The notes under the pieces: generated by a model
The model's input: the letters and a program-made list of their open reading frames with translations, nothing else
Database searches by the model: none
What the model was told of the DNA's origin: nothing
Made by a program: the position numbers and the translations under genes
Assembly: GCF_024298765.1 (NCBI RefSeq)
Contig: NZ_CP101210.1
Reading direction: 5' to 3' (one strand)
DNA: 64,000 bases
From: Escherichia coli
GTDB taxonomy: Bacteria > Pseudomonadota > Gammaproteobacteria > Enterobacterales > Enterobacteriaceae
Part shown: positions 1 to 64,000 of the stretch, piece after piece
Numbering within the stretch: the stretch's first letter is position 1
Layout of the letters: every line of letters begins with the position of its first letter

Positions 1-326
1 CGATCGGCTTCTACCGTACCAGGGTTCGCTTCCATAGTAATTTCTGCATCCGCTGCCAGCGGCAAACGCGCACGCACGCCGTCCAGCAGCGTTTGCATCG
101 CCGGGCCGGAAAGCAGGCTCGGCGTACCACCGCCAATAAAGATTGTCTTTACTTCACGGCCCTGAGCGTAAGCCACATCGTTGTCCAGATCGTTAAGCAG
201 ATGCTGAACATAATCGTCGTGCGGCACTTCTCCTTTCAACGCGTGAGAGTTGAAATCGCAGTACGGGCATTTCTGTACGCACCACGGGATGTGAATGTAG
301 AGACTCAGCGGCGGTAATTTAACCAT
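1..326 (-). CDS. hemW: Radical SAM heme chaperone HemW (YggW), N-terminal part; gene runs off the left edge of the window
   Basis: Reverse-strand translation from ATG at 326 reads [28 protein letters not shown] with the CxxxCxxC radical-SAM motif; start overlaps the rdgB stop by 8 nt. Not in ORF track because it is truncated. Confidence 0.85.
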
Positions 327-912
327 TACGTAAAGCGTCCAGCAGCAGTTTCAACGCCTGACCACGGTGGGAAATGGCGCTCTTTTCTTCGCGGGTCAGT
401 TCGGCAGCGGTTTTCCCTTCGGAAGGAACGAAGAAAATTGGATCATAACCAAAGCCACCAGTACCCGCTGGTTCACGAGTAATCACACCCGGCCAGCTGC
501 CGTGGCACACCAGCGGAGTGGGATCTTCCGCGTGACGCAGATATACCAGCACGCAGTGGAAACGTGCCTGACGTTGGTCGTCCGGTACGTCTTTCAGTGT
601 TTCCAGCAATTTTTGCAGATTCTTTTGATCGGTCGCGTCTTCACCGGAATAACGCGCGGAGTAAATTCCCGGCGCACCGCCAAGTACATCTACCGCCAGA
701 CCGGAGTCGTCGGCAATTGCCGGTAAACCGGTCACTTTTGCCGCATGGCGCGCTTTCAGAATCGCGTTTTCGATAAAGGTCAGGCCGGTTTCTTCAGCGG
801 AATCTACGCCGAGGTCTGTTTGGGCCACGATATCAAGACCGAAGTCGCTAAGCAGCGACGCCAGCTCACGCACTTTACCGGCATTGCCGGTTGCGAGGAC
901 AACTTTTTGCAT
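319..912 (-). CDS. rdgB: dITP/XTP pyrophosphatase RdgB (197 aa)
   Basis: ORF 319..1008 contains [16 protein letters not shown]...; start trimmed to the internal Met giving 197 aa, matching recalled RdgB. Confidence 0.9.
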
Positions 913-919
913 AGGATAC

Positions 920-1210
920 CTAATTAAGTAACGCCGCGATTTCTGGCGGGATTTGTTGCGGATTAATGATTTTAATTTGTTTGTGGCGGCCAAGTTCGCC
1001 TTTTTCAATCACCACCTGGCTTTTGGCAACCCGGAATTGCTTACCGAGAAACTTCACCAGATGGCTGTTGGCCTGGCCGTCAACCGGCGGCGCGGTTATG
1101 GCGACTTTTACCTCGTCGCCATGTAAACCGACAATAGAATCACGGCTGGCTTTCGGCTGAATATAGAGCCGTAAAACCAGACCGTCATCATTAATTGTTA
1201 CGGCACTCAT
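920..1210 (-). CDS. yggU: DUF167 protein YggU (96 aa)
   Basis: ORF 920..1222; start placed at the Met of [10 protein letters not shown]..., which forms an ATGA overlap with the yggT stop. The 100-aa alternative start at 1222 is possible. Confidence 0.75.
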
Positions 1211-1773
1211 AACGCCATCCACAGCCCCGGCAGCAGCATGTTTCCGGTTGCCTGTAATACTTCTGCGACACCCATATTGATGACATACAACAGCAGAACG
1301 AGGATCATCGGCGAGAAATCAATCCCACCCATTGCCGGTAGCAGGCGGCGAATCGGGCGCAGCAGCGGATCGGCCAGCTGAATCAGCACGTATTCAATCG
1401 GGCTACGCCCCTGGCTTACCCAGCTCATAATCGCCATCACCAGCAGGACCCAGAAAATCAGCAGGCCGATGGTTTTCAGCAGAATCAGTAAACCGGCAAT
1501 CCAAATGATTGGCAGAAAGGTCACCACTTTAAACAGCACGATGGCTTTGATGAAACTGAGAATGTACGCAACCAGCAGTGAGGCGCTGTCAATGGGCCCC
1601 ATTGCCGGAATAACGCGGCGCAGTGGCCCGATAATTGGCTGCGTTACCTTCACTACAAACTGTGAGAAGGGGTTGTAAAAATCACAATGAGCCCACTGCA
1701 TCCAGATGCGTAATAACAGCACCATGGTATACAGCTCAATGACCGTTGAAAGCAGGAAAGTCAACGTATTCAT
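1207..1773 (-). CDS. yggT: YggT family inner-membrane protein (188 aa)
   Basis: ORF 1207..1773; hydrophobic multi-TM translation; position between yggS and yggU. Confidence 0.9.
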
Positions 1774-1790
1774 GGCGTTCCTTTAATTCC

Positions 1791-2495
1791 TTATTTTTTA
1801 GAGTAATCACGCGCACCAAAAATTGCAGTGCCGATACGAACCATCGTGCTACCTGCCGCAATGGCGGCTTCCATATCGTCCGACATTCCCAGAGAGAGCG
1901 TGTCGATATGCGGGTAGCGTGTTTTCAGTCCGGCAAATGCTACAGCCATTTGGCGTGCAACTTCAAACTGCCTTACATATTCTGACTCAGGTGCAGGGAT
2001 TGCCATCAGCCCGCGCAGACGTAAACGCGGTAGTTCAGCGACCGCAGCTGCCAGCTCGTCCAGTTCAGCCAGTTGAATCCCGGACTTACTGTTTTCATCA
2101 CTAATATTAATTTGAATCAGTACGTTAAGAGGGGGAAGTTCTGCCGGGCGCTGATCGTTGAGGCGGGTAGCAATGCGCAAACGGTCGATGGTATGACACC
2201 AGTCGAAATGCTCTGCCACCAGGCGGCTTTTATTAGACTGCAACGGGCCAATAAAATGCCATTCTAATCCTGTTACGCCCAGTTCCTGAAAGTGGCGAAT
2301 TTTATCTACCCCTTCCTGAACGTAGTTTTCACCAAATTGACGCTGCCCGGCATCAATGGCTTCTGCGATGGCGCTCGCAGGTTTTGTTTTACTGACTGCA
2401 AGCAGCGTAATTTCTTCTGGAGAACGGCCGCAACGCGTTGCAGCCGCTGAGATTTTGTCCCGGACCTGTGCCAGGTTATGCGCAATATCGTTCAT
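1791..2495 (-). CDS. yggS: PLP-homeostasis protein YggS (234 aa)
   Basis: ORF 1791..2495; translation MNDIAHNLAQVRDKI...LAVSKTKP matches recalled YggS. Confidence 0.9.
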   Translation of the reverse strand: MNDIAHNLAQVRDKISAAATRCGRSPEEITLLAVSKTKPASAIAEAIDAGQRQFGENYVQEGVDKIRHFQELGVTGLEWHFIGPLQSNKSRLVAEHFDWCHTIDRLRIATRLNDQRPAELPPLNVLIQINISDENSKSGIQLAELDELAAAVAELPRLRLRGLMAIPAPESEYVRQFEVARQMAVAFAGLKTRYPHIDTLSLGMSDDMEAAIAAGSTMVRIGTAIFGARDYSKK

Positions 2496-2512
2496 TTTCC
2501 GAGGATCTTAGT

Positions 2513-3493
2513 ATGAATATGGAAGAAATTGTGGCCCTTAGTGTAAAGCATAACGTCTCGGATCTACACCTGTGCAGCGCCTGGCCCGCACGATGGCGTA
2601 TTCGCGGGCGAATGGAAGCTGCGCCGTTTGATGCGCCGGACGTCGAAGAGCTACTGCGGGAGTGGCTGGATGACGATCAGCGGGCAATATTGCTGGAGAA
2701 TGGTCAGCTGGATTTTGCCGTGTCGCTGGCGGAAAACCAGCGATTGCGTGGCAGTGCGTTCGCGCAACGGCAAGGCATTTCGCTGGCGTTACGGCTGTTA
2801 CCTTCGCACTGCCCGCAGCTCGAACAGCTTGGCGCACCAGCGGTATTGCCGGAATTACTCAAGAGCGAGAATGGCCTGATTCTGGTGACGGGGGCGACGG
2901 GGAGTGGCAAATCTACCACGCTGGCGGCGATGGTTGGCTATCTCAATCAACATGCCGATGCGCATATTCTGACGCTGGAAGATCCTGTCGAATATCTCTA
3001 TGCAAGCCAGCGATGTTTGATCCAGCAGCGGGAAATCGGTTTGCATTGTATGACGTTCGCATCGGGATTGCGGGCTGCATTGCGGGAAGATCCTGATGTG
3101 ATTTTGCTCGGAGAGCTGCGTGACAGCGAGACAATCCGTCTGGCGCTGACGGCGGCAGAAACCGGGCATTTGGTGCTGGCAACATTACATACGCGTGGTG
3201 CGGCGCAGGCAGTTGAGCGACTGGTAGATTCATTTCCGGCGCAGGAAAAAGATCCCGTGCGTAATCAACTGGCAGGTAGTTTACGGGCGGTGTTGTCACA
3301 AAAGCTGGAAGTGGATAAACAGGAAGGACGCGTGGCGTTGTTTGAATTGCTGATTAACACACCCGCGGTGGGGAATTTGATTCGTGAAGGGAAAACCCAC
3401 CAGTTACCGCATGTTATTCAAACCGGGCAGCAGGTGGGGATGATAACGTTTCAGCAGAGTTATCAGCAGCGGGTGAAAGAAGGGCGCTTGTGA
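2513..3493 (+). CDS. yggR: PilT-like type IV pilus retraction ATPase homologue YggR (326 aa)
   Basis: ORF 2438..3493 trimmed to MNMEEIVALSV; Walker A GATGSGKST present; divergent from yggS. Confidence 0.85.
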   Translation: MNMEEIVALSVKHNVSDLHLCSAWPARWRIRGRMEAAPFDAPDVEELLREWLDDDQRAILLENGQLDFAVSLAENQRLRGSAFAQRQGISLALRLLPSHCPQLEQLGAPAVLPELLKSENGLILVTGATGSGKSTTLAAMVGYLNQHADAHILTLEDPVEYLYASQRCLIQQREIGLHCMTFASGLRAALREDPDVILLGELRDSETIRLALTAAETGHLVLATLHTRGAAQAVERLVDSFPAQEKDPVRNQLAGSLRAVLSQKLEVDKQEGRVALFELLINTPAVGNLIREGKTHQLPHVIQTGQQVGMITFQQSYQQRVKEGRL

Positions 3494-3524
3494 CGTTGCT
3501 GTGTCTGATACGAATTGTAAATAT

Positions 3525-3620
3525 GCCCGATGCGCAAGCTTATCGGGCCTACAAGGGAAGCGTAACTTTGAATTCGCACTCACTGTAGGTTGGATAAGGC
3601 GTTTACGCCGCATCCAACAT
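3525..3620. repeat. REP/BIME-type palindromic repeat pair in the yggR-ruvX spacer
   Basis: gcccgatgcgcaagcttatcgggcctaca and gtaggttggataaggcgtttacgccgcatccaaca resemble enterobacterial REP palindromic units. Confidence 0.55.
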
Positions 3621-3666
3621 GAAACAACGAGCACATTGTCAGAAATCTGTGCGCTAGTAAATCGCC

Positions 3667-4083
3667 TTAATATCCCTGCTCGAAATAACTTTCGAGAATG
3701 ATAACCGCAGAGGCAGAGTCAACTTTGCCTTTGTTGAGCGCCCGATAGCCGCCCTGTTCAAACAGACCGGAACGTGCTTCTACGGTGCTAAGACGTTCGT
3801 CATGGAGCTTTACTTCAACACCGAAACGGCCATGAATACGGTTGGCAAATTTACGCGCTCTGGCAGTCAATGGTTGCTCGGTGCCGTCCATATTCAGCGG
3901 CAAACCGACGATGATTTCGTCCGGCTGCCACTCTTTCAGTAAACGTTCGATGAGGTTCCAGTCCGGCGTACCGTCCTGTGCTTTAATTGCAGGCAAAGGG
4001 CGAGCGGTGCCGGTAATGCGTTGGCCGACCGCTACGCCAATGCTTTTGGTGCCGAAGTCGAAGGCGAGTAAGGTTCCACTCAT
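3667..4083 (-). CDS. ruvX: Holliday-junction resolvase-like / pre-16S rRNA nuclease RuvX (YqgF, 138 aa)
   Basis: ORF 3667..4209 trimmed to [20 protein letters not shown]; ATGA overlap with the yqgE stop. Confidence 0.9.
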
Positions 4084-4646
4084 CAGGCGTGCCCTGCCAC
4101 ACCAGGCATGGTGAGAATATCCACACCAATCAGTTTTGCCGCCTCGCGCCAGCGGTCGGCAATCGGCGTTTTGAACAGAATATTCAGATCTGCCGGGGCC
4201 GTTAGCCATGCGTTATCGAGAATTTCTTGTTCCAGTTGGCCTTTCTCCCAGGAGGAGTAACCCAGCGCGACCAGAACATCGGCTGGCTGCTTAGGAGTTC
4301 CTATCGTTTCCAGGACATCGCGGGAAGTGGTCACCACAGTGTTATCAGAAATACGGATGCTGGAGGCAAAGCGTGACGGCGGGGTATGCAAAATAAACCC
4401 ACGATCTTCTGCCAGCGGGCCACCAAGCATAACGGGCTTATCCAGACGAATGGCAGGATCGCGCGGTTCTGGCGTAATTTTTAACTTTTCCAGAATTCCT
4501 TCGACCTGCAGATTTTCCAGCGGCTTATTAATAATCAGCCCCATTGCGCCATCGGGATTATGCTCGCAAATGTAAACAACTGAGCGGCGGAAAAGCGGAT
4601 CCTGGAGAGCAGGCATGGCAATAAGAAAGTGATGCTGTAAATTCAT
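4083..4646 (-). CDS. yqgE: UPF0301/DUF179 protein YqgE (187 aa)
   Basis: ORF 4083..4718 trimmed to [17 protein letters not shown]. Confidence 0.85.
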
Positions 4647-4754
4647 TGTCAGAGGTTCTGTTTCCTGGTTCAAAAAAGCAACAGCGCCCAGTATGCGGGG
4701 AAAGATGGGCGCTGTCACTCTTAGTCTTTATGGGCTCCGTCCCGCGGAGGTTAT

Positions 4755-5705
4755 TTAAGATTTCTGCAAACGTGCTTCGATGGCATCCATTAACATTCCG
4801 GTGATCGATACCGGAAATTCCGCCTCGATCTCACGAACGCAGGTTGGGCTGGTAACATTAATTTCGGTCAGACGATCACCAATGATATCCAGCCCCACAA
4901 AGATTAGCCCTTTGGCTTTTAGCGTAGGGCCAACACGGCGGGCAATTTCCCAGTCGCTTTCCGTCAGTGGACGTGGTTCCCCACGACCACCGGCAGCCAG
5001 GTTACCACGGGTTTCGCCCCCCTGCGGAATACGCGCCAGGCAATACGGCACCGGCTCGCCATCCACTACCAGCACGCGTTTGTCGCCATCTTTAATGGCT
5101 GGCAGGTAATTTTGCGCCATGCAGTAGCGAGTGCCATGCTCAGTCAGGGTTTCGGCAATCACGCCGAGGTTTGGATCACCTTCTTTCACGCGGAAAATCG
5201 ACGCGCCGCCCATACCGTCCAGCGGCTTAAGAATGATGTCGCTGTGTTTTTCCCAGAAAGCTTTTAGCTGCGCTTTATTGCGTGTGACCAGCGTTTCTGG
5301 TGTTAAGTCAGAGAACCAGGCAGTGAACAGTTTTTCGTTACAATCGCGCAGGCTCTGCGGCTTGTTAACGATCAGCGTCCCTTTATCTTCGGCACGTTCC
5401 AGAATATAGGTCGCGTAGATAAACTCGGTATCAAACGGCGGGTCTTTACGCATCAGGATCACATCGAGATCGGCCAGCGGCAGATCCTGCTCACCCGTGA
5501 ACTCGTACCATTTATCGTAGTTCTGTTCGACGCTCAAAGTACGGGTACGAGCGCGAGCCTCACCATTGATCAAATAGAGATCGGCCATCTCCATATAGTG
5601 AAGTTCGTAACCACGACGCTGTGCTTCCAGCAACATAGCGAAACTGGAATCTTTCTTGATGTTGATGTTTGCGATGGGGTCCATCACGATGCCGAGCTTG
5701 ATCAT
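4755..5705 (-). CDS. gshB: Glutathione synthetase GshB (316 aa)
   Basis: ORF 4755..5705; translation MIKLGIVMDPIANINIKKDSSF... matches recalled GshB. Confidence 0.95.
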   Translation of the reverse strand: MIKLGIVMDPIANINIKKDSSFAMLLEAQRRGYELHYMEMADLYLINGEARARTRTLSVEQNYDKWYEFTGEQDLPLADLDVILMRKDPPFDTEFIYATYILERAEDKGTLIVNKPQSLRDCNEKLFTAWFSDLTPETLVTRNKAQLKAFWEKHSDIILKPLDGMGGASIFRVKEGDPNLGVIAETLTEHGTRYCMAQNYLPAIKDGDKRVLVVDGEPVPYCLARIPQGGETRGNLAAGGRGEPRPLTESDWEIARRVGPTLKAKGLIFVGLDIIGDRLTEINVTSPTCVREIEAEFPVSITGMLMDAIEARLQKS

Positions 5706-5717
5706 TATTCTTCTCCG

Positions 5718-6449
5718 TTAGCCCAAATCGCCAAAACGCACTTGTAGCGCGGTAATGGCGGTGAGCGCAGTTGTCTCAGTACGCAAAACGCGAGGTCCCA
5801 ACAGGATATCAGTAAATTGATAGCGGGCAGTCATGGCAATTTCATCTGCCGATAAACCGCCTTCCGGGCCAATCAGCAGGCGGACGCGTTCGACCGGTAA
5901 CGGCAACGTATTGATGCTGTTACTGGCGCGCGGGTGAAGATTCAGTTTCAGTCCTTCATCCTGCTCTGCACACCAGGCTTCCAGATCCATCGCTGGACGG
6001 ATTTCCGGCACCCGGTTACGGCCACACTGCTCACAGGCAGCAATTGCAATCTTCTGCCACTGCTGGAGCTTCTTGTTCAGACGTTCACTATCCAGTTTAA
6101 CGCCGCAGCGCTCAGAAAAAAGTGGCGTAATGAGGCTTACACCGAGTTCGATCGATTTCTGGATAGTAAATTCCATTTTTTCACCACGCGACATCACCTG
6201 ACCGAGGTGAATATGCAGCGGAGATTCACGATCGTCGAGTTGGCCTTCCAGCACTTTCACTTCCACGCTTTTTTTACTGGCGCTGGTAATTTCGGCGTCA
6301 AAGACCTGGTTGCTGCCGTCAAACAATTGCAACGCCTGTCCCGGCCCCATGCGCAGTACGCGCCCGATATGGTTGGCGGCATCTTCGCAAAGCGCGATGT
6401 GAGAATGGCTGGTTAGTGGTTCAGGATGATAAATGCGGGGGATACGCAT
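5718..6449 (-). CDS. rsmE: 16S rRNA m3U1498 methyltransferase RsmE (243 aa)
   Basis: ORF 5718..6476 trimmed to [12 protein letters not shown]. Confidence 0.85.
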
Positions 6450-6528
6450 AGTTAAAAATCCGCGTCGTCTCCCCACGCGGTTGTACGCGTGGGGTAGGGG
6501 TTAACAAAAAGAATCCCGCTAGTGTAGG

Positions 6529-7236
6529 TTAGCTCTTTCGCGCCTGGCAAGCGCGTTGCACATACGGGTTATGATTGCCCTGCACCTTCGCGATGCGTTC
6601 ATCACGCTCGCACTCCCAGTCGGTAACTGGATACATCTTGTCCCATGCGTTGAACAGCTGCGTTTGCTGACGAGAGAGTGTCAGGTTGTATTGGTCACGC
6701 ATATAGAAGTAGGTGCGCGCAATGGCACCGCGTGCACGCGCTGGTGGCTCGGCAACTTTTTCTTTGAAATCGACCTTCATGGCGCATTGACCGTACTGGC
6801 CTTCACCGCCATTCCACTGGCTGTACATAAAGTTGCCGCGATCGCCATTCACCTCACCGACTGACGGCTGCAGGTTATGCATATCGCTTTCCATCTTGCG
6901 ATAGACCGGATCTTTGGCGCAATTTTTACGTCCACCGTCCTGCCAGCACTGGCGCTGGTGACCGAATTGCCAGGCAGGAACGACGTGTTCCCACTCTACG
7001 CGGCTGGCACGGTTTTCATTTTTTCGCACCTGATAGCCGCACGATTGCAGATCAACAACGCCTTTTTTGCCCTGCCAGTTAATTTTACATCCGCAATAAA
7101 ACGTACCGGGCGCGTCAGCGTGGACTTTTACCGCTGCGGCTTTCGCCTGAGAAAAACTATTGATACCTTCGGCCAACGCCGGGCCGGAAAATGCTGCGCT
7201 CAGTACCACCGCAGCAATAGACAAATAACGGTACAT
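6529..7236 (-). CDS. endA: Periplasmic endonuclease I EndA (235 aa)
   Basis: ORF 6529..7239; signal peptide followed by the conserved endonuclease I sequence. Confidence 0.9.
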
Positions 7237-7330
7237 CACTTACTCCGTGTTAAAACGAGCCAGCAACGTAGCGAAAGTTGTTTTGGTATGCAATCAGCCA
7301 GATCAGGAAAGTTCCTGATAGTTCAGGTGG

Positions 7331-7828
7331 TTATTTCGCAACCAGCTGTTCGCCGCAGTGAACACAGCGATAGACGGCTTCGCCACGAACTACGCGATTA
7401 TGGCGGCGTACGGTAAGCTGATGTTCCTGGCACTTACAGCGGTAGGGGAAGGTGTTGCGGCGCACGGATTGCAGTTCAAACTGATGCGTACGACGGGCGG
7501 GAACGCCCAGCACGCTTTCCATCATCCACTTCCACTCTTTGCCATGTGGTGCTACGCGGCCGAAATGTTTCCATACCAGCAAATGTGCCAGTTCGTGCGG
7601 CACCACTTCTTCAATAAAGGCTTCACTGTTTTCCAACAGCAAAACGGGATTGAGGCGAATTTCATAGCTTTCCAGCCAGGCTGTTCCGGCAGAGGTTCCG
7701 CGCTGGGTGTAAGAGAGTTTTGGCTCCGGGTAGTTACGCCCTAGCTTCAGGTTCGCCTGGGCGAGTTTTTCCCGCAGGCGACGCATAACGGCCTGTTGGA
7801 GGGCGATAGGGAGACGGGATGTTTTCAT
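7331..7828 (-). CDS. sprT: SprT-like zinc metalloprotease-fold protein (165 aa)
   Basis: ORF 7331..7882 trimmed to [14 protein letters not shown]; HELAH motif and C-terminal Cys pairs. Confidence 0.85.
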
Positions 7829-7904
7829 AGCGGCAGAGGATAGAGCGAAGAAAAGATGACTGCAAGAGGTGGCTTCCTCCACGACGGGAGGAAGCCTGAG
7901 GAGA

Positions 7905-9299
7905 TTAATCGTGAGCGCCGATTTCGCGCAGTTTACGACCTTTCATCAGATTACGTTCAATATGTTCCAGCGAAACATGTTTGGTTTCCGGCACCAGCCA
8001 CAATGTCAGCAGGATAAACAGTACGTTCAGAGCCGCATACACCCAGAAGGTGTTGGCGTTACCCAGCGTGTTGAGCATGGTCAGGAACGTTGCGCCAACG
8101 ATCATGTTGGCAATCCAGTTGGTGGCGGTGGAGCAGGTGATGCCAAAATCGCGGCCTTTCAGCGGCTGAATTTCGGAGCACAGTACCCAAATCAGCGGAC
8201 CGGCACTCATGGCAAAGCCAACAATAAACATCAGCAGCATGGCGATGGCGAAATACTGCGCCGACGGAGAGTGGATACCGATATGCATCATTGTACCGAG
8301 TACGCCCATGCCAGCAGCCATCACCAGGAAGCCCAGCGTTAGCGTTGGTTTACGTCCCCAGCGGTCAACAAGGCCGATTGCGATAAAGGTGGCAAGTACG
8401 TTGGTCAGGCCGACAATCACTGTCCCCCACATTTGCTCGGTAGTGTTGGTATAACCCGCCAGTTCGAAGATTTTCGGCGCGTAATACATGATGACGTTCA
8501 TCCCGGTGAATTGCTGCATTACCTGCAACAGTACGCCAAGGAACACCGCGCGGCGGAAGTTGCTGTTCTCTTTAAACAGCGCCCAGCCACTCTGTTTAAC
8601 CTGCAAACTTTCACGGATTTCATCCAGTTCGTGTTTCGCTTCCGCGCTGGTGTCACGCAGGCGTAGCAGCACGCGTTCGGCATCAACAAAACGGCGTTTG
8701 GCGGCAAACCAACGTGGGCTGTCTGGCAGGAAGAAGACACCAATCAGCAGCAAAATTGCCGGGATGATAATCACACCCAGCATCCAGCGCCATGCACCGG
8801 TGTAGCTGAAGGCGGTATCAGAAAGATAAGCGCCGAGGATCCCGATAGTGATCATCAACTGATACATCGAGATCATACTGCCGCGAATTTTTTCCGGCGC
8901 AATTTCAGAGAGGTACAGCGGTGCGGTATAAGAGGCCACACCCACCGCCAGCCCCAGCAGAACGCGCGAAAGAATCAGTACTTCAACGTTTGGCGCAGCC
9001 GCAGAGAACAGTGAACCGGCAACAAACAGGATTGCGCCGATCATCAGGCTCTTTTTGCGCCCGAGTTTAAAGGAGAGCCAGCCGCTGCCCACCGCACCGA
9101 CTGCCGCACCGAACATCATGGAGCTTACGACCCATTCTTGCGTGTGCGAAGTAATCTGGAATTCATCTGCAATAAACGGCAGTGCGCCAGCAATTACACC
9201 GATATCCAGGCCAAAGAGTAATCCCGCCAGAGCAGCAAGGAAGCAGACGAAAAACGTCATTGCCTTGTTTGACCGCCCCTGTTTTTTAGCGTCAGGCAT
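7905..9299 (-). CDS. galP: Galactose:H+ symporter GalP (MFS, 464 aa)
   Basis: ORF 7905..9311 trimmed to [24 protein letters not shown]; 12-TM sugar porter. Confidence 0.9.
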
Positions 9300-9683
9300 G
9301 ATGCCCTCCAATATGGTTATTTTTTATTGTGAATTAAGATAGGTGAGTACGACGTAAAAAGATGTGAAGCAAATCACATCAGTGTAATCGCTTACACTAA
9401 CATTTATCTTGGTTATGATTTAAGTGCATGAAAATAATTGAGTTATATCATCATAGATTAAACGCTGTTATCTGCAATTAAGACTTTACTGAAAAGAAAT
9501 GTAACAACTGTGAAAACTGAATAATAATATGAAAATATTACAAATATTTGGCTGGTGTGGTTGGTGTAATCGGTTTCAGTAATGATGATAATTTGCGGTA
9601 AAACGTGTTGAGGAAGAATGATGTTATTGTGCGGGCGGTTTTTTTGCCGGATGCGGCGTGAATGTCTATCCACCGCGGTGAGG

Positions 9684-9714
9684 TAAAAGAAAAAGGCCAG
9701 CGCGAGGCTGGCCT
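9684..9714 (-). terminator. Rho-independent terminator of metK
   Basis: Minus-strand hairpin ggccagcctcgcgctggcc followed by a T-run, just 3' of the metK stop. Confidence 0.6.
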
Positions 9715-9735
9715 TTGAAAGCAGGTGAAGAAAGA

Positions 9736-10890
9736 TTACTTCAGACCGGCAGCATCGCGCAGCAGCTGCGCTTTGTCGGTTTTTTCCCACGGGAAATGTT
9801 CGCGACCAAAGTGACCGTATGCTGCGGTTTCTTTGTAGATCGGGTGCAGCAGATCCAGCATCTGAATCAGACCGTATGGACGCAGGTCAAAGAACTCACG
9901 TACCAGCAGAGTCAGTTGTTCAGAAGGCACTTTCTCGGTACCGAAAGTTTCCACCATGATGGAAGTCGGTTCAGCCACGCCAATTGCGTAGGAAACCTGA
10001 ATTTCACAACGATCGGCCAGGCCAGCAGCAACGATGTTTTTCGCGACATAACGTGCTGCGTACGCTGCGGAACGGTCCACTTTTGATGGATCTTTACCAG
10101 AGAATGCACCACCACCGTGACGTGCCATGCCGCCGTAGGTATCAACGATAATTTTACGACCAGTCAGACCGCAGTCACCCATCGGGCCACCGATAACAAA
10201 ACGACCGGTCGGGTTGATGAAGAATTTGGTGGCAGAAGTCAGCCATTCAGCGGGCAGAATCGGCTTGATGATCTCTTCCATTACCGCTTCTTGCAGCGAT
10301 TTCTGGTCGATCTCTTCAGAGTGCTGAGTGGAAAGCACGACAGCATCAATGCCAACGATTTTGCCGTCGTCATACTGGAAAGTCACCTGGCTTTTCGCGT
10401 CCGGGCGCAGCCACGGCAGAGTGCCGTTTTTACGCACTTCAGCCTGACGCTGTACCAGACGGTGTGCATAGGTGATAGGCGCTGGCATCAGCACGTCGGT
10501 TTCATTGGTTGCGTAGCCAAACATCAGACCCTGGTCACCCGCGCCCTGTTCCAGCGGATCGGCACGGTCAACGCCCTGGTTGATGTCAGGAGACTGTTTG
10601 CCGATAGCGCTCAGAACCGCACAGGAGTTAGCGTCAAAGCCCATGTCGGAATGCACATAGCCAATTTCGCGAACGGTGTTACGGGTGATCTCTTCGATGT
10701 CTACCCAGGCGCTGGTGGTGATTTCGCCGCCAACTAAAACCATGCCGGTTTTTACGTAGGTTTCGCAAGCAACGCGTGCTTTCGGATCCTGTTCGAGGAT
10801 CGCGTCTAAAACGGCATCAGAGATTTGGTCAGCAATTTTGTCAGGATGCCCTTCAGAGACGGACTCGGACGTAAAAAGGTGTTTTGCCAT
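9736..10890 (-). CDS. metK: S-adenosylmethionine synthetase MetK (384 aa)
   Basis: ORF 9736..10902 trimmed to [18 protein letters not shown]. Confidence 0.95.
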
Positions 10891-10930
10891 ATTTAATATC
10901 ACCTAAAGAGAATTTGGTTAGCTCAAACTG

Positions 10931-11197
10931 TTGTGTGGATTTTCTGTGGTAGCGGATCCTACCACGACTCTGCAGGTTAAAAACACTGGCAGTCTGAGTG
11001 TTAATCGGTATGGATGGATTAACATCTGGATGGCTATTTTAGGTCAATTCTTCACCCGATTTCCACTTTTTTTTGAATCGTGTCTCATTCTGTTAAAAAC
11101 GTGGCTGGAAATTTTTCCTGACAATGCTGGCATTCTGCGTATTTATCTTTTGCAATTTTCTGCCATTGTGGGGTATAAAACGCGGCGCGCGGCTTAA
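10931..11197 (+). CDS. yqgD: Small hypothetical ORF at the position of K-12 yqgD; coding status doubtful
   Basis: 88-aa ORF in the metK upstream region; position only, no recognisable domain. Confidence 0.25.
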
Positions 11198-11409
11198 ATA
11201 AAAAGCACACGACGTTTCTTTCGTGTTGCCACTTCCAGCCGGGTTGAAAACAGAGTTTTGGCTTGTGGGTTCGTCTTAACAGGCGGCCGTGGAGGTGATA
11301 CGAAATAATGAACCGTTGTCTGCTGCTTAACCTGTCTCACCGTTCTGGTGAAGATTCGTTCCCCGCACTCTGCATCTCTGCTTTGCATACCTGCCGATGT
11401 TATACCCAT
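11194..11409 (-). CDS. yqgC: Small hypothetical ORF at the position of K-12 yqgC; coding status doubtful
   Basis: 71-aa ORF; position only. Confidence 0.25.
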
Positions 11410-11544
11410 CTCGGCGCTTCTCAGGATTCAAGAGCTGGTTACAGCTACTGAGGACTGAACAAGGGCGCTCTTGTAAAAACAAGAGTTTTCTCGTGGTTTC
11501 GCCGAACTGTCACACTTACGTTCGGTTATGTGCTTAATAATGTT

Positions 11545-11676
11545 ATGAAAAAGAAACCGGTTGCGCAGTTGGAGCGTCAGCATTCACTGCTGGAAAATCC
11601 ATGTGCTTATGGGTTGTTATCGCAGTTCCAGGCTGCGATAGTCGTTAACTGTTTTACACTTAATAAAATAATTTGA
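11545..11676 (+). CDS. yqgB: Small protein YqgB (43 aa) just upstream of speA
   Basis: atgaaaaagaaaccggttgcgcag... translates [43 protein letters not shown], matching recalled YqgB; below the ORF-track size cut-off. Confidence 0.6.
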
Positions 11677-11684
11677 GGTTCGCT

Positions 11685-13661
11685 ATGTCTGACGACATGT
11701 CTATGGGTTTGCCTTCGTCAGCGGGCGAACACGGTGTACTACGCTCCATGCAGGAGGTTGCAATGAGCTCCCAGGAAGCCAGCAAGATGCTGCGTACTTA
11801 CAATATTGCCTGGTGGGGCAATAACTACTATGACGTTAACGAGCTGGGCCACATTAGCGTGTGCCCGGACCCGGACGTCCCGGAAGCTCGCGTCGATCTC
11901 GCGCAGTTAGTGAAAACTCGTGAAGCACAGGGCCAGCGTCTGCCTGCACTGTTCTGTTTCCCACAGATCCTGCAGCACCGTTTGCGTTCTATTAACGCCG
12001 CGTTCAAACGTGCGCGGGAATCCTACGGCTATAACGGCGATTACTTCCTCGTTTATCCGATCAAAGTTAACCAGCACCGCCGCGTGATTGAGTCCCTGAT
12101 TCATTCGGGCGAACCGCTGGGCCTGGAAGCCGGTTCCAAAGCGGAGTTGATGGCGGTGCTGGCACATGCTGGCATGACCCGTAGCGTCATCGTCTGCAAC
12201 GGTTATAAGGACCGCGAATATATCCGCCTGGCATTAATTGGCGAGAAGATGGGCCACAAGGTCTATCTGGTCATTGAGAAGATGTCAGAAATTGCCATTG
12301 TGCTGGATGAAGCAGAACGTCTGAATGTCGTTCCTCGTCTGGGCGTGCGTGCACGTCTGGCTTCGCAGGGCTCGGGTAAATGGCAGTCCTCCGGCGGGGA
12401 AAAATCGAAGTTCGGCCTGGCGGCGACTCAGGTACTGCAACTGGTTGAAACCCTGCGTGAAGCCGGGCGTCTCGACAGCCTGCAACTGCTGCACTTCCAC
12501 CTCGGTTCGCAGATGGCTAATATTCGCGATATCGCGACAGGCGTTCGTGAATCCGCGCGTTTCTATGTGGAACTGCACAAGCTGGGCGTCAATATTCAGT
12601 GCTTCGACGTTGGCGGCGGTCTGGGCGTGGACTATGAAGGCACCCGTTCGCAGTCCGACTGTTCGGTGAACTACGGCCTCAATGAATACGCCAACAACAT
12701 CATCTGGGCGATTGGTGATGCGTGTGAAGAAAATGGTCTGCCACATCCGACGGTAATCACCGAGTCGGGTCGTGCGGTGACTGCGCATCACACCGTGCTG
12801 GTGTCGAATATCATCGGCGTGGAACGTAACGAATACACGGTGCCGACCGCGCCTGCAGAAGACGCACCGCGCGCCCTGCAAAGCATGTGGGAAACCTGGC
12901 AGGAGATGCACGAACCGGGAACTCGTCGTTCTCTGCGTGAATGGTTACACGACAGCCAGATGGATCTGCACGATATTCATATCGGCTACTCTTCCGGCAC
13001 CTTTAGCCTGCAAGAACGTGCATGGGCAGAACAACTCTATCTGAGCATGTGCCATGAAGTGCAGAAGCAACTGGATCCGCAAAACCGTGCGCATCGTCCG
13101 ATTATCGACGAGCTGCAGGAACGTATGGCTGACAAAATGTACGTCAACTTCTCGCTGTTCCAGTCGATGCCGGACGCATGGGGGATCGACCAGTTGTTCC
13201 CGGTTCTGCCGCTGGAAGGGTTGGATCAAGTGCCGGAGCGCCGCGCTGTGCTGCTGGATATTACCTGTGATTCTGACGGTGCTATTGATCACTACATCGA
13301 TGGTGATGGTATTGCCACGACAATGCCAATGCCGGAGTACGATCCAGAGAATCCGCCGATGCTCGGTTTCTTCATGGTCGGCGCATATCAGGAGATCCTC
13401 GGCAACATGCACAACCTGTTCGGTGATACCGAAGCGGTTGACGTGTTCGTCTTCCCTGACGGCAGCGTAGAAGTAGAACTGTCTGACGAAGGCGATACCG
13501 TGGCGGATATGCTGCAATATGTACAGCTCGATCCGAAAACGTTGTTAACCCAGTTCCGTGATCAAGTGAAGAAAACCGATCTTGATGCTGAACTGCAACA
13601 ACAGTTCCTTGAAGAGTTCGAGGCAGGTTTGTACGGTTATACCTATCTTGAAGATGAATAA
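11685..13661 (+). CDS. speA: Biosynthetic arginine decarboxylase SpeA (658 aa)
   Basis: ORF 11673..13661 trimmed to [19 protein letters not shown]. Confidence 0.95.
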
Positions 13662-13678
13662 TTAAGATTATTCCGCTG

Positions 13679-13720
13679 GCGGGTCGATTTATTTACGTAA
13701 ATCGGCCCGCTTTCTTTTTA
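13679..13720 (+). terminator. Rho-independent terminator after speA
   Basis: 13-bp stem gcgggtcgattta / taaatcggcccgc, loop tttacg, then tttcttttta. Confidence 0.6.
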
Positions 13721-13806
13721 TATATTCTTAAAAATAATTTAGCTGCTTTTCTTATTAAATAATCTCCCTACAATCGCTGCATTAATTAAATGCAGAGGGA
13801 ACGGTT

Positions 13807-14538
13807 ATGAAAAAAGGGAAAGTACGTAGCGCGTTGATAGCATTAGCCGTGCTGCTGGCCGGTTGTTCCAGTAATGCGCAGTATAATAGCAGTGCATCAG
13901 GCAATGTCGGCACCGCCTGGGGTGGGGATGTGCACTCAACGGTTCAGGGCGTATCTGCTGAGCGAGCTTGGCGCGATCCGGCAGAGATGATCGTTATTAG
14001 TTATTCGACGACTGTTCCTTCGGGCTACGACCGCGTTTATAGCATTCGTATTAACGAACTTGAATATGCTATTCGCGATGGTAATTTTAATTCTCTACCT
14101 ATTACGCGGGTTTATGATTCGTCAAATAATGAACCACGCTATATTGTCCATGCCAGAGTAGGAATGAATTATCAATTATATGTCCGCAATTACAGTCGTA
14201 ACACCAACTACGAGATCGTTGCTACGGTTGATGGCCTGGATGTGCTGAACGGCAAGCAAGGTTCGCTGAATAACAACGGCTATATTGTGAATGCCGGAGA
14301 TTCGTTAGCGATTAAAGGATTCCGCAAAGATAAACATACCGAAGCGGCTTTTCAGTTCGCCAACGTTGCTGATTCCTACGCAGCCAATTCGGCGCAAGGC
14401 GATGTGCGTAATACCGGTGTAATCGGCTTTGCCGCCTTTGAATTACAAGGCCCGGCGCAAAACGCGCTGCCGCCGTGCTCTGGACAAGCCTTTCCGGCAG
14501 ATAACAATGGCTATGCGCCGCCACCGTGTCGGAAATAG
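13807..14538 (+). CDS. Putative outer-membrane lipoprotein of unknown function (243 aa); candidate accessory gene
   Basis: ORF begins MKKGKVRSALIALAVLLAGCSS: a signal peptide with lipobox LLAG|C and Ser at +2. Mature part is Asn/Ser/Tyr/Gly-rich with two C-terminal Cys. Central portion looks AT-rich. Its own SD (gagggaa) and flanking terminators. Confidence 0.7.
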   Translation: MKKGKVRSALIALAVLLAGCSSNAQYNSSASGNVGTAWGGDVHSTVQGVSAERAWRDPAEMIVISYSTTVPSGYDRVYSIRINELEYAIRDGNFNSLPITRVYDSSNNEPRYIVHARVGMNYQLYVRNYSRNTNYEIVATVDGLDVLNGKQGSLNNNGYIVNAGDSLAIKGFRKDKHTEAAFQFANVADSYAANSAQGDVRNTGVIGFAAFELQGPAQNALPPCSGQAFPADNNGYAPPPCRK

Positions 14539-14603
14539 CAACCTCGCTTGATGCCTCGCCCATTTAAGGCGATAATTAGCACAAAATTGTGTTTCGCAAA
14601 TCC

Positions 14604-14646
14604 AACCCTTCCTCGTCGGGCCTAACGACGCGGAAGGGTTTTTTTA
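14604..14646 (+). terminator. Rho-independent terminator between the lipoprotein ORF and speB
   Basis: Hairpin cccttcctcgtcg...cgacgcggaaggg followed by ttttttta. Confidence 0.55.
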
Positions 14647-14673
14647 TATCGACTTTGTAATAGGAGTCCATCC

Positions 14674-15594
14674 ATGAGCACCTTAGGTCATCAATACGAT
14701 AACTCACTGGTTTCCAACGCCTTTGGTTTTTTACGCCTGCCGATGAACTTCCAGCCGTATGACAGCGATGCTGACTGGGTGATTACTGGCGTGCCGTTCG
14801 ATATGGCCACTTCTGGCCGTGCGGGGGGGCGCCACGGTCCGGCAGCGATCCGTCAGGTTTCGACGAATCTGGCCTGGGAACACAACCGCTTCCCGTGGAA
14901 TTTCGACATGCGTGAGCGCCTGAACGTGGTGGACTGCGGTGATCTGGTATATGCCTTCGGCGATGCCCGTGAGATGAGCGAGAAGCTGCAGGCACACGCC
15001 GAGAAGCTGCTGGCTGCCGGTAAGCGTATGCTCTCCTTCGGTGGTGACCACTTTGTTACGCTGCCGCTGCTGCGTGCTCATGCGAAGCATTTCGGCAAAA
15101 TGGCGCTGGTACACTTTGACGCCCACACCGATACCTATGCGAACGGTTGTGAATTTGACCACGGCACCATGTTCTATACCGCGCCGAAAGAAGGTCTGAT
15201 CGACCCGAATCATTCCGTGCAGATTGGTATTCGTACCGAGTTTGATAAAGACAACGGCTTTACCGTGCTGGACGCCTGCCAGGTGAACGATCGCAGCGTG
15301 GATGACGTTATCGCCCAGGTGAAACAGATTGTGGGTGATATGCCGGTTTACCTGACCTTTGATATCGATTGCCTGGACCCTGCATTTGCACCAGGCACCG
15401 GTACGCCGGTAATTGGCGGCCTGACCTCCGATCGCGCCATTAAACTGGTACGCGGCCTGAAAGATCTCAACATCGTTGGGATGGACGTAGTGGAGGTGGC
15501 TCCGGCATACGATCAGTCGGAAATCACCGCTCTGGCAGCGGCGACGCTGGCGCTGGAGATGCTGTATATTCAGGCGGCGAAAAAGGGCGAGTAA
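14674..15594 (+). CDS. speB: Agmatinase SpeB (306 aa)
   Basis: ORF 14674..15594; translation [23 protein letters not shown]... matches recalled SpeB. Confidence 0.95.
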
Positions 15595-15631
15595 GCGCCA
15601 GATAAGAGGCGCACGGGTGATGTGCCATTAA

Positions 15632-15668
<37 letters not shown>

Positions 15669-15684
15669 TCGGCACTACCTGGCT

Positions 15685-16443
15685 TTACTTAACTCCATCC
15701 GCGCTCATACGATCGCGAATATGCTGGGCGCGTTCGGCGGATGCAGGATGGTCGTCAAACATTGAGCTTTGGCGGCCTTCTTCCAGTTTCGCCAGTTTTT
15801 CAAAGCTGGTGGCAAGACCTGCCGGGCTGATACCGCGTTGGCGCAGCAAATCGTAGGAGTAATCATCGGCCTCTGATTCCTGACGTTGGGTAAATTGCGA
15901 ATTGACTAGCTTTTCGCCCAGGTCTCCCAGTTGTGATTGTGACAAACTGCCGACAATTCCGCCTGCAGAGGCTGCCGCAACGCGAATTGCGTTTGTACCA
16001 AGTGCTACCTGCATTCCTTTCTTCACATGGCCTAATGCCACGTGCCCCATTTCGTGACCGAGCACCGCTTCGACTTCGTTATCCGTCATCATATCCATCA
16101 GCCCGCTATAGACGCGGATACAGCCGTTAGCCATTGCAAAGGCGTTCACATCCTTCGCCATATACACTTTGTAATTCACCGGCTGACCGTTGATATTGTT
16201 GCCTAGCGCATTGGCAATAGTTGTCAGACGTTTAGCGTATTCGCTATTGGCTGGCGCAATCGTCGCCTTGCTGTCCATCTCCTGACATGCCTGATCGCTC
16301 AGGGTTTTCACCTGCGCATCACTCAAACTGTAAGCCTGAAAAGCTTCCGCTCCTGATGAGAGCAGTCCGTTGGAGTCCATATTCTGGCAACCGGTCAGTA
16401 CCGTTGCCACGCTCATTGCTACCAATAAGGCGCGAATTTTCAT
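15685..16443 (-). CDS. loiP: Outer-membrane metalloprotease LoiP (YggG, M48 family, 252 aa)
   Basis: ORF 15685..16662 trimmed to MKIRALLVAMSVATVLTGC (lipobox); HEMGH zinc motif. Confidence 0.85.
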   Translation of the reverse strand: MKIRALLVAMSVATVLTGCQNMDSNGLLSSGAEAFQAYSLSDAQVKTLSDQACQEMDSKATIAPANSEYAKRLTTIANALGNNINGQPVNYKVYMAKDVNAFAMANGCIRVYSGLMDMMTDNEVEAVLGHEMGHVALGHVKKGMQVALGTNAIRVAAASAGGIVGSLSQSQLGDLGEKLVNSQFTQRQESEADDYSYDLLRQRGISPAGLATSFEKLAKLEEGRQSSMFDDHPASAERAQHIRDRMSADGVK

Positions 16444-16720
16444 GTTTTCTCTTCCGCACAAGGTCAGGATTATTCTAAAAATGCGCCGTTTGCAGGTGAA
16501 TCGACGCTCAGTCTCAGTATAAGGAAAAGCGCAGCGGACGGGCGAGCAGATTGCGCAACATGCGAGCATGATCCAGAGATTTCTGAAGCGGCAAAAGGAT
16601 GTTCCATGTACATGACGCGCGGCTTGCGGTAAATTGTTGGCAAATTTTCCGGCGTAGCCCAAAACGCGCTGTCGTCAAGTCGTTAAGGGCGTGCCCTTCA
16701 TCATCCGATCTGGAGTCAAA

Positions 16721-18712
16721 ATGTCCTCACGTAAAGAGCTTGCCAATGCTATTCGTGCGCTGAGCATGGACGCAGTACAGAAAGCCAAATCCGGTCACCC
16801 GGGTGCCCCTATGGGTATGGCTGACATTGCCGAAGTCCTGTGGCGTGATTTCCTGAAACACAACCCGCAGAATCCGTCCTGGGCTGACCGTGACCGCTTC
16901 GTGCTGTCCAACGGCCACGGCTCCATGCTGATCTACAGCCTGCTGCACCTCACCGGTTACGATCTGCCGATGGAAGAACTGAAAAACTTCCGTCAGCTGC
17001 ACTCTAAAACTCCGGGCCACCCGGAAGTGGGTTACACCGCTGGCGTGGAAACCACTACAGGTCCGCTGGGTCAGGGTATTGCCAACGCAGTCGGTATGGC
17101 GATTGCAGAAAAAACGCTGGCGGCGCAGTTTAACCGTCCGGGCCACGACATCGTCGACCACTACACCTACGCCTTCATGGGCGACGGCTGCATGATGGAA
17201 GGCATCTCCCACGAAGTTTGTTCTCTGGCGGGTACGCTGAAGCTGGGTAAACTGATTGCGTTCTACGATGACAACGGTATCTCTATCGATGGTCACGTTG
17301 AAGGCTGGTTCACCGACGACACCGCAATGCGTTTCGAAGCTTACGGCTGGCACGTTATTCGCGGCATCGACGGTCATGACGCGGCATCCATCAAACGCGC
17401 AGTAGAAGAAGCGCGCGCAGTGACTGACAAACCGTCCCTGCTGATGTGCAAAACCATCATCGGTTTCGGTTCCCCGAACAAAGCCGGTACGCACGACTCC
17501 CACGGTGCGCCGCTGGGCGACGCTGAAATTGCCCTGACCCGCGAACAGCTGGGCTGGAAATATGCACCGTTCGAAATCCCGTCTGAAATCTATGCTCAGT
17601 GGGATGCGAAAGAAGCAGGCCAGGCGAAAGAATCCGCATGGAACGAGAAATTCGCTGCTTACGCGAAAGCTTATCCGCAGGAAGCCGCTGAATTTACCCG
17701 CCGTATGAAAGGCGAAATGCCGTCTGACTTCGACGCCAAAGCGAAAGAGTTCATCGCTAAACTGCAGGCTAACCCGGCGAAAATCGCCAGCCGTAAAGCG
17801 TCTCAGAATGCGATTGAAGCGTTCGGCCCGCTGTTGCCGGAATTCCTCGGCGGCTCTGCTGACCTGGCACCGTCTAACCTGACCCTGTGGTCTGGTTCTA
17901 AAGCAATCAACGAAGATGCTGCGGGTAACTACATCCACTACGGTGTTCGCGAGTTCGGTATGACCGCGATTGCTAACGGTATCTCCCTGCACGGTGGCTT
18001 CCTGCCGTACACCTCCACCTTCCTGATGTTCGTGGAATACGCACGTAACGCCGTACGTATGGCTGCGCTGATGAAACAGCGTCAGGTGATGGTTTACACC
18101 CACGACTCCATCGGTCTGGGCGAAGATGGCCCGACTCACCAGCCGGTTGAGCAGGTCGCTTCACTGCGCGTGACCCCGAACATGTCCACATGGCGTCCGT
18201 GTGACCAGGTTGAATCCGCGGTCGCGTGGAAATACGGCGTTGAGCGTCAGGACGGCCCGACTGCGCTTATCCTCTCCCGTCAGAACCTGGCGCAGCAGGA
18301 ACGTACTGAAGAGCAGCTGGCAAACATCGCGCGCGGTGGTTATGTGCTGAAAGACTGTGCCGGTCAGCCGGAACTGATCTTCATCGCGACCGGTTCTGAA
18401 GTTGAACTGGCGGTTGCTGCCTACGAAAAACTGACTGCTGAAGGCGTGAAAGCGCGCGTGGTTTCCATGCCGTCTACCGACGCGTTCGACAAGCAGGATG
18501 CGGCTTACCGTGAGTCTGTACTGCCGAAAGCGGTTACTGCACGCGTTGCGGTGGAAGCGGGTATTGCTGACTACTGGTACAAGTATGTTGGCCTGAACGG
18601 TGCTATCGTCGGCATGACCACCTTCGGTGAATCTGCTCCGGCAGAGCTGCTGTTTGAAGAGTTCGGCTTCACCGTTGACAACGTTGTTGCGAAAGCGAAA
18701 GCGCTGCTGTAA
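16721..18712 (+). CDS. tktA: Transketolase 1 TktA (663 aa)
   Basis: ORF 16691..18712 trimmed to [19 protein letters not shown]. Confidence 0.95.
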
Positions 18713-18734
18713 TCGGTAAGATGCTTTGTGAGAA

Positions 18735-18759
18735 GGGCCGCGAAAGCGGCCCTTTTTTT
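18735..18759 (+). terminator. Rho-independent terminator of tktA
   Basis: gggccgcgaaagcggccc followed by ttttttt; the T-run overlaps the stop codon of the convergent SPFH gene. Confidence 0.65.
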
Positions 18760-19666
18760 ACTTAGTAGAGATAAACGGAACTGTACTGCCGGGGATCATG
18801 GTATCGGGTAGCTTACCGTCCCAACGCTCAGCAGTGGTGAGGGCAACAAGTCCGGGATTATCCCGCAGAGCTTCACCGCGCAGGCGGATCGCTTCTGCTT
18901 CAGCCGCACTTTTTAAACGAATAGTTTCAGCCTCTGCCGCGCCTCTTACGCGAATAGTCTCAGCTTCTGCTTTGGCTGCCGCCAGTTTACTGTCTGCTTC
19001 AGCCTGGGCCTGAGTTACTGCTATTTGCGCCTGGATTTTCTCTGTTTCCAGATTTTGCTTACGTGTGGCAATGGCGACTTCTGCTTTCATTCGATCTTCA
19101 ATCGATTTTTCATAAGCGTCAGAAAAATCAATATTTTCAATCTGGACACCATCAATCACCACCGGGCCAACAACGGCTTTACGCATTGCATTTTGCAGAT
19201 CCTGAACCAGTTTTGTACGATCCTGTACCGCGCTGATGGCGGTATATTGGCCGAAAACGTTCTCCAGTTGAGTTGGCAGCTGGCGGACGATCAGACGCTC
19301 TTTTAAAGATTCAATGGTGTTGTAGGTTGTATAAACTGCGCCAGCTTCTGAAGGTTTAATGTGGAAGCTGACTGATACTGTCATTTGTGCCGGTTGCTGG
19401 TCGCGGCTGTAGGCCTGTAATCCCTGATAAACCACAGCCTGATTACGCGTGGAAATTTTCTCCACGCTTTCCATAAAAGGGATCTTAAAACCCAGACCCG
19501 GCTCGGCAACTTTTACGATTTTTCCGTAGCGCAGCAAAATGCCGCGTTCACCTTCATTAACGGTGTAATACGAGAGAAATGGCAGCACAACCACGGCAAG
19601 CACGCCAATGACGATAGCAATAGATTTTTGTGGGCGAAATGAGGTTATTGAAACAGGTGCTTTCAT
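18758..19666 (-). CDS. SPFH/band-7 (prohibitin/HflC-like) membrane protein with C-terminal repeat-containing coiled coil (302 aa); candidate accessory gene
   Basis: ORF 18758..19666 with SD aaggaag 7 nt upstream; N-terminal TM helix (IAIVIGVLAVVVLPF) followed by an SPFH-like region; C-terminal AEAETIRVRGA/AEAETIRLKSA/AEAEAIRLRGE repeats. Confidence 0.8.
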   Translation of the reverse strand: MKAPVSITSFRPQKSIAIVIGVLAVVVLPFLSYYTVNEGERGILLRYGKIVKVAEPGLGFKIPFMESVEKISTRNQAVVYQGLQAYSRDQQPAQMTVSVSFHIKPSEAGAVYTTYNTIESLKERLIVRQLPTQLENVFGQYTAISAVQDRTKLVQDLQNAMRKAVVGPVVIDGVQIENIDFSDAYEKSIEDRMKAEVAIATRKQNLETEKIQAQIAVTQAQAEADSKLAAAKAEAETIRVRGAAEAETIRLKSAAEAEAIRLRGEALRDNPGLVALTTAERWDGKLPDTMIPGSTVPFISTK

Positions 19667-20043
19667 GACAATCTTCCTTGAGTAAAGTGTGGGAATATGT
19701 CACATGAGGTGAGGAGAAAACAGCCTACAGGTGAGAATTCAGAATCTATAAAGGGGTATAGCGAAAAAACATTGCATTAAAAAAGTATGTTTTCGGACAT
19801 TCAATAAATAAATGGCGATATGTATCACAAATACAACAACAATCAAAATGTTGATTTTGTGATAAACATAACAAATACAAAGTTGACTTTAAAAATATCA
19901 ATTTCATTTTGTTGTTATTTAAAGTTTTATTATTTTTGTTCATGGGGTTTTTCTTCTCGCGTACCCAATTGCTTTCATTAAACCGCACGAGTATTTTATT
20001 TTTACCGCCGGACGGTACCCTAAAAATAAAATAAGGATAATTT

Positions 20044-20487
20044 ATGCGGCTTATTGATTATTTTCCAGAATCATCAATCTCAGTTATACATTCAGCAAAA
20101 GATTGGCAGGAAGCTATCGATTTCTCGATGGCATCATTGCTGGATAAAAACTATATCAGCGAGAATTACATTCAGGCAATTAAAGATTCCACCATTAACA
20201 ATGGCCCTTATTATATTCTCGCACCAGGCGTGGCAATGCCTCATGCGCGACCGGAATGTGGGGCGCTTAAAACCGGGATGTCTTTGACATTACTTGAACA
20301 AGGTGTTTATTTTCCGGGGAATGACGAACCAATTAAATTACTCATCGGACTCTCTGCTGCCGATGCCGATTCGCACATTGGCGCTATTCAGGCGTTAAGT
20401 GAATTACTGTGCGAAGAAGAAATACTCGAACAACTCTTAACAGCATCATCAGAAAAACAATTAGCGGACATTATCAGCCGCGGATAA
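20044..20487 (+). CDS. cmtB: Mannitol-type PTS EIIA component CmtB (147 aa)
   Basis: ORF 20044..20487; translation matches recalled CmtB. Confidence 0.85.
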   Translation: MRLIDYFPESSISVIHSAKDWQEAIDFSMASLLDKNYISENYIQAIKDSTINNGPYYILAPGVAMPHARPECGALKTGMSLTLLEQGVYFPGNDEPIKLLIGLSAADADSHIGAIQALSELLCEEEILEQLLTASSEKQLADIISRG

Positions 20488-20514
20488 TTACTCTCTCCTC
20501 TACAGGATAATATT

Positions 20515-21903
20515 ATGGAAAACAAGTCTGCTCGTGCAAAGGTCCAGGCTTTTGGGGGCTTTTTGACGGCAATGGTCATCCCCAATATTGGTGCTTTTAT
20601 TGCCTGGGGTTTTATTACTGCGTTATTTATTCCCACCGGTTGGCTGCCTAACGAACATTTCGCCAAAATTGTCGGCCCGATGATTACCTATTTATTGCCC
20701 GTGATGATTGGTTCTACCGGTGGTCATCTGGCCGGCGGTAAACGCGGCGCGGTCATGGGCGGAATAGGTACTATTGGTGTGATCGTCGGCGCAGAGATCC
20801 CGATGTTCCTTGGCTCAATGATTATGGGGCCGCTCGGTGGTCTGGTGATTAAATATATCGACAAGGCGCTGGAAAAGCGGATCCCTGCTGGTTTTGAGAT
20901 GGTTATCAATAACTTCTCATTAGGTATCGTGGGGATGCTCCTTTGTCTGCTGGGTTTTGAAGTGATCGGCCCTGCGGTGTTAATTGCCAATACTTTCGTC
21001 AAAGAGTGTATTGAGGCGCTGGTACATGCGGGTTATCTGCCTTTGCTGTCAGTCATCAATGAACCGGCGAAAGTGCTTTTCCTTAATAATGCGATCGATC
21101 AGGGCGTCTATTACCCGTTGGGGATGCAACAGGCTTCAGTTAACGGTAAATCCATCTTCTTTATGGTGGCGTCCAACCCTGGGCCTGGCTTAGGACTGTT
21201 GCTGGCGTTTACTTTGTTTGGTAAAGGGATGAGTAAACGTTCTGCGCCCGGGGCGATGATTATTCACTTCCTCGGTGGGATCCACGAACTGTATTTCCCG
21301 TATGTGCTGATGAAGCCGCTGACCATTATTGCCATGATTGCGGGCGGTATGTCTGGCACCTGGATGTTTAACTTACTGGACGGTGGTCTGGTGGCTGGTC
21401 CAAGTCCGGGGTCTATCTTTGCTTACCTGGCACTGACGCCGAAAGGCTCGTTCCTGGCGACAATTGCCGGTGTTACGGTAGGTACCCTGGTGTCCTTTGC
21501 TATCACTTCCGTAATACTGAAGATGGAAAAAACGGTGGAAACGGAGAGCGAAGATGAGTTTGCTCAGTCAGCCAATGCGGTTAAGGCGATGAAACAAGAG
21601 GGTGCATTCTCGTTAAGCCGGGTTAAGCGAATCGCCTTTGTTTGCGATGCGGGGATGGGCTCCAGCGCGATGGGCGCAACCACCTTCCGTAAACGTCTGG
21701 AAAAAGCGGGGCTGGCAATTGAAGTAAAACATTACGCGATAGAAAACGTGCCTGCGGATGCGGATATCGTCGTTACTCACGCCAGTCTGGAAGGGCGCGT
21801 GAAACGTGTGACGGATAAACCACTGATATTGATTAATAACTATATTGGCGATCCAAAACTCGACACTTTATTTAATCAATTAACCGCTGAACATAAACAC
21901 TGA
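20515..21903 (+). CDS. cmtA: Mannitol-type PTS EIICB component CmtA (462 aa)
   Basis: ORF 20515..21903; polytopic membrane protein with a C-terminal EIIB-like region. Confidence 0.9.
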   Translation: MENKSARAKVQAFGGFLTAMVIPNIGAFIAWGFITALFIPTGWLPNEHFAKIVGPMITYLLPVMIGSTGGHLAGGKRGAVMGGIGTIGVIVGAEIPMFLGSMIMGPLGGLVIKYIDKALEKRIPAGFEMVINNFSLGIVGMLLCLLGFEVIGPAVLIANTFVKECIEALVHAGYLPLLSVINEPAKVLFLNNAIDQGVYYPLGMQQASVNGKSIFFMVASNPGPGLGLLLAFTLFGKGMSKRSAPGAMIIHFLGGIHELYFPYVLMKPLTIIAMIAGGMSGTWMFNLLDGGLVAGPSPGSIFAYLALTPKGSFLATIAGVTVGTLVSFAITSVILKMEKTVETESEDEFAQSANAVKAMKQEGAFSLSRVKRIAFVCDAGMGSSAMGATTFRKRLEKAGLAIEVKHYAIENVPADADIVVTHASLEGRVKRVTDKPLILINNYIGDPKLDTLFNQLTAEHKH

Positions 21904-21917
21904 TTACAGAGGTAAAA

Positions 21918-23195
21918 ATGAAAACCAAAGTTGCTGCTATTTATGGCAAGCGGGATGTCCGTCTGCGCGAATTTGAGCTGCCAGAAATTACCGATAATGA
22001 ACTGTTAGTGAATGTAATTTCTGACAGCGTTTGTTTATCCACCTGGAAAGCGGCGTTACTCGGTAGTGAACATAAACGCGTACCCGACGATTTAGAAAAT
22101 CATCCGGTCATTACCGGGCATGAATGTGCCGGGGTTATTGTTGAAGTGGGTAAAAATCTCACCGACAAATATAAAAAAGGCCAGCGTTTTGTATTGCAAC
22201 CGGCGATGGGGTTACCAAGCGGATATTCAGCGGGCTACAGCTACGAATATTTTGGCGGTAACGCCACCTATATGATTATTCCCGAAATCGTCATTAATTT
22301 GGGCTGCGTATTACCGTATCACGGCTCTTATTTTGCTGCGGCGTCACTGGCAGAGCCTATGTGCTGCATTATTGGCGCTTATCATGCCAATTATCACACC
22401 ACGCAATATGTTTATGAGCATCGCATGGGCGTTAAACCTGGCGGCAATATTGCGCTGCTGGCATGTGCTGGTCCGATGGGCATTGGCGCTATCGATTATG
22501 CTATTAACGGCGGCATACAACCGTCGCGGGTGGTGGTGGTCGATATCGACGACAAACGCCTGGCGCAGGTACAAAAGCTGCTGCCGGTGGAACTGGCGGC
22601 CAGTAAAGGCATTGAGCTGGTGTATATGAATACCAAAGGGATGAGCGATCCGGTCCAGACGCTGCGGGCGCTGACGGATGATGCCGGATTTGATGACGTA
22701 TTTGTCTATGCAGCGGTGCCTTCAGTCGTCGAGATGGCTGATGAATTACTGGCGGAAGATGGCTGCCTGAACTTCTTTGCCGGGCCGACGGATAAAAACT
22801 TCAAAGTGCCGTTTAATTTCTACAACGTCCATTACAACAGAACGCATGTCGTCGGTACGTCCGGCGGTTCAACGGACGACATGAAAGAGGCGATTGCGCT
22901 TAGCGCCACAGGGCAGTTGCAGCCGTCGTTTATGGTGACCCATATCGGTGGGCTGGATGCGGTGCCAGAAACCGTGCTCAATCTGCCGGATATCCCAGGC
23001 GGTAAAAAACTCATTTATAACGGCGTGACCATGCCGCTCACTGCCATTGCCGATTTTGCCGAAAAAGGCAAAACCGATCCGCTGTTTAAAGAGTTGGCGC
23101 GGCTGGTTGAGGAAACGCACGGCATCTGGAATGAACAGGCCGAGAAATATCTGCTGGCACAATTTGGCGTTGATAGCGGGGAGGCCGCGCAATGA
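21918..23195 (+). CDS. yggP: Zn-dependent alcohol/polyol dehydrogenase-like protein YggP (425 aa)
   Basis: ORF 21918..23195; MDR-family features (GHECAG). Confidence 0.85.
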   Translation: MKTKVAAIYGKRDVRLREFELPEITDNELLVNVISDSVCLSTWKAALLGSEHKRVPDDLENHPVITGHECAGVIVEVGKNLTDKYKKGQRFVLQPAMGLPSGYSAGYSYEYFGGNATYMIIPEIVINLGCVLPYHGSYFAAASLAEPMCCIIGAYHANYHTTQYVYEHRMGVKPGGNIALLACAGPMGIGAIDYAINGGIQPSRVVVVDIDDKRLAQVQKLLPVELAASKGIELVYMNTKGMSDPVQTLRALTDDAGFDDVFVYAAVPSVVEMADELLAEDGCLNFFAGPTDKNFKVPFNFYNVHYNRTHVVGTSGGSTDDMKEAIALSATGQLQPSFMVTHIGGLDAVPETVLNLPDIPGGKKLIYNGVTMPLTAIADFAEKGKTDPLFKELARLVEETHGIWNEQAEKYLLAQFGVDSGEAAQ

Positions 23196-24157
23196 TGTCC
23201 CTGGCGTGGCCATTATTTCGCGTTACGGAACAGGCAGCGTTGGCTGCCTGGCCGCAAACCGGATGTGGCGACAAAAATAAAATTGATGGCCTGGCGGTCA
23301 CCGCGATGCGCCAGGCATTAAACGACGTCGCTTTTCGTGGACGAGTGGTTATCGGCGAGGGAGAGATTGACCATGCGCCGATGCTGTGGATTGGCGAAGA
23401 GGTGGGCAAAGGCGATGGGCCAGAAGTCGATATCGCGGTTGACCCGATTGAAGGCACGCGGATGGTGGTGATGGGGCAGAGCAATGCGCTGGCGGTCATG
23501 GCTTTCGCCCCACGGGGCAGCCTGTTACATGCGCCCGATATGTATATGAAAAAGCTGGTTGTTAATCGACTGGCTGCCGGGGCGATAGATCTGTCTTTGC
23601 CTCTGGCGGACAACTTGCGTAACGTGGCGCGGGCGTTAGGTAAACCGCTGGACAAGCTGCGTATGGTTACGCTGGATAAACCGCGCCTGAGTGCCGCAAT
23701 TGAGGAAGCAACACAGCTGGGCGTGAAGGTTTTTGCCCTGCCGGATGGCGATGTCGCCGCCAGCGTGCTGACCTGCTGGCAGGATAATCCTTACGATGTG
23801 ATGTACACCATCGGCGGTGCGCCAGAAGGCGTGATTTCTGCCTGTGCCGTTAAAGCATTAGGCGGGGATATGCAGGCCGAGCTGATTGACTTTTGTCAGG
23901 CTAAAGGGGATTACACGGAAAATCGGCAGATTGCAGAGCAGGAGCGCAAGCGTTGCAAGGAAATGGGCGTTGACGTTAACCGTGTGTACTCGCTCGATGA
24001 ACTGGTGAGGGGGAACGATATCCTCTTTAGCGCTACGGGCGTGACGGGCGGCGAGTTGGTGAACGGAATCCAACAGACGGCGAATGGGGTGCGGACGCAG
24101 ACATTACTGATCGGCGGCGCGGACCAAACGTGTAATATAATAGACTCCCTGCATTGA
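23192..24157 (+). CDS. yggF: Class II (GlpX-type) fructose-1,6-bisphosphatase YggF (321 aa)
   Basis: ORF 23192..24157; ATGA overlap with the yggP stop. Confidence 0.85.
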   Translation: MMSLAWPLFRVTEQAALAAWPQTGCGDKNKIDGLAVTAMRQALNDVAFRGRVVIGEGEIDHAPMLWIGEEVGKGDGPEVDIAVDPIEGTRMVVMGQSNALAVMAFAPRGSLLHAPDMYMKKLVVNRLAAGAIDLSLPLADNLRNVARALGKPLDKLRMVTLDKPRLSAAIEEATQLGVKVFALPDGDVAASVLTCWQDNPYDVMYTIGGAPEGVISACAVKALGGDMQAELIDFCQAKGDYTENRQIAEQERKRCKEMGVDVNRVYSLDELVRGNDILFSATGVTGGELVNGIQQTANGVRTQTLLIGGADQTCNIIDSLH

Positions 24158-24178
24158 TGGTGATCTATCGGAAGACCA

Positions 24179-24688
24179 ATGGCGACGCTGACAGAAGATG
24201 ATGTGCTTGAGCAACTGGATGCACAGGACAATTTATTTTCATTTATGAAAACTACGCATTCTATTTTGCTCCAGGGGATACGCCAGTTTCTGCCGTCGCT
24301 GTTTGTCGATAATGATGAAGAGATCGTCGAATATGCAGTGAAGCCGTTACTCGCCCAAAGCGGCCCGCTTGACGATATTGATGTTGCACTGCGTTTGATT
24401 TATGCGCTGGGGAAAATGGATAAATGGCTGTACGCCGATATCACGCATTTTTCCCAGTTCTGGCATTACCTGAACGAACAGGATGAAATGCCCGGATTTG
24501 CCGATGACATGACCTGGGATTTTATCAGCAACGTCAATAGCATAACCCGCAATGCGACGCTCTATGACGCGTTGAAAGCGATGAAGTTCGCCGATTTCGC
24601 CGTCTGGTCAGAGGCGCGTTTTAGCAGGATGGTCAAAACGGCGCTGACGCTGGCAGTAACGACCACCTTAAAGGAATTAACGCCGTGA
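24179..24688 (+). CDS. yggD: MtlR-like transcriptional regulator YggD (169 aa)
   Basis: ORF 24179..24688; position in the cmt cluster. Confidence 0.8.
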   Translation: MATLTEDDVLEQLDAQDNLFSFMKTTHSILLQGIRQFLPSLFVDNDEEIVEYAVKPLLAQSGPLDDIDVALRLIYALGKMDKWLYADITHFSQFWHYLNEQDEMPGFADDMTWDFISNVNSITRNATLYDALKAMKFADFAVWSEARFSRMVKTALTLAVTTTLKELTP

Positions 24689-25398
24689 AAATTGAATTAA
24701 CGGTGAATGGGCTGAAGATACAGGCACAGTACCAGAACGAAGAGATTGAAAATGTACATAAACCGTTGCTGCACATGTTGGCGGCCTTACAGACGGTAAA
24801 TCCGCAGCGGCGTACGGTGGTTTTTCTTTGCGCTCCGCCGGGGACGGGTAAATCTACCCTAACCACCTTCTGGGAATATCTCGCGCAACAAGACCCGGAG
24901 CTGCCCGCTATTCAGACGCTGCCGATGGATGGTTTTCATCATTACAATAGCTGGCTGGATGCGCATCAATTGCGCCCCTTCAAAGGCGCACCAGAGACAT
25001 TTGACGTTGCGAAACTGGCGGAAAATCTGCGCCAGGTAATGGAAGGGGATTGTACGTGGCCGCAGTACGATCGACAAAAGCATGATCCTGTTGAAGATGC
25101 GTTGCACGTTACCGCACCACTCGTCATCGTCGAAGGAAACTGGCTATTATTGGATGATGAAAAGTGGCAGGAGTTGGCATCTTTCTGCGATTTTTCTATT
25201 TTTATTCATGCACCTGCTCAAATTCTGCGGGAGCGCTTGATTAGTCGTAAAATTGCGGGAGGATTATCGCGGCAAGAAGCCGAAGCTTTTTATGCCCGAA
25301 CCGATGGTCCCAATGTCGAGCGTGTGCTGGTGAATAGTCGTCAGGCCAATCTGATATTAGAGATGACCGAAGAAGGCAGATATCACTTCAAAAGCTGA
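24685..25398 (+). CDS. yggC: P-loop kinase-like protein YggC (237 aa)
   Basis: ORF 24685..25398 (GTG start); Walker A GTGKST. Confidence 0.8.
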   Translation: MKIELTVNGLKIQAQYQNEEIENVHKPLLHMLAALQTVNPQRRTVVFLCAPPGTGKSTLTTFWEYLAQQDPELPAIQTLPMDGFHHYNSWLDAHQLRPFKGAPETFDVAKLAENLRQVMEGDCTWPQYDRQKHDPVEDALHVTAPLVIVEGNWLLLDDEKWQELASFCDFSIFIHAPAQILRERLISRKIAGGLSRQEAEAFYARTDGPNVERVLVNSRQANLILEMTEEGRYHFKS

Positions 25399-25682
25399 CA
25401 ATTTATTCCAGTTATTGCAGGGGTATTATTACGCCAGCCTGGAATAAAGCTCCCTACAAAAGGGGATAAAAGTGTGATGTAAGTCAGATAAATGTCTTCT
25501 TCGGCTGGACAATCATTCCTTTTATTCCACGTTTCGCTTATCCTAGCTGAAGCGTTTCAGTCGATTAAATGTTCGACAATTAACCAATCAGTCGCAGTTT
25601 GCGACAGGTAAGGTTTCCCCGGACGATTTGCTGGATTACTCTGTCTGGCAAATTTGCTCAGGGAAAACCTTGCAGGAGATCT

Positions 25683-26702
25683 ATGACCGTACGCGTAGCG
25701 ATAAATGGCTTCGGTCGCATCGGGCGTAATGTGGTTCGTGCTTTGTATGAATCCGGACGCCGGGCGGAAATTACCGTGGTGGCAATCAACGAACTGGCGG
25801 ATGCTGCGGGCATGGCGCATTTGTTGAAATATGACACCAGCCATGGCCGTTTTGCATGGGAAGTACGACAGGAACGCGATCAACTTTTTGTTGGTGATGA
25901 CGCCATCCGTGTATTGCATGAACGTTCACTGCAATCGCTCCCCTGGCGTGAACTTGGCGTTGATGTAGTCCTCGACTGCACCGGCGTATATGGCTCCCGC
26001 GAGCATGGCGAAGCGCATATTGCCGCCGGGGCCAAAAAAGTGCTCTTTTCACATCCTGGCAGTAACGATCTCGACGCGACCGTTGTTTACGGCGTCAATC
26101 AGGATCAACTTCGTGCGGAACACCGCATCGTTTCTAACGCTTCCTGTACCACGAATTGCATAATTCCCGTCATCAAATTGTTAGATGATGCGTACGGTAT
26201 TGAGTCCGGCACTGTGACCACAATTCACTCCGCCATGCACGATCAACAGGTTATTGATGCATACCATCCTGACCTGCGTCGCACCCGGGCAGCCAGCCAG
26301 TCGATCATTCCGGTCGATACTAAACTGGCCGCCGGTATCACACGATTTTTTCCGCAATTTAACGATCGCTTTGAAGCGATTGCGGTACGTGTGCCAACCA
26401 TAAATGTGACGGCAATCGATTTAAGCGTGACGGTGAAGAAACCTGTAAAAGCCAATGAAGTCAACCTGTTGCTGCAAAAAGCAGCACAAGGTGCATTTCA
26501 TGGTATAGTTGACTATACGGAATTGCCGTTGGTCTCTGTAGATTTTAACCACGATCCGCACAGTGCCATTGTCGATGGCACCCAAACCCGGGTTAGTGGC
26601 GCACACCTGATCAAAACGTTGGTCTGGTGCGATAACGAATGGGGCTTTGCTAACCGAATGCTCGACACGACGTTAGCTATGGCTACTGTTGCTTTCAGGT
26701 AA
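25683..26702 (+). CDS. epd: D-erythrose-4-phosphate dehydrogenase Epd (339 aa)
   Basis: ORF 25599..26702 trimmed to [15 protein letters not shown]; GAPDH family. Confidence 0.9.
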
Positions 26703-26751
26703 GACGCAAGCAGCGTCTGCAAAACTTTTAGAATCAACGAGAGGATTCACC

Positions 26752-27915
26752 ATGTCTGTAATTAAGATGACCGATCTGGATCTTGCTGGGAAACGTGTAT
26801 TTATCCGTGCGGATCTGAACGTACCAGTAAAAGACGGGAAAGTAACCAGCGACGCGCGTATCCGTGCTTCTCTGCCGACCATCGAACTTGCCCTGAAACA
26901 AGGCGCAAAAGTGATGGTAACTTCCCACCTGGGTCGTCCTACCGAAGGCGAGTACAACGAAGAATTCTCTCTGCTGCCGGTTGTTAACTACCTGAAAGAC
27001 AAACTGTCTAACCCGGTTCGTCTGGTTAAAGATTACCTCGACGGCGTTGACGTTGCTGAAGGTGAACTGGTTGTTCTGGAAAACGTTCGCTTCAACAAAG
27101 GCGAGAAGAAAGACGACGAAACCCTGTCCAAAAAATACGCTGCACTGTGTGACGTGTTCGTAATGGACGCATTCGGTACTGCTCACCGCGCGCAGGCTTC
27201 TACTCACGGTATCGGTAAATTCGCTGACGTTGCGTGCGCAGGCCCGCTGCTGGCAGCTGAACTGGACGCGCTGGGTAAAGCACTGAAAGAACCTGCTCGC
27301 CCGATGGTGGCTATCGTTGGTGGTTCTAAAGTATCTACCAAACTGACCGTTCTGGACTCCCTGTCTAAAATCGCTGACCAGCTGATTGTTGGTGGTGGTA
27401 TCGCTAACACCTTTATCGCGGCACAAGGCCACGATGTGGGTAAATCCCTGTACGAAGCTGATCTGGTTGACGAAGCAAAACGTCTGCTGACCACCTGCAA
27501 CATCCCGGTTCCGTCTGATGTTCGTGTAGCAACTGAGTTCTCTGAAACTGCACCGGCTACCCTGAAATCTGTTAACGATGTGAAAGCTGACGAGCAGATC
27601 CTGGATATCGGTGATGCTTCCGCTCAGGAACTGGCTGAAATCCTGAAGAATGCGAAAACCATTTTGTGGAACGGTCCGGTTGGCGTGTTCGAATTCCCGA
27701 ACTTCCGCAAAGGTACTGAAATCGTGGCTAACGCTATCGCAGACAGCGAAGCGTTCTCCATCGCTGGCGGCGGCGACACTCTGGCAGCAATCGACCTGTT
27801 CGGCATTGCTGACAAAATCTCCTACATCTCCACTGGCGGCGGCGCATTCCTCGAATTCGTGGAAGGTAAAGTACTGCCTGCAGTAGCGATGCTCGAAGAG
27901 CGCGCTAAGAAGTAA
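26752..27915 (+). CDS. pgk: Phosphoglycerate kinase Pgk (387 aa)
   Basis: ORF 26689..27915 trimmed to [25 protein letters not shown]. Confidence 0.95.
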
Positions 27916-28128
27916 AAAATCACAGGGCAGGGAAACCTGCCCTTGTTGCAGCGCGCTTTTAAAGCACGCACTTTTTCATACTCTAAATAATTCGAGTTGC
28001 AGGAAGGCGACAAGAGAGTGAATCCCATGAGCTTACATAAGTAAGTGACTGGGGTGAGCGAACGCAGACGCAGCACATGCAACTTGAAGTATGACGAGTA
28101 TAAGGCCCGACGATACAGGACAAGAGAC

Positions 28129-29208
28129 ATGTCTAAGATTTTTGATTTCGTAAAACCTGGCGTAATCACTGGTGATGACGTACAGAAAGTTTTCCAGGTA
28201 GCAAAAGAAAACAACTTCGCACTGCCAGCAGTAAACTGCGTCGGTACTGACTCCATCAACGCCGTGCTGGAAACCGCTGCTAAAGTTAAAGCGCCGGTTA
28301 TCGTTCAGTTCTCCAACGGTGGTGCTTCCTTTATCGCTGGTAAAGGCGTGAAATCTGACGTTCCGCAGGGTGCTGCTATCCTGGGCGCGATCTCTGGTGC
28401 GCATCACGTTCACCAGATGGCTGAACATTATGGTGTTCCGGTTATCCTGCACACCGACCACTGCGCGAAGAAACTGCTGCCGTGGATCGACGGTCTGCTG
28501 GACGCGGGTGAAAAACACTTCGCAGCTACCGGCAAGCCGCTGTTCTCTTCTCACATGATCGACCTGTCAGAAGAATCTCTGCAAGAGAACATCGAAATCT
28601 GCTCTAAATACCTGGAGCGCATGTCCAAAATCGGCATGACTCTGGAAATCGAACTGGGTTGCACCGGTGGTGAAGAAGACGGCGTGGACAACAGCCACAT
28701 GGACGCTTCTGCACTGTACACCCAGCCGGAAGACGTTGATTATGCGTATACCGAGCTGAGCAAAATCAGCCCGCGTTTCACCATCGCAGCGTCCTTCGGT
28801 AACGTACACGGTGTTTACAAGCCGGGTAACGTTGTTCTGACTCCGACTATCCTGCGCGACTCTCAGGAATATGTTTCTAAGAAACACAACCTGCCGCACA
28901 ACAGCCTGAACTTCGTATTCCACGGTGGTTCCGGTTCTACTGCTCAGGAAATCAAAGACTCCGTAAGCTACGGCGTAGTGAAAATGAACATTGATACCGA
29001 TACCCAATGGGCAACCTGGGAAGGCGTTCTGAACTACTACAAAGCGAACGAAGCTTACCTGCAGGGTCAGCTGGGTAACCCGAAAGGCGAAGATCAGCCG
29101 AACAAGAAATACTACGATCCGCGCGTATGGCTGCGTGCAGGTCAGACTTCTATGATCGCTCGTCTGGAAAAAGCATTCCAGGAACTGAACGCGATCGACG
29201 TTCTGTAA
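28129..29208 (+). CDS. fbaA: Class II fructose-bisphosphate aldolase FbaA (359 aa)
   Basis: ORF 28045..29208 trimmed to MSKIFDFVKPGVITGDD. Confidence 0.95.
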   Translation: MSKIFDFVKPGVITGDDVQKVFQVAKENNFALPAVNCVGTDSINAVLETAAKVKAPVIVQFSNGGASFIAGKGVKSDVPQGAAILGAISGAHHVHQMAEHYGVPVILHTDHCAKKLLPWIDGLLDAGEKHFAATGKPLFSSHMIDLSEESLQENIEICSKYLERMSKIGMTLEIELGCTGGEEDGVDNSHMDASALYTQPEDVDYAYTELSKISPRFTIAASFGNVHGVYKPGNVVLTPTILRDSQEYVSKKHNLPHNSLNFVFHGGSGSTAQEIKDSVSYGVVKMNIDTDTQWATWEGVLNYYKANEAYLQGQLGNPKGEDQPNKKYYDPRVWLRAGQTSMIARLEKAFQELNAIDVL

Positions 29209-29232
29209 GTCATTCCTTTCTGCTTATCTCAA

Positions 29233-29256
29233 GGCCCGCTCTGCGGGTCTTTTTTT
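29233..29256 (+). terminator. Rho-independent terminator after fbaA
   Basis: Hairpin cccgctctgcggg followed by tcttttttt. Confidence 0.6.
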
Positions 29257-29398
29257 CGCCAAAAGCAAGGTGATGCAGATGAGAAATCTGTGATCTATTT
29301 GGCAAAATTATGCTTTATTGTTTACCCTTGTCAGACTGCCCGTCATAAGGCGGCGGAGTGTATTTCTCCATTTTGAGTCAGTTGAAAAGGAATATTGA

Positions 29399-30259
<861 letters not shown>

Positions 30260-30267
30260 TCAACGCT

Positions 30268-30300
30268 GAGGCCAGATAATACTCTCTGGCCTCTCTCTTA
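30268..30300 (+). terminator. Putative terminator after mscS
   Basis: Hairpin gaggccagataatactctctggcctc followed by a T-rich tract. Confidence 0.45.
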
Positions 30301-30397
30301 TTAGTTTTTCTGATTGCCAATTAATATTATCAATTTCCGCTAATAACAATCCCGCGATATAGTCTCTGCATCAGATACTTAATTCGGAATATCCAAC

Positions 30398-31033
30398 GTG
30401 TTTTCTTATTACTTTCAAGGTCTTGCACTTGGGGCGGCTATGATCCTACCGCTCGGTCCACAAAATGCTTTTGTGATGAATCAGGGCATTCGTCGTCAGT
30501 ACCACATTATGATTGCCTTACTTTGCGCTATCAGCGATTTGGTCCTGATTTGCGCCGGGATTTTTGGTGGCAGCGCGTTATTGATGCAGTCGCCGTGGTT
30601 GCTGGCGCTGGTCACCTGGGGCGGCGTAGCCTTCTTGCTGTGGTATGGTTTTGGCGCTTTTAAAACAGCGATGAGCAGTAATATTGAGTTAGCCAGTGCC
30701 GAAGTCCTGAAGCAAGGCAGATGGAAAATTATCGCCACCATGCTGGCAGTGACCTGGCTGAATCCGCATGTTTACCTGGATACTTTTGTTGTACTGGGCA
30801 GTCTTGGCGGGCAACTTGATGTGGAACCAAAACGTTGGTTTGCGCTCGGGACAATTAGCGCCTCTTTCCTGTGGTTCTTTGGTCTGGCTATTCTCGCAGC
30901 CTGGCTGGCACCGCGCCTGCGCACGGCAAAATCACAGCGCATTATCAATCTGGTAGTGGGATGTGTTATGTGGTTTATTGCCTTGCAGCTGGCGAGAGAC
31001 GGTATTGTTCATGCACAAGCCTTGCTCAGTTAG
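30398..31033 (+). CDS. argO: Arginine exporter ArgO (LysE family, 211 aa)
   Basis: ORF 30398..31033 (GTG start); translation [23 protein letters not shown]. Confidence 0.85.
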
Positions 31034-31125
31034 GCGCTATCTGATGGAAAAATAAAACAGAGGCGCTAAGCTTGCCTCCAGAGGTCCTGAATTTTAGGCA
31101 AGTCAATTAACACGGAGAGACTAAC

Positions 31126-31866
31126 GTGAAGTTCAAAGTTATCGCCCTGGCGGCATTAATGGGTATTAGCGGGATGGCAGCGCAGGCTAACGAATTGCCG
31201 GATGGACCGCATATTGTCACCTCCGGTACGGCAAGCGTGGATGCGGTGCCAGACATTGCCACTCTTGCGATTGAAGTCAACGTGGCCGCGAAGGATGCCG
31301 CTACTGCCAAGAAACAGGCGGATGAGCGCGTCGCACAATACATTTCCTTCCTTGAACTCAATCAGATCGCGAAAAAAGATATCAGCTCAGCGAACTTACG
31401 CACCCAGCCAGATTATGATTATCAGGATGGTAAAAGTATCCTGAAAGGCTACCGTGCTGTGAGAACGGTGGAAGTCACGCTCCGTCAGTTAGACAAACTG
31501 AATTCCTTGCTGGATGGCGCGCTGAAGGCGGGTCTTAACGAAATTCGTTCTGTATCGCTGGGCGTGGCGCAGCCGGATGCCTATAAAGACAAAGCGCGTA
31601 AGGCAGCGATTGATAACGCGATTCATCAGGCGCAGGAACTGGCGAACGGCTTTCATCGTAAACTGGGGCCGGTATATAGTGTGCGCTACCATGTTTCCAA
31701 CTATCAGCCCAGCCCAATGGTGCGGATGATGAAAGCCGATGCCGCGCCGGTGTCCGCCCAGGAAACTTACGAGCAGGCCGCTATTCAGTTTGATGATCAG
31801 GTCGATGTGGTCTTCCAGTTAGAACCTGTGGATCAACAACCCGCTAAAACACCTGCAGCACAATAA
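31126..31866 (+). CDS. yggE: DUF541/SIMPL-family periplasmic protein YggE (246 aa)
   Basis: ORF 31126..31866 (GTG start); signal peptide. Confidence 0.85.
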   Translation: MKFKVIALAALMGISGMAAQANELPDGPHIVTSGTASVDAVPDIATLAIEVNVAAKDAATAKKQADERVAQYISFLELNQIAKKDISSANLRTQPDYDYQDGKSILKGYRAVRTVEVTLRQLDKLNSLLDGALKAGLNEIRSVSLGVAQPDAYKDKARKAAIDNAIHQAQELANGFHRKLGPVYSVRYHVSNYQPSPMVRMMKADAAPVSAQETYEQAAIQFDDQVDVVFQLEPVDQQPAKTPAAQ

Positions 31867-32033
31867 TATTTGTAGCCCGACGTATTCGTCGGGCTAATGC
31901 CTTTACCCGATATTGCCTCCTTTTTCTGTAATTTTCTGTAAAACCATGACGTAATCACCTATCTTTGCTCGCGGTTTCATCAAGGATAGGCTGACTGAAA
32001 CGGTTAAGCGGACAAGGATGCGGGGGAGGGGGT

Positions 32034-32930
32034 ATGGACATTTTTATTTCGAAAAAGATGCGCAATTTCATTTTATTAGCGCAAACCAATAATATTGCCC
32101 GGGCGGCAGAAAAAATCCATATGACAGCTTCGCCATTTGGTAAAAGCATTGCCGCGCTGGAAGAACAAATTGGCTATACGCTATTTACCCGCAAAGATAA
32201 TAATATCAGCCTCAATAAAGCCGGACAGGAACTGTATCAAAAACTGTTCCCGGTTTATCAACGGCTTTCTGCGATTGATAATGAAATCCATAACTCAGGG
32301 CGTCGTTCACGAGAAATTGTGATTGGCATAGATAATACTTATCCGACAATTATTTTCGATCAGTTGATTAGTCTCGGAGATAAGTATGAAGGCGTGACCG
32401 CCCAGCCAGTTGAGTTCAGCGAAAATGGCGTTATCGATAATCTTTTTGACCGTCAGTTAGATTTTATTATCTCCCCACAGCATGTATCTGCACGAGTTCA
32501 GGAACTGGAAAACCTGACTATCAGTGAACTACCGCCGCTGCGATTGGGCTTTCTCGTTTCTCGTCGTTATGAAGAGCGACAAGAGCAAGAGTTGCTTCAG
32601 GAGCTACCCTGGCTACAAATGCGCTTTCAGAACCGGGCTAACTTCGAAGCAATGATTGATGCGAATATGCGTCCTTGTGGGATCAATCCCACCATTATTT
32701 ATCGTCCCTACAGTTTTATGGCCAAAATCAGCGCCGTGGAGCGCGGACATTTTCTGACGGTGATCCCGCATTTTGCCTGGCGACTGGTGAATCCGGCAAC
32801 GCTGAAATATTTTGATGCGCCGCACAGGCCGATGTATATGCAGGAATATCTTTATTCAATCAGAAATCATCGTTATACCGCCACGATGCTTCAGCATATT
32901 GCTGAAGATCGTGACGGGACGAGTCATTAA
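32034..32930 (+). CDS. ygfI: LysR-family transcriptional regulator YgfI (298 aa)
   Basis: ORF 32034..32930; N-terminal HTH; stop codon overlaps the convergent scpC stop. Confidence 0.8.
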   Translation: MDIFISKKMRNFILLAQTNNIARAAEKIHMTASPFGKSIAALEEQIGYTLFTRKDNNISLNKAGQELYQKLFPVYQRLSAIDNEIHNSGRRSREIVIGIDNTYPTIIFDQLISLGDKYEGVTAQPVEFSENGVIDNLFDRQLDFIISPQHVSARVQELENLTISELPPLRLGFLVSRRYEERQEQELLQELPWLQMRFQNRANFEAMIDANMRPCGINPTIIYRPYSFMAKISAVERGHFLTVIPHFAWRLVNPATLKYFDAPHRPMYMQEYLYSIRNHRYTATMLQHIAEDRDGTSH

Positions 32931-34405
32931 CCCAGCATCGAGCCGGTTGCAATTAAATTACGGTGTAAGTCGAAGACGTGGCTAAGATCGTGGTGAATAT
33001 GTCCGCCGGGCGCATTTTCCAGATAGCGATGCAGATAATCCCGATACATAGGATGTGCACAATTATCAATGATAGTGCGGGCGCGTTGAAGCGGGGAAAG
33101 ACCACGCAGATCGGCGATGCCTTGTTCGGTGATGATCACTTTGACGCTGTGTTCGCTGTGATCAACATGGCTGCACATTGGCACGACGGTTGAGATCTTG
33201 CCTTCTTTAGCAATCGACGGGGCCATAAAGATCGACAGATACGCGTTGCGTTCAAAATCACCGCTGCCACCGATGCCGTTCATCAGATCGACCCCGGCTA
33301 CGTGCGTTGAGTTGGCATGCCCGTAAATATCAAACTCCAGGCCGACGTTCAGAGCGATGACGCCCAGACGACGGATGATTTCCGGGTTATTGGAAATCTC
33401 CTGCGGACGCAACACAATGCGGCTGGCAAAGTAATCCATATTGTCGTAAATCTTGCGCAGGGAATCGGCCGAGATAGTCAGGCTGGAGGCGCTGGCCCCG
33501 CTGATTTTGCCCGTTTCCAGTAAATGCACCACCGATTCCTGTAGCACTTCCGAATACATCATAAACGGAGGAATTTCCGGATTTTCCCCCAGACGCGCCA
33601 TTACCGCATTATTGATGTTGCCTACGCCACTTTGCAGCGGCAGAAATTCCGGCGGAATACGCCCATGCGCCATTTCCTGCAACAAGAACGTGACCACGTT
33701 ATCGGCAATCTGCTGGCACATGGGATTTTGCTTATCCAGCATATTACCGGCGTCAGGCAAGTTGGTTTCCACGACGGCGACAATCTTTTTCGGATCGATT
33801 TGCACATAGCGGGTACCGACGCGATCCATTGCATGGAAGATCGACACGCTATTGCGCCGCGGTGGCGCGCCAGGAATCACAATATCTGCCAGTTCTGCAA
33901 CGCGCGGATCGTGATAGTGATTGAGTTCAATGATCACTTTCTTCGCCCGCAGCAGCCAGGTCGGCGCATTACCGATCCCGCTGGTTAACCAGACTCGACC
34001 ATCCGGTGCCAGTGCCGATGCTTCAATGACGGCAACATCAATGTCGCCGAAGAAACCGTAATTGACCATTTGCGCCACTTCGCTCAAATGCAGGTCAACG
34101 AAACTCACCGCGCCCTGATTGATCTTTTTACGTAAACCGGACGATGTTTGATATGGCGCACGCCAGGAAACAGCATCGGCGTCAGAAAGTACATCGTCAG
34201 CGGCGGCGCTGATTGACGCCCCCGTCAGCAGGCGAATTTGATACGGCTTTTTGGCCTCATGCTGTTCGTTAGCTCTGCGGGCAATCGCGTTGGGTAAGGC
34301 TTTCGGCGAACCCGCTGGGGTAAAGCCGCTAAATGCCACCATGTCGTTATGCTGGATAATTTCTGCCGCTTCATCGGCGGTCATCCTTGTCCACTGAGTT
34401 TCCAT
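32927..34405 (-). CDS. scpC: Propionyl-CoA:succinate CoA-transferase ScpC (YgfH, 492 aa)
   Basis: ORF 32927..34405; last gene of the sbm operon. Confidence 0.9.
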   Translation of the reverse strand: METQWTRMTADEAAEIIQHNDMVAFSGFTPAGSPKALPNAIARRANEQHEAKKPYQIRLLTGASISAAADDVLSDADAVSWRAPYQTSSGLRKKINQGAVSFVDLHLSEVAQMVNYGFFGDIDVAVIEASALAPDGRVWLTSGIGNAPTWLLRAKKVIIELNHYHDPRVAELADIVIPGAPPRRNSVSIFHAMDRVGTRYVQIDPKKIVAVVETNLPDAGNMLDKQNPMCQQIADNVVTFLLQEMAHGRIPPEFLPLQSGVGNINNAVMARLGENPEIPPFMMYSEVLQESVVHLLETGKISGASASSLTISADSLRKIYDNMDYFASRIVLRPQEISNNPEIIRRLGVIALNVGLEFDIYGHANSTHVAGVDLMNGIGGSGDFERNAYLSIFMAPSIAKEGKISTVVPMCSHVDHSEHSVKVIITEQGIADLRGLSPLQRARTIIDNCAHPMYRDYLHRYLENAPGGHIHHDLSHVFDLHRNLIATGSMLG

Positions 34406-34428
34406 TTTAACTCCTTCGTTCGCAGGGA

Positions 34429-35214
34429 TTAATGACCAACGAAATTAGGTTTACGTTTTTCGAGGAAAGCGTTCATCCCTTCCTGGTAATCTTCGCTGTC
34501 ATAAACCGCGCGGCGCATCCCCTGAATACGTTCAAATTCATCGGAGTTCATGGTGTGCGCTTCGCCCAGTACACGCAGCTCTTCTTTGATAACGGCAATG
34601 GCTAACGGCGCTTTCTCAGAGATGTGGTGCGCCATTTGTAAGGTGAAATCTTCCAGTTCTTCCACTTCCACAACATGGTTGAGGATGCCGACAGCCAGCG
34701 CGCGCTGGGCTGTGATTGGCGAAGCGGTAAAAATCAGCTCTTTGACAATGTGGAAGCCCGCGTCGCGGGTCAGGTTGTGAATGCCGACCAGGTTATACGG
34801 GACGCCGAGGTTTACAGGTGTCATTGAGAAGGTTGAGGTACTGGCGGCGATGATCAGATCGGAACTCATGATCATTTCAAATGCGCCACCCCAGACACTA
34901 CCTTCCACCATCGAAATGATCGGTTTCGGGAATTTTTGGATCATGCGGGTGATTTGACGCAACGGATCATCATAGGAGAGCGGATCGCGACCGCCAGACG
35001 GCAGTTCGTGAATATCGTGACCTGCGGAGAAGACTTTGGAACCACTCGGCGCGCGCAAAATGATACAGCGAATTTCCGGCCGGTTGAGATCGCTTAATGC
35101 CTGCATAAGATCATCAATAAAGACTTTACTTAAGGCATTAAGTTTGCGGCCATAGTTAAACTCAATGACCGCCACTTTGTTGATAGTGACAACGTTCACA
35201 TACTGATAAGACAT
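34429..35214 (-). CDS. scpB: Methylmalonyl-CoA decarboxylase ScpB (YgfG, crotonase family, 261 aa)
   Basis: ORF 34429..35256 trimmed to MSYQYVNVVTINKVAVIEFNYGR. Confidence 0.85.
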   Translation of the reverse strand: MSYQYVNVVTINKVAVIEFNYGRKLNALSKVFIDDLMQALSDLNRPEIRCIILRAPSGSKVFSAGHDIHELPSGGRDPLSYDDPLRQITRMIQKFPKPIISMVEGSVWGGAFEMIMSSDLIIAASTSTFSMTPVNLGVPYNLVGIHNLTRDAGFHIVKELIFTASPITAQRALAVGILNHVVEVEELEDFTLQMAHHISEKAPLAIAVIKEELRVLGEAHTMNSDEFERIQGMRRAVYDSEDYQEGMNAFLEKRKPNFVGH

Positions 35215-35224
35215 AAAAATTCCT

Positions 35225-36220
35225 TTAATCAAAATATTGCGTCTGGATAAATTCACTGAGCTGCCGCAGGCCGGTGCGCGGTGAGAGCGTATTGTTTTTG
35301 ACTGCTAAAAGCGTCTGGCGGTAATAGCGATCGAAATCTTCATTCGCGAACAGGCGATTCAGTACTTCTTCTTCGGTCTGCTTACGCAGCCATTCCACCG
35401 ATTGTTGTTGCCGCACTTGTTGTAATCGACCACTGGCAGTTAGCGCGGTTTTGAAGTCGATGATGGCGTGCCAGATCTCATCGATTCCACGTTTTTCCAG
35501 TGCGCTACAAGTCAGAACCCGTGGCTGCCATTCGTCGTATTTACGTCGCAGAATATGCAGGGCACTCTCGTACATATGCCGGGCAATGGCGACATTGGTA
35601 TGGTTATCGCCATCGTCTTTGTTGATAACGATCAGATCTGCCACTTCCATCAGCCCCTTTTTAATGCCCTGCAGATCATCGCCGCCACCGGCAATTTGCA
35701 ACGAGATAAAACAGTCCACCATGCGGGCGACTTCCGTTTCTGACTGCCCGACGCCAACCGTTTCGACAATCACTACGTCATAACCCGCCGCTTCGCATAA
35801 CAGCATTAATTCCCGCGCTCGCTGACTGGCACCGCCCAGATGGCCGGAGGAGGGTACCGGGCGAATAAACGCCGCCTCGGCACGCGCCAGGTCATTCATG
35901 CGGGTTTTATCCCCGAGAATGCTACCGCCAGTGACCGGGCTGCTGGGATCGACCGCAATAACAGCAACCTTTAATCCCTCACGAATCAACAACATGCCAA
36001 AGGCTTCAAGAAAGGTACTTTTCCCCGCGCCGGGTGTGCCGGTAACGCCCAGTCGCAGGGCGTTACCACAGAACGGCATAATGGCGTCAAGCAGCTGAGT
36101 ACTTAGCGCCTGATGACGCGGGTGACGGCTTTCCACCAACGTCATGGCCTGGGCGAGCGTGGCACGCTCACCATGACGTAAGCGGCGAATACTTTCTGCC
36201 AGCGTGGCTTCATTAATCAT
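35225..36220 (-). CDS. argK: MeaB/ArgK-type G3E GTPase (YgfD, 331 aa), mutase chaperone
   Basis: ORF 35225..36220; P-loop [12 protein letters not shown]; start overlaps the scpA stop by 8 nt. Confidence 0.9.
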
Positions 36221-38357
36221 GATGCTGGCTTATCAGATTCAGTACGTCGCGCACGCTATCGAGCATAGGTGTACCTGGACCATAAATCGCCGCCACGCCG
36301 CGCTCTTGCAGGAAGGCGTAATCCTGCGGCGGAATGACGCCACCCGCGACCACGCAGATATCTTTGCGTCCCCATTTTTTCAGCGCTTCGACCAGTTCTG
36401 GGATCAGCGTTTTATGACCGGCAGCCAGTGAGGATGCGCCCACTACGTGAACGTCGTTTTCTACGGCCAGGCGGGCGATCTCTTCAGGTGTAGAGAACAT
36501 CGGGCTTAAATCTACGTCGAAACCGAGATCGGAATAGGCGCTGGCGATCACTTTCGCGCCGCGATCGTGCCCATCCTGGCCCATTTTGGCGATCAGAATG
36601 CGCGGGCGACGACCATTGTCGGCAAGGAACTGCTCCGTTTGCGCAACAATGGCATCGAACTCGGCGGCCGATTTCTCAGACTGATGATAGCTTTGCGCAA
36701 TCACGCCGGTAACACACTGGCTTGGCACCAGATAACGGTCGAAAGCGGCTTCCAGCGCATCGGAAATTTCACCCAGGGTGGCGCGAACGCGAGCAGCATT
36801 AACAGCGGCAGCCAGCAGGTTTTCGTTATGCTGTGCGGCGTGAGTCAGGGCGTTCAACGCGGCGGTTACGGCGGCATCATCACGGGTGGCGCGAATGCGT
36901 TCCAGCGAAGCAATTTGCTCGTTACGCACCATCACGTTGTCGATCTCAAGTACATCGGTTTCGTCTTCGTGATCCAGTTTGTACTTGTTGACACCAACGA
37001 TGACACGCTTGCCCTGGTCGATCAGCGACTGTTCGCGCGCTGAGGCCTCTTCGATCATTCGTTTTGGCAGACCTGCTTCGATCGCTTTCGCCATGCCACC
37101 GGCTTCGTCGATCTGTTGGATAATAGCTCTGGCTTGTTTGACGATTTGATCGGTCAGCGACTCAATGTAATAGGATCCGGCCAGTGGATCGACGGTGCGG
37201 CAGAGTTCTGATTCTTCCTGAATGATGATCTGGGTATTGCGGGCAATGCGTGCTGAGAAATCGGTAGGCAAACCAAGCGCTTCATCAAAGGCGTTGGTAT
37301 GCAGTGACTGAGTACCGCCCAGCGTTGCAGCCAGTGCTTCAATGGTGGTGCGGATAACGTTGTTATACGGATCCTGTTCAGTCAGGCTCCAGCCTGAGGT
37401 CTGGCAGTGGGTACGCAGCGCCAGTGATTTCGGATCCTGTGCGCCAAATCCACTGACCGCTTCGCTCCATAAATAACGTGCCGCACGCAACATGGCGACG
37501 TTCATAAACAGATCCATGCCAATGCCGAAGAAGAACGACAGGCGAGGAGCGAAGTCATCAATTTTCAGCCCGGCGGAGATTGCTGCTTTGATGTACTCAA
37601 TCCCATCAGCGAGCGTAAATGCTACCTGCTGCACGCAGTTGGCACCCGCTTCACCCATATGGTAACCGCTGATACTGATGGTATTAAATCGCGGCATGTT
37701 GCCGGAACACCAGGCGATGATGTCGGCGATAATACGCATTGACGGTTTTGGCGGGTAAATATAGGTGTTGCGGCAAAGATACTCTTTGAGGATATCGTTT
37801 TGAATGGTGCCGGTCAGTTTATCGGGTGTAACGCCTTGCTCTTCTGCGGCGACAATATAAAACGCCAGTACTGGTAGCACTGCGCCATTCATGGTCATCG
37901 AAACCGACATTTTATCCAGCGGGATCTGGTCGAACAGAACTTTCATATCTTCCACGGTGTCGATAGCGACGCCCGCTTTGCCGACGTCGCCCGCCACGCG
38001 TGGGTTATCGGAGTCGTAGCCACGGTGGGTGGCAAGGTCAAACGCAACGGAAAGACCTTTTTGCCCGGCGGCCAGGTTACGGCGATAAAAAGCGTTGGAC
38101 TCTTTTGCTGTTGAAAAACCAGCATACTGACGGATGGTCCACGGTTGGGCGGTATACATAGTGGCACGCGGGCCACGAACGTAGGGCGGCAAACCAGGAA
38201 GGGTACCTGTCACCTCCAGATTATCGAGATCGGCTTCGGTATACAGCGGCTTGATGGCGATCCCTTCCGCGGTTTGCTGAACCAGCGAGTCGACAGTTTT
38301 CTCCCGACGGCTCAATTCCTTGTTGGCAAGCTGTTGCCACTCCTGCACCTTAGACAT
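36213..38357 (-). CDS. scpA: B12-dependent methylmalonyl-CoA mutase ScpA (Sbm, 714 aa)
   Basis: ORF 36213..38378 trimmed to [20 protein letters not shown]. Confidence 0.9.
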
Positions 38358-38560
38358 TATTTGCTCCGTAAAACGCAATCAAAATGAGGGTATTTGCGCT
38401 TACGGTGAGCTTTTTACGTGGGTTTGTCGCCAGCAAAAAAAATGCATTCAGACGTCGTTTTTTGCCGCCTGAGATTTGTCTATTTTGTGATGTGATTCAA
38501 GGAATACAAAAAGAAGTGAGGATAACGCCTGATATGTGCTATCAGGCATTATTTGATGGA

Positions 38561-39454
38561 TTAATCCTGACGAAGGACTTTGTGACCATAATCAAGCAAC
38601 GCATCAGTGACTTTACGCATCATGCGGCTTTCAGGAGCAAAGCGGTGCCAGTAGAGCATCCGTCGTTGAAATAGCCCAGGCGTTAAGTCAATCAGTTCAC
38701 CGCTGGCCAGCTCTTTCTCGATTTGCAGGTGCGGGATCATACAGCAGGTGGTGCCCTGGCGAGCAAGTTGCACGAACGCTTCTGAAGAATTAACGATATG
38801 GCAGGGTACGCTGCCAGGAGGCAGATCGAAGTTTTGCTGCAAAAAGGCCTGGTGCATATCGTCAAGATGGTCAAAGGCGACCACAGGTGCTTTCAATAAT
38901 GCCGAACGCGTTACGCCGTTAGGGAAATATTTTTCGGCAAACGGTTTTGAGCTGACGAACAGATAGTCGAGCGCACCGAGCTTATCGACAAGACAGCTCG
39001 GCAGCGCCTGATGTTGAATACTCACCGCGCCGACCACTTCGCCGCGGCGCAGACGTTCCTGAGTGCGGGTTTCATCTTCTACCTGCAAGTTGAGGCGGAT
39101 AGGCGAATCAGCTAACACAGGAGCCAGCGCCGGAAGCAACCACGTCGCCAGACTGTCAGCGTTGACCGCCAGTGAAAGCAGCAGCGGAGTTGAACCGGTT
39201 TGTTCATCGCCCAGCCACTCTTCTTCCAGTAACTCCACCTGGCGTAGCAGTGCCAGCAGTTTTTGCCCTTGTTCTGTCGGGCGCGGTGGTACGGTACGCA
39301 CCAACAGCGGCTGCCCGAACATATTTTCCAGTTGCTTAATGCGCTGTGAGACGGCTGATTGTGTAATGCACAGCTTTTGTGCCGCGCGCTCAAATCCTCG
39401 TTCACGTATCACCGCATCCAGTGCCTGTAATGTTCTGTAGTCCGGGCGTTTCAT
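38561..39454 (-). CDS. argP: LysR-family regulator ArgP (IciA, 297 aa)
   Basis: ORF 38561..39664 trimmed to [28 protein letters not shown]. Confidence 0.85.
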
Positions 39455-39835
39455 TGCTGTTGTCTGCTCCTGGTAAATGCTTTTTCCTGCACTATGACAC
39501 AATTTTGTGTCAGGTTGCATATACCGAAGTCGTTGGCGGGTAACATTTGTATCAGTGGTTAACGCGCAGCTTAAAAGATCAGGGATTTGCGCTAATGCAT
39601 TTCGCTCAGCGAGTTCGCGCCCTGGTTGTGTTGAATGGCGTGGCGTTATTGCCTCTGTTCGCATCGTGGAGCGGCATACCCAGACCGTTGTATGCTTTAT
39701 TTGCGGGGCGAAAGGGGATGCCCGCCATTGCGCGATATTTTATGGATGAGTTAACCACCCGGCTTGCCAACGGGGTCTGAATCGCTTTTTTTGTATATAA
39801 TGCGTGTGAAATTTCATACCACAGGCGAAACGATC

Positions 39836-40495
39836 ATGACGCAGGATGAATTGAAAAAAGCAGTAGGATGGGCGGCACTTCAGTATGTTCAGCCCGGCAC
39901 CATTGTTGGTGTAGGTACAGGTTCCACCGCCGCACACTTTATTGACGCGCTCGGCACGATGAAAGGCCAGATTGAAGGGGCCGTTTCCAGTTCAGATGCT
40001 TCCACTGAAAAACTGAAAAGCCTCGGCATTCACGTTTTTGATCTCAACGAAGTCGACAGCCTTGGCATCTACGTTGATGGCGCAGATGAAATCAACGGCC
40101 ACATGCAGATGATCAAAGGCGGCGGCGCGGCGCTGACCCGTGAAAAAATCATTGCCTCGGTTGCGGAAAAATTTATCTGTATTGCAGACGCATCCAAGCA
40201 GGTTGATATTCTGGGCAAATTCCCGCTGCCAGTAGAAGTTATCCCGATGGCACGTAGTGCAGTGGCGCGCCAGCTGGTGAAACTGGGCGGTCGTCCGGAA
40301 TACCGCCAGGGCGTGGTGACCGATAACGGCAACGTGATCCTCGACGTCCACGGCATGGAAATCCTTGACCCGATAGCGATGGAAAACGCCATAAATGCGA
40401 TTCCTGGCGTGGTGACTGTTGGCTTGTTTGCTAACCGTGGCGCGGACGTTGCGCTGATTGGCACACCTGACGGTGTCAAAACAATTGTGAAATGA
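39836..40495 (+). CDS. rpiA: Ribose-5-phosphate isomerase A RpiA (219 aa)
   Basis: ORF 39764..40495 trimmed to [18 protein letters not shown]. Confidence 0.9.
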
Positions 40496-40750
40496 TCTGA
40501 CGGGGGAACCTCCCCCGTTAAAAAAATTCTCTTCATTAAATTTGGTGACATGTGTCACGTTTTTACCTGGCTATTGTCGATTGCTCTAAATAAACCCTCT
40601 AAACCAGCATATTCATCCAAGAAATACCTTTGCGTGATATTTCCTCAACATCGCGACGCAAACGTTCATATTGCCGCAATATTATTTTTTGATATGTTGA
40701 AAGGCGGATGCAAATCCGCACACAACATTTCAAAAGACAGGATTGGGTAA

Positions 40751-41983
40751 ATGGCAAAGGTATCGCTGGAGAAAGACAAGATTAAGTTTCTGCTGGTAGA
40801 AGGCGTGCACCAAAAGGCGCTGGAAAGCCTTCGTGCAGCGGGTTACACCAACATCGAATTTCACAAAGGCGCGCTGGATGATGAACAATTAAAAGAATCC
40901 ATCCGCGATGCCCACTTCATCGGCCTGCGATCCCGTACCCATCTGACTGAAGACGTGATCAACGCCGCAGAAAAACTGGTCGCTATTGGCTGTTTCTGTA
41001 TCGGAACAAACCAGGTTGATCTGGATGCGGCGGCAAAACGCGGGATCCCGGTATTTAACGCACCGTTCTCAAATACGCGCTCTGTTGCGGAGCTGGTGAT
41101 TGGCGAACTGCTGCTGCTATTGCGCGGCGTGCCGGAAGCCAATGCTAAAGCGCATCGTGGCGTGTGGAACAAACTGGCGGCGGGTTCTTTTGAAGCGCGC
41201 GGCAAAAAGCTGGGTATCATCGGCTACGGTCATATTGGTACGCAATTGGGCATTCTGGCTGAATCGCTGGGAATGTATGTTTACTTTTATGATATTGAAA
41301 ACAAACTGCCGCTGGGCAACGCCACTCAGGTACAGCATCTTTCTGACCTGCTGAATATGAGCGATGTGGTGAGTCTGCATGTACCAGAGAATCCGTCCAC
41401 CAAAAATATGATGGGCGCGAAAGAGATTTCGCTAATGAAACCCGGCTCGCTGCTGATTAATGCTTCGCGCGGTACTGTGGTGGATATTCCAGCGCTGTGT
41501 GACGCGCTGGCGAGCAAACATCTGGCGGGGGCGGCAATCGACGTATTCCCGACTGAACCGGCGACCAATAGCGATCCATTTACCTCTCCGCTGTGTGAAT
41601 TTGACAACGTCCTTCTGACGCCACACATTGGCGGTTCGACTCAGGAAGCGCAGGAGAATATCGGCTTGGAAGTTGCGGGTAAATTGATCAAGTATTCTGA
41701 CAATGGCTCAACGCTCTCTGCGGTGAACTTCCCGGAAGTCTCGCTGCCACTGCACGGTGGGCGTCGTCTGATGCACATCCACGAAAACCGTCCGGGCGTG
41801 CTAACTGCGCTCAACAAAATTTTTGCCGAGCAGGGCGTCAACATCGCCGCGCAATATCTACAAACTTCCGCCCAGATGGGTTATGTAGTTATTGATATTG
41901 AAGCCGACGAAGACGTTGCCGAAAAAGCGCTGCAGGCAATGAAAGCTATTCCGGGTACCATTCGCGCCCGTCTGCTGTACTAA
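40751..41983 (+). CDS. serA: D-3-phosphoglycerate dehydrogenase SerA (410 aa)
   Basis: ORF 40751..41983; translation MAKVSLEKDKIKFLLVEGVHQ. Confidence 0.95.
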   Translation: MAKVSLEKDKIKFLLVEGVHQKALESLRAAGYTNIEFHKGALDDEQLKESIRDAHFIGLRSRTHLTEDVINAAEKLVAIGCFCIGTNQVDLDAAAKRGIPVFNAPFSNTRSVAELVIGELLLLLRGVPEANAKAHRGVWNKLAAGSFEARGKKLGIIGYGHIGTQLGILAESLGMYVYFYDIENKLPLGNATQVQHLSDLLNMSDVVSLHVPENPSTKNMMGAKEISLMKPGSLLINASRGTVVDIPALCDALASKHLAGAAIDVFPTEPATNSDPFTSPLCEFDNVLLTPHIGGSTQEAQENIGLEVAGKLIKYSDNGSTLSAVNFPEVSLPLHGGRRLMHIHENRPGVLTALNKIFAEQGVNIAAQYLQTSAQMGYVVIDIEADEDVAEKALQAMKAIPGTIRARLLY

Positions 41984-42004
41984 TTCCCCTTCTCTGAAAA
42001 TTAA

Positions 42005-42035
42005 CGGGCAGGTCACTGACTTGCCCGTTTTTTTA
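42005..42035 (+). terminator. Rho-independent terminator of serA
   Basis: Hairpin cgggcaggtcactgacttgcccg followed by ttttttt. Confidence 0.65.
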
Positions 42036-42169
42036 TCCCTTCTCCACACCGTTGCCGCATTGCGCATTCTACTTTGCGAGTCTGCTCCAGAAAATAAATC
42101 AAAGTCAGATCAATGCGTTGTGTTTATTTAATGGGGATTTACGATGGCAGGGCAGCATGGGGCTGTAAC

Positions 42170-42310
42170 GGTAAAGCCCTCACCGAAGCGAGGGCTTGAA
42201 GGAGAAGGGTTATGATGCGACTTGTCATCATACTGATTGTACTGTTACTCATAAGTTTCCCAGCTTATTAACAGTCAGTCTCAGGGGAGGAGTCATCCTC
42301 CCTTACCCTT
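42170..42310 (-). ncRNA. sibC: SibC antisense sRNA (antitoxin of ibsC); ends approximate
   Basis: Minus-strand sigma70-like promoter (TTGACA-17 nt-TAATTT) at 42318..42346 reads antisense across ibsC; minus-strand hairpin at about 42160..42190 could be its terminator. Boundaries inferred, not measured. Confidence 0.5.
42212..42271 (+). CDS. ibsC: Type I toxin IbsC-like small hydrophobic peptide (19 aa)
   Basis: ggagaagggtt SD then atgatgcgacttgtcatcatactgattgtactgttactcataagtttcccagcttattaa, translating MMRLVIILIVLLLISFPAY; serA-ygfA intergenic position matches the known ibsC/sibC locus. Confidence 0.6.
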   Translation: MMRLVIILIVLLLISFPAY

Positions 42311-42317
42311 ACTCACT

Positions 42318-42346
42318 AAATTAGGTTAAAGAATCAACGATGTCAA
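42318..42346 (-). promoter_or_regulatory. Putative sigma70 promoter of sibC
   Basis: Minus-strand ttgaca (plus 42341..42346), 17-nt spacer, taattt (plus 42318..42323). Confidence 0.4.
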
Positions 42347-42371
42347 TCAGGGCGATGCAGGTGTGTCGCCC

Positions 42372-42920
42372 TCACCACTCCCAGACTTTCGACGGTGTAA
42401 CCACCGCAGGAAGAGGGATATCCCACTCTTCAACGGGGAGTTTTTCCACTAACTGACAATCATGCGCATAACCCACCGGTTGCATTTTATAGTGCTGCCA
42501 GTTTTGTAAGGTCCGATCATAAAAACCACCGCCCATTCCCAGGCGCTGACCGTACTCATCAAAGGCGACCAGCGGTGTGATCAACACGTCTAATCGGGAA
42601 AGGGGTAGCACGTCACGCACATCCAGTTTTGGCTCATGGATCTTCAACCTGTTCATCACCAGTTCGCTTTGCGGATGGTAATTCAGGAACAGCAAATTAC
42701 CGGCACTGAAGGGATGCAAAACTGGAAGATATACGCGCTTACCGGCGCGCCAGAGTTGTTCTATGAGTGGCAGGGTGTCGAGTTCGCCATCAAAAGAGAG
42801 GAATACAGCGACCGTATGTGCCATCACCACCGGGGGATAAGTCATCATCCGGGTAGCGGCTTGTTGACCCATTTCCTGCTGTTGTTCCGGCGTTAACGCA
42901 CGACGACGTTGCCGAATCAT
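42372..42920 (-). CDS. ygfA: 5-formyltetrahydrofolate cyclo-ligase YgfA (182 aa)
   Basis: ORF 42372..43118 trimmed to MIRQRRRALTPEQQQEMGQQ; the ORF-track extension runs into ssrS and is not coding. Confidence 0.85.
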   Translation of the reverse strand: MIRQRRRALTPEQQQEMGQQAATRMMTYPPVVMAHTVAVFLSFDGELDTLPLIEQLWRAGKRVYLPVLHPFSAGNLLFLNYHPQSELVMNRLKIHEPKLDVRDVLPLSRLDVLITPLVAFDEYGQRLGMGGGFYDRTLQNWQHYKMQPVGYAHDCQLVEKLPVEEWDIPLPAVVTPSKVWEW

Positions 42921-42993
42921 TTTGCGGATTTCTTGTCGGGATAATGTCAGTGGGAGTTCTGGTAGTTGCGTCATGGCTGGTGCCAGATAAGAA

Positions 42994-43178
42994 GGAAATC
43001 TCCGAGATGCCGCCGCAGGCTGTAACCCTTGAACCCTTGGTTCAAGGTGAATGTGTCGTCGCAGTTTTAAGGCTTCTCGGACGGACCGAGCATGCTCACC
43101 AACCGCGGAGCGCCACATTCTTGTGGTATGAAATATCGGCTCAGGGGACTGGCCCGCTTGCGAACATCTCAGAGAAAT
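42994..43178 (-). ncRNA. ssrS: 6S RNA (SsrS), RNA polymerase-binding regulatory RNA
   Basis: Minus strand reads AUUUCUCUGAGAUGUUCGCAAGCGGGCCAGUCCCCUGAGCCGAUAUUUCAUACCACAAGAAUGUGGCGCUCCGCGG..., matching recalled E. coli 6S RNA; immediately upstream of ygfA. Confidence 0.85.
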
Positions 43179-43219
43179 TTTGTCTTCACGGTTACTCTAC
43201 CACAGTAAACCGAAAAGTG

Positions 43220-43615
<396 letters not shown>

Positions 43616-43716
43616 CTATAGCTACCCTGATGAGAAGAGACAAGCCCTTTTCTGGTCCACCAGGGCCCAAAGTGGTAGCATATCATGAATATTCCTCCCT
43701 TTGACGACGAATGCTT

Positions 43717-44295
43717 ATGTCTATACAGAACGAAATGCCTGGTTACAACGAAATGAACCAGTATCTGAACCAACAAGGGACGGGTCTGACCCCTGCTGAG
43801 ATGCATGGTTTAATCAGCGGGATGATATGTGGCGGTAACGATGACAGCTCATGGCTGCCGCTACTTCACGACCTGACGAACGAAGGCATGGCTTTCGGTC
43901 ATGAGCTGGCACAGGCACTGCGTAAAATGCACTCTGCCACCAGCGATGCCCTGCAGGATGACGGCTTCCTTTTTCAGCTTTATCTGCCTGATGGCGATGA
44001 TGTCAGCGTTTTCGATCGGGCTGATGCGCTGGCAGGTTGGGTCAATCACTTCCTGCTTGGTCTTGGCGTTACGCAACCGAAGCTGGACAAAGTGACCGGA
44101 GAAACCGGTGAAGCCATCGACGATCTGCGTAACATCGCGCAGCTGGGCTACGACGAAGACGAAGATCAGGAAGAGCTTGAAATGTCGCTTGAAGAGATCA
44201 TCGAATACGTTCGTGTTGCCGCGCTGTTATGCCACGACACCTTTACTCATCCGCAACCGACCGCGCCAGAAGTACAAAAACCGACTCTACACTAA
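43717..44295 (+). CDS. ygfB: UPF0149 protein YgfB (192 aa)
   Basis: ORF 43711..44295 trimmed to [17 protein letters not shown]. Confidence 0.8.
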
Positions 44296-44320
44296 AAACA
44301 AAAAACGTAAGGAGAGTGTT

Positions 44321-45646
44321 ATGAGTGAGATATCCCGGCAAGAGTTTCAGCGTCGCCGTCAGGCCCTGGTGGAGCAAATGCAACCCGGCAGCGCCGCGCT
44401 GATTTTTGCTGCACCAGAAGTAACACGTAGCGCCGACAGCGAATACCCCTATCGTCAGAACAGTGACTTCTGGTACTTCACCGGCTTTAACGAACCGGAA
44501 GCGGTGCTGGTGCTGATTAAAAGCGACGACACTCATAACCACAGCGTTTTGTTTAACCGCGTTCGCGACCTGACGGCAGAGATCTGGTTTGGTCGTCGCT
44601 TAGGCCAGGATGCCGCGCCAGAGAAACTGGGCGTTGACCGCGCACTGGCATTCAGCGAAATCAATCAGCAACTTTATCAACTGCTTAATGGTCTGGATGT
44701 GGTTTATCACGCTCAGGGCGAATATACCTATGCTGATGAAATCGTGAACAGCGCGCTGGAAAAGCTGCGTAAAGGCTCGCGACAGAATCTCACTGCCCCG
44801 GCTACGATGATCGACTGGCGTCCTGTTGTTCATGAAATGCGCCTGTTCAAATCACCAGAAGAGATTGCCGTACTTCGCCGCGCGGGTGAAATCACCGCAC
44901 TGGCGCATACCCGGGCGATGGAAAAATGCCGTCCGGGGATGTTCGAGTACCATCTGGAAGGCGAAATTCACCACGAGTTTAACCGCCACGGTGCGCGTTA
45001 CCCTTCCTATAACACCATTGTTGGCAGCGGTGAAAACGGCTGCATTTTGCACTACACCGAAAACGAGTGTGAACTGCGTGACGGTGATCTGGTGTTGATT
45101 GACGCGGGTTGTGAATACAAAGGTTACGCTGGCGACATTACCCGCACCTTCCCGGTCAACGGCAAATTCACTCAGGCTCAGCGTGAAATCTATGACATTG
45201 TGCTGGAGTCTCTTGAAACCAGCCTGCGCCTGTATCGTCCGGGAACTTCCATGCAGGAAGTCACTGGTGAAGTGGTGCGTATCATGGTTAGCGGCCTGGT
45301 AAAACTCGGCATCCTGAAGGGTGATGTTGATGAACTGATCGCTCAGAACGCCCATCGTCCTTTCTTTATGCATGGCCTTAGCCACTGGTTAGGACTGGAT
45401 GTCCATGACGTTGGCGTTTATGGTCAGGATCGCTCGCGCATTCTGGAACCGGGGATGGTACTGACCGTAGAGCCTGGTCTGTATATCGCGCCGGATGCGG
45501 ATGTGCCAGAACAATATCGCGGTATCGGCATTCGTATTGAAGACGACATTGTGATTACCGAAACCGGCAACGAAAACCTCACCGCCAGCGTGGTGAAAAA
45601 GCCGGAAGAAATCGAAGCGTTGATGGCTGCTGCGAGAAAGCAATGA
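44321..45646 (+). CDS. pepP: Xaa-Pro aminopeptidase PepP (441 aa)
   Basis: ORF 44108..45646 trimmed to MSEISRQEFQRRRQALVEQM with SD aaggagag upstream. Confidence 0.9.
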   Translation: MSEISRQEFQRRRQALVEQMQPGSAALIFAAPEVTRSADSEYPYRQNSDFWYFTGFNEPEAVLVLIKSDDTHNHSVLFNRVRDLTAEIWFGRRLGQDAAPEKLGVDRALAFSEINQQLYQLLNGLDVVYHAQGEYTYADEIVNSALEKLRKGSRQNLTAPATMIDWRPVVHEMRLFKSPEEIAVLRRAGEITALAHTRAMEKCRPGMFEYHLEGEIHHEFNRHGARYPSYNTIVGSGENGCILHYTENECELRDGDLVLIDAGCEYKGYAGDITRTFPVNGKFTQAQREIYDIVLESLETSLRLYRPGTSMQEVTGEVVRIMVSGLVKLGILKGDVDELIAQNAHRPFFMHGLSHWLGLDVHDVGVYGQDRSRILEPGMVLTVEPGLYIAPDADVPEQYRGIGIRIEDDIVITETGNENLTASVVKKPEEIEALMAAARKQ

Positions 45647-46821
45647 GCGTAATCATCGTCGGTGGCGGCATGGCGGGCGCGACGCTGGCGCTGGCTATTT
45701 CCCGGTTAAGTCACGGGGCGCTGCCGGTACATTTGATTGAAGCGACTGCGCCAGAGTCACATGCTCATCCGGGCTTTGATGGACGAGCGATAGCGCTGGC
45801 GGCGGGTACCTGTCAGCAACTGGCGCGCATCGGCGTCTGGCAATCTCTGGCTGATTGCGCAACCGCCATCACTACCGTGCATGTCAGCGATCGTGGTCAT
45901 GCCGGATTCGTCACCCTCGCCGCAGAAGATTACCAACTGGCGGCGCTGGGGCAGGTTGTCGAATTGCATAATGTCGGGCAACGGCTGTTTGCATTGCTGC
46001 GCAAAGCACCTGGCGTAACGCTGCATTGTCCTGATCGCGTGGCTAACGTTGCCCGTACTCAGAGTCACGTTGAAGTGACGCTGGAGAGTGGCGAGACGCT
46101 GACGGGCTGCGTGCTGGTAGCCGCTGATGGCACCCATTCAGCGTTAGCCACCGTGTGCGGCGTTGACTGGCAGCAGGAGCCTTACGAACAACTGGCTGTG
46201 ATTGCCAACGTTGCGACTTCCGTTGCGCATGAAGGGCGCGCTTTTGAACGCTTTACACAATATGGCCCGCTGGCGATGTTGCCGATGTCTGACGGACGCT
46301 GTTCGCTGGTCTGGTGTCATCCACTGGAACGGCGCGAAGAGGTACTGTCTTGGAGCGACGAGAAGTTTTGCCGTGAACTCCAGTCGGCCTTTGGTTGGCG
46401 ACTTGGGAAAATTACCCACGCTGGTAAACGCAGTGCTTATCCGCTGGCGTTAACCCGCGCCGCCAGACCTATTACCCATCGTACCGTGCTGGTGGGCAAT
46501 GCGGCGCAAACTCTGCACCCGATTGCCGGGCAAGGGTTCAACCTCGGTATGCGAGATGTCATGAGCCTTGCGGAAACCCTGACTCAGGCGCAGGAGCGCG
46601 GAGAAGACATGGGTGATTACGGCGTATTGTGCCGTTATCAGCAGCGTCGACAGCGCGATCGCGAAGCAACCATCGGCGTCACGGACAGCCTTGTACATCT
46701 TTTTGCCAACCGTTGGGGGCCGCTGGTTGTCGGGCGCAACATCGGGCTGATGGCAATGGAATTATTCACCCCAGCACGCGATGTGCTGGCGCAGCGCACC
46801 CTCGGGTGGGTGGCGCGTTGA
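45643..46821 (+). CDS. ubiH: 2-octaprenyl-6-methoxyphenol hydroxylase UbiH (392 aa)
   Basis: ORF 45643..46821; FAD-binding GGGMAG; ATGA overlap with the pepP stop. Confidence 0.9.
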   Translation: MSVIIVGGGMAGATLALAISRLSHGALPVHLIEATAPESHAHPGFDGRAIALAAGTCQQLARIGVWQSLADCATAITTVHVSDRGHAGFVTLAAEDYQLAALGQVVELHNVGQRLFALLRKAPGVTLHCPDRVANVARTQSHVEVTLESGETLTGCVLVAADGTHSALATVCGVDWQQEPYEQLAVIANVATSVAHEGRAFERFTQYGPLAMLPMSDGRCSLVWCHPLERREEVLSWSDEKFCRELQSAFGWRLGKITHAGKRSAYPLALTRAARPITHRTVLVGNAAQTLHPIAGQGFNLGMRDVMSLAETLTQAQERGEDMGDYGVLCRYQQRRQRDREATIGVTDSLVHLFANRWGPLVVGRNIGLMAMELFTPARDVLAQRTLGWVAR

Positions 46822-46843
46822 AGGCGGTTTTAAGGAATAAACA

Positions 46844-48046
46844 ATGCAAAGTGTTGATGTAGCCATTGTTGGCGGCGGCATGGTGGGGCTGGCGGTTGCC
46901 TGCGGCTTGCAGGGTAGCGGCTTACGCGTTGCCGTACTGGAGCAGCGCGTACCGGAACCTCTGGCGGCGGATGCACCACCACAACTGCGCGTTTCGGCTA
47001 TCAATGCCGCCAGCGAAAAATTACTCACCCGTCTTGGCGTCTGGCAGGACATTCTCTCTCGTAGGGCCAGTTGTTATCACGGTATGGAAGTGTGGGACAA
47101 AGACAGTTTTGGTCACATTTCGTTTGACGATCAAAGCATGGGCTATAGCCATCTTGGGCATATCGTTGAAAACTCGGTGATTCACTACGCGCTGTGGAAC
47201 AAAGCGCAGCAGTCGTCAGATATCACTCTGTTGGCCCCCGCAGAATTACAGCAGGTCGCCTGGGGAGAAAATGAAACCTTCCTGACGTTGAAAGATGGCA
47301 GTATGTTAACGGCGCGTCTGGTGATTGGCGCGGACGGCGCTAATTCCTGGTTGCGCAACAAAGCCGATATTCCGCTGACTTTCTGGGATTATCAGCATCA
47401 CGCGCTGGTAGCGACCATTCGCACGGAAGAACCGCATGATGCGGTGGCGCGGCAGGTTTTTCATGGCGAAGGCATTCTGGCCTTTTTGCCGCTTAGCGAT
47501 CCGCATCTTTGCTCGATTGTCTGGTCACTGTCGCCAGAGGAAGCGCAGCGGATGCAGCAGGCAGGCGAAGACGAATTTAATCGCGCGTTAAATATCGCTT
47601 TTGATAATCGCCTGGGCTTATGCAAGGTTGAAAGTGAGCGCCTGGTGTTCCCGCTAACGGGGCGTTATGCGCGCCAGTTTGCCGCACACCGTCTGGCGCT
47701 GGTGGGCGACGCCGCGCATACTATTCACCCGCTGGCGGGGCAGGGGGTAAATCTCGGCTTTATGGATGCTGCAGAGCTGATTGCTGAACTGAAACGGTTG
47801 CATCGTCAGGGTAAAGACATCGGGCAGTACATTTACCTGCGTCGCTATGAGCGTAGCCGTAAGCACAGTGCGGCGCTGATGCTGGCTGGTATGCAGGGAT
47901 TCCGCGATCTGTTTTCCGGTACCAATCCGGCGAAAAAATTGCTGCGTGATATTGGTTTAAAACTGGCCGACACGCTTCCTGGCGTTAAACCACAACTTAT
48001 CCGCCAGGCAATGGGATTAAACGATTTGCCTGAATGGCTGCGTTAA
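46844..48046 (+). CDS. ubiI: 2-octaprenylphenol hydroxylase UbiI (VisC, 400 aa)
   Basis: ORF 46844..48046; FAD-binding GGGMVG. Confidence 0.9.
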   Translation: MQSVDVAIVGGGMVGLAVACGLQGSGLRVAVLEQRVPEPLAADAPPQLRVSAINAASEKLLTRLGVWQDILSRRASCYHGMEVWDKDSFGHISFDDQSMGYSHLGHIVENSVIHYALWNKAQQSSDITLLAPAELQQVAWGENETFLTLKDGSMLTARLVIGADGANSWLRNKADIPLTFWDYQHHALVATIRTEEPHDAVARQVFHGEGILAFLPLSDPHLCSIVWSLSPEEAQRMQQAGEDEFNRALNIAFDNRLGLCKVESERLVFPLTGRYARQFAAHRLALVGDAAHTIHPLAGQGVNLGFMDAAELIAELKRLHRQGKDIGQYIYLRRYERSRKHSAALMLAGMQGFRDLFSGTNPAKKLLRDIGLKLADTLPGVKPQLIRQAMGLNDLPEWLR

Positions 48047-48089
48047 AAATTTCTCCTCTGTTGTTTATTTGATACCCATCACACTTTCA

Positions 48090-48117
48090 TCTCCCGGTTT
48101 TTTCGCCGGGAGATTTT
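48090..48117 (+). terminator. Rho-independent terminator after ubiI
   Basis: Stem tctcccgg/ccgggaga with a T-rich loop, then tttt. Confidence 0.5.
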
Positions 48118-48129
48118 CCTCATTTGAAA

Positions 48130-48493
48130 TAAACTAATTTCACCTCCGTTTTCGCATTATATTTTCTAATGTCATGATTTTTTGATTTAGTGTTTTTTGA
48201 CATTTTTTTAGTTCTTAATATTGCATTAATCAAATTAACTTTCTCATCTGTTTATCTTTATATAGAGATTTGTTCATTTTTTGGTTTTTTATTCTGTTGC
48301 GATTTTTGCATTTTTTAACCATAAGCTAATGTGATGATCAATTTTACCTTATGGTTAACAGTCTGTTTCGGTGGTAAGTTCAGGCAAAAGAGAACGATTG
48401 CGTTGGGGACCGGGAGTGGCTCCGATGCTGGGTTTCGTGGTGATAATTTCGCCATGGAAAAGTTGTCAGCCCCGCTTATTCAATGAGGACAAG
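48130..48493 (+). promoter_or_regulatory. AT-rich gcvTHP promoter/control region
   Basis: About 360 bp of AT-rich sequence upstream of gcvT containing CTAAT...ATTAG-like motifs (e.g. ctaatgtcatgattttttgatttag at about 48166..48190) of the kind bound by GcvA; assignment from position and established gcv regulation. Confidence 0.4.
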
Positions 48494-49588
48494 ATGGCAC
48501 AACAGACTCCTTTGTACGAACAACACACGCTTTGCGGCGCTCGCATGGTGGATTTCCACGGCTGGATGATGCCGCTGCATTACGGTTCGCAAATCGACGA
48601 ACATCATGCGGTACGTACCGATGCCGGAATGTTTGATGTGTCACATATGACCATCGTCGATCTTCGCGGCAGCCGCACTCGGGAGTTTCTGCGTTATCTG
48701 CTGGCGAACGATGTGGCGAAACTCACCAAAAGCGGCAAAGCCCTTTACTCGGGGATGTTGAATGCCTCTGGCGGTGTGATAGATGACCTCATCGTCTACT
48801 ACTTTACTGAAGATTTCTTCCGCCTCGTTGTTAACTCCGCCACCCGCGAAAAAGACCTCTCCTGGATTACCCAACACGCTGAACCTTTCGGCATCGAAAT
48901 TACCGTTCGTGATGACCTTTCCATGATCGCCGTACAAGGGCCGAATGCGCAGGCAAAAGCTGCCACACTGTTTAATGACGCCCAGCGTCAGGCGGTGGAA
49001 GGGATGAAACCGTTCTTTGGCGTGCAGGCGGGCGATCTGTTTATTGCCACCACTGGTTATACCGGTGAAGCGGGCTATGAAATTGCGCTGCCCAATGAAA
49101 AAGCGGCGGATTTCTGGCGCGCGCTGGTGGAAGCGGGCGTTAAGCCATGCGGCCTGGGCGCGCGTGACACGCTGCGTCTGGAAGCGGGTATGAATCTTTA
49201 TAGTCAGGAGATGGACGAAACCATCTCTCCTTTAGCCGCCAATATGGGCTGGACTATCGCCTGGGAACCGGCAGATCGTGACTTCATCGGTCGTGAAGCC
49301 CTGGAAGTGCAGCGTGAGCATGGCACAGAAAAACTGGTTGGTCTGGTGATGACCGAAAAAGGCGTGCTGCGTAATGAACTGCCGGTACGCTTTACCGATG
49401 CGCAGGGCAACCAGCATGAAGGCATTATCACCAGCGGTACTTTCTCCCCGACGCTGGGTTACAGCATTGCGCTGGCGCGCGTGCCGGAAGGTATTGGTGA
49501 AACAGCGATTGTACAAATTCGCAACCGTGAAATGCCGGTTAAAGTGACGAAACCTGTTTTTGTGCGTAACGGTAAAGCCGTCGCGTGA
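48494..49588 (+). CDS. gcvT: Glycine cleavage T protein GcvT (364 aa)
   Basis: ORF 48371..49588 trimmed to [21 protein letters not shown]. Confidence 0.95.
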
Positions 49589-49611
49589 TTTACTTTTTTG
49601 GAGATTGATTG

Positions 49612-50001
49612 ATGAGCAACGTACCAGCAGAACTGAAATACAGCAAAGAACACGAATGGCTGCGTAAAGAAGCCGACGGCACTTACACCGTTGGTATCAC
49701 CGAACATGCCCAGGAGCTGTTAGGCGATATGGTGTTTGTTGACCTGCCGGAAGTGGGCGCAACGGTTAGCGCGGGCGATGACTGCGCGGTTGCCGAATCA
49801 GTAAAAGCGGCGTCAGACATTTATGCGCCAGTAAGCGGTGAAATCGTGGCGGTAAACGACGCACTGAGCGATTCCCCGGAACTGGTGAACAGCGAACCGT
49901 ATGCAGGCGGCTGGATCTTTAAAATCAAAGCCAGCGATGAAAGCGAACTGGAATCACTGCTGGATGCGACCGCATACGAAGCATTGTTAGAAGACGAGTA
50001 A
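49612..50001 (+). CDS. gcvH: Glycine cleavage H protein GcvH (129 aa)
   Basis: ORF 49609..50001 trimmed to [20 protein letters not shown]. Confidence 0.95.
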
Positions 50002-50119
50002 CGGCTTTATTCCTCTTCTGCGGGAGAGGATCAGGGTGAGGAACTTTTACGCCTCACCCTCACTCTCTTCGCAAGGAGAGAGGTTCACAATTCACTGCAC
50101 GTTTCAGGAACCATCGCTC

Positions 50120-52993
50120 ATGACACAGACGTTAAGCCAGCTTGAAAACAGCGGCGCTTTTATTGAACGCCATATCGGACCGGACGCCGCGCAACAGCAA
50201 GAAATGCTGAATGCCGTTGGCGCACAATCGTTAAACGCGCTGACCGGCCAGATTGTGCCGAAAGATATTCAGCTTGCGACCCCGCCGCAGGTTGGCGCAC
50301 CGGCGACCGAATACGCCGCGCTGGCGGAACTCAAGGCTATTGCCAGTCGCAATAAACGCTTCACGTCTTACATCGGCATGGGTTACACCGCCGTGCAGCT
50401 ACCGCCGGTTATTCTGCGTAACATGCTGGAAAATCCGGGCTGGTATACCGCGTATACTCCGTATCAACCTGAAGTCTCCCAGGGCCGCCTTGAAGCACTG
50501 CTCAACTTCCAGCAGGTAACGCTGGATTTGACCGGGCTGGATATGGCCTCTGCCTCTCTTCTGGACGAGGCCACTGCTGCCGCCGAAGCAATGGCGATGG
50601 CGAAACGCGTCAGCAAACTGAAAAATGCCAACCGCTTCTTCGTTGCTTCTGACGTTCATCCGCAAACGCTCGATGTGGTCCGTACTCGTGCTGAAACCTT
50701 TGGTTTTGAAGTGATTGTCGATGACGCGCAAAAAGTGCTCGACCATCAGGACGTCTTCGGCGTGCTGTTACAGCAGGTTGGCACAACCGGTGAAATCCAC
50801 GACTACACTGCGCTCATCAGCGAACTGAAATCACGCAAAATTGTGGTCAGTGTCGCCGCCGATATTATGGCGCTGGTGCTGTTAACTGCGCCGGGTAAAC
50901 AGGGCGCGGATATTGTCTTTGGTTCGGCGCAACGCTTCGGTGTGCCGATGGGCTACGGTGGCCCACACGCAGCATTCTTTGCGGCGAAAGATGAATACAA
51001 ACGCTCAATGCCGGGCCGTATTATCGGTGTATCGAAAGATGCAGCTGGCAATACCGCTCTGCGCATGGCGATGCAGACTCGCGAGCAACATATTCGCCGT
51101 GAGAAAGCGAACTCCAACATTTGTACTTCCCAGGTACTGCTGGCAAACATCGCCAGCCTGTATGCCGTTTATCACGGCCCGGTTGGCCTGAAACGTATCG
51201 CTAACCGCATCCACCGTCTGACCGATATCCTGGCGGCGGGCCTGCAACAAAAAGGTCTGAAACTGCGTCATGCGCACTATTTCGACACTTTGTGTGTGGA
51301 AGTGGCAGACAAGGCGGGCGTACTGGCGCGTGCCGAAGCGGCTGAAATCAACCTGCGTAGCGATATCCTGAACGCGGTTGGGATCACCCTTGATGAAACC
51401 ACCACGCGTGAAAACGTGATGCAGCTTTTCAGCGTACTGCTGGGGGATAACCACGGCCTGGACATCGACACGCTGGACAAAGACGTGGCTCACGACAGCC
51501 GCTCTATTCAGCCTGCGATGCTGCGCGACGACGAAATCCTCACCCATCCGGTGTTTAATCGCTACCACAGCGAAACCGAAATGATGCGCTATATGCACTC
51601 GCTGGAGCGTAAAGATCTGGCGCTGAATCAGGCGATGATCCCGCTGGGTTCCTGCACCATGAAACTGAACGCCGCCGCCGAGATGCTCCCAATCACCTGG
51701 CCGGAATTTGCCGAACTGCACCCGTTCTGCCCGCCGGAGCAGGCCGAAGGTTATCAGCAGATGATTGCGCAGCTGGCTGACTGGCTGGTGAAACTGACCG
51801 GTTACGACGCCGTTTGTATGCAGCCGAACTCTGGCGCACAGGGCGAATACGCGGGCCTGCTGGCGATTCGTCATTATCATGAAAGCCGCAACGAAGGGCA
51901 TCGTGATATCTGCCTGATCCCGGCTTCTGCGCACGGAACTAACCCCGCTTCTGCACATATGGCAGGAATGCAGGTGGTGGTTGTGGCGTGTGATAAAAAC
52001 GGCAACATCGATCTGACTGATCTGCGCGCGAAAGCGGAACAGGCGGGCGATAACCTCTCCTGTATCATGGTGACCTATCCTTCCACCCACGGCGTGTATG
52101 AAGAAACGATCCGTGAAGTGTGTGAAGTCGTGCATCAGTTCGGCGGTCAGGTTTACCTTGATGGCGCGAACATGAACGCCCAGGTCGGCATCACCTCACC
52201 GGGCTTTATTGGCGCGGACGTCTCGCACCTTAACCTGCATAAAACTTTCTGCATTCCGCACGGTGGCGGCGGCCCTGGTATGGGACCGATCGGCGTGAAA
52301 GCGCATCTGGCACCGTTTGTGCCAGGTCATAGCGTGGTACAAATTGAAGGCATGTTAACCCGTCAGGGCGCGGTTTCTGCGGCACCGTTCGGTAGCGCAT
52401 CCATTCTGCCAATCAGCTGGATGTACATCCGCATGATGGGCGCAGAAGGGCTGAAAAAAGCAAGCCAGGTGGCAATTCTTAACGCCAACTATATTGCCAG
52501 CCGCCTGCAGGATGCCTTCCCGGTGCTGTATACCGGTCGCGACGGTCGCGTGGCGCACGAATGTATTCTCGATATTCGCCCGCTGAAAGAAGAAACCGGC
52601 ATCAGCGAACTGGATATTGCCAAGCGTCTGATCGACTACGGTTTCCACGCGCCGACCATGTCGTTCCCGGTGGCGGGTACGCTGATGGTTGAACCGACTG
52701 AATCTGAAAGCAAAGTGGAACTGGATCGCTTTATCGACGCGATGCTGGCTATCCGCGCAGAAATTGACCAGGTGAAAGCCGGTGTCTGGCCGCTGGAAGA
52801 TAACCCGCTGGTGAACGCGCCGCACATTCAGAGCGAACTGGTCGCCGAGTGGGCGCATCCGTACAGCCGTGAAGTTGCGGTATTCCCGGCAGGCGTGGCA
52901 GACAAATACTGGCCGACAGTGAAACGTCTGGATGATGTTTACGGCGACCGTAACCTGTTCTGCTCCTGCGTACCGATTAGCGAATACCAGTAA
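50120..52993 (+). CDS. gcvP: Glycine dehydrogenase (decarboxylating) GcvP (957 aa)
   Basis: ORF 50036..52993 trimmed to [22 protein letters not shown]. Confidence 0.95.
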
Positions 52994-53015
52994 TTCACTG
53001 ATTCGACTATCTTCT

Positions 53016-53038
53016 AAAGGCGCTTCGGCGCCTTTTTA
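53016..53038 (+). terminator. Rho-independent terminator after gcvP
   Basis: aaaggcgcttcggcgccttttta. Confidence 0.6.
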
Positions 53039-53117
53039 GCTTGTTAATAAAGTGCGCTTTGTGTGTCGGATGAAGCGTAAATATAAACTCCTGGAGTTCA
53101 ATATATGACAGGAGCGC

Positions 53118-53147
53118 CAGGCCTGATGAGCGGGGCGCATCAGGCAC
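53118..53147. repeat. REP-like palindrome in the gcvP-bglA spacer
   Basis: gcctgatgagcggggcgcatcaggc. Confidence 0.45.
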
Positions 53148-53156
53148 ATCGGGTAA

Positions 53157-54617
<1,461 letters not shown>

Positions 54618-54634
54618 TTACAGGAAATAGTACC

Positions 54635-54946
54635 ATGCAGCCAAACGACATCACTTTTTTTCAACGTTTCCAGGATGACATTCTGGCTGGGCGTAAAACC
54701 ATCACCATCCGCGACGAGTCTGAATCGCACTTCAAAACGGGTGATGTGCTTCGTGTCGGGCGTTTTGAAGATGACGGTTATTTTTGCACGATTGAAGTCA
54801 CCGCAACCTCAACCGTAACGCTGGATACACTGACGGAAAAACATGCAGAGCAGGAAAATATGACCCTGACTGATCTGAAAAAGGTCATTACCGATATCTA
54901 TCCCGGTCAGACACAGTTTTATGTGATTGAATTTAAATGCCTTTAA
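54635..54946 (+). CDS. yqfB: ASCH-domain protein YqfB (103 aa)
   Basis: ORF 54635..54946; translation [21 protein letters not shown]. Confidence 0.8.
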
Positions 54947-55106
54947 ATTGAACTCACGCCTGTTAGTTGAAATTTCGCATTTAATTTCATGATTTTTCGG
55001 AGATTAGTCTCAAATCAGAATTTATTTTAGCTAACAGGTGTTCACTGGAACTATTCTCAGTTACGCTGGAGAGGTATACATGTGCGTGTACGTTTCTCCG
55101 GAGTAA

Positions 55107-55769
<663 letters not shown>

Positions 55770-55845
55770 TGGGTGTGCCTTTGTAGGCCTGAAAAGACAC
55801 ACCCTTGTCGCATCAGGCGATAAATGCATGATGCGACACAGAGAT

Positions 55846-56826
55846 TTACTCTTCGAGTGAATACGGCAGCGGCTCGATATGCAATGTATTCGCATCGTCA
55901 CGCACGCGGAAGATGCTGTCCGGTTCCATATCGTTATTCATGACGACCTGTACCACGACCTGACCATCTTCCAGTTTTACCGCAGCCAGCACGGTTCCGG
56001 TACGACGCCAGTTCTCGCCCATTTTCAGCTCTAAGTCTTCACCGGCTTCCGGCAGTCGGCTGGCGCTACCCGTCAGCAACCAGAGCGCGCGTTTGTTGGC
56101 ACCACGGAATTTAGCTCGCGCCACCATCTCTTGTCCGGTATAGCAGCCTTTTTTAAAGCTAATGCCGCCCAGCGCCTGGAGGTTGGTCGCCTGTGGGATA
56201 AACTGCCCGCTGTTGGCGGCATCAATCACCGGGAAACCCGCTTCAATGTTTAATGCCAGCCACTGTTGGCTATTGTTCAGTTCCGCTTCACCGCGCAGTT
56301 TATCGGTCAGCATATTGGCAGTGGCTTCATCGGTTACGATCAGGAAACGTTCTGCAGGGTGTTCAAACCATAGCAAAGTGGTCGCGCCTTCTTTAACTAC
56401 CTGTTTTTCTTTCGAAGGCAGTTCACTAAAGATATTTGCCAGCGCGGCGCGCGCCTGAAAACCGGCAACACCAAGCAGCACACGCTCATCGTCCGGCGCG
56501 ATGGTCACTTTAGAGAACACCGCATATTTTTTCAGTTCAGTCAGCTGCGGTTCACGCACACTGCGCCGTTCAATCCATGCAAAGCCATCGCCGTCGCGGA
56601 ACAGACGTAAATTGCTCCACATTTTACCTTTGGCGTCGCAATGGGCGGCGAGCAGATGCTGATTTTCTGTCATCTGGCTGACATCTGCTGTCACCTGACC
56701 CTGCATATATTTTTCGCTGTCCGCGCCAGTAATGGTGGCAAGCGCCCAGTCATCAAGCGTTATCAGCGTCAGCGGTAAACGGGCAGACGCCGTAGGCTGA
56801 CGGGGAGGAAAAGGTGTAAAAGCCAT
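55846..56826 (-). CDS. ygfZ: Folate-binding Fe-S cluster repair protein YgfZ (326 aa)
   Basis: ORF 55846..56826; translation [27 protein letters not shown]. Confidence 0.9.
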
Positions 56827-57066
56827 AATAGAGTCCTGAGTTGCTTAACGGCGTATTAATGACTAATGGTAAAAGAGCTATGAGGCAATGCAAGTGCTTT
56901 CACTACGCGATCTGTGCCTTCTGATATGCTTTGCGAGGCGACTTCCAAAAAAATGAAGCCCTTGAATTGTTGTGAATTAATTTCGCGATCGCGATTGTGT
57001 TTACTGATATTCCCGTAAAAGAAGTCGAAAAACACGTTACAATAGCCGGGTACTGGATTTTCGTGA

Positions 57067-57733
<667 letters not shown>

Positions 57734-57772
57734 AGATGACGGCAAAGCATATGTGCTAAGCCGTCAGTGACA

Positions 57773-58294
57773 TCAGGCGTAATGCTCTGCCATTTCGTTG
57801 AGGATTTGCTCGCACCAGCTCTGAATACGCTCGTCGCTAAGGTCATACTGGTTAGTTTCATCCAGCGCCAGACCCACGAACAGTTGCCCGTCAGCAATCA
57901 CCGGTTTCGGGCTGGTAAATTCATATCCTTCCGTTGGCCAGTAGCCGACGAACTTCACGCCTTTGGTCGAGAGTTTGTCATGCAGCATACCGAGCGCATC
58001 GAGGAACCACTCGCCGTATCCCAGTTGATCGCCAAGCCCATACAGCGCAACAATTTTACCTTCGAGGTTCAGGTCGTCGAGCTGATCCCAGACGGCTTCC
58101 CAGTCTTCCTGGATTTCGCCAAAATCCCAGGTCGGGATACCCAGAATGAGCACATCGTACTGCTCCATTAATTTCGGGGAGTCGTCCTTGAGGTTATGTA
58201 AGGTCACCAGTTCTGGGCCGATAATATCGCGGATTTTTTCTGCCGCCATTTCGGTGTAACAGGTGCTGGAACCGTAAAAAAGACCCATATTCAT
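57773..58294 (-). CDS. fldB: Flavodoxin 2 FldB (173 aa)
   Basis: ORF 57773..58294; translation [23 protein letters not shown]. Confidence 0.9.
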
Positions 58295-58405
58295 AACGTA
58301 AGCTTCTCGATTCTGCTGTGGCTTTTGCGGCTAGTGTATCAGAATCGCTTTAGTCACGGCACAATAAGGCATAATGGATCAAATGAGTGACCATAAGGGG
58401 CGCAA

Positions 58406-59302
58406 GTGAAACAGGATCTGGCACGCATCGAGCAGTTTCTTGATGCTCTGTGGCTGGAAAAAAATCTGGCTGAAAATACGTTGAACGCTTACCGTCGCGA
58501 TCTGTCAATGATGGTGGAGTGGTTGCATCACCGCGGGTTGACGCTGGCGACGGCGCAAAGTGACGATTTGCAGGCATTACTGGCAGAACGGCTGGAGGGC
58601 GGGTATAAAGCCACCAGCTCAGCGCGTTTGCTGAGTGCAGTGCGCCGATTGTTCCAGTATCTTTATCGCGAAAAGTTTCGTGAAGATGATCCCAGTGCGC
58701 ATCTCGCTTCACCGAAATTGCCCCAGCGTTTGCCAAAAGATTTAAGCGAAGCGCAGGTCGAACGTTTATTACAGGCACCATTAATTGATCAGCCACTGGA
58801 GCTACGCGATAAAGCCATGCTTGAAGTGTTGTATGCTACCGGACTGCGTGTCTCTGAACTGGTCGGGCTGACAATGAGTGATATCAGCCTGCGTCAGGGC
58901 GTGGTGCGGGTCATTGGTAAAGGCAACAAAGAGCGCCTGGTGCCGTTAGGTGAAGAGGCGGTTTACTGGCTGGAAACCTATCTGGAACATGGGCGTCCGT
59001 GGCTGTTGAATGGTGTGTCAATTGACGTGTTGTTTCCCAGCCAGCGTGCGCAGCAGATGACGCGACAGACCTTCTGGCACCGCATTAAACATTATGCCGT
59101 GCTGGCGGGTATCGACAGCGAAAAGCTGTCACCGCATGTGTTGCGTCACGCTTTTGCCACTCACTTATTAAATCATGGTGCGGATTTGCGCGTGGTGCAG
59201 ATGCTACTGGGCCACAGCGATCTCTCCACCACGCAAATTTATACGCATGTCGCTACCGAGCGTCTGCGGCAACTTCATCAACAGCATCACCCGCGGGCGT
59301 GA
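58406..59302 (+). CDS. xerD: Chromosome dimer-resolution tyrosine recombinase XerD (298 aa)
   Basis: ORF 58406..59302 (GTG start); C-terminal RHAFATHLL...GHSDLSTTQIYTHV catalytic region. Housekeeping recombinase, not a mobile-element integrase. Confidence 0.9.
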   Translation: MKQDLARIEQFLDALWLEKNLAENTLNAYRRDLSMMVEWLHHRGLTLATAQSDDLQALLAERLEGGYKATSSARLLSAVRRLFQYLYREKFREDDPSAHLASPKLPQRLPKDLSEAQVERLLQAPLIDQPLELRDKAMLEVLYATGLRVSELVGLTMSDISLRQGVVRVIGKGNKERLVPLGEEAVYWLETYLEHGRPWLLNGVSIDVLFPSQRAQQMTRQTFWHRIKHYAVLAGIDSEKLSPHVLRHAFATHLLNHGADLRVVQMLLGHSDLSTTQIYTHVATERLRQLHQQHHPRA

Positions 59303-59326
59303 TGTCTGAAAAGAACAGGAAAATTT

Positions 59327-60037
59327 ATGAAGAAAGGTTTTATGTTATTTACCTTGTTGGCAGCGTTTTCAGGCTTTGTTCAGGCTGATGACGCGGCAAT
59401 TCAACAAACGTTAGCCAAAATGGGCATCAAAAGCAGCGATATTCAGCCCGCGCCCGTAGCTGGCATGAAGACAGTTCTGACTAACAGCGGTGTGTTGTAC
59501 ATCACCGATGATGGTAAACATATCATTCAGGGGCCAATGTATGACGTTAGTGGCACGGCTCCGGTCAATGTCACCAATAAGATGCTGTTAAAGCAGTTGA
59601 ATGCGCTTGAAAAAGAGATGATCGTTTATAAAGCGCCGCAGGAAAAACACGTCATCACCGTGTTTACTGATATTACCTGTGGTTACTGCCACAAACTGCA
59701 TGAGCAAATGGCAGACTATAACGCGCTGGGGATCACCGTGCGTTATCTTGCTTTCCCGCGCCAGGGGCTGGACAGCGATGCAGAGAAAGAAATGAAAGCT
59801 ATCTGGTGTGCGAAAGATAAAAACAAAGCGTTTGATGATGTGATGGCAGGTAAAAGCGTCGCACCAGCCAGCTGCGACGTGGATATTGCCGACCATTACG
59901 CACTTGGCGTCCAGCTTGGCGTTAGCGGTACTCCGGCAGTTGTGCTGAGCAATGGCACACTTGTTCCGGGTTACCAGCCGCCGAAAGACATGAAAGAATT
60001 CCTCGACGAACACCAAAAAATGACCAGCGGTAAATAA
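59327..60037 (+). CDS. dsbC: Periplasmic disulfide isomerase DsbC (236 aa)
   Basis: ORF 59327..60037; signal peptide and CGYC active site. Confidence 0.9.
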   Translation: MKKGFMLFTLLAAFSGFVQADDAAIQQTLAKMGIKSSDIQPAPVAGMKTVLTNSGVLYITDDGKHIIQGPMYDVSGTAPVNVTNKMLLKQLNALEKEMIVYKAPQEKHVITVFTDITCGYCHKLHEQMADYNALGITVRYLAFPRQGLDSDAEKEMKAIWCAKDKNKAFDDVMAGKSVAPASCDVDIADHYALGVQLGVSGTPAVVLSNGTLVPGYQPPKDMKEFLDEHQKMTSGK

Positions 60038-60042
60038 TTCGC

Positions 60043-61776
60043 GTGAAACAACAGATACAACTTCGTCGCCGAGAAGTCGATGAAACGGCCGACTTGCCCG
60101 CTGAATTGCCTCCCTTGCTGCGCCGTTTATATGCCAGCCGGGGTGTGCGTAGCGCGCAGGAACTGGAACGCAGTGTTAAAGGCATGCTGCCCTGGCAGCA
60201 ACTGAGCGGCGTCGAAAAGGCCGTTGAGATCCTTTACAACGCTTTTCGCGAAGGAACGCGGATTATTGTGGTCGGTGATTTCGACGCCGACGGTGCGACC
60301 AGCACGGCTCTAAGCGTGCTGGCGATGCGCTCGCTTGGTTGCAGCAATATCGACTACCTGGTTCCAAACCGTTTCGAAGACGGTTACGGCTTAAGTCCGG
60401 AAGTAGTCGATCAGGCTCATGCCCGTGGCGCGCAGTTAATTGTCACGGTGGATAACGGTATTTCCTCCCATGCGGGGGTTGAACACGCTCGTTCGTTGGG
60501 CATTCCGGTTATTGTTACCGATCACCATTTGCCAGGCGACACATTACCCGCAGCGGAAGCGATCATTAACCCTAACTTGCGCGACTGTAATTTCCCGTCG
60601 AAATCACTGGCAGGCGTGGGTGTGGCGTTTTATCTGATGCTGGCGCTGCGCACCTTTTTGCGCGATCAGGGCTGGTTTGATGAGCGCGGTATTGCAATCC
60701 CTAATCTGGCGGAGCTGCTGGATCTGGTGGCGCTGGGGACGGTGGCGGATGTAGTGCCACTGGACGCCAATAACCGCATTCTGACCTGGCAGGGGATGAG
60801 TCGCATCCGTGCCGGAAAGTGCCGTCCGGGGATTAAAGCGCTGCTGGAAGTGGCCAATCGCGATCCACAAAAACTCGCCGCCAGCGATTTAGGTTTTGCG
60901 CTGGGGCCACGTCTCAATGCTGCCGGGCGACTGGACGATATGTCCGTTGGCGTGGCGCTGTTGCTGTGCGACAACATCGGCGAAGCGCGCGTGCTGGCAA
61001 ATGAACTCGATGCGCTAAACCAGACGCGAAAAGAGATCGAACAGGGAATGCAAGTTGAAGCCCTGACCTTGTGCGAGAAACTGGAGCGCAGCCGCGACAC
61101 ACTACCCGGCGGGCTGGCAATGTATCACCCCGAATGGCATCAGGGCGTTGTCGGTATTCTGGCTTCGCGCATCAAAGAGCGTTTTCATCGTCCGGTTATC
61201 GCCTTTGCGCCAGCTGGTGATGGTACGCTGAAAGGTTCCGGTCGCTCCATTCAGGGGCTGCATATGCGTGATGCGCTGGAGCGATTAGACACACTCTACC
61301 CCGGCATGATGCTCAAGTTTGGCGGTCATGCGATGGCGGCGGGTTTGTCGCTGGAAGAGGATAAATTCGAACTCTTTCAACAACGGTTTGGCGAACTGGT
61401 TACGGAGTGGTTGGACCCTTCGCTATTGCAAGGCGAAGTGGTGTCGGACGGTCCGTTAAGTCCGGCCGAAATGACCATGGAAGTGGCGCAGCTGTTGCGC
61501 GATGCTGGCCCGTGGGGGCAGATGTTCCCGGAGCCGCTGTTTGATGGTCATTTTCGTCTGCTGCAACAGCGGCTGGTGGGCGAACGTCATTTGAAAGTCA
61601 TGGTCGAACCGGTCGGCGGCGGTCCACTGCTGGACGGGATTGCTTTTAATGTCGATACCGCCCTCTGGCCGGATAACGGCGTGCGCGAAGTGCAACTGGC
61701 TTACAGGCTCGATATCAACGAGTTTCGCGGCAACCGCAGCCTGCAAATTATCATCGACAATATCTGGCCAATTTAG
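60043..61776 (+). CDS. recJ: ssDNA-specific 5'-3' exonuclease RecJ (577 aa)
   Basis: ORF 60043..61776; DHH motifs (GDFDADG, DHH). Confidence 0.9.
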   Translation: MKQQIQLRRREVDETADLPAELPPLLRRLYASRGVRSAQELERSVKGMLPWQQLSGVEKAVEILYNAFREGTRIIVVGDFDADGATSTALSVLAMRSLGCSNIDYLVPNRFEDGYGLSPEVVDQAHARGAQLIVTVDNGISSHAGVEHARSLGIPVIVTDHHLPGDTLPAAEAIINPNLRDCNFPSKSLAGVGVAFYLMLALRTFLRDQGWFDERGIAIPNLAELLDLVALGTVADVVPLDANNRILTWQGMSRIRAGKCRPGIKALLEVANRDPQKLAASDLGFALGPRLNAAGRLDDMSVGVALLLCDNIGEARVLANELDALNQTRKEIEQGMQVEALTLCEKLERSRDTLPGGLAMYHPEWHQGVVGILASRIKERFHRPVIAFAPAGDGTLKGSGRSIQGLHMRDALERLDTLYPGMMLKFGGHAMAAGLSLEEDKFELFQQRFGELVTEWLDPSLLQGEVVSDGPLSPAEMTMEVAQLLRDAGPWGQMFPEPLFDGHFRLLQQRLVGERHLKVMVEPVGGGPLLDGIAFNVDTALWPDNGVREVQLAYRLDINEFRGNRSLQIIIDNIWPI

Positions 61777-61866
61777 CGTCATCTTCTCTATAAAAAAGAG
61801 CGTGGATTGGGTACAATCCCGCTCTTATCACCGCATTTTGACTAGCTCAATAAAAGAAATCAGACC

Positions 61867-62965
61867 ATGTTTGAAATTAATCCGGTAAATAATCGCATTC
61901 AGGACCTCACGGAACGCTCCGACGTTCTTAGGGGGTATCTTTGACTACGACGCCAAGAAAGAGCGTCTGGAAGAAGTAAACGCCGAGCTGGAACAGCCGG
62001 ATGTCTGGAACGAACCCGAACGCGCACAGGCGCTGGGTAAAGAGCGTTCCTCCCTCGAAGCCGTTGTCGACACCCTCGACCAAATGAAACAGGGGCTGGA
62101 AGATGTTTCTGGTCTGCTGGAACTGGCTGTAGAAGCTGACGACGAAGAAACCTTTAACGAAGCCGTTGCTGAACTCGACGCTCTGGAAGAAAAACTGGCG
62201 CAGCTTGAGTTCCGCCGTATGTTCTCTGGCGAATATGACAGCGCCGACTGCTACCTCGATATTCAGGCGGGGTCTGGCGGTACGGAAGCACAGGACTGGG
62301 CGAGCATGCTTGAGCGTATGTATCTGCGCTGGGCAGAATCGCGTGGTTTCAAAACTGAAATCATCGAAGAGTCGGAAGGTGAAGTGGCGGGTATTAAATC
62401 CGTAACGATCAAAATCTCCGGCGATTACGCTTATGGCTGGCTGCGTACAGAAACCGGCGTTCACCGCCTGGTGCGTAAGAGCCCGTTTGACTCCGGCGGT
62501 CGTCGCCACACGTCGTTCAGCTCCGCGTTTGTTTACCCGGAAGTTGATGATGATATCGATATCGAAATCAATCCGGCGGATCTGCGCATCGACGTTTATC
62601 GCGCATCTGGCGCGGGCGGTCAGCACGTTAACCGTACCGAATCTGCGGTGCGTATTACTCACATCCCAACCGGGATCGTGACCCAATGCCAGAACGACCG
62701 TTCCCAGCACAAGAACAAAGACCAGGCCATGAAGCAGATGAAAGCGAAGCTTTATGAACTGGAGATGCAGAAGAAAAATGCCGAGAAACAGGCGATGGAA
62801 GATAATAAATCCGACATCGGCTGGGGCAGCCAGATTCGTTCTTATGTCCTTGATGACTCCCGCATTAAAGATCTGCGTACCGGGGTAGAAACCCGCAACA
62901 CGCAGGCCGTGCTGGACGGCAGCCTGGATCAATTTATCGAAGCAAGTTTGAAAGCAGGGTTATGA
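61867..62965 (+). CDS. prfB: Peptide chain release factor 2 PrfB; requires programmed +1 frameshift, join(61867..61941, 61943..62965)
   Basis: Frame 0 reads [25 protein letters not shown] then an in-frame TGA at 61942..61944 within cttagggggtatctttgac; the +1 frame continues [12 protein letters not shown]... to 62965, and contains the GGQ motif. ORF track only reports the 3' part from 62084. Confidence 0.9.
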
Positions 62966-62974
62966 GGAACCAAC

Positions 62975-64000
62975 ATGTCTGAACAACACGCACAGGGCGC
63001 TGACGCGGTAGTCGATCTTAACAATGAACTGAAAACGCGTCGTGAGAAGCTGGCGAACCTGCGCGAGCAGGGGATTGCCTTCCCGAACGATTTCCGTCGC
63101 GATCATACCTCTGACCAATTGCACGCAGAATTCGACGGTAAAGAGAACGAAGAACTGGAAGCGCTGAACATCGAAGTCGCCGTTGCTGGCCGCATGATGA
63201 CCCGCCGTATTATGGGTAAAGCGTCTTTCGTTACCCTGCAGGATGTGGGTGGCCGCATTCAGCTGTACGTTGCCCGTGACGATCTGCCGGAAGGCGTTTA
63301 CAACGAGCAGTTCAAAAAATGGGACCTCGGCGATATCCTCGGCGCGAAAGGTAAACTGTTCAAAACCAAAACTGGCGAACTGTCTATCCACTGTACCGAG
63401 CTGCGTCTGCTGACCAAAGCACTGCGTCCGCTGCCGGATAAATTCCACGGCTTGCAGGACCAGGAAGCGCGCTATCGTCAGCGTTATCTGGATCTCATCT
63501 CTAACGATGAATCCCGCAACACCTTTAAAGTGCGCTCGCAGATCCTCTCTGGTATTCGCCAGTTCATGGTGAACCGCGGCTTTATGGAAGTTGAAACGCC
63601 GATGATGCAGGTGATCCCTGGCGGTGCCGCTGCGCGTCCGTTTATCACTCACCATAACGCGCTGGATCTCGACATGTACCTGCGTATCGCGCCGGAACTG
63701 TACCTCAAGCGTCTGGTGGTCGGTGGCTTCGAGCGTGTATTCGAAATCAACCGTAACTTCCGTAACGAAGGTATTTCCGTACGTCATAACCCAGAGTTCA
63801 CCATGATGGAACTCTATATGGCTTACGCAGATTACAAAGATCTGATCGAGCTGACCGAATCGCTGTTCCGTACTCTGGCACAGGATATTCTCGGTAAGAC
63901 GGAAGTGACCTACGGCGACGTGACGCTGGACTTCGGTAAACCGTTCGAAAAACTGACCATGCGTGAAGCGATCAAGAAATATCGCCCGGAAACCGACATG
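62975..64000 (+). CDS. lysS: Lysyl-tRNA synthetase LysS, N-terminal part; gene runs off the right edge of the window
   Basis: ATG at 62975 followed by [33 protein letters not shown], in frame to position 64000. Confidence 0.9.

Follow-up and report, generated by a model that had tools for sequence, protein, structure and literature searches.

The divergent metK-speA spacer of Escherichia coli: a MetJ operator and a conserved, structured speA leader with two small open reading frames

The metK and speA genes of Escherichia coli are divergently transcribed within the 64-kb stretch of DNA analyzed here (the window), which was 100% identical to NZ_CP033762 and was present in 5425 of 5426 complete genomes. 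Since the metK coding sequence ends its upstream side at 10890 on the minus strand and the speA ATG lies at 11685 on the plus strand, positions 10891 to 11684 constitute the whole intergenic spacer, exactly 794 bp in length. An earlier reading of this DNA without database searches (the sequence-only reading) had described a divergent metK/speA control region of about 800 bp, which was borne out. The spacer, its MetJ operator, the structured leader of speA and two small translated upstream open reading frames (uORFs), yqgG and yqgB, are real, and these elements were already known. The comparative set comprised 75 Enterobacteriaceae species, the genome scan having given the 80 closest species among the matches listed, and RNA pairing was compared in 58 species. 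An Rfam scan of positions 10500-12100 (E ≤ 1) returned no family. The arrangement suggests two back-to-back promoters, approximately 85 bp apart, each of which would be subject to a separate layer of control.

Table 1. Features of the metK-speA spacer and its flanks (positions are those of the window)
Feature	Position	Strand	Basis or remark
metK coding sequence, methionine adenosyltransferase	9736..10890	-	ATG at 10890; ORF list and RefSeq annotation
metK 5' UTR, inferred, ~140 nt	10891..11029	-	Predicted promoter; inferred start site
yqgD, annotated ORF, 83 aa	10946..11197	+	K-12 annotation
MetJ operator, three tandem 8-bp metboxes	11012..11035	.	Published weight matrix
metK promoter, predicted sigma-70	-35 TGGAAA 11065..11060; 18-bp spacer; -10 TAAAAT 11041..11036	-	Consensus scan
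speA promoter	-35 TTGCAA 11150-11155; 18-bp spacer; -10 TATAAA 11174-11179	+	Region 11150..11187
yqgC, annotated ORF, 71 aa	11194..11409	-	K-12 annotation; antisense to yqgG
Hairpin H1, 5'-proximal	11205..11229	+	Terminator scan; conserved A-run before H1
Anti-Shine-Dalgarno helix, CACUUCCA : UGGAGGUG	11230-11237 : 11290-11297	+	Predicted to sequester the yqgG Shine-Dalgarno
yqgG, 47-aa uORF (b4784, Pfam PF23505)	11308..11451	+	RefSeq-annotated in essentially every genome
Terminator-like hairpin	11463..11492; stem 11467-11474 / 11479-11486, then UUUUCUC	+	Terminator scan
Hairpin between the uORFs, GCCGAAC / GUUCGGU	11501..11526	+	Compensatory CG48/UA7 and AU34/GC11; in the E. coli fold
yqgB, 43-aa uORF (Pfam PF11036, NCBIfam NF033844)	11545..11676	+	ORF list, annotation, profiles
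Candidate PurR box, GCGCAACCGGTTTCTT	11551..11566	.	Inside the invariant yqgB start
AUG1 hairpin, GUUCGCUAUGUCUGACGA : UCGUCAGCGGGCGAAC	11678-11695 : 11715-11730	+	Predicted to bury speA AUG1 (11685) and the last Shine-Dalgarno base
Second in-frame speA start, Met27	11763..11765	+	Sequence; own GGAGG

On the metK side, the -35 and -10 hexamers of the predicted promoter were near-invariant in the species alignment, with a variable spacer between them. The metK 5' UTR was also conserved, and RNAalifold predicted minus-strand structure in it with some compensatory pairs. The sequence-only reading had expected MetJ boxes upstream of metK, and the scan with a MetJ matrix that it proposed as a check located them: the published matrix gave one match in the 64-kb window, and this match directly adjoins the predicted metK -10 element. 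Under the criteria of Augustus and Spicer, a MetJ site has at least two adjacent 8-bp boxes, each with at least one quarter of the consensus score, and a sum at or above the consensus; the three boxes, which read AGCCATCC, AGATGTTA and ATCCATCC on the metK strand and score 3.24, 5.86 and 5.86 (sum 14.96 bits, threshold 12.58), constitute such an array. They are identical to the published metbox entry for b2942 (metK) and lie 121 nt from the metK ATG. No box matches AGACGTCT at more than 5 of 8 positions, which accounts for the failure to locate the boxes visually. One MetJ site per spacer was found in all 75 species, mostly at 116-122 nt from the ATG, while only 66 of 5000 dinucleotide shuffles of the spacer (1.3%) contained any MetJ site, and 0.4% contained one of equal or better score.

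Repression of metK by MetJ is well documented in published work; here the operator site was verified with the matrix. The gene belongs to the E. coli genes known to carry metboxes, its site is included in published regulon lists, and knockdown of metJ increased metK promoter activity. With plentiful SAM, MetJ-SAM would occupy the boxes cooperatively, spanning the start site, and so repress metK, a feedback on SAM synthesis. The metK site shares with the rest of the MetJ regulon (metA, metF, metE/R, metJ/BL, metC and metNIQ) the tandem 8-bp metboxes beside or over the promoter and SAM as the corepressor. It is, however, the weakest E. coli entry in the published list, 14.97 bits over three boxes compared with 18.9-31.2 elsewhere, and, unlike other sites of the met regulon, has no near-consensus box and lies unusually far from the start codon because the metK 5' UTR is long.

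Two annotated ORFs in the spacer, which the sequence-only reading had considered doubtful, did not gain support. The yqgD frame was intact in 4 of the 75 species, all of them Escherichia, and had stops in 21 of 83 codon columns across the 75 species, as off-frame sequence does; it had no match in Pfam and NCBIfam searches. It covers both promoters and the MetJ operator and is positioned 5' of the speA start site, and judged from the alignment it is most likely not a gene. The yqgC frame, intact in 7 of 75 species, is most likely spurious: its conserved N-terminus is the mirror of the conserved 3' block of yqgG on the opposite strand, and a published small-protein study found neither ribosome density nor the tagged protein.

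The speA promoter hexamers were invariant in the 75 species, with a variable spacer, and the leader that follows is approximately 500 nt in length with a start at about 11187, in agreement with the published speA 5' UTR fusion, which by primer mapping extends from 11187 to 11684 (PMC7815308). The comparison identified 71 local pairs in this leader, which were 96% paired across species, and 203 compensated base-pair cells, compared with 72±8 in shuffled controls (0 of 500 reached 203) and 39-65 when the pairing partners were slid. As judged from this covariation, the speA leader is a conserved structured RNA. Folding energies of single sequences were weak (z-scores +0.3 to -2.5), and comparison between species is the sole basis of the structural argument.

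Compensatory changes were found in hairpin H1 (GC30/AU12; AU32/GC8/UA3), in a hairpin at 11271-11276 / 11281-11286 that is enclosed by the predicted anti-Shine-Dalgarno helix (5 of 6 pairs), in a hairpin inside yqgG at 11336-11350, in the terminator-like hairpin downstream of yqgG (UA41/CG17 and UA25/CG13; fold z-score -2.5) and in the hairpin between the two uORFs. On the minus strand, the stem of H1 with its U-run resembles an intrinsic terminator, and a comparison of G-U with A-C pairs (8 and 8) was uninformative as to the strand of H1. All eight pairs of the anti-Shine-Dalgarno helix, which is part of the E. coli minimum-energy fold, were held in 57-58 of 58 species, so that this helix gives no covariation information. 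The helix inside yqgB (11618-11623 / 11635-11640) and the AUG1 hairpin are likewise beyond the reach of covariation, since all three never vary, and their single-sequence z-scores were unremarkable (-1.3 to -1.4). Long-range pairs proposed by RNAalifold, between the 5' end and 11431-11438 and between 11484-11494 and the region of speA Met27, displayed one-sided changes only and were left out.

The first uORF, yqgG, matched PF23505 with 129.9 bits (cut-off 27) and was newly identified by ribosome profiling from a start peak. It had not been among the ORFs of the sequence-only reading, and it is more leader-like than yqgB; nor had that reading covered the speA promoter with its start site, the structure of the leader or the Rho-dependent termination known from published work. 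Its ATG was present in 74 of 75 species, and its frame had stops in 1 of 47 codon columns, compared with 8-9 of 46 off-frame. The C-terminal motif TCRCYTH(L/F)GASQDSRAG was conserved, and the N-terminus was variable. In neither uORF did the ratio of synonymous to non-synonymous change exceed that of the off-frames, which indicates that the open frame rather than the peptide as a whole is conserved; purifying selection on the entire YqgB and YqgG peptides was therefore dropped as an explanation. Codon-position entropy gave no 3-base periodicity. Within the leader, yqgG is the sole C-rich, G-poor (rut-like) stretch, with 30-35% C and 18-21% G and a C/G ratio that reaches 1.9; YC dimers number 16.7 per 100 nt in yqgG and about 7 in the rest of the leader.

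The position of yqgG raises the possibility that it forms, with the terminator-like hairpin, a classical leader-peptide attenuator, in which a ribosome at the yqgG stop would melt the terminator and an earlier stall, for example at Arg codons, would let the terminator form. The hairpin is indeed terminator-like and covarying, it lies 2-20 nt 3' of the yqgG stop in most species, and in 67 of 75 species 2-13 nt separate the stop from the motif associated with the hairpin. YqgG has a mean Arg content of 11.7%, and Arg42 is encoded by a rare Arg codon in every case. However, the content is barely above that of one off-frame (10.4%; the other, 7.8%), and the Arg codons are unclustered, being scattered without positional conservation except for Arg30 and Arg42. 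Furthermore, the U-tract that follows the hairpin is short, no alternative antiterminator pairing was found in the leader, and the published Term-seq tables, in a study that documents Rho dependence, contain no RNA 3' end at or after the hairpin (PMC7815308). We consider this form of attenuation unlikely; the missing 3' end at the hairpin and the scattered Arg codons led us to reject Arg-codon attenuation as the principal model.

Published RNA 3' ends bear on Rho-dependent termination. Term-seq placed a 3' end at 11301 on the plus strand of the window (K-12 position 3086295, minus strand) and a Rho-dependent 3' end, flagged 'uORF' with a Rho score of 3.09, at 11742 (K-12 3085854) (PMC7815308). 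The former falls between the anti-Shine-Dalgarno helix, which ends 4 nt earlier, and the yqgG AUG, 7 nt further on; the latter is 57 nt into speA and 12 nt past the AUG1 hairpin. According to the authors, Rho termination of speA is supported by reporter-fusion and northern data, and a likely yqgG-yqgB-speAB transcript was also reported (PMC7815308); in a rho mutant, speA leader transcripts read through. Premature Rho termination within the leader and early in speA, shown by others, would thus be the first step of control on the speA side. Because no other part of the leader is C-rich and G-poor, yqgG is, by its base composition, the likely Rho loading site, and since its Shine-Dalgarno lies in an invariant helix, ribosome access to yqgG would decide Rho loading. 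In this second step, translation of yqgG would mask the RNA and permit read-through, and untranslated yqgG RNA would lead to termination. It is possible that the signal controlling yqgG translation is a polyamine, arginine, an sRNA or a protein.

The study that defined mdtU listed yqgB-speA as a candidate uORF-controlled locus (PMC7815308). Like the mdtU-mdtJI, speFL-speF and tnaC-tnaAB loci, the speA leader has a translated uORF in a long leader with Rho-dependent termination downstream, and, as in those attenuators, the yqgG uORF overlaps a C-rich stretch and has a conserved C-terminal motif and a variable N-terminus. The speA leader differs from them in having two uORFs instead of one and in the masking of the yqgG Shine-Dalgarno by an invariant helix; at speA, ribosome arrest in response to a ligand is hypothetical, and the rut site is a candidate assigned from base composition. 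The peptides of the speA leader are not known to be similar in sequence to SpeFL or TnaC.

The second uORF, yqgB, was recognized by PF11036 (113.3 bits, cut-off 24) and by the equivalog profile NF033844 (90.1 bits, cut-off 35). The sequence-only reading had described a 43-aa ORF with its stop 8 nt before the speA ATG and had suggested leader-peptide-like coupling; the coordinates agree, and the comparison strongly supports the proposed coupling. The yqgB TGA (11674-11676) overlaps the speA Shine-Dalgarno (uUGAGGu). The yqgB ATG was present in all 75 species, although the ORF varied from 38 to 90 aa with insertions, and its end was always at a TGA flanking the speA AUG, either 8 nt before it (57 of 75 species) or with the last base 8 nt into speA (18 of 75). 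An in-frame yqgB-speA fusion was found in none of the 75 species. Stops occurred in 1 of 43 codon columns of the yqgB frame, compared with 13 of 42 off-frame. As regards ribosome occupancy, which that reading had named among its checks, initiation at yqgB was observed by INRI-seq, a cell-free ribosome profiling method, but in vivo detection of the start 'was not possible', for which low abundance is the most likely reason (PMC9825163).

Immediately downstream, the AUG1 hairpin spans 11678..11730 (minimum-energy fold in E. coli, -23.3 kcal/mol, with a z-score of only -1.4). Its 16 pairs were paired in 99% of cells among the 58 species; 10 of them were invariant and none was compensatory, and the loop of the hairpin coincides with SpeA codons 5-10, which are variable. 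Third codon positions were invariant in 37% of speA codons 1-30, compared with 5% of codons 31-400. The start at Met27 has its own Shine-Dalgarno, and a shorter SpeA isoform from this start has been described (PMC9825163). We infer, with good support from the comparison, a third step in which yqgB would deliver ribosomes to AUG1, buried in the predicted hairpin from 2 nt past the yqgB stop; on terminating at the yqgB stop, a ribosome would open the lower stem, and initiation or re-initiation at AUG1 could follow. The Met27 start, with its strong Shine-Dalgarno, would not need yqgB. Since this second start is independent and located 78 nt downstream, coupling would set the ratio of isoforms rather than switch speA on or off. 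The stop-to-AUG distance of at most 8 nt and the overlapping Shine-Dalgarno are also found in termination-reinitiation coupling at operon junctions and at activating uORFs, and, as in structure-masked coupling, the start would sit in a predicted hairpin that a terminating ribosome would open. Unlike in the usual cases, the upstream cistron is a uORF of 38-90 aa with variable sequence and not a functional enzyme gene.

Several of these key helices never vary and are therefore equally compatible with constraint at the DNA level, which raises the alternative that the conserved blocks are DNA sites (for PurR, CRP or others) or incidental, and that the ORFs and RNA helices are by-products. A PurR-like box lies within the invariant yqgB start; it matches the purF operator at 13 of 16 positions, and PurR reportedly controls speA (He, Choi and Zalkin, 1993). 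The invariance of the yqgB start could partly reflect such an operator. However, this box, the best hit of the region, agrees with the palindromic consensus at only 11 of 16 positions and is no more than a lead, and a search for CRP sites yielded no convincing candidate, the top one scoring 8 of 10 in the core but being implausibly placed. In addition, four hairpins carry many compensatory changes, far more than in the shuffled and slid controls, both uORF frames are free of stops despite variable sequence and insertions, and both transcription of the region and the action of Rho on it are documented (PMC7815308). The DNA-site alternative is very unlikely as an explanation of the conserved blocks as a whole.

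Another alternative is that YqgB, and perhaps YqgG, act mainly in trans as small proteins, for example in acid stress resistance or membrane homeostasis, and that their position before speA is ordinary operon organization. In RefSeq and NCBIfam, YqgB carries the name acid stress response protein, which traces to a screen of bar-coded mutants, and overexpression of YqgB elicits a heat-shock response, a sign that the peptide is produced and has an effect; YqgG, for its part, was SPA-tagged on the chromosome in a small-protein study. A 2026 study presents YqgB as a trans-acting, drug-binding protein: the Salmonella yqgB deletion had colistin, acid and virulence phenotypes, and ranitidine bound YqgB by SPR. 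Short motifs are also conserved (KKPVAQ, YGLLS and AIVVNCFTL in YqgB; GASQDSRAG in YqgG, where the codons for D-S-R-A-G vary synonymously). These conserved residues, however, coincide with nucleotide-invariant RNA stems or with the candidate operator, synonymous change is not in excess in either frame, and YqgB varies in length from 38 to 90 aa, its inserted sequence being unrelated. The same 2026 study found speA and speB mRNA and enzyme levels decreased in the deletion strain, as expected of a cis effect, and the phenotypes were relieved by arginine, putrescine or spermidine, which a cis effect on speA likewise predicts. A mainly trans-acting role is possible, if doubtful, and it would be compatible with the cis model.

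In conclusion, the reading favored here, to which a probability of about 0.7 is assigned, is that MetJ represses metK, that translation of yqgG would gate Rho termination in the speA leader, and that yqgB would couple ribosomes to speA AUG1; we infer the last two of these from the comparative anatomy. A further and more tentative proposal is that the speA leader may act as a two-uORF sensor, in which the anti-Shine-Dalgarno helix would gate yqgG, yqgG RNA would load Rho, the GASQDSRAG motif with its obligatory rare Arg codon would sense polyamine or arginine, and yqgB would relay ribosomes to the masked AUG1, thereby setting both how much speA mRNA is present and the proportions of the two SpeA isoforms, long and short.

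The MetJ part of this arrangement is textbook knowledge without any novelty. The speA side touches on an old question, that of feedback by polyamines or arginine on the synthesis of arginine decarboxylase after transcription initiation, for which the literature so far has flagged yqgB-speA only as a candidate. The comparative anatomy adds specifics: a predicted masked Shine-Dalgarno for yqgG, a rut-like yqgG, a yqgB stop pinned to the speA AUG, and a putative hairpin over AUG1. Phenotypes of yqgB deletions, including those behind the recent suggestion that YqgB could serve as a drug target, should be interpreted with caution because they may be cis effects on speA. SAM is produced by the metK enzyme, and speA provides the entry into the route from arginine to putrescine, so both supplies for spermidine synthesis meet at this spacer.

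Genes were placed with the list of open reading frames and with RefSeq annotation for K-12 and an identical strain, and the resulting positions of metK and of the speA start codon (AUG1) make 10891..11684, the coordinates given in the sequence-only reading, the exact 794-bp intergenic spacer. Bases 10700-11900 were 100% identical to NZ_CP033762 and were found in 5425 of 5426 complete E. coli genomes. The yqgB, yqgC and yqgD ORFs named in that reading were all present, but it had omitted yqgG; overall, its observation was confirmed and its interpretation supported. In this strain, speA and speB are separated by a 243-aa ORF (13807..14538, + strand) that has a lipoprotein-like signal (MKKGKVRSALIALAVLLAGCSS) and is a hypothetical protein in RefSeq (WP_024009297.1); in K-12, speB directly follows speA.

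Features placed in and around the metK-speA spacer
Feature	Position	Strand	Remarks
metK	9736..10890	-	ORF list, RefSeq annotation
yqgD	10946..11197	+	83 aa, annotated
metK promoter (predicted)	11065..11036	-	TGGAAA, 18-bp spacer, TAAAAT; adjoins MetJ boxes
speA promoter	11150-11179	+	TTGCAA, 18-bp spacer, TATAAA; upstream of 11187
yqgC	11194..11409	-	71 aa, annotated
Hairpin H1 (5'-proximal in speA leader)	11205-11229	+	clear covariation
Helix CACUUCCA / UGGAGGUG	11230-11237 with 11290-11297	+	never varies; buries yqgG Shine-Dalgarno
Hairpin	11271-11286	+	clear covariation
yqgG	11308..11451	+	47 aa, annotated
Hairpin inside yqgG	11336-11350	+	clear covariation
Terminator-like hairpin	11467-11486	+	clear covariation
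Hairpin	11501-11526	+	clear covariation
yqgB	11545..11676	+	43 aa, annotated
Helix UAUCGC / GCGAUA inside yqgB		+	never varies
16-pair hairpin predicted to bury AUG1	11678-11730	+	never varies
speA ATG	11685	+	ORF list, RefSeq annotation

Among 75 aligned Enterobacteriaceae spacers (633-1039 bp, most 780-860), yqgD was intact in four species, Escherichia only, and yqgC in seven, which bears out the doubt that the sequence-only reading had cast on both. Stops occurred in 21 of the 83 yqgD codon columns, not fewer than in its off-frames, and yqgD lies 5' of the speA start site, spanning both promoters. In a published small-protein study, yqgC had neither ribosome density nor a detectable tagged protein, and yqgG, which is antisense to yqgC, was SPA-tagged and reported as a newly identified small protein from start-site ribosome profiling. 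Ribosome profiling, the check proposed for the small ORFs, was favorable to yqgB in part: its start was detected in the cell-free assay but not in vivo, most likely because of low abundance according to the authors (PMC9825163). Family models recognize the products YqgB (PF11036 and NF033844), YqgG (PF23505) and YqgC (PF17430). Neither three-base periodicity nor an in-frame synonymous excess was found for yqgB or yqgG in the 75-species alignment (ratio of synonymous to non-synonymous change in frame versus off-frames, 0.55 versus 0.57 and 0.57 for yqgB, 0.64 versus 0.71 and 0.57 for yqgG). Codon columns with a stop in any species numbered 1 of 43 in yqgB and 1 of 47 in yqgG, versus 13 of 42 and 8-9 of 46 in the respective off-frames; as judged from the alignment, what is conserved in these two ORFs is open frames and short sequence blocks.

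In one contig of the set, titled 'Chryseobacterium sp. 18061' (locus L023), the metK-speA locus is typically enterobacterial, with a SpeA identity of 96%, and this assembly is probably mislabelled or contaminated.

The MetJ boxes expected upstream of metK were located by a scan of the full window with the information-weight matrix and thresholds published by Augustus and Spicer 2011, in which a single site in 64 kb passed (11012..11035, 14.96 bits; GGATGGAT TAACATCT GGATGGCT). Read on the metK strand, the three boxes (AGCCATCC AGATGTTA ATCCATCC), at 121 nt from the start codon of metK, are identical in every letter to the b2942 entry in Table S1 of that study; no single box shares more than 5 of its 8 positions with AGACGTCT, and this is why the boxes could not be placed by eye. 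Dinucleotide shuffles of the spacer gave any passing site in 66 of 5000 cases and an equally strong one in 20 of 5000, and exactly one three-box site was present in each of the 75 recovered Enterobacteriaceae spacers, in most cases 116-122 nt from the start codon of metK. The hexamers of the predicted metK promoter are conserved in the aligned species and the spacer between them is variable, and in vivo control of the metK promoter by MetJ has been reported in the literature.

The metK 5' UTR (10891..11035, - strand) looks structured and conserved, with a long-range helix (CUCAGACUG / CAGUUUGAG), a covarying hairpin and a conserved perfect 8-bp inverted repeat (TGTTAATC-N10-GATTAACA, ~10999..11024) overlapping metboxes 2-3; it matched no Rfam family. 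On the - strand, H1 (11196..11229) is a stem followed by UUUUU that scores as an intrinsic terminator, and 58 species share the matching A-run. Neither a transcript nor a 3' end is known on this strand at 11196..11229; a possible role of the element is to shield the metK promoter from antisense transcription.

The bounds of the speA 5' UTR were taken from the cloning primers of Adams et al. 2021 (PMC7815308), which mapped to 11187 and 11684, and both hexamers of the speA promoter are invariant in the aligned species, with a variable spacer. According to that study, Rho termination at speA is supported, in the authors' words, by reporter-fusion and northern data, short and full-length transcripts are both enriched in a rho mutant, and yqgG-yqgB-speAB is probably one transcript. 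Of its published RNA 3' ends, K-12 3086295 (window 11301) lies 4 nt past the helix burying the yqgG Shine-Dalgarno, and K-12 3085854 (window 11742; Rho score 3.09, flagged 'uORF') lies 57 nt into speA and 12 nt past the AUG1 hairpin. Both positions fit trimming back to stable structures, as proposed in general terms by the same authors.

The spacer has a mean identity of 75% across the 75 species, with runs of invariant bases; in the same species, 37% of third positions are invariant in speA codons 1-30, and 5% in codons 31-400 (0.88 bits entropy). In 58 leaders, RNAalifold predicted 112 pairs, and compensatory change was present in 23 of these. When the count was restricted to the 71 local pairs of this model, 96% of cells were paired and both-side changes numbered 203 cells, versus 72±8 in shuffles (0 of 500 reached 203) and 39-65 with partners slid by 1-3 columns, so that on comparative grounds the speA leader is a structured RNA. 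The helices at the yqgG Shine-Dalgarno, inside yqgB and at AUG1 are invariant, and covariation is therefore silent on all three. Single-sequence folding energies were unremarkable (z-scores +0.3 to -2.5).

Leader insertions of 50-250 nt were observed in several genera (loci L012, L029/L032/L040/L043/L050/L061/L062, L036/L048, L038/L041/L046/L049/L059 and L010/L053/L058), located just 3' of the start site, in a loop (11247-11255 in E. coli), within yqgG or within yqgB; those within yqgB preserve the open frame, and those within yqgG (L036, L048) truncate its conserved motif.

The yqgB ATG is kept in 75 of 75 species, and the ORF (38-90 aa) runs through insertions in several genera. In 57 species it ends 8 nt before the AUG, as had been noted for the E. 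coli sequence, at a TGA that overlaps the speA Shine-Dalgarno, and in 18 at a TGA within AUGUCUGA, the last base of which is 8 nt into speA; the frame fusing yqgB to SpeA is used in none of the 75. The alignment indicates that both stop sites are fixed by the invariant speA start region, and that the non-trivial point is a yqgB frame open from its ATG to the speA start in every species. The E. coli stop is 2 nt before the base of the predicted AUG1 hairpin, so that a ribosome terminating on yqgB would unwind the lower stem and open the hairpin over AUG1. Together, the stop at the speA start in 75 of 75 species and the predicted hairpin support the coupling suggested by the sequence-only reading, the junction having the apparent anatomy of translational coupling. 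A second in-frame speA start, Met27 (11763), has its own GGAGG and lies 3' of the AUG1 hairpin. Within the invariant first codons of yqgB, 11551..11566 (GCGCAACCGGTTTCTT) resembles a PurR operator, matching the consensus at 11 of 16 positions and the purF operator at 13 of 16; PurR control of speA has been reported.

The main alternative to coupling is that YqgB acts in trans as a protein. Its RefSeq name, 'acid stress response protein', traces to a mutant screen, and overexpressed YqgB induced heat-shock proteins and displayed no arrest-peptide behaviour. In a 2026 study, the authors of which treated YqgB as a drug-binding protein, a Salmonella yqgB deletion lowered speA and speB mRNA, enzyme levels and spermidine content, and the phenotype was relieved by arginine, putrescine or spermidine. 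These deletion data are as expected from loss in cis of the uORF and leader structure.

The yqgG ORF was found in nearly all species (ATG in 74 of 75), with a variable N-terminal half and a conserved C-terminal motif, TCRCYTH(L/F)GASQDSRAG. In nearly all species its stop lies 2-20 nt before the terminator-like hairpin, most commonly 9 nt (42 species), then 2 nt (15). An attenuator with an intrinsic terminator at this hairpin is less likely, because no RNA 3' end after it is listed in Adams et al. 2021 (PMC7815308). The yqgG ORF is the sole leader stretch richer in C than in G (30-35% versus 18-21%, C/G up to 1.9), with 16.7 YC dimers per 100 nt versus about 7 in the rest of the leader. Together with the Rho dependence and the invariant helix over the yqgG Shine-Dalgarno, this C-rich composition is most simply accounted for by a model in which ribosomes translating yqgG would cover a putative Rho loading site, so that yqgG looks like a gate for Rho. 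For arginine sensing through the Arg codons of yqgG there is at best a weak hint: Arg accounts for 11.7% of residues and Arg42 (11431..11433) is a rare codon in all 70 orthologues (AGG 40, AGA 21, CGG 7, CGA 2; CGU or CGC in none), but the Arg codons show no clustering. Arg30 (11395..11397) is CGA in 50 of 61 orthologues. Through wobble, the third-position changes at Arg42 and Arg30 would also permit a possible pairing to the leader 5' end.

The genes, the MetJ operator, the leader transcript and Rho-dependent termination have all been described before, and the finding is therefore already known. What is added is detail and not a new kind of system, namely the yqgB stop fixed at the speA AUG in 75 of 75 species, the invariant predicted AUG1 hairpin, the masked yqgG Shine-Dalgarno, and yqgG as the sole rut-like stretch of the leader. 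These comparative results provide a specific mechanism, open to testing, for a locus so far only flagged as a candidate in the literature.

What the first reader, a model, noticed from the sequence alone, without database searches (positions are those of the whole stretch)
13662..14673. Single-gene insertion between speA and speB encoding an uncharacterised outer-membrane lipoprotein
As I recall K-12, speA and speB are separated by only about 140 bp. Here the spacer is about 1 kb and holds a 243-aa ORF (13807..14538) with a textbook lipoprotein signal (LLAG|C, Ser at +2, so probably outer-membrane targeted). It has its own SD, an upstream speA terminator (13679..13720) and a downstream terminator (14604..14646), so it looks like an independent unit. 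The mature protein is Asn/Ser/Tyr/Gly-rich with two C-terminal Cys and no domain I recognise, and its central portion is AT-rich. That pattern fits a horizontally acquired accessory gene in a conserved polyamine locus.
Basis: partly seen in the sequence, partly recalled or inferred. Interest (0 to 1): 0.6.

Follow-up and report, generated by a model that had tools for sequence, protein, structure and literature searches.

The report
Ancestral lipoprotein gene lost in K-12
The extra gene between speA and speB is a real, well-conserved outer-membrane lipoprotein gene of unknown function. It is ancestral to E. coli and its relatives and was deleted in the K-12 lineage, so it is not a foreign insertion in this strain.

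Summary
Window 13807..14538 (+) encodes a 243-aa protein with a lipoprotein signal (LLAG|C, Ser at +2). It lies between a strong speA terminator and a second hairpin just upstream of speB. K-12-type genomes have only a 137-bp spacer here.

The "horizontally acquired insertion" reading does not hold.
- The orthologue sits at the same place, directly after speA, in E. albertii, E. whittamii and cryptic Escherichia clades (95% aa identity).
- It is also there in Salmonella, Citrobacter, Klebsiella, Kluyvera, Kosakonia, Phytobacter, Intestinirhabdus and Entomohabitans (76-53%).
- The flanking signals are orthologous, and dN/dS is 0.06-0.13.
- GC is about 49% in every genus.
- There are no mobility genes, flanking repeats, or phage or defence matches.

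In 5,426 complete E. coli genomes the gene is present in 3,556. A single 61-bp replacement allele (K-12, B, O103:H2) is present in 1,867. The gene is therefore ancestral and K-12 carries a one-off deletion.

The protein belongs to a large proteobacterial family (about 2,900 clusters at 50% identity). The family has no Pfam, NCBIfam or PDB relative and no conserved gene neighbours. A confident AlphaFold model is all-beta, and its only non-family fold relatives are fungal DUF7918 models.

My best guess is a dispensable, Lol-sorted, periplasm-facing binding module. The function remains unknown, and the finding is ordinary.

The parts
11685..13661 (+). speA (biosynthetic arginine decarboxylase, 658 aa), the upstream neighbour
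   Evidence: ORF list; RefSeq annotation of identical or near-identical loci; 94-99.7% aa identity to the speA genes that flank the orthologues in other genera.
13678..13721 (+). speA intrinsic terminator: 15-bp stem, 4-nt loop, T-run
   Evidence: Terminator scan. Folds at -23.4 kcal/mol, z = -5.1. Orthologous hairpin with compensatory changes in Salmonella, Citrobacter, Klebsiella, Kluyvera, Phytobacter and Kosakonia. Absent from the K-12-type allele.
13769..13774 (+). Candidate -10 box (TACAAT) of the lipoprotein gene's own promoter; no good -35
   Evidence: In the upstream alignment the position is conserved as TACAAT, TACTAT, TACACT or TATTAT in Escherichia, Salmonella, Citrobacter, Klebsiella and Kluyvera. 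It was not picked up by the sigma-70 consensus scan. Inferred; no transcription start data.
13777..13795 (+). Short 5'-leader hairpin (CTGCATT/AATGCAG) abutting the Shine-Dalgarno GAGGG (13795..13799)
   Evidence: Folds at -7.9 kcal/mol, z = -2.6 in E. coli. Salmonella and Phytobacter have hairpins there, but RNAalifold finds no consensus structure over 11 genera. Weak, possibly incidental.
13807..14538 (+). [not shown]
   Evidence: ORF. Annotated 'hypothetical protein', 'lipoprotein' or 'membrane protein' in RefSeq. dN/dS 0.06-0.13. 289 homologues and 2,915 clusters at 50% identity.
13807..13866 (+). Type II (lipoprotein) signal peptide and lipobox LAG|C; Cys20 codon at 13864..13866
   Evidence: Sequence. 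Cys is at least 90% conserved in 97 homologues. A lipobox is recognisable in 88 of 97, and none has Asp at +2.
13903..14451 (+). All-beta globular core, residues 33-215 (about 14 strands), carrying the family motifs LGTxWGE and YEIVATVDGLDVLNGKPGS...GFRK...AAFxF...NxGVIG
   Evidence: AlphaFold2 model with pLDDT 88.4 and pTM 0.79; most 10-residue blocks of the core score 93-99. Invariant and near-invariant columns.
14452..14535 (+). Low-confidence C-terminal tail with the conserved motif (A/Q)FPxD...YAxPP, bracketed by Cys224 and Cys241 in enterobacterial members
   Evidence: pLDDT 54-60. Motif found in 63 of 97 homologues; two C-terminal Cys in only 23 of 97 (alignment).
14548..14576 (+). speB promoter-like site TTGATG-17-GATAAT. 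It belongs to speB, not to the lipoprotein gene.
   Evidence: Promoter scan. The CTTGA and GCGATAAT blocks are conserved across Escherichia, Citrobacter, Kluyvera and Klebsiella; Entomohabitans keeps only the -10 (GCGATAAT). K-12-type genomes retain them as TTGAAT and GGTGATAAT.
14604..14647 (+). Terminator hairpin plus T7, ending about 27 nt before the speB ATG. It serves as terminator for the lipoprotein gene here and for speA in K-12.
   Evidence: Inverted repeat. Folds at -24.4 kcal/mol. Near-invariant in seven genera and present in the K-12 allele. A Term-seq RNA 3' end maps 30 nt upstream of speB in K-12 (PMC7815308 supplement).
14674..15594 (+). speB (agmatinase, 306 aa), the downstream neighbour
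   Evidence: ORF list; RefSeq annotation.

Best explanation
**What it is.** This is a vertically inherited, single-gene unit of the Enterobacteriaceae chromosome. It is not an acquired island. Its ancestral position is directly after speA. About a third of sequenced E. coli, including K-12 and B, have lost it. In those genomes one shared event replaced about 940 bp (the speA terminator, the gene, and the first 61 nt after its stop codon) with a 61-bp stretch that still provides a speB promoter.

**How the product most likely works.**
- *Shown from sequence:* the precursor has a type II signal peptide with lipobox LAG|C.
- *Inferred from established lipoprotein biology:* it is exported by Sec, acylated and cleaved by Lgt, LspA and Lnt at Cys20, and handed to the Lol system. 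Position +2 is Ser, never Asp in this family, so it should end up in the inner leaflet of the outer membrane.
- *Shown by model and alignment:* a short flexible linker follows (11-60 residues across the family), then a compact all-beta domain of about 180 residues with a strongly conserved polar and aromatic motif set, then a disordered tail with a conserved FPxD...YAxPP motif.
- *Inferred, weakly:* the domain acts as a binding module for an envelope component or a periplasmic protein, not as an enzyme in a pathway. It is dispensable under many conditions.

The position next to speA and speB is most likely historical and carries no functional meaning.
For: **Ancestral position**
- The orthologue lies directly after speA, and immediately before speB except in Salmonella, in Salmonella, Citrobacter and Klebsiella.
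- The same holds in E. whittamii, two cryptic Escherichia species, Citrobacter (3 species), Kluyvera, K. spallanzanii, Intestinirhabdus, Phytobacter, Kosakonia and Entomohabitans; in E. albertii the contig ends inside the gene, so only speB after it is shown.
- The flanking non-coding signals are orthologous.

**Selection and composition**
- dN/dS is 0.07-0.08 against other Escherichia species, 0.13 within E. coli, and 0.055 against Salmonella.
- GC is 46-53% in all genera.

**Population split**
- The gene is in 3,556 genomes and the 61-bp allele is in 1,867, which leaves only 3 of 5,426 genomes with neither.
- The 61-bp allele is at least 95% identical in every carrier, which points to one origin.
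- The flanks of K-12-type and O157-type genomes differ by a normal 1.6%.

**Lipoprotein features:**

**Structure:**

**Stand-alone nature**
- No neighbour is shared between clades in 80 loci from 33 genera.
- Long homologues carry only low-complexity linkers and no extra Pfam domain.

**Dispensability:** natural loss in 34% of genomes, plus an IS1 insertion in strain SCU-316.
Against: - The function is not demonstrated by anything here. There is no Pfam, NCBIfam or PDB relative and no literature on it.
- The promoter is inferred from a conserved -10 only.
- The 61-bp K-12 stretch does not align to the ancestral sequence above chance. It is only 40-56% identical to the equivalent stretch of any genus. 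'Simple deletion' is therefore too simple, and the event's mechanism is unresolved.
- Three enterobacterial-type homologues lie near arginine or polyamine genes (speA/speB; speG; an ADI-family gene), which leaves room for a functional link.
Confidence: 0.75

Rival explanations
1. One reading: a horizontally acquired accessory gene inserted into an originally 140-bp speA-speB spacer.
For: The gene is absent from K-12 and from 34% of E. coli genomes. Its GC and GC3 (0.49 / 0.47) are lower than those of its neighbours (0.55-0.56 / 0.64-0.66). It matches no known domain.
Against: It is present at the same place, directly after speA, across the genus Escherichia and at least eight other genera, with identities that follow phylogeny. 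Flanking terminator and promoter elements are orthologous. All orthologues share the same composition. There are no flanking repeats, integrase, tRNA or IS, and no phage or defence match. Every empty-site genome carries the same 61-bp allele, as expected for a single derived loss.
Confidence: 0.03
2. The lipoprotein is functionally tied to arginine or polyamine metabolism at the envelope. It could, for example, tether or modulate envelope-associated SpeA, or bind agmatine or putrescine. On this view its place beside speA (and speB in most genera) is maintained by selection.
For: The gene directly follows speA in at least 10 enterobacterial genera, even where other DNA has been inserted nearby; in Salmonella an island separates it from speB but not from speA. 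A 40%-identical homologue in Trabulsiella lies two genes from speG, which matches NF011709 at 392 bits. Another homologue, on a metagenome contig, follows an amino-acid permease and a PF02274 (ADI-family) gene. The O157 proteome table I read lists SpeA as periplasmic.
Against: None of the non-enterobacterial loci sampled from about 25 genera (of 80 loci from 33 genera in all) has a speA, speB, speG or ADI homologue within 6 kb. Contexts there are unrelated: metJ/priA, the his operon, RHS toxins, recO. The gene is insulated from speA by a strong terminator and appears to have its own promoter. K-12 makes putrescine normally without it (established knowledge). The three associations were noticed after the fact.
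Confidence: 0.1
3. It is a proteinaceous inhibitor or immunity-type lipoprotein. On this view it is a beta-sandwich that blocks an exogenous envelope-targeting enzyme, as MliC/PliC-type lysozyme inhibitors or orphan type VI immunity proteins do.
For: It is a small, OM-anchored, all-beta domain on a tether. It stands alone, is patchily retained and is dispensable. One homologue lies just downstream of a PAAR-RHS toxin and its small partner gene.
Confidence: 0.08
4. It is a decaying or spurious ORF with no function.
For: It has been lost without obvious cost in a third of E. coli. Truncated versions exist in Shigella dysenteriae and some E. coli. I found no expression data.
Against: dN/dS is 0.06-0.13, with full-length intact orthologues in 14 of 14 taxa examined. 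Motifs are strongly conserved across four proteobacterial classes. The structure prediction is confident.
Confidence: 0.02

Closest known systems
[not shown]
   Different: Nothing differs at the gene level. None of these entries carries a function. The only literature hit for any of these tags is an off-target list in a PNA paper (PMC3928365).
Tethered outer-membrane lipoproteins with a globular periplasmic domain, such as LpoB, Pal and NlpD-class proteins (established knowledge).
   Same: The layout matches: type II signal peptide, Lol-compatible +2 residue, flexible linker of variable length (11-60 residues across the family), then a folded domain.
   Different: There is no sequence or fold relationship to any of them. 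NCBIfam hits to ActS, Lpp, LptM and the RpoE-regulated lipoprotein cover only the signal peptide and score far below cut-off. The partner or ligand is unknown.
DUF7918 (a fungal domain of unknown function) and MATH/TRAF-type beta-sandwiches.
   Different: No Pfam HMM, DUF7918 included, matches any of 97 + 24 family members with E <= 0.001. Sequence identity is 9-22%. The PDB matches are below the level normally taken as homology. DUF7918 itself has no known function and no literature.
Genomic islands inserted in the speA-speB interval, such as the GntR / mannitol dehydrogenase / sugar-acid gene block in Salmonella.
   Same: The same interval is a rearrangement hot spot. Salmonella carries extra genes after the lipoprotein gene. 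Citrobacter freundii and C. gillenii have about 140 extra bp, and Intestinirhabdus has an insert between the hairpin and speB.
   Different: The lipoprotein gene is the conserved resident of the interval and not one of the variable inserts.

Membership tests
Bacterial lipoproteins (Lgt/LspA/Lnt substrates) | N-terminal signal peptide with a positive n-region, a hydrophobic h-region and a lipobox [LVI][ASTVI][GAS]C | tested here: met
   MKKGKVRSALIALAVLLAG|C: 4 K/R, hydrophobic core, L-A-G-C. Cys is at least 90% conserved among 97 homologues. A lipobox is present in 88 of 97, and several of the other nine have near-lipobox variants.
Bacterial lipoproteins (Lgt/LspA/Lnt substrates) | Actual lipid modification and signal peptidase II cleavage | not testable with these tools
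   Needs globomycin sensitivity, palmitate labelling or mass spectrometry.
Lol-sorted outer-membrane lipoproteins (the +2 rule of Enterobacteriaceae) | No Asp at position +2 after the lipidated Cys | tested here: met
   Ser at +2 and Ser at +3. Among 88 homologues the +2 residue is S, A, T, Q and so on, never D. Localisation itself was not tested.
Horizontally acquired genomic islet | Absent from the orthologous site in sister species and outgroups | tested here: not met
   Present directly after speA in the other Escherichia species found and in at least 8 other genera, and immediately before speB in all of them except Salmonella.
Horizontally acquired genomic islet | Composition atypical for the host and unlike that of the orthologues | tested here: not met
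   GC 0.49 and GC3 0.47 are below the highly expressed neighbours, but GC is much the same (0.46-0.53) in all 14 orthologues.
Horizontally acquired genomic islet | Mobility signatures: integrase or IS, tRNA target, flanking direct or inverted repeats | tested here: not met
   None in the ORF list or the repeat search. No PHROG or PADLOC family reaches significance.
speAB operon member | Co-transcription with speA and/or speB without intervening terminators | tested here: inconclusive
   Strong hairpin terminators lie on both sides and a conserved -10 sits upstream, which argues for an independent unit. Read-through cannot be excluded without RNA data.
DUF7918 / MATH-like beta-sandwich superfamily | Significant match to the family HMM or a solved structure | tested here: not met
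   [not shown]
Named enterobacterial lipoprotein families in NCBIfam (ActS, Lpp, LptM, RpoE-regulated lipoprotein) | Score above the curated cut-off over the mature domain | tested here: not met
   12.5-14.7 bits against cut-offs of 27.7-375. The matches cover residues 1-49 only, which is the signal peptide plus the first ~30 residues of the mature protein.

The most novel reading that the evidence does not exclude
The lipoprotein could be an envelope component of arginine, agmatine or polyamine physiology. For example, it could be an outer-membrane-anchored partner of envelope-associated SpeA, or a polyamine or agmatine binding and sensing module. On this reading its retention next to speA for the whole history of the Enterobacteriaceae is selected, as is the placement of two divergent homologues beside speG and beside an ADI-family gene plus a permease. 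K-12, the model organism for polyamine biology, would then have been studied without a native part of the system.
Probability: 0.08. Interest if true: 0.6.

Novelty: new member of a known kind. Interest (0 to 1): 0.25.

Why it matters
This corrects an easy mistake. A gene that K-12 lacks looks 'accessory' or 'acquired', yet here K-12 is the odd one out. Two thirds of E. coli and most relatives carry a conserved envelope lipoprotein that the reference strain has lost, so it has escaped study.

The family is large (about 2,900 clusters at 50% identity across Proteobacteria). It is under strong purifying selection, models confidently, and has no Pfam, NCBIfam or PDB counterpart. That makes it a reasonable but unexceptional target for characterising 'dark' envelope proteins.

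For annotation purposes the practical result is this: call it a conserved outer-membrane lipoprotein of unknown function, not an island.

Tried and rejected
1. **Domain and family searches.** None gave a match beyond the signal peptide.
   - Pfam on the protein, on 97 homologues and on 24 long homologues
   - NCBIfam, PHROGs and PADLOC
   - A profile search against PDB sequences
3. **Guilt by association.** I called and clustered ORFs in 80 loci from 33 genera, and no neighbour was shared between clades. BLAST with SpeA, SpeB, SpeG, ADI and a permease found hits only in Enterobacteriaceae and Trabulsiella. Extra contexts were the his operon, RHS toxins and recO.
4. **A conserved 5'-leader structure for the gene.** Individual hairpins exist in E. 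coli, Salmonella and Phytobacter, but RNAalifold finds no consensus pairs over 11 genera, so I dropped this.
5. **Mobile-element signatures.** None. The 9-nt TTTTTATAT shared after both terminators does not correspond to the K-12 junction.
6. **Deriving the K-12 61-bp stretch from the ancestral sequence.** Local alignment to both strands of 13662..14600 scores 28, against shuffles of 24.4 +/- 3.2. A microhomology-deletion model through ATTTAG does not reproduce the K-12 sequence. Import of a long foreign segment is unlikely because flank divergence is normal. The origin is unresolved.
7. **Rfam.** Nothing over 10800..15000 at E <= 1.
Full report
**1. What is in the sequence.** Window 13662..14673 lies between speA (11685..13661) and speB (14674..15594), both on the + strand.

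It contains one credible ORF, 13807..14538. The ORF has an ATG start, GAGGG 7 nt upstream, and 243 codons.

- The product begins MKKGKVRSALIALAVLLAG|CSS. That is a textbook type II signal peptide: four K/R residues, a hydrophobic core and the lipobox L-A-G-C, with Ser at +2.
- The mature protein is rich in Ala, Asn, Ser, Gly and Tyr. It has two further Cys residues near the C-terminus, at 224 and 241.
- Upstream, 13678..13711 plus a T-run is called a terminator by the consensus scan. It folds at -23.4 kcal/mol, z = -5.1.
- Downstream, 14604..14640 plus seven T is a 15-nt-arm inverted repeat. It folds at -24.4 kcal/mol, z = -4.8.
- GC falls to 0.38-0.41 in the middle of the ORF.

**2. The presence/absence polymorphism is real.**

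- A 1.5-kb query spanning the region matched 5,425 of 5,426 complete E. coli genomes, but only 3,542 over its full length.
- The ORF alone is in 3,556 genomes, and in 3,550 of them over at least 80% of its length.
- K-12-type genomes have speA and speB 137 bp apart.
- The first 61 bp of that spacer is a sequence peculiar to the empty allele. It occurs in 1,867 genomes, always once and always at 95% identity or more. Carriers include W3110, NCM3722, XL1-Blue, a B derivative and an O103:H2 strain.
- The two alleles together account for 5,423 of 5,426 genomes.
- A few genomes carry damaged copies, for example an IS1 insertion in strain SCU-316 and a split copy in 23CRST038.

**3. Direction of the change: loss, not gain.**

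*Synteny.* The orthologue lies directly downstream of speA in Salmonella, where a GntR / sugar-acid gene block follows it in place of speB. It also does so in Citrobacter freundii and Klebsiella aerogenes. A scan of one genome per GTDB species found it between speA and speB in these taxa:

| Taxon | Amino-acid identity to the window protein |
|---|---|
| E. whittamii, two cryptic Escherichia species, a divergent 'E. coli' | 95% |
| E. albertii (contig starts inside the gene; speB follows) | 95% |
| K. spallanzanii | 76% |
| Three Citrobacter species | 72-73% |
| Intestinirhabdus | 67% |
| Kluyvera | 66% |
| Phytobacter, Kosakonia | 58% |
| Entomohabitans | 53% |

*Flanking signals.* The non-coding signals on both sides are orthologous too.
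- The speA terminator is present in all of these, with compensatory stem changes.
- A -10-like box (TACAAT, TACTAT or TACACT) sits at a fixed place upstream of the gene.
- The speB promoter-like site and hairpin follow the gene.

*Selection and composition.*
- dN/dS is 0.13 within E. coli, 0.07-0.08 against other Escherichia (dS about 0.32) and 0.055 against Salmonella.
- GC (0.46-0.53) and GC3 (0.42-0.59) are much the same in all 14 orthologues. The AT-rich centre is therefore a feature of the gene and not a sign of recent import.

*Mobility.* There are no flanking repeats or mobility genes, and no PHROG or PADLOC match.

The gene is therefore ancestral at this site, and the K-12 state is derived.

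**4. The K-12 allele is not a clean deletion.**

- The last 76 bp before speB, which contain the hairpin, are identical in the two alleles.
- The preceding 61 bp of the K-12 spacer keep a -35/-10 pair (TTGAAT-17-GATAAT) where the ancestral allele has TTGATG-17-GATAAT.
- Otherwise those 61 bp do not align to the ancestral sequence better than shuffled controls (28 against 24.4 +/- 3.2).
- They are only 40-56% identical to the equivalent stretch of any genus examined. That is more distant than E. coli is from Klebsiella there.
- Flanking divergence between a K-12-type and an O157-type genome is an ordinary 1.6%, so no long foreign segment came in with the stretch.

I could not determine where the 61 bp came from. 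The uniformity of the allele argues for a single event.

**5. The 'downstream terminator' belongs to speB's leader.** The promoter-like site (14548..14576) and the hairpin (14604..14647) are present with or without the lipoprotein gene.

- The hairpin is almost invariant in Escherichia, Citrobacter, Kluyvera, Klebsiella, Intestinirhabdus and Entomohabitans.
- K. spallanzanii carries one compensatory C>T / G>A change in the stem.
- The surrounding spacer is only about 60% conserved.
- Term-seq data for K-12 place an RNA 3' end 30 nt upstream of speB, in the hairpin's U-tract (Adams et al. 2021, PMC7815308, supplement).
- A transcript starting at that promoter would meet this terminator about 60 nt later.

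This looks like an attenuator or a short RNA and may be worth separate study. Rfam has nothing there.

**6. What the protein is.**

*Family size and annotation.*
- It has 289 homologues in the 90%-clustered database.
- In the exhaustive search it has 2,915 clusters at 50% identity with E <= 1e-3, and 874 with E <= 1e-10.
- Members span gamma-, beta-, alpha- and deltaproteobacteria, including Providencia, Proteus, Acinetobacter, Pseudomonas, Neisseria, Kingella, Variovorax, Ralstonia, Paracoccus, Inquilinus and myxobacteria.
- All are annotated 'hypothetical', 'lipoprotein' or 'outer membrane lipoprotein'.

*Conserved features*.
- A 97-sequence alignment shows a conserved Cys.
- A variable linker follows (11-60 residues, median 24).
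- The family motifs are LGTxWGE, YEIVATVDGLDVLNGKPGS, GYxL, IxGFRK, AAFxF, SYAA and NxGVIGxAxF.
- The tail motif FPxD...YAxPP is present in 63 of 97.
- Asp never occupies +2.
- Longer homologues differ only by long Pro/Ala-rich linkers and have no extra Pfam domain.

*Structure.*
- AlphaFold2 with this alignment gives pLDDT 88.4 and pTM 0.79.
- The all-beta core spans residues 33-215 with about 14 strands, and most of its blocks score 93-99.
- The tail is low-confidence.
- AFDB50 returns only family members.

**7. Context gives no function.** In 80 loci from 33 genera, no neighbouring gene family is shared between clades.

- speA and speB flank the gene only in Enterobacteriaceae.
- Elsewhere it sits by metJ/priA in Providencia (identities inferred from gene order and sizes).
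- In Variovorax it lies inside the histidine operon, between hisD and hisC.
- Other contexts are after a PAAR-RHS toxin and next to recO.
- In Acinetobacter it is a tandem pair.

Two observations keep a polyamine link alive at low probability.
- A 40%-identical homologue in Trabulsiella lies between ynfD and ynfC, two genes from speG.
- Another, on a metagenome contig, follows an amino-acid permease and a PF02274 (ADI-family) gene.

I noticed both after the fact, and the many other contexts do not support them.

**8. Most likely mechanism.**

- *Shown:* the coding sequence is under purifying selection and carries a lipoprotein signal.
- *Inferred from established lipoprotein biology:* Sec export, Lgt/LspA/Lnt maturation at Cys20, and Lol transfer to the inner leaflet of the outer membrane, because +2 is not Asp.
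- *Inferred from the model:* a compact beta-sandwich-type domain on a short tether, with a conserved polar and aromatic surface motif set and a conserved flexible tail. This is the anatomy of a binding module and not of a pathway enzyme.
- *Inferred from natural history:* the gene is dispensable in many niches, having been lost in 34% of E. coli, interrupted by IS1 in one genome, and truncated in Shigella dysenteriae.

**9. Verdict.**

The lipoprotein, the independent unit and the polymorphism are right. The insertion and horizontal-transfer claims are not supported.
- This is an ordinary, already-annotated, uncharacterised gene. Its main lesson is that K-12 is the deviant here.
- Interest is low to moderate. 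It comes from the size of the uncharacterised family, the unexplained 61-bp replacement, and the strikingly conserved promoter-plus-terminator in front of speB.

Noticed in passing
window 14548..14647: A promoter-like site (TTGATG-17-GATAAT) is followed about 27 nt later by a strong terminator hairpin plus T7, ending about 27 nt before the speB ATG. Both are near-invariant across seven enterobacterial genera and in the K-12 allele, while the spacer between them is only about 60% conserved. K. spallanzanii has one compensatory stem change. Term-seq in K-12 shows an RNA 3' end 30 nt upstream of speB (PMC7815308 supplement). This could be an attenuator or a short RNA of about 60 nt. Rfam has no match.
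   Followed up: partly
L001 1763..1823 (K-12-type spacer; the equivalent of window 13662..14599): The 61-bp stretch that replaces the gene in 1,867 E. coli genomes keeps -35 and -10 hexamers. Otherwise it does not align to the ancestral sequence above chance, and it is only 40-56% identical to the equivalent stretch in any genus examined. Its origin is unexplained.
   Followed up: partly
L003/L004 6886..12732 (Salmonella enterica): In Salmonella the lipoprotein gene stays next to speA. A block of genes (a GntR regulator, mannitol dehydrogenase, a Zn-dependent alcohol dehydrogenase, an Ldh_2-family protein, DUF386 and more) follows it, and speB is not within the 6 kb fetched downstream. The interval is a rearrangement hot spot.
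   Followed up: no
L011 5594..8498 (Trabulsiella guamensis); L093 672..4376 (metagenome contig): A second, 40%-identical subfamily of the lipoprotein lies between ynfD and ynfC, two genes from speG. A related copy follows an amino-acid permease and an ADI-family (PF02274) gene. Together with speA/speB, that makes three arginine or polyamine neighbourhoods, which may be coincidence.
   Followed up: partly
L097/L098 2983..9347 (Variovorax-type contigs): In Comamonadaceae the homologue, plus a 115-aa ORF, is embedded in the histidine operon between hisD and hisC, with gaps of about 10-35 nt. There it appears to be co-transcribed with housekeeping biosynthetic genes.
   Followed up: no
L081 4842..6612 (Acinetobacter bereziniae): Two tandem paralogues of the lipoprotein (261 and 253 aa) lie on the same strand. 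I checked the tandem arrangement only in this locus.
   Followed up: no
H7 = NZ_CP054371.1 3847698..3849974; H20 = NZ_AP045810.1: Natural knock-outs exist. In strain SCU-316 an IS1 transposase is annotated in the speA-speB interval, and the match spans 2,277 bp instead of 1,501. In strain 23CRST038 the region is split into two places.
   Followed up: no
L005/L017 downstream of the gene (Citrobacter freundii, C. gillenii); L024 (Intestinirhabdus alba): About 140 bp of extra, GC-rich and partly palindromic sequence sits between the speB promoter-like site and the hairpin in two Citrobacter species. A different insert of about 170 bp sits between the hairpin and speB in Intestinirhabdus. They look like small repeat-element insertions.
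   Followed up: no
L022 (record titled Chryseobacterium sp. 18061); L076 (record titled Mycobacterium sp. KBS0706): Homologues at 64% and 39% identity occur on contigs labelled as a Bacteroidota and an actinobacterial genome. Given that the family is otherwise proteobacterial, these are probably mislabelled or contaminated assemblies.
   Followed up: no
window 13777..13799: A small hairpin (CTGCATT/AATGCAG, -7.9 kcal/mol, z = -2.6) abuts the Shine-Dalgarno sequence of the lipoprotein gene. Salmonella and Phytobacter have hairpins at the same place whose 3' arm overlaps the SD, but there is no consensus structure across 11 genera.
   Followed up: yes

Follow-up and report, generated by a model that had tools for sequence, protein, structure and literature searches.

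Operator, RNA hairpin or part of an ordinary promoter: a palindrome ahead of the lipoprotein gene between speA and speB in Escherichia

Many genomes of Escherichia coli carry a gene for a lipoprotein between speA and speB, and a short palindrome lies just ahead of its start codon. Is this palindrome the operator of a dimeric regulator, or an RNA hairpin that sequesters the Shine-Dalgarno (SD) sequence, as the original prediction had proposed, or is it an incidental feature of a promoter and leader? The window (the whole stretch of 64,000 nt that was analysed, and to which all positions refer unless stated otherwise) reads ...ataatctccctacaatcgCTGCATTaattaAATGCAGagggaacggttATG around the palindrome, and the features of the locus are listed in Table 1. 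The two 7-bp arms (CTGCATT and AATGCAG) pair perfectly around the 5-nt centre AATTA, and as a DNA dyad the sequence matches at eight of nine symmetric pairs over 19 bp. The predicted near-perfect palindrome with 7-bp arms and an AT-rich centre is therefore present, with an exact span of 13777–13795 inside the interval first given for it (13765–13806). It also adjoins the ribosome-binding site as described, G13795 being both its last base and the first base of the SD sequence GAGG (13795–13798), but the distance from its end to the ATG at 13807 is 11 nt and not about 15 nt. The same interval also contains TCCCT (13765–13769), which is complementary to AGGGA (13796–13800).

Table 1. Positions of genes, predicted signals and repeats around the palindrome
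Feature	Position	Strand	Basis or remark
speA, biosynthetic arginine decarboxylase, upstream gene	11685..13661	+	ORF; speA annotation in matching E. coli records
speA intrinsic terminator, 15-bp stem (13678-13711) then T-run TTTCTTTTT	13678..13719	+	terminator scan
Weak -35-like hexamer TTTTCT (candidate)	13747..13752	+	16 nt upstream of the -10 box; poor match to TTGACA
TCCCT, complementary to Shine-Dalgarno AGGGA	13765..13769	+	possible anti-SD only in transcripts started upstream; pairs with 13796-13800 in the minimum free energy (MFE) fold
Predicted -10 hexamer TACAAT	13769..13774	+	T, A and final T invariant in 13/13 loci, 8 genera
Palindrome CTGCATT-AATTA-AATGCAG, ctgcattaattaaatgcag	13777..13795		window sequence
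Predicted transcription start A13781, +/-2 nt	13781	+	deduced from spacing, 7 nt after the -10 box; within the left arm
Shine-Dalgarno GAGGGA	13795..13800	+	GGA core in all orthologs; GAGG ends 8 nt before ATG
Lipoprotein gene, 243 aa, lipobox LLAG-C20, Ser at +2, uncharacterised family	13807..14538	+	ORF
speB promoter TTGATG-17-GATAAT	14548..14576	+	promoter scan; start 14583 implied by published data
speB, agmatinase, downstream gene	14674..15594	+	ORF

The lipoprotein gene had been described as inserted, a polarity that the comparison of genomes reverses. It is carried by 3550 of 5426 complete E. coli genomes and missing in 1876, and the order speA-lipoprotein-speB is kept in at least eight enterobacterial genera (other Escherichia, three Citrobacter species, two Kluyvera species, Klebsiella, Enterobacter, Phytobacter, Intestinirhabdus and Entomohabitans); in Salmonella, the gene likewise lies downstream of speA. 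Because this gene order is common to so many genera, the lipoprotein gene is not an insertion, and it is K-12 that has lost it. K-12 and B strains are without the gene, so that speA there runs straight into a diverged speB promoter region, and in K-12 the sequence that directly follows speA is homologous to the speB promoter but has diverged from it. The palindrome was also considered as an indel junction, and this was rejected since it lies about 120 nt within the segment that is missing from K-12. Further neighbours of the locus are loiP and tktA.

Several variants of this arrangement were seen. In K-12/B-type strains, the speA terminator is missing together with the lipoprotein gene (window 13659–14600 compared with 1438–1510 of L001, from the K-12-type strain J53), and the speB promoter region left in J53 is about 75% identical by eye, far below the usual similarity of E. 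coli alleles. So strong a divergence suggests that the presence or absence of the lipoprotein gene is an old polymorphism and not a recent deletion. In those Salmonella enterica genomes that have the lipoprotein gene (L088/L089, 3386–4186), genes for a GntR/FCD-family regulator and a mannitol-dehydrogenase-family protein follow the lipoprotein gene, in the place that speB occupies in E. coli. In Entomohabitans teleogrylli (L016, 940–2500), about 1.5 kb of extra DNA separates speA from the lipoprotein gene, and an ACAG-A-rich-GGGA stretch is still present ahead of the ATG.

The intergenic sequence upstream of the lipoprotein gene (about 150 nt) was aligned for 13 loci from eight genera. Invariant in all 13 are TAnnnT at 13769–13774, T13747 and T13748 about 22 nt further upstream, the SD core GGA, and the ATG; the stem of the speA terminator is also retained in the other genera, with both of its sides changing together. 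The first T, the A and the final T are the least variable positions of the sigma-70 -10 hexamer, and since it is these that are invariant, the box is read as the -10 element of the lipoprotein gene. TAnnnT is kept in five more orthologs (TACAAT in Salmonella, TACACT in Klebsiella, TAGTCT in Kluyvera, and TAGAAT and TAAACT in two metagenomic relatives), and in all orthologs the distance from the box to the ATG is 29–40 nt. The lipoprotein gene would thus have a promoter of its own, its -10 box and start site both being predictions, and the palindrome spans about -4 to +15 of this predicted promoter. The 7-nt spacing used to place the start also leads from the GATAAT box of speB (14571–14576) to 14583, which is the start published for strain EDL933, where the Cappable-seq data in the supplement of PMC10469882 give a speB leader of 91 nt. 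An alternative -10 box further upstream, TATATT (13721–13726), was discarded: its second position is G in two genera, and its -35 element would fall within the terminator stem. Consensus sequences for sigma-E, sigma-32 and sigma-54 were looked for by eye around the palindrome and were not found.

Two genomes have insertion sequences within this short region. In E. coli 20KM2222, an IS1A at window position 13771–13779, between the -10 box and the palindrome, is flanked by a 9-bp target duplication, CAATCGCTG, and cuts the lipoprotein gene off from its predicted promoter. In E. coli isolate 68, which has the IAI39-type allele (see later), an IS110-family element follows 13798, inside the SD sequence and right after the palindrome.

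Palindromes of this quality are common in the window. Counting inverted repeats with perfectly paired 7-bp arms and loops of 3–8 nt gave 63, where first-order Markov simulations lead to an expectation of 28 ± 5. When the arm pattern itself was searched for with up to two mismatches, there was one match in the window against 0.51 expected, and at least one match occurred in 39 of 100 shuffles. Taken alone, the palindrome is not beyond chance and is no rarer than expected. It is not flagged by the terminator scan as an intrinsic terminator or attenuator, and no T-run follows 13795; an exact search for the 19-mer in viral contigs gave no match.

Within E. coli, the sequence from 13767 to 13805 is identical in 3290 of 3556 complete genomes (93%), and 263 more (about 7%) have a single mismatch. 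In all four of the latter that were sampled, including IAI39, the mismatch is G13792A, which turns the central C-G pair into an uncompensated C·A and abolishes the core hairpin (-6.5 kcal/mol before the change, 0 after it). The sampled G13792A genomes also carry T13765C in the UCCCU stretch, and the two changes weaken the fold from -26 to -16 kcal/mol. Position 13765 is thus C in the IAI39 lineage, and it is G in the sequence L005, a variant that is absent from the complete E. coli genomes searched for it. Other members of the genus with an identical palindrome are E. whittamii, Escherichia sp. E1V33 and a genome labelled E. fergusonii, and it differs by C13777T in Escherichia sp. MOD1-EC7003 and by C13793T in strain SCPM-O-B-8794. 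Two of the three known natural variants change a pair to G·U and one to C·A, and this proportion of wobble-compatible changes matches the roughly 50% expected from random transitions. In Escherichia sp. E1V33, two substitutions break the outer helix, again without compensation.

The distribution of variable sites among six Escherichia sequences places the palindrome in a broader conserved block: 2 of its 19 positions vary, compared with 0 of the 6 positions of the -10 box, 2 of the 14 that run from the SD sequence to the ATG, 14 of 48 in the upstream spacer, and 25–46% at third codon positions. The constraint is on the entire promoter-proximal block and not on the dyad in particular, and the palindrome is dispensable in a sizeable E. 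coli lineage.

Beyond Escherichia the palindrome disappears. Conservation across orthologous loci was what the original prediction had staked itself on, and the ortholog alignments largely tell against it, the palindrome being kept within Escherichia and absent outside the genus. When the E. coli structure was imposed on the alignment, the Escherichia rows were 95.6% paired and the other genera (Citrobacter, Klebsiella, Kluyvera, Enterobacter, Phytobacter and Intestinirhabdus) 43.3%, the same as the 42–51% of controls slid by 1–3 columns. RNAalifold found no consensus structure in the ortholog alignment (0 pairs). In 12 orthologs from outside E. coli, the excess of folding over a null that keeps segment composition was marginal (Stouffer -1.8), and there was no excess pairing of the SD sequence (Stouffer -0.18). 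Related motifs do occur in other genera on either side of this region, where yGCyG follows the -10 box and CAG with an A-run precedes GGA. Clearest among the inverted repeats that orthologs have here is the dyad of Salmonella, CCCCCT-N11-AGGGGG, which differs from that of E. coli and lies over the SD sequence, and Phytobacter has an anti-SD:SD complementarity of its own, UCCCUG:CAGGGA. That several orthologs have short inverted repeats of their own here is no surprise, as such repeats are expected to be frequent in 35–40 nt. An apparent compensatory change, AUAAUC:GGUUAU in E. coli to AUAUCC:GGAUAU in Citrobacter FP75, failed formal counts and is broken in Escherichia sp. E1V33.

Folding of the RNA around the start codon gave a divided answer to the proposal of an SD-sequestering hairpin. 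The MFE fold of 13755–13830 (76 nt) stacks the inner hairpin on UCCCU:AGGGA and AUAAUC:GGUUAU and has an energy of -16 kcal/mol (z = -2.25). For about 13757–13812 (56 nt), the energy is again -16 kcal/mol, with z = -3.9 and none of 300 shuffles equalling it, and z = -3.84 when each segment was shuffled separately so as to keep its composition; the locus was picked for its palindrome, so these z-scores are ascertained and not independent. The MFE helix does cover the SD sequence and the AU of the AUG in silico, by way of its extension, while the inner hairpin reaches the SD sequence by a single nucleotide (G13795). The probability that the region from SD to AUG is paired, P(SD..AUG), is 0.79–0.81 in the extended fold, against 0.55 ± 0.11 under the null. 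All this holds for RNA that contains both arms. The predicted start lies within the left arm, so the gene's own mRNA would be without the left arm and UCCCU and could not form the hairpin, which would then be limited to RNA started further upstream, such as read-through transcripts from speA. An upstream start or such read-through would put the whole structure into RNA. Accordingly, P(SD..AUG) is 0.79 for an RNA of the read-through type (13722–13830) but 0.34 for RNA from the predicted start at 13781, which is open (-1.4 kcal/mol). The predicted leaders of 13 orthologs are slightly less folded than their shuffles (mean z = +0.39), and low structure is what is expected of translation initiation regions. 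So the helix over the SD sequence stood up in computation, its conservation across genera did not, and its presence in the gene's own transcript is improbable if the predicted start is right. A search of 13500–14800 with Rfam covariance models returned only chance-level matches (E > 2) to eukaryotic or unrelated families.

The difference between the two kinds of RNA recalls the fold-back inhibition of IS10 and IS50, in which the element's own transcript begins downstream of the first arm and the second arm is at the ribosome-binding site, so that only read-through RNA hides the SD sequence. The predicted arm geometry at the lipoprotein gene is the same, in silico. Both arms and UCCCU would take part in a helix of about 18 bp, with interruptions, in which the SD sequence and the AUG are hidden, RNA from speA read-through or an upstream promoter would be silenced, own transcripts would stay open and be translated, and the palindrome would insulate lipoprotein synthesis from speA transcription. 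The strength of the extended fold against both nulls and the contrast in SD pairing between the two RNAs argue for this, as does the persistence of the pairing (0.72–0.82, via shifted registers) in diverged Escherichia lineages and in the IAI39 variant, and the complementarities of Salmonella (CCCCCU:AGGGGG) and Phytobacter can be counted on the same side. However, the speA terminator, with its 15-bp stem and T-run, is strong and little read-through is to be expected; the 12 orthologs from outside E. coli are without excess SD pairing and only marginally folded; in other genera the E. coli structure is at chance level; and the fold is weakened in 7% of E. coli and has lost its outer helix in E1V33. 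Moreover, a U-rich promoter region pairs readily with an A/G-rich ribosome-binding site without any selection. The setting also differs from that of IS10 and IS50: the gene here is chromosomal, encodes a lipoprotein and not a transposase and follows a strong terminator, the structure is not conserved in orthologs, and the read-through is hypothetical. Fold-back inhibition is unlikely on this balance, and that the Escherichia gene might be a promoter-dependent translational switch, with protection from outside transcription of the IS10/IS50 kind operating in an ordinary chromosomal gene, appears more unlikely still. If it were true, it would provide a tidy chromosomal example of a gene insulated from upstream read-through, of interest to researchers on translation initiation, and would open no new question. 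There is also some likeness to RNA thermometers (fourU, ROSE) and translational operators, in that a hairpin beside the SD sequence extends in silico via UCCCU:AGGGA; unlike in those, transcription is predicted to start downstream of the left half, and the structure has no match in Rfam, shows no covariation and is not conserved outside Escherichia.

The second proposal, an operator for a dimeric regulator, concerns the DNA. A helix-turn-helix dimer bound to the 19-bp dyad (-4 to +15) could block open-complex formation or promoter escape. Overlap with the start is a usual position for repressor operators, and here a dyad with eight of nine symmetric positions lies over the predicted start and beside the conserved -10 box. 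As a near-perfect dyad of about 19 bp whose centre is a few bases past the predicted +1, it resembles lac O1 and operators of the TetR type. Also in its favour, 3290 of 3556 E. coli genomes have an identical sequence, as do other Escherichia species, and an operator specific to this lineage would account for the absence of the palindrome from other genera. On the other hand, no regulator gene adjoins the locus in E. coli, leaving no candidate regulator, and the 64-kb window holds no second site with up to two mismatches; the palindrome differs from lac O1 and TetR-type operators in being without a cognate regulator and a regulon-wide motif, and would be a candidate operator. The natural variants fall at dyad positions 1, 16 and 17, one of them a mid-arm change that is fixed in 7% of genomes, and chance alone should produce several dyads this good in 64 kb. 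What stood of this proposal is the dyad and its place over the predicted start, and an operator here is to be regarded as doubtful. Neither this proposal nor that of the hairpin was positively supported by the analysis.

The motifs of two known regulators, ArcA and NsrR, were compared with the site, and neither fitted it. The site has TTAATTAAATG in common with the old 15-mer consensus for ArcA, GTTAATTAAATGTTA. Sites of phosphorylated ArcA consist of two direct repeats with a TGTTA core, 11 bp apart (PMC4173790). When aligned by hand, the repeat cores here are CATTA (3/5) and TGCAG (2/5), and the 10-bp repeats match at 5/10 and 4/10, so ArcA was rejected. NsrR half-sites stand in an 11-1-11 inverted arrangement, for which the half-sites here are spaced 2 bp too widely, the TGCA cores being 9 nt apart and not 7. 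Of the NsrR half-site consensus, AANATGCATTT (PMC8151001), the bottom strand matches the TGCATTT core alone and lacks the AANA part.

The reading preferred here, with about an even chance of being right, is that the palindrome is part of the ordinary core promoter and short open leader of the lipoprotein gene, and that its dyad symmetry is incidental. An ordinary promoter and leader are most likely because the palindrome spans the predicted start, does not occur outside Escherichia, has lost its symmetry in about 7% of E. coli genomes and is no rarer than expected by chance. The gene would be transcribed from its own promoter just downstream of the speA terminator, with TACAAT as -10 box, a poor -35 element and a start near A13781. 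The left arm, CTGCATT, would overlap the G+C-rich stretch that separates the -10 box from the start, the centre would be the A/T-rich initially transcribed sequence, and the right arm would extend into the SD sequence. The A/U-rich leader would be about 26 nt long and would leave GAGG and the ATG accessible, and it would be by happenstance that these pieces of promoter and leader are complementary over 7 bp in Escherichia. This agrees with sigma-70/sigma-S promoters in the TAnnnT box, in the C that precedes it in E. coli (CTACAAT) combined with a poor -35 element, in the G+C-rich sequence that leads from the -10 box to the start, in the short unstructured A/U-rich leader and in the standard SD spacing. 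There is no difference in kind from such promoters, the 7-bp self-complementarity being a genus-specific extra. By the same reasoning, the palindrome probably has no function that depends on its dyad. Against the ordinary-promoter reading are the poor -35 element itself, the strong extended fold, the Salmonella dyad at the same place and the fact that the palindrome is unchanged in 93% of E. coli genomes, in E. whittamii and in the genome labelled E. fergusonii. At best, the palindrome would be a lineage-specific cis element before an uncharacterised outer-membrane lipoprotein, and it matters little.

A by-product of the analysis is the annotation of a polymorphic locus, with a fast-evolving ancestral lipoprotein gene that K-12 and B lack and that is predicted to be transcribed from its own promoter. 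Between genera, the lipoprotein is 53–76% identical, compared with 93–99% for SpeA and 88–99% for SpeB. The ORF begins with a typical lipoprotein signal, MKKGKVRSALIALAVLLAG-C, and in databases the gene is annotated as 'lipoprotein' or 'hypothetical'. Searches of Pfam and NCBIfam assigned the protein to no family, and a sequence search of the PDB found no relative. Its AlphaFold model (m615e3494f6aa) is all-beta with a pLDDT of 73, and Foldseek gave no significant match for it in the PDB. The O157 tags of the gene, ECs3813 and Z4282, were derived from neighbouring tags, and a text search of the literature for them returned no mention and no expression data. The unnamed family to which the lipoprotein belongs spans Proteobacteria, Myxococcota and Verrucomicrobiota, and its conserved features are an EIVATVDGLDVLNGK motif and a C-terminal LPPC...PPC.

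Two further inverted repeats were observed near the gene. One is a strong, terminator-like hairpin at 14606–14645, CCCTTCCTCGTCG-GGCCTAA-CGACGCGGAAGGG followed by T7, which sits between the implied start of speB (14583) and its ATG (14674) and is also found in K-12; it may be the terminator of the lipoprotein gene, an attenuator in the speB leader, or both. The other is a second palindrome with 7-bp arms, GAATAAT-TAAG-ATTATTC, that lies across the speA stop codon (13656–13673) and is highly conserved among genera. At this palindrome, TAAGATTATTCCGC resembles, at 11 of 14 positions, what is presumably the RcsAB-box consensus.

Follow-up and report, generated by a model that had tools for sequence, protein, structure and literature searches.

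Between tkt and the cmt operon, the Escherichia coli DNA analysed here (a stretch of 64,000 nt, hereafter the window) carries a minus-strand coding sequence for a 302-aa SPFH protein (18758..19666), which starts with ATG and is preceded by the Shine-Dalgarno sequence AAGGAAG, 6-12 nt 5' of the start codon. The initial annotation had proposed this open reading frame from the DNA letters. The gene is real: its product matches Pfam Band_7 (E=4e-30) and is modelled with a pLDDT of 92, and among 5,426 complete E. coli genomes, 1,830 already have it annotated in RefSeq as a 'prohibitin family protein', so that it was known as a gene (the allele of strain MLI121 being WP_000646928.1). However, our literature search found no paper on the SPFH gene between tkt and cmtB of E. 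coli, and the SPFH genes mentioned in a paper on the AIEC strain LF82 are the four of K-12 only.

The SPFH gene is convergent to tkt, and a hairpin (AAGGGCCGC-GAAA-GCGGCCCTT) followed by a T-run lies between the two stop codons (18733..18759), with the G+C-rich stem and its GAAA loop at 18733-18754 and the T-run overlapping the SPFH stop codon. Because a generic terminator scan missed this element, it was folded directly and evaluated by fold energies and shuffles. On the tkt strand, the hairpin is followed by U7 and folds with -22.8 kcal/mol (z=-3.7); it is a canonical intrinsic terminator for tkt. On the strand of the SPFH gene it is trailed by UUCUC and is therefore a weaker terminator. Thus, the idea of a terminator shared by both genes stands insofar as one hairpin separates the stops, yet its tail is weak for the SPFH gene. 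Of note, the hairpin is triplicated in strain MLI121.

On its other side, the SPFH gene is separated from the divergent cmtB by 377 bp (19667..20043). As the initial annotation had pointed out, this spacer is AT-rich, with 31% G+C against 52% for the window overall; its last ~85 bp before cmtB are common to K-12-type genomes. A generic sigma-70 scan of the region retrieved no full -35/-10 promoter (0 sites vs 2.6 expected). Conservation nevertheless points to a candidate extended -10 element, TGACATATT (TGnCATnnT; 19694..19702, minus strand), 28-36 nt before the ATG, where the pattern T-TG-CAT--T is invariant in eight upstream regions from Escherichia, Pseudocitrobacter and Kluyvera. A further block, ATTCTGAAT (19737..19745, minus strand; ~72-80 nt before the ATG), is kept across the three genera. 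A sigma-E reading of the conserved TCTGA block was rejected, as no conserved -35 element accompanies it. An Rfam search of positions 18400-20300 gave two sub-threshold chance matches only, so the spacer contains no known RNA.

The predicted protein has the build that had been suggested at the outset, i.e. one N-terminal transmembrane (TM) helix, an SPFH region and a repeat-bearing helical tail, and both Pfam and AlphaFold bear this out. The AlphaFold2 model (monomer; mean pLDDT 91.9) begins with a signal-anchor helix at residues 12-32 (19571..19633, minus strand), in agreement with hydropathy (best 19-residue window from residue 15, mean Kyte-Doolittle 2.49). The Band_7 domain (PF01145) spans residues 35-210 (19037..19564, minus strand) and model positions 2-176 of 176; the same domain was matched in all 112 aligned relatives. 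Its globular alpha/beta part, residues 33-181 in the model and likewise recovered by Foldseek, gives way to a single alpha-helix of 87 residues (183-269; 18860..19120, minus strand; pLDDT mostly >90), which in full-length Foldseek alignments corresponds to the wall-forming coiled-coil helix of SPFH cage protomers. Within this helix, the protein alignment places three 11-residue (hendecad) units of the form AEAE(T/A)IR(V/L)(R/K)(G/S)(A/E) at residues 233-265 (18872..18970, minus strand), namely AEAETIRVRGA, AEAETIRLKSA and AEAEAIRLRGE. There are three such units in Escherichia and two in Kluyvera and Pseudocitrobacter. The underlying DNA consists of imperfect 33-39-nt repeats, and Tandem Repeats Finder reported no significant DNA tandem array. 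After the long helix follow a short one (272-281) and an extended tail. This C-terminal segment (residues 270-302; 18761..18859, minus strand) is conserved: W282, G284, L286, P287, P292 and P297 show no or almost no variation in the family alignment, and residues 245-302 separately match phrog_38808 in the PHROG collection.

The charges that flank the TM helix (+3 N-terminally, 0 C-terminally) speak to its orientation. Across the family, the mean flank charge is +1.12 on the N side and -0.71 on the C side, and the N side is the more positive in 95 of 112 members (positive-inside rule). Besides, the motif that follows the TM helix, YTVNEGERGILLRYGK, aligns with FVVKEGERGITLRFGK of HflC, a periplasmic protein (PMC10434171). 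Most likely, then, the N-terminus is cytoplasmic, with the SPFH domain, the long helix and the tail predicted to face the periplasm.

As to the subfamily, the assignment to SPFH proteins held in the domain search, and the outcome of the finer comparison depends on whether a single sequence or the family is compared. With the single sequence, a search of the PDB placed HflC (5e-14) above PHB1 (3e-5), and the affinity to prohibitins appears only at profile level. There, the profile of the family (252 clusters at E<=1e-30, the full-length members among those listed measuring ~280-300 aa) ranked PHB2 (8e-31), prohibitin (8.5e-31) and PHB1 (7e-27) over HflC (1e-23), HflK (6e-21), QmcA (7e-20), stomatin (8e-14), erlin (9e-12) and flotillin (6e-7). 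By structure, Foldseek gave a probability of 1.00 to HflC, PHB1/2, erlin, HflK, QmcA, stomatin and flotillin, the full-length alignments being led by HflC (8e-17), PHB1 (3e-15) and PHB2 (6e-15), followed by erlin, HflK and QmcA. A phage homologue carries the CDD annotation SPFH_prohibitin. The profile comparison thus shows the prohibitins to be the nearest relatives, and the features of the protein agree with those of SPFH4, the p-prohibitin subfamily (Hinderhofer et al. 2009, PMC2636767). In keeping with this, Shewanella sp. ANA-3 and S. frigidimarina, each with one SPFH4 protein in the table of that study (PMC2636767), each carry a member of the family described here.

Since HflC and HflK are the best single-sequence matches in the PDB and NCBIfam, since the predicted topology is identical, and since both eukaryotic prohibitins and HflKC associate with FtsH-type proteases (PMC2636767), the protein might be a third subunit of the HflK/HflC type, which enters the HflKC-FtsH complex as an additional or substitute member and forms no assembly of its own. 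Yet its scores fall far below the equivalog cut-offs for HflC (TIGR01932, 60.7 bits vs 134.4) and HflK (TIGR01933, 37.7 vs 159.4), just as that for FloT (NF058507, 17.3 bits vs 700) was not reached, and the family profile prefers prohibitins. The gene lies outside the hfq-hflX-hflK-hflC operon, two thirds of E. coli dispense with it while keeping HflKC, and members of its family stand alone on phages and plasmids. We therefore regard a role as an HflKC subunit as very unlikely and favour an SPFH4 protein in its own right.

The initial annotation had stressed that no partner gene accompanies this SPFH gene. Indeed, neither the open reading frames of the window nor the RefSeq annotation of the region include an NfeD-type or a second SPFH gene. 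The same picture emerged from relatives: neighbour clustering over ~90 related loci yielded no neighbouring gene family common to different genera, Pfam annotation of the gene contexts in Kluyvera, Klebsiella and Dokdonella showed no NfeD, and the neighbours tested, including candidate small ones searched with NCBIfam and Pfam, were MurU, RsmD or without a family match, none of them NfeD. Nor did these two collections identify as NfeD either of the two small proteins that flank a plasmid paralogue. However, NfeD has not been found for SPFH4 either (Hinderhofer et al. 2009, PMC2636767), and with no neighbour shared across genera, the absent partner is the norm and not an anomaly, explained by subfamily membership. 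Hence, the gene is indeed a singleton, but this is not unusual.

The SPFH gene is present in 34% of the complete E. coli genomes surveyed, while 3,595 of the 5,426 have a short K-12-type spacer between tkt and cmtB instead. In K-12-type genomes the two genes are adjacent, as the initial annotation had stated, with a gap of 313 bp and no gene inside, so that presence in K-12 and all E. coli, which the initial annotation had named as a refutation, was not observed. This K-12-type allele is very uniform (at least 99% in 2,679 of the 3,595 genomes). Judged by strain names, carriers include ST131, Nissle, ATCC 25922 and O145, and non-carriers K-12, B, O157:H7 and O103:H2; extraintestinal pathogenic (ExPEC) lineages are thus among the carriers (ST131, ST73/Nissle/ATCC 25922). 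The only O103:H2 genome among those listed has the K-12-type spacer, and O103:H2 is the serotype of strain E22. For this reason, the SPFH4 entry ZP_00728121 that the table of Hinderhofer et al. gives for E. coli E22 (PMC2636767) is probably a different, mobile copy and not the gene between tkt and cmtB.

How did this patchy distribution arise? The junction differs from that of K-12, which might be read as an insertion into a K-12-like arrangement; by the comparison across genomes, this reading is probably wrong. The gene order cmtA-cmtB-SPFH-tkt-loiP recurs in E. whittamii, Escherichia sp. MOD1-EC7003, E. albertii and strain SCPM-O-B-8794, and SPFH-tkt-loiP in Pseudocitrobacter and Kluyvera, where the SPFH gene is convergent to tkt, too. 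With growing species distance, its dS rises from 0.08 over 0.3-0.4 and 0.77 to 1.4, and between E. coli and Kluyvera the identity of the SPFH protein (82%) is close to that of the neighbouring LoiP (85%). In addition, part of the spacer (19788..19833) can still be recognised as homologous to the K-12-type spacer, with a local alignment score of 37 compared to a mean of 20.0 (sd 2.8, max 34) for shuffles, which means that the latter holds a diverged remnant of the upstream region of the SPFH gene. Neither direct repeats nor target-site duplications were found on the flanks of the SPFH gene, nor were there integrase, IS, tRNA or mobility genes.

Low G+C content and an AT-rich flank are often seen in acquired genes. 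Accordingly, the locus could be read as a plasmid- or phage-derived islet that entered the tkt-cmtB junction in some lineages, with the K-12 state as the ancestral one: GC3 of the SPFH gene is low (43.9%, at an overall G+C of 48.4%, compared to a GC3 of 63.6% for tkt) and its flank has 31% G+C, only about a third of the genomes carry it, and conjugative plasmids and phages often carry members of its family (strong match to phrog_200, 8e-63). But the low G+C is a local property, as the adjoining cmtB has an even lower GC3 (37%), and the nearest plasmid copies are just ~73% identical. Position and orientation maintained in E. albertii, E. whittamii, two more Escherichia lineages, Pseudocitrobacter and Kluyvera, a dS that scales with host divergence, a protein identity that tracks LoiP, the lack of integrase, IS and tRNA genes and of a target-site duplication, and the diverged piece of upstream region within the K-12 spacer likewise speak against the islet, which we consider unlikely. 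Because the tkt-convergent position recurs in other Escherichia, Pseudocitrobacter and Kluyvera, a deletion is the likelier origin of the K-12 state. We infer from synteny, from dN/dS values of 0.01-0.06 and from the K-12 spacer remnant that the gene is more likely ancestral and lost than inserted: it would have sat beside tkt in the Escherichia ancestor and have been deleted, probably, in the lineage with K-12, B, O157:H7 and O103:H2.

The gene is demonstrably intact and under strong purifying selection. Relative to orthologues from Escherichia species and Pseudocitrobacter, dN/dS is 0.016-0.061, and 0.008-0.031 without the TM region and with Kluyvera included; 1,818 of the 1,830 carrier genomes match it over at least 80% of its length, and every carrier among those listed has it annotated as a CDS. 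One might suspect a non-functional remnant, decaying or silent, given that a generic scan finds no sigma-70 promoter, that the AT-rich upstream region could be silenced by H-NS and that most E. coli lost the gene without obvious harm. This is extremely unlikely, however, given the constraint over deep divergence, the intactness in nearly all carriers and the conserved Shine-Dalgarno and extended -10-like motifs.

Relatives of the SPFH gene occur on mobile elements. One paralogue (73% identity) lies between traB and traV in the tra operon of IncF plasmids from Enterobacter, and another (72%) in an integrative element of Klebsiella oxytoca (ArdC/HNH/methylase). Further members are found on Pseudomonas pCAR1-type plasmids and in jumbo and small phages, the phage homologues being 45-53% identical to the E. 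coli protein. These contexts raise the question of whether its real role relates to mobile elements, as a scaffold that aids or blocks conjugation or phage infection (e.g. by superinfection exclusion), and not to housekeeping quality control of membrane proteins. Against this, no family among the 5,027 defence models of PADLOC-DB was matched at E<=1, the vertically inherited chromosomal copy has only metabolic neighbours (tkt, cmt operon), and the window offers no tie to a T4SS. Such a role therefore seems to us improbable for the E. coli protein.

Overall, we think it likely that the locus harbours a chromosomal, vertically inherited SPFH4 gene that was present ancestrally and disappeared from the K-12 lineage, and whose product forms a periplasm-facing homo-oligomeric cage without NfeD. 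The N-terminal helix would anchor the protein in the inner membrane with its N-terminus in the cytoplasm, and the rest of the chain, from the SPFH domain through the 87-residue helix to the conserved C-terminal tail, would face the periplasm. By analogy to the solved structures of HflK/C, prohibitin, QmcA, stomatin and erlin, many copies would probably assemble into a homo-oligomeric ring or cage enclosing an area of the inner membrane. Such a cage may serve as a scaffold for client membrane proteins or hold them in check; FtsH or a similar membrane protease is the obvious candidate. As SPFH4 has no known NfeD partner, the protein presumably functions alone, without NfeD or a second SPFH subunit. 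SPFH deletion mutants of other bacteria often have weak phenotypes (PMC13086221). A bolder version of this reading, which we deem quite unlikely, would grant the ExPEC-rich third of E. coli a fifth SPFH assembly: a periplasm-facing, homo-oligomeric 'bacterial prohibitin' cage independent of HflKC, possibly with a gating role for FtsH or other machines of the envelope or, as in the plasmid and phage paralogues, with an effect on conjugation or phage entry. If true, this would imply a distinct envelope physiology in those lineages.

What we describe is otherwise an ordinary, already annotated accessory/ancestral gene. Its significance lies in the fact that work on SPFH proteins and membrane microdomains of E. 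coli relies on K-12, for which four SPFH proteins are counted (HflK, HflC, QmcA and YqiK; PMC10434171). The gene between tkt and cmtB adds a fifth. It is under tight constraint and occurs in one of every three sequenced strains, with major extraintestinal pathogenic lineages among them. As a simple, single-gene bacterial counterpart of the mitochondrial prohibitins, it could become a tractable model for the assembly and the contents of homo-oligomeric cages.

Compared with known systems, the E. coli protein has no substantive difference from SPFH4 (PMC2636767), with which it shares a length of ~290 aa, the N-terminal TM helix, the SPFH domain, the coiled-coil helix, the absence of NfeD and the predicted periplasmic orientation. 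SPFH4 seldom co-occurs with HflK/C (PMC2636767), yet E. coli carriers have both, as do Shewanella species in the table of that study. The phage and plasmid relatives, among them phrog_200, those of jumbo phage GAP32, the 'band 7 protein' of phage Skarpretter and WP_045340601.1 of an Enterobacter IncFII/IncR plasmid, belong to the same family, have the same length and are 45-73% identical over ~90% of the protein; they differ in their mobile contexts (tra operon, phage early regions), whereas the E. coli copy is chromosomal and syntenic with metabolic neighbours. QmcA-YbbJ and YqiK-YqiJ (PDB 8z5g) share the fold of an SPFH cage protomer, but have an NfeD partner, which is found neither near the SPFH gene nor at the related loci examined, and QmcA and YqiK face the cytoplasm (PMC10434171), opposite to the orientation predicted here.

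HflK/HflC, the cage that modulates FtsH (PDB 7vhp, 7wi3), is the best match by single sequence and Foldseek and has in common with our protein the predicted N-in/C-out topology and a near-identical motif after the TM helix, V-x-EGERG-x-x-LR-F/Y-GK; on the other hand, the SPFH gene is unpaired, its product stays below the NCBIfam cut-offs and, with 302 aa, it is shorter than HflK (419 aa). PHB1/PHB2 (PDB 8rrh, 9o9z, 9unl) are the best profile match (8e-31 to 7e-27, near full length), have the same fold order and form a cage of the mitochondrial inner membrane whose anchor puts the bulk of the protein in a compartment topologically equivalent to the periplasm. Still, identity in structural alignments is just 17-20%, and the AEAE-IR 11-residue repeats and the W-x-G-x-LP tail are features of the bacterial family only. 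Finally, PHB1 and PHB2 form an obligate hetero-oligomer, whereas the E. coli protein, encoded by a single gene, would be expected to assemble with copies of itself.

The initial annotation of a lone SPFH/band-7 gene between tkt and cmtB is accurate, but the finding is an ordinary one: the gene already has an annotation, belongs to a known SPFH subfamily whose members have no partner, and was probably present in the Escherichia ancestor and later deleted in the K-12 lineage. What interest remains is that it encodes a fifth, as yet unstudied SPFH protein of E. coli, one that is missing from the laboratory strain behind all SPFH work; our literature search found no paper on the tkt-cmtB SPFH gene. 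In the ORF listing, its coding sequence (18758..19666, minus strand; 302 aa) begins with an ATG preceded by an AAGGAAG Shine-Dalgarno sequence, and is flanked by tkt (plus strand, ending at 18712) and cmtB (plus strand, starting at 20044). The 377-bp spacer towards cmtB is AT-rich, as had been noted, with a G+C content of 31% versus 52% for the window. Between the convergent tkt and SPFH stop codons, fold energies mark a hairpin with a 9-bp G+C stem and a GAAA loop (18733-18754), which is followed by seven U on the tkt strand (-22.8 kcal/mol, z=-3.7), yet by only UUCUC on the SPFH strand (-18.1 kcal/mol). Thus, of the terminator initially assigned to both genes, the hairpin is indeed common, whereas the U-tract serves tkt.

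Megablast with the junction as query, run on 5,426 complete E. coli genomes, revealed a clean two-allele polymorphism. Of these, 1,830 carry the SPFH gene (with a coverage of 80% or more in 1,818), including O25b:H4-ST131, Nissle 1917, ATCC 25922 and an O145 strain, and its RefSeq label in carriers is always "prohibitin family protein". A 232-bp K-12-type spacer is found in 3,595 genomes, including K-12 derivatives, a B strain, O157:H7 and O103:H2, and the two alleles together account for 5,425 of the 5,426. In K-12-type genomes, tkt and cmtB lie 313 bp apart, which bears out the adjacency initially given for K-12, and a separate terminator hairpin is present in the spacer. A third, rare junction state is represented by E. 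coli E70 (L013:6341-7717), with an IS1 element after tkt and without cmtB, cmtA and the 5' part of yggP. Directly at the junction, there is also a small allelic difference in tkt, whose product ends in ...AKAKALL in the window (18692-18712) versus ...AKAKELL in K-12-type genomes and E. coli MLI121 (comparison loci L001, L002). From the tkt stop to the SPFH gene, MLI121 (L002:3134-3503) carries two tandem 174-bp units with REP/BIME-like palindromes, each opened by the terminator hairpin AAGGGCCGCGAAAGCGGCCCTT, which hence occurs three times there. Match spans of 1551, ~1712 and ~1898 bp suggest that 0, 1 or 2 of these units are present, varying by strain.

Five lines of evidence make an ancestral gene, since lost from the K-12 lineage, more likely than an insertion. 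First, comparing synteny at the junction, as initially proposed, showed that the tkt-convergent position is shared: K-12-type genomes lack the gene, while the order is cmtA-cmtB-gene-tkt-loiP in E. whittamii, Escherichia sp. MOD1-EC7003, E. albertii and strain SCPM-O-B-8794, and gene-tkt-loiP, likewise convergent to tkt, in Pseudocitrobacter and Kluyvera. Second, synonymous divergence from the window allele increases with host distance (dS 0.08 in E. coli, 0.32-0.41 in other Escherichia lineages, 0.77 in E. albertii and ~1.4 in Pseudocitrobacter), and identity to the Kluyvera protein (82%) resembles that of the adjoining LoiP (85%). Third, the K-12-type spacer aligns to 19788-19833 upstream of the gene (score 37 versus a shuffle mean of 20.0, sd 2.8), which favours a remnant of the gene's upstream region. 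Fourth, the boundaries of the gene lack direct repeats, IS elements and integrase genes alike. Fifth, the K-12-type allele is near invariant, as opposed to 95.6-100% identity within the gene-bearing allele. An insertion would fit the gene's low GC3 (43.9%; neighbouring cmtB 37%) and the mobility of its family, which has plasmid, integrative-element and phage copies; set against the five lines, we regard it as rather unlikely, and ancestry with loss as the probable history. The dN/dS of the gene is 0.016-0.061 where dS is unsaturated; with the TM region set aside and Kluyvera added, it is 0.008-0.031.

Two elements upstream of the gene are conserved in three genera: a TGnCATnnT motif (19694-19702), plausibly a candidate extended -10 element, and a ATTCTGAAT block (19737-19745). 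The divergent spacer also contains a 21-nt inverted repeat (19818-19838 / 19849-19869, 81% complementary) and a CRP-like site, TGTGATAAACATAACA (19858-19873). Since the TCACA...TGTGA arms are kept in other Escherichia species and the K-12-type spacer, this region (19818-19873) is a likely operator that would serve the cmt operon, the SPFH gene or both.

Mobile relatives are numerous. Using tblastn, we found plasmid-borne copies in Enterobacter and Kosakonia (71-74% identical) and in Pseudomonas (58-59% identical). On the conjugative IncFII/IncR plasmid pMB9539_2 of Enterobacter hormaechei, a 73%-identical paralogue (L094:4905-5789) sits in the F-type transfer operon between traB and traV, beside two small hypothetical proteins without a Pfam or NCBIfam match. 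The surroundings of a 72%-identical chromosomal paralogue in Klebsiella oxytoca (L007:6001-6903) look like an integrative element (TraF_2, HNH, Rrf2, DUF2913, ArdC/N6-methylase fusion). Phages, too, have copies (45-53% identical), namely jumbo phages of the GAP32 group and phage Skarpretter, and the protein matches phrog_200 (E=8e-63). In the ~350-kb jumbo phages the family member lies near one genome end (e.g. Cronobacter phage GAP32, 13592-14368), and in Skarpretter, a 42-kb coliphage, in the replication-gene region (L095:3932-4783); altogether, ~280 phage records have a match, Stx2a-converting phages among them. Across all genera, 654 matching plasmid records are typed non-mobilizable, and 353 Escherichia plasmid records hold more distant SPFH relatives (<60% identity). 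The SPFH4 protein listed for E. coli E22 (Hinderhofer et al. 2009) may be such a distant plasmid relative and not the tkt-linked gene. While these plasmid, integrative-element and phage relatives mean that the gene may have a role linked to mobile elements, nothing in the window supports this, and PADLOC defence models did not match the protein.

The SPFH/band-7 assignment holds in Pfam, with a single domain covering the whole PF01145 model (E=4e-30, residues 35-210). A confident AlphaFold2 model (mean pLDDT 91.9), built on a 112-sequence alignment, comprises the expected single N-terminal TM anchor helix (residues 12-32), an alpha/beta domain (33-181), one uninterrupted helix (183-269) and a short helix (272-281) followed by an extended tail. 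The repeats described for the helical tail are 11-residue AEAE-IR units, three in Escherichia proteins versus two in Kluyvera and Pseudocitrobacter (18872-18970 in the window; comparison loci L003, L017, L018); exactly one extra hendecad would lengthen the helix and leave its register unchanged. E. albertii has a 3-residue QGL duplication within the SPFH domain. Full-length Foldseek matches in the PDB are protomers of solved SPFH cages, in the order HflC (8e-17), PHB1 (3e-15), PHB2 (6e-15), then erlin-1/2, HflK and QmcA. The TM helix has flank charges of +3 (N-terminal) and 0 (C-terminal), the N-flank being the more positive in 95 of 112 relatives, and the residues right after it, YTVNEGERGILLRYGK, align with FVVKEGERGITLRFGK of HflC, the bulk of which is periplasmic (PMC10434171). 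On these two grounds, everything beyond the TM anchor, namely the SPFH domain, the long helix and the tail, is predicted to face the periplasm. To our knowledge, solved relatives all form large rings or cages on the membrane. Most likely, the protein would assemble into a homo-oligomeric cage enclosing an inner-membrane patch, with FtsH, by analogy with HflKC and prohibitins, as a first candidate client.

That the gene stands alone had been taken as a departure from SPFH habit; in fact, the expectation of an NfeD partner or an HflK/C pair applies to stomatin-type, flotillin-type, SPFH5 and HflK/C proteins. Hinderhofer et al. 2009 report having identified no NfeD homologue for SPFH3, SPFH4 and SPFH6-12 (PMC2636767). 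Checking homologues for an NfeD neighbour, we found none in Pfam-annotated contexts in Kluyvera, Klebsiella oxytoca and Dokdonella. When three genes on each side were clustered at ~90 loci, no neighbour cluster extended beyond a single genus or a set of close, syntenic relatives, and representative co-oriented neighbours were MurU, RsmD, an SH3-like protein or lacked a family match, none being NfeD. Together with the published statement, these three tests therefore make the singleton state the rule for this prohibitin-type family. As to its place among SPFH proteins, single-sequence PDB matches rank HflC (5e-14) and HflK (4e-11) above PHB1 (3e-5), and the protein falls far under the NCBIfam cut-offs for HflC and HflK. 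The family profile gives the opposite ranking against PDB sequences, led by PHB2 (E=8e-31), "prohibitin" (9urz; E=8.5e-31) and PHB1 (E=7e-27), ahead of HflC (E=1e-23), HflK (E=6e-21), QmcA (E=7e-20), stomatin (E=8e-14), erlin (E=9e-12) and flotillin (E=6e-7). The family itself is both large and uniform (252 clusters of 50% identity at E<=1e-30), full-length members among the matches listed having ~280-300 aa, and a phage homologue bears the CDD label SPFH_prohibitin. Its equivalent in the classification of Hinderhofer et al. 2009 (PMC2636767) is SPFH4, the "p-prohibitin" subfamily; the table of that paper has one SPFH4 protein each in Shewanella sp. ANA-3 and S. frigidimarina, matching the one family member that our genome scan found in each of these two.

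Follow-up and report, generated by a model that had tools for sequence, protein, structure and literature searches.

Three 11-residue units in the predicted wall helix of an Escherichia coli SPFH protein: a structural period with one lineage-specific duplication

Within a stretch of 64,000 nucleotides of the E. coli genome (GCF_024298765.1, NZ_CP101210.1; hereafter the window), a minus-strand gene for an SPFH protein contains three consecutive, similar 33-nt units, and the question that they raise is whether they form a DNA repeat whose copy number shifts from strain to strain or instead reflect a property of the protein that they encode. The original prediction, made from the sequence alone, leaned toward the former, proposing that slipped-strand or recombinational events could expand or contract the array and so alter the length of a coiled-coil tail. 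The analysis described here leads to a different conclusion: the repeat is structural and changes on an evolutionary timescale, and it is neither a contingency locus nor a strain-level switch. It is the local form of a structural period that may run through the superfamily, together with one lineage-specific duplication.

The gene and its three units

The gene (18758..19666, minus strand, 302 aa; defined by its ORF, Pfam and RefSeq) encodes an SPFH / Band 7 membrane protein that RefSeq names 'prohibitin family protein', and residues 35-210 match PF01145 (Band_7) with 105.8 bits against a gathering cut-off of 23.6. The family includes prohibitins, stomatin, podocin, flotillins and HflK/C. The gene is convergent with tktA (16691..18712, plus strand) and divergent from cmtB/cmtA (from 20044, plus strand). 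Between tktA and the SPFH gene a putative GC-rich terminator hairpin, GGGCCGC-TTTC-GCGGCCC (18735..18752), can be read directly in the sequence and is probably common to both genes; it is absent from the output of a simple terminator scan. On the strand opposite the SPFH gene there is no Rfam match above E = 0.19, no promoter-like site and no credible gene; an antisense ORF of 71 codons (18798..19013, plus strand), rich in SASAA-like repeats, was rejected as a gene; it arises from the periodic GCN/GAR codons of the helix described below.

The protein is a fifth SPFH paralogue that K-12 does not possess, and RefSeq annotation places its gene in about 1,830 of 5,426 complete E. coli genomes. The whole gene (interval 18713..20043) is thus a presence/absence polymorphism, and in non-carriers, including K-12 (O16:H48), only about 730 bp span the distance from tktA to cmtB. 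With roughly two thirds of E. coli lacking it and a pseudogene in some strains, the gene is dispensable. Signs of decay are found in some carriers: the CFT073 allele (1850..2753 of locus L008) is annotated as frameshifted and shows several gaps of 1 nt near codons 200-217, strain 06-00048 (1..679 of L012) has a GAA>TAA stop within the second of the three units, and in strain 2011EL-1370-2 (match H96) an IS1 transposase is annotated inside the tktA-cmtB interval. Carriers also differ in the span matched by a query of 18500..20250, which is 1,751 nt in the clade of the window and about 1,912-1,924 nt, in two BLAST pieces, in many others, O25:H4 strains among them; from this difference an indel of about 165 bp can be deduced, and its suspected site is the intergenic stretch that lies upstream of the SPFH gene (19667..20043).

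The three units, read on the minus strand, are u0 (AEAETIRVRGA, residues 233-243, 18938..18970), u1 (AEAETIRLKSA, residues 244-254, 18905..18937) and u2 (AEAEAIRLRGE, residues 255-265, 18872..18904), exactly as originally translated. They are preceded by a degenerate module that opens with the same AEA codons, u-1 (AEADSKLAAAK, residues 222-232, 18971..19003, minus strand). The array itself was correctly recognized, with a slight offset in its placement, since it was put at 18880..18990 and occupies 18872..18970; the DNA motif cgaatagt(c/t)tcagc(c/t)tctgc that was said to mark the units is present in two of them and absent from the third. The AEAE motif is a known hallmark of SPFH wall helices, and conservation in each unit extends to the charged E2, E4, R7 and K9.

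The description as a tandem repeat holds for the protein rather than for the DNA. Pairwise protein identities among u0, u1 and u2 are 73, 73 and 64% (23 of 33 possible identities), and when unit lengths from 5 to 20 are scanned, 11 alone stands out. At the DNA level, only u0 and u1 are alike (79% identity, as compared to 61% for u0/u2 and 55% for u1/u2). These two share 26 of 33 nucleotides where 21.0 would be expected from their amino acids and the codon usage of the gene (P=0.005); their differences fall at positions 6, 12, 21, 22, 26, 28 and 30, and no identical run exceeds 8 nt. For u2, similarity to u0 and u1 does not exceed the amino-acid and codon-usage expectation. Tandem Repeats Finder (TRF), run on 18500..19900 with a minimum score of 30, does not report a period-33 array, the units being too degenerate at the DNA level for this tool.

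One might ask whether the units share an ancestor at all, or whether they merely reflect an Ala/Glu-rich composition or convergence imposed by helix packing. The lack of excess DNA identity for u2 is what such an explanation predicts, as is the A/E-richness of SPFH wall helices in general, but 20,000 composition-preserving shuffles of the helix reach 15 identities at best as compared to the 23 observed, the codon identity of u0 and u1 is in excess, and syntenic orthologues differ by exactly one whole unit. We therefore regard an origin without duplication as extremely unlikely for the repeat as a whole; for the old u1/u2 pair convergence is possible, with no effect on the structural reading. 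Under that structural reading, u2 is an ancient module conserved across the family, and u0 and u1 are a pair derived from an Escherichia-specific duplication in which either may be the new copy; at the protein level, it is u1 that lies closest to the AEAETIRLKGA unit of relatives with two units.

Copy number between strains and between lineages

The claim that copy number varies between E. coli strains was examined by a census with 113-nt chimeric queries, which cross the junctions predicted for 2-unit and 4-unit alleles that recombination between u0 and u1 would generate. Artificial 2- and 4-unit queries of 198 and 264 nt were uninformative, as pieces of the wild type were joined to 100% coverage. 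The E-value limit for the junction queries was set at 1e-32, given a local BLAST simulation in which true variants scored E<=4e-43 and the wild type 6e-26. Neither the 2-unit nor the 4-unit query had a match in 5,426 complete E. coli genomes, as compared to 1,827 genomes matched by a wild-type control query of the same length under the same limit, and in a spread sample each of the 29 full-length matches is exactly 909 nt long. Strain-level variation, as originally envisaged, is not what these genomes contain. As the repeat is invariant between strains, it is of no use as a typing marker and does not act as a phase-variation switch.

Beyond this set of complete genomes, rare in-register losses do occur. 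A 280-aa allele of E. albertii, found in both an NCBI assembly and a Logan run, lacks 66 nt corresponding to u-1 and u0, with the loss lying between 9-nt direct repeats, GGCAGAAGC, and a loss of exactly 33 nt is seen in one metagenomic E. coli scaffold, where the junction joins GCAGAA to GC. Both deletions are flanked by short microhomology of the GCAGAAGC type. The units share no more than 8 identical bases in a row, and for this reason slippage or recombination between them would be rare.

Nor is mutation limited to multiples of 33 nt, as is apparent from two metagenome-assembled E. coli alleles (L017 and L018) with in-frame helix deletions of 12 and 18 nt (4 and 6 aa), both confirmed in the contig DNA; these could be assembly artefacts rather than rare alleles. 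Many singleton E. coli-like proteins from metagenome assemblies, several of them on ENA METAG scaffolds (P0002, P0003, P0006-P0008, P0010, P0017 and P0041), have small in-frame deletions at varied positions in the gene.

The idea of a contingency or VNTR-type locus, in which 33-nt units would slip or recombine often and tune protein length between strains, can be judged against these observations. The in-register losses of 66 nt (in two data sets) and 33 nt (in one scaffold) are what it would predict, and copy number does differ between genera. Against it stand the absence of 2- and 4-unit alleles from the complete genomes, the uniform 909-nt length of the sampled matches, and units too diverged at the DNA level, with identical runs too short and TRF silent, to resemble a hypervariable array. 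For E. coli this idea is largely refuted, and we consider it very unlikely overall.

It is between lineages that the number of units changes, and in this respect the original prediction is supported. Homologues outside Escherichia (57-88% identity), from genera that include Klebsiella, Kluyvera, Kosakonia, Erwinia, Mixta and Salmonella, nearly all have two units, AEAETIRLKGA and AEAEAIRLRGE, whereas three are present in E. coli, Shigella and E. albertii. The locus is syntenic, with tkt as the neighbour in E. albertii, in Kluyvera and in one other Enterobacteriaceae contig, and the syntenic 2-unit orthologues have a single unit of the u0/u1 type. This distribution indicates one in-register 33-nt duplication in an ancestor of Escherichia.

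How the extra unit has been maintained since can be judged from five alleles (the window, CFT073, ETEC1701, strain 06-00048 and E. albertii). From u-1 to u2 their protein sequences are identical except for the stop codon in 06-00048, and all other nucleotide differences are synonymous, which argues that the extra unit is under purifying selection wherever the gene is intact. Gene conversion between units, considered because 06-00048 ranked oddly, was rejected, as the units of that strain are normal apart from the stop.

The 11-residue period of the wall helix

The original prediction placed the units in a coiled-coil tail, yet the region is no free tail: AlphaFold2 (AF2) and Foldseek place it in the distal third of a helix of the cage-wall type. 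The AF2 monomer model of the 302-aa protein, built from a 150-sequence alignment (pLDDT 92.3), begins with a predicted transmembrane helix (residues 12-31, 19574..19633, minus strand, as are the features that follow). K2, R11 and K14 lie ahead of this helix and, by the positive-inside rule, suggest that the N-terminus faces inward and that the body of the protein would be periplasmic, as in HflC; the best NCBIfam stretch of the protein is the HflC N-terminus. The globular SPFH domain follows (residues 33-181, 19124..19570; strands and helices with pLDDT of about 97-98), and then a single unbroken helix of 87 residues (183-269, 18860..19120), which in the model corresponds to CC1, the helix that forms the wall in solved SPFH cages. 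The chain ends (18761..18859) with a turn, a short second helix (residues 272-281) and a C-terminal segment, all assigned from AF2 and conservation. The turn is N269/P270 by sequence, with residues 270-271 non-helical in AF2. The C-terminal segment, ERWDGKLP...VPFIS, is extended in the model, and its W282, G284, L286, P287, P292 and P297 are near-invariant.

In prohibitin, CC1 forms the cage wall and CC2 with the C-terminal domain forms the lid (PMC12478178), and by homology the second helix and C-terminal segment here would belong to a lid region. Given the arrangement of CC1 and lid in solved cages, the three units would then make up the third of the wall helix nearest the lid. When the whole chain is compared with known structures by Foldseek, the best-listed match is HflC (7vhq_G, E=2e-17), and full-length matches also include HflK, PHB1/2 (8rrh), erlin1/2, QmcA (8z5g), stomatin, flotillin and vault; the order of elements seen in AF2 and Foldseek (anchor, SPFH domain, CC1, turn, CC2, C-terminal segment) is that of the superfamily. 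It seems likely from these homologues that the protein would form a closed multimeric cage.

Elsewhere in the SPFH domain, TRF reports a period-21 repeat of 1.9 copies (score 55, 19191..19229) encoding VQDRTKL / VQDLQNA, a 7-residue duplication within the predicted helices H143-148 and H150-164. A second hot spot for small indels lies in an SPFH-domain loop at about 19415..19435 (residues 78-84, VYQGLQA; L006 and L009), where a 305-aa allele of E. albertii has a 9-nt tandem duplication, CAAGGGTTG, that adds an extra QGL and where 18 nt are missing from the metagenomic E. coli scaffold L009.

The claim that the units serve as in-frame length modules of the helical region is upheld across the family by steps of 11 residues. 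Among 132 representatives from an exhaustive HMMER search, no two more than 50% identical, the stretch corresponding to F181-W282 measures 79 aa in 17, 90 aa in 69, 101 aa in 22 and 112 aa in 3, such that 111 of the 132 (84%) fall on a single 11-step series and 16% lie off it. Another 13, at 83, 94 or 105 aa, form an offset series in which each length falls 7 residues below one main-series value and 4 above the preceding one, and most of the remaining eight, with other lengths, have a different loop after Asn-Pro. Indels at many positions along the helix obey the multiple-of-11 rule, and the extra unit does not have the same sequence in all members with three and four units, as in P0097 and P0122, whose units have diverged codons. 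On a neighbour-joining tree of 127 taxa, itself poorly resolved, Fitch parsimony counts 38 changes of 11 aa as compared to 40.8 with shuffled tips.

The same period is found within single sequences. BLOSUM autocorrelation along the helix is highest at lag 11, followed by lag 22, and this holds for the query (z=5.9) as it does for the family mean. In the Fourier analysis, hydropathy power is greatest at a period of 5.5 residues, or 11/2, and has no peak at 3.67 residues, from which two opposite stripes per 11 residues are inferred. Among the K-12 paralogues, QmcA has a lag-11 z of 8.0 and four 11-mers in succession (ILEAEGIRQAE / ILKAEGEKQSQ / ILKAEGERQSA / FLQAEARERSA), HflC has a lag-11 z of 3.7 and YqiK one of 2.9; in HflK, lag 22 is on top and lag 11 is not seen. 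Lag 7 is never significant in the query or in these paralogues. A search of the open-access literature returned no paper pairing hendecads or an 11-residue period with SPFH proteins, flotillin, stomatin or prohibitin, and judged on that basis an explicit 11-residue rule with stepwise lengths may perhaps be stated here for the first time.

Another way to account for conserved, repeated units is that they are docking motifs for a partner such as an FtsH-like protease, an NfeD-type protein or components of the cell wall, so that copy number would set valency rather than height. HflK/C cages do bind FtsH and QmcA binds YbbJ, as seen in PDB entries, and the conservation of four charged residues per unit would suit a binding motif. 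Yet a partner gene, whether nfeD, ftsH or another, does not adjoin the locus in any genome examined, the 11-residue period spans the entire helix and is shared by paralogues with different partners, and the occurrence of multiple-of-11 indels at many helix positions points to a constraint on register rather than on the number of motifs. Docking is, in our judgement, unlikely. A possible functional neighbourhood can be seen in a distant 3-unit environmental relative (P0122, 3952..4910 of L010), where an opposite-strand SH3_3-domain gene and a Gly-zipper_YMGG gene come after the SPFH gene, an arrangement repeated in two independent contigs, L010 and L011.

The explanation that we favour, and hold as a whole to be quite probable, is that the units are 11-residue modules of CC1, that Escherichia gained its third by one 33-nt duplication, and that changes in length are filtered by helix register. 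The host protein would be a solitary, strain-variable inner-membrane protein of the SPFH/prohibitin type, and the units would be consecutive three-turn modules, each about 16.5 Å long (11 x 1.5 Å), in the distal third of its 87-residue CC1. In HflK/C, QmcA, prohibitin, erlin and flotillin the wall helices stand side by side to form the wall of a closed cage, and the same would apply here. On an 11/3 helical wheel, residues L8-A1-A/T5 and I6-G10-A3 would form stripes on opposite sides of the helix, each facing one of two neighbouring helices, with the charged pairs E2/K9 and E4/R7 between them; two opposite stripes of small and apolar residues would suit a helix that touches two neighbours in a single-layer wall.

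As to how the modules arose, the last two units are ancestral and family-wide, and the third stems from an in-register duplication in the common ancestor of E. coli and E. albertii; it is now fixed and under purifying selection. Changes in length may begin by slippage or by microhomology-mediated deletion and duplication at the GCN-GAR-GCN (Ala-Glu-Ala) codons with which units open, and selection on helix register would then retain almost solely those that are multiples of 11 residues. The extra unit should raise the wall by about 16 Å relative to that of other Enterobacteriaceae. A broader proposal, to which we would give a little less than an even chance, is that SPFH wall helices are 11-residue-modular across the superfamily, as seen in this family, QmcA, HflC and YqiK, with cage height set in steps of about 16 Å and Escherichia one step taller; height would then evolve as 33-nt modules, seeded at Ala-Glu-Ala codons, are repeatedly gained and lost.

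The locus itself carries little weight, as the gene is already annotated and E. coli can do without it. What emerges as a by-product is a testable design rule for SPFH cages, that the length of the wall helix changes almost only in steps of 11 residues, and the natural variants with one to four modules are a ready series for asking how the height of a cage affects what it encloses.

Relation to known SPFH cages and hendecad coiled coils

The closest known system is the HflK/HflC cage (7VHP, 7WI3, 9CZ1), which is the best match to the protein in both sequence and structure. The SPFH domain, long CC1 wall helix, turn and short CC2 are common to all three proteins, and the N-terminal transmembrane helix, basic N-terminus and lag-11 periodicity are shared with HflC. 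Nevertheless, an identity as HflC or HflK is ruled out by equivalog scores and operon context: the protein misses the NCBIfam cut-offs for both hflC (TIGR01932, 60.7 vs 134.4 bits) and hflK (TIGR01933, 37.7 vs 159.4 bits), and in contrast to the hflK-hflC pair behind hflX, whose K-12 locus lies elsewhere, the gene stands alone in all of the genomes examined, with tktA and cmtB, or other genes, on either side. The ERWDGKLP...VPFIS motif at its C-terminus is specific to its own subfamily and distinguishes it from HflK/HflC, and we know of no link between the protein and FtsH.

QmcA, a stomatin-like protein solved with YbbJ (8Z5G), has a wall helix with four 11-aa repeats of the same kind of module as found here. 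QmcA differs in its predicted cytoplasmic orientation and in its pairing with the NfeD gene ybbJ: the protein here has an HflC-like N-terminus, and no NfeD gene flanks its locus in the window or in L001-L005 and L010, as compared to the ybbJ-qmcA and yqiJ-yqiK arrangements. Membership in the NfeD-paired flotillin/stomatin type (QmcA-YbbJ, YqiJ-YqiK) is ruled out by the lack of such a neighbour.

A right-handed arrangement of helices requires a sequence period of 11 residues per three turns. For flotillin, a published description (PMC11260169) has the wall forming a right-handed helical barrel that contains (A/G,E,A/G,E) repeats and lacks heptads, and the 11-residue, three-turn period of our protein fits it. 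The protein shares with flotillin (9BQ2) the (A/G)-E-(A/G)-E pattern and the absence of classical heptads, and is likened to it also in having charged residues on both faces and side-by-side helices, the latter expected here from homologous assemblies. The two are set apart by scale, as the flotillin wall helix has 186 residues in a 44-mer and the one here has 87, and by a sequence similarity that is marginal (NCBIfam FloT, E=0.0019). The PHB1/PHB2 cage (8RRH, 9O9Z, 9UNL) is similar in size, in domain order and in the logic of a CC1 wall with a lid of CC2 and C-terminal segments, but it is a hetero-oligomer of two paralogues and its sequence similarity is distant (E of about 1e-5).

Finally, the wall helix has much in common with hendecad coiled coils: periodicity at lag 11, homologue lengths and indels in whole 11-residue steps, and the minor series offset by 7 or 4 residues. 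It would differ from a hendecad bundle with a hydrophobic core in forming, as judged from its homologues, a single-layer wall that is held together largely by small residues and salt bridges.
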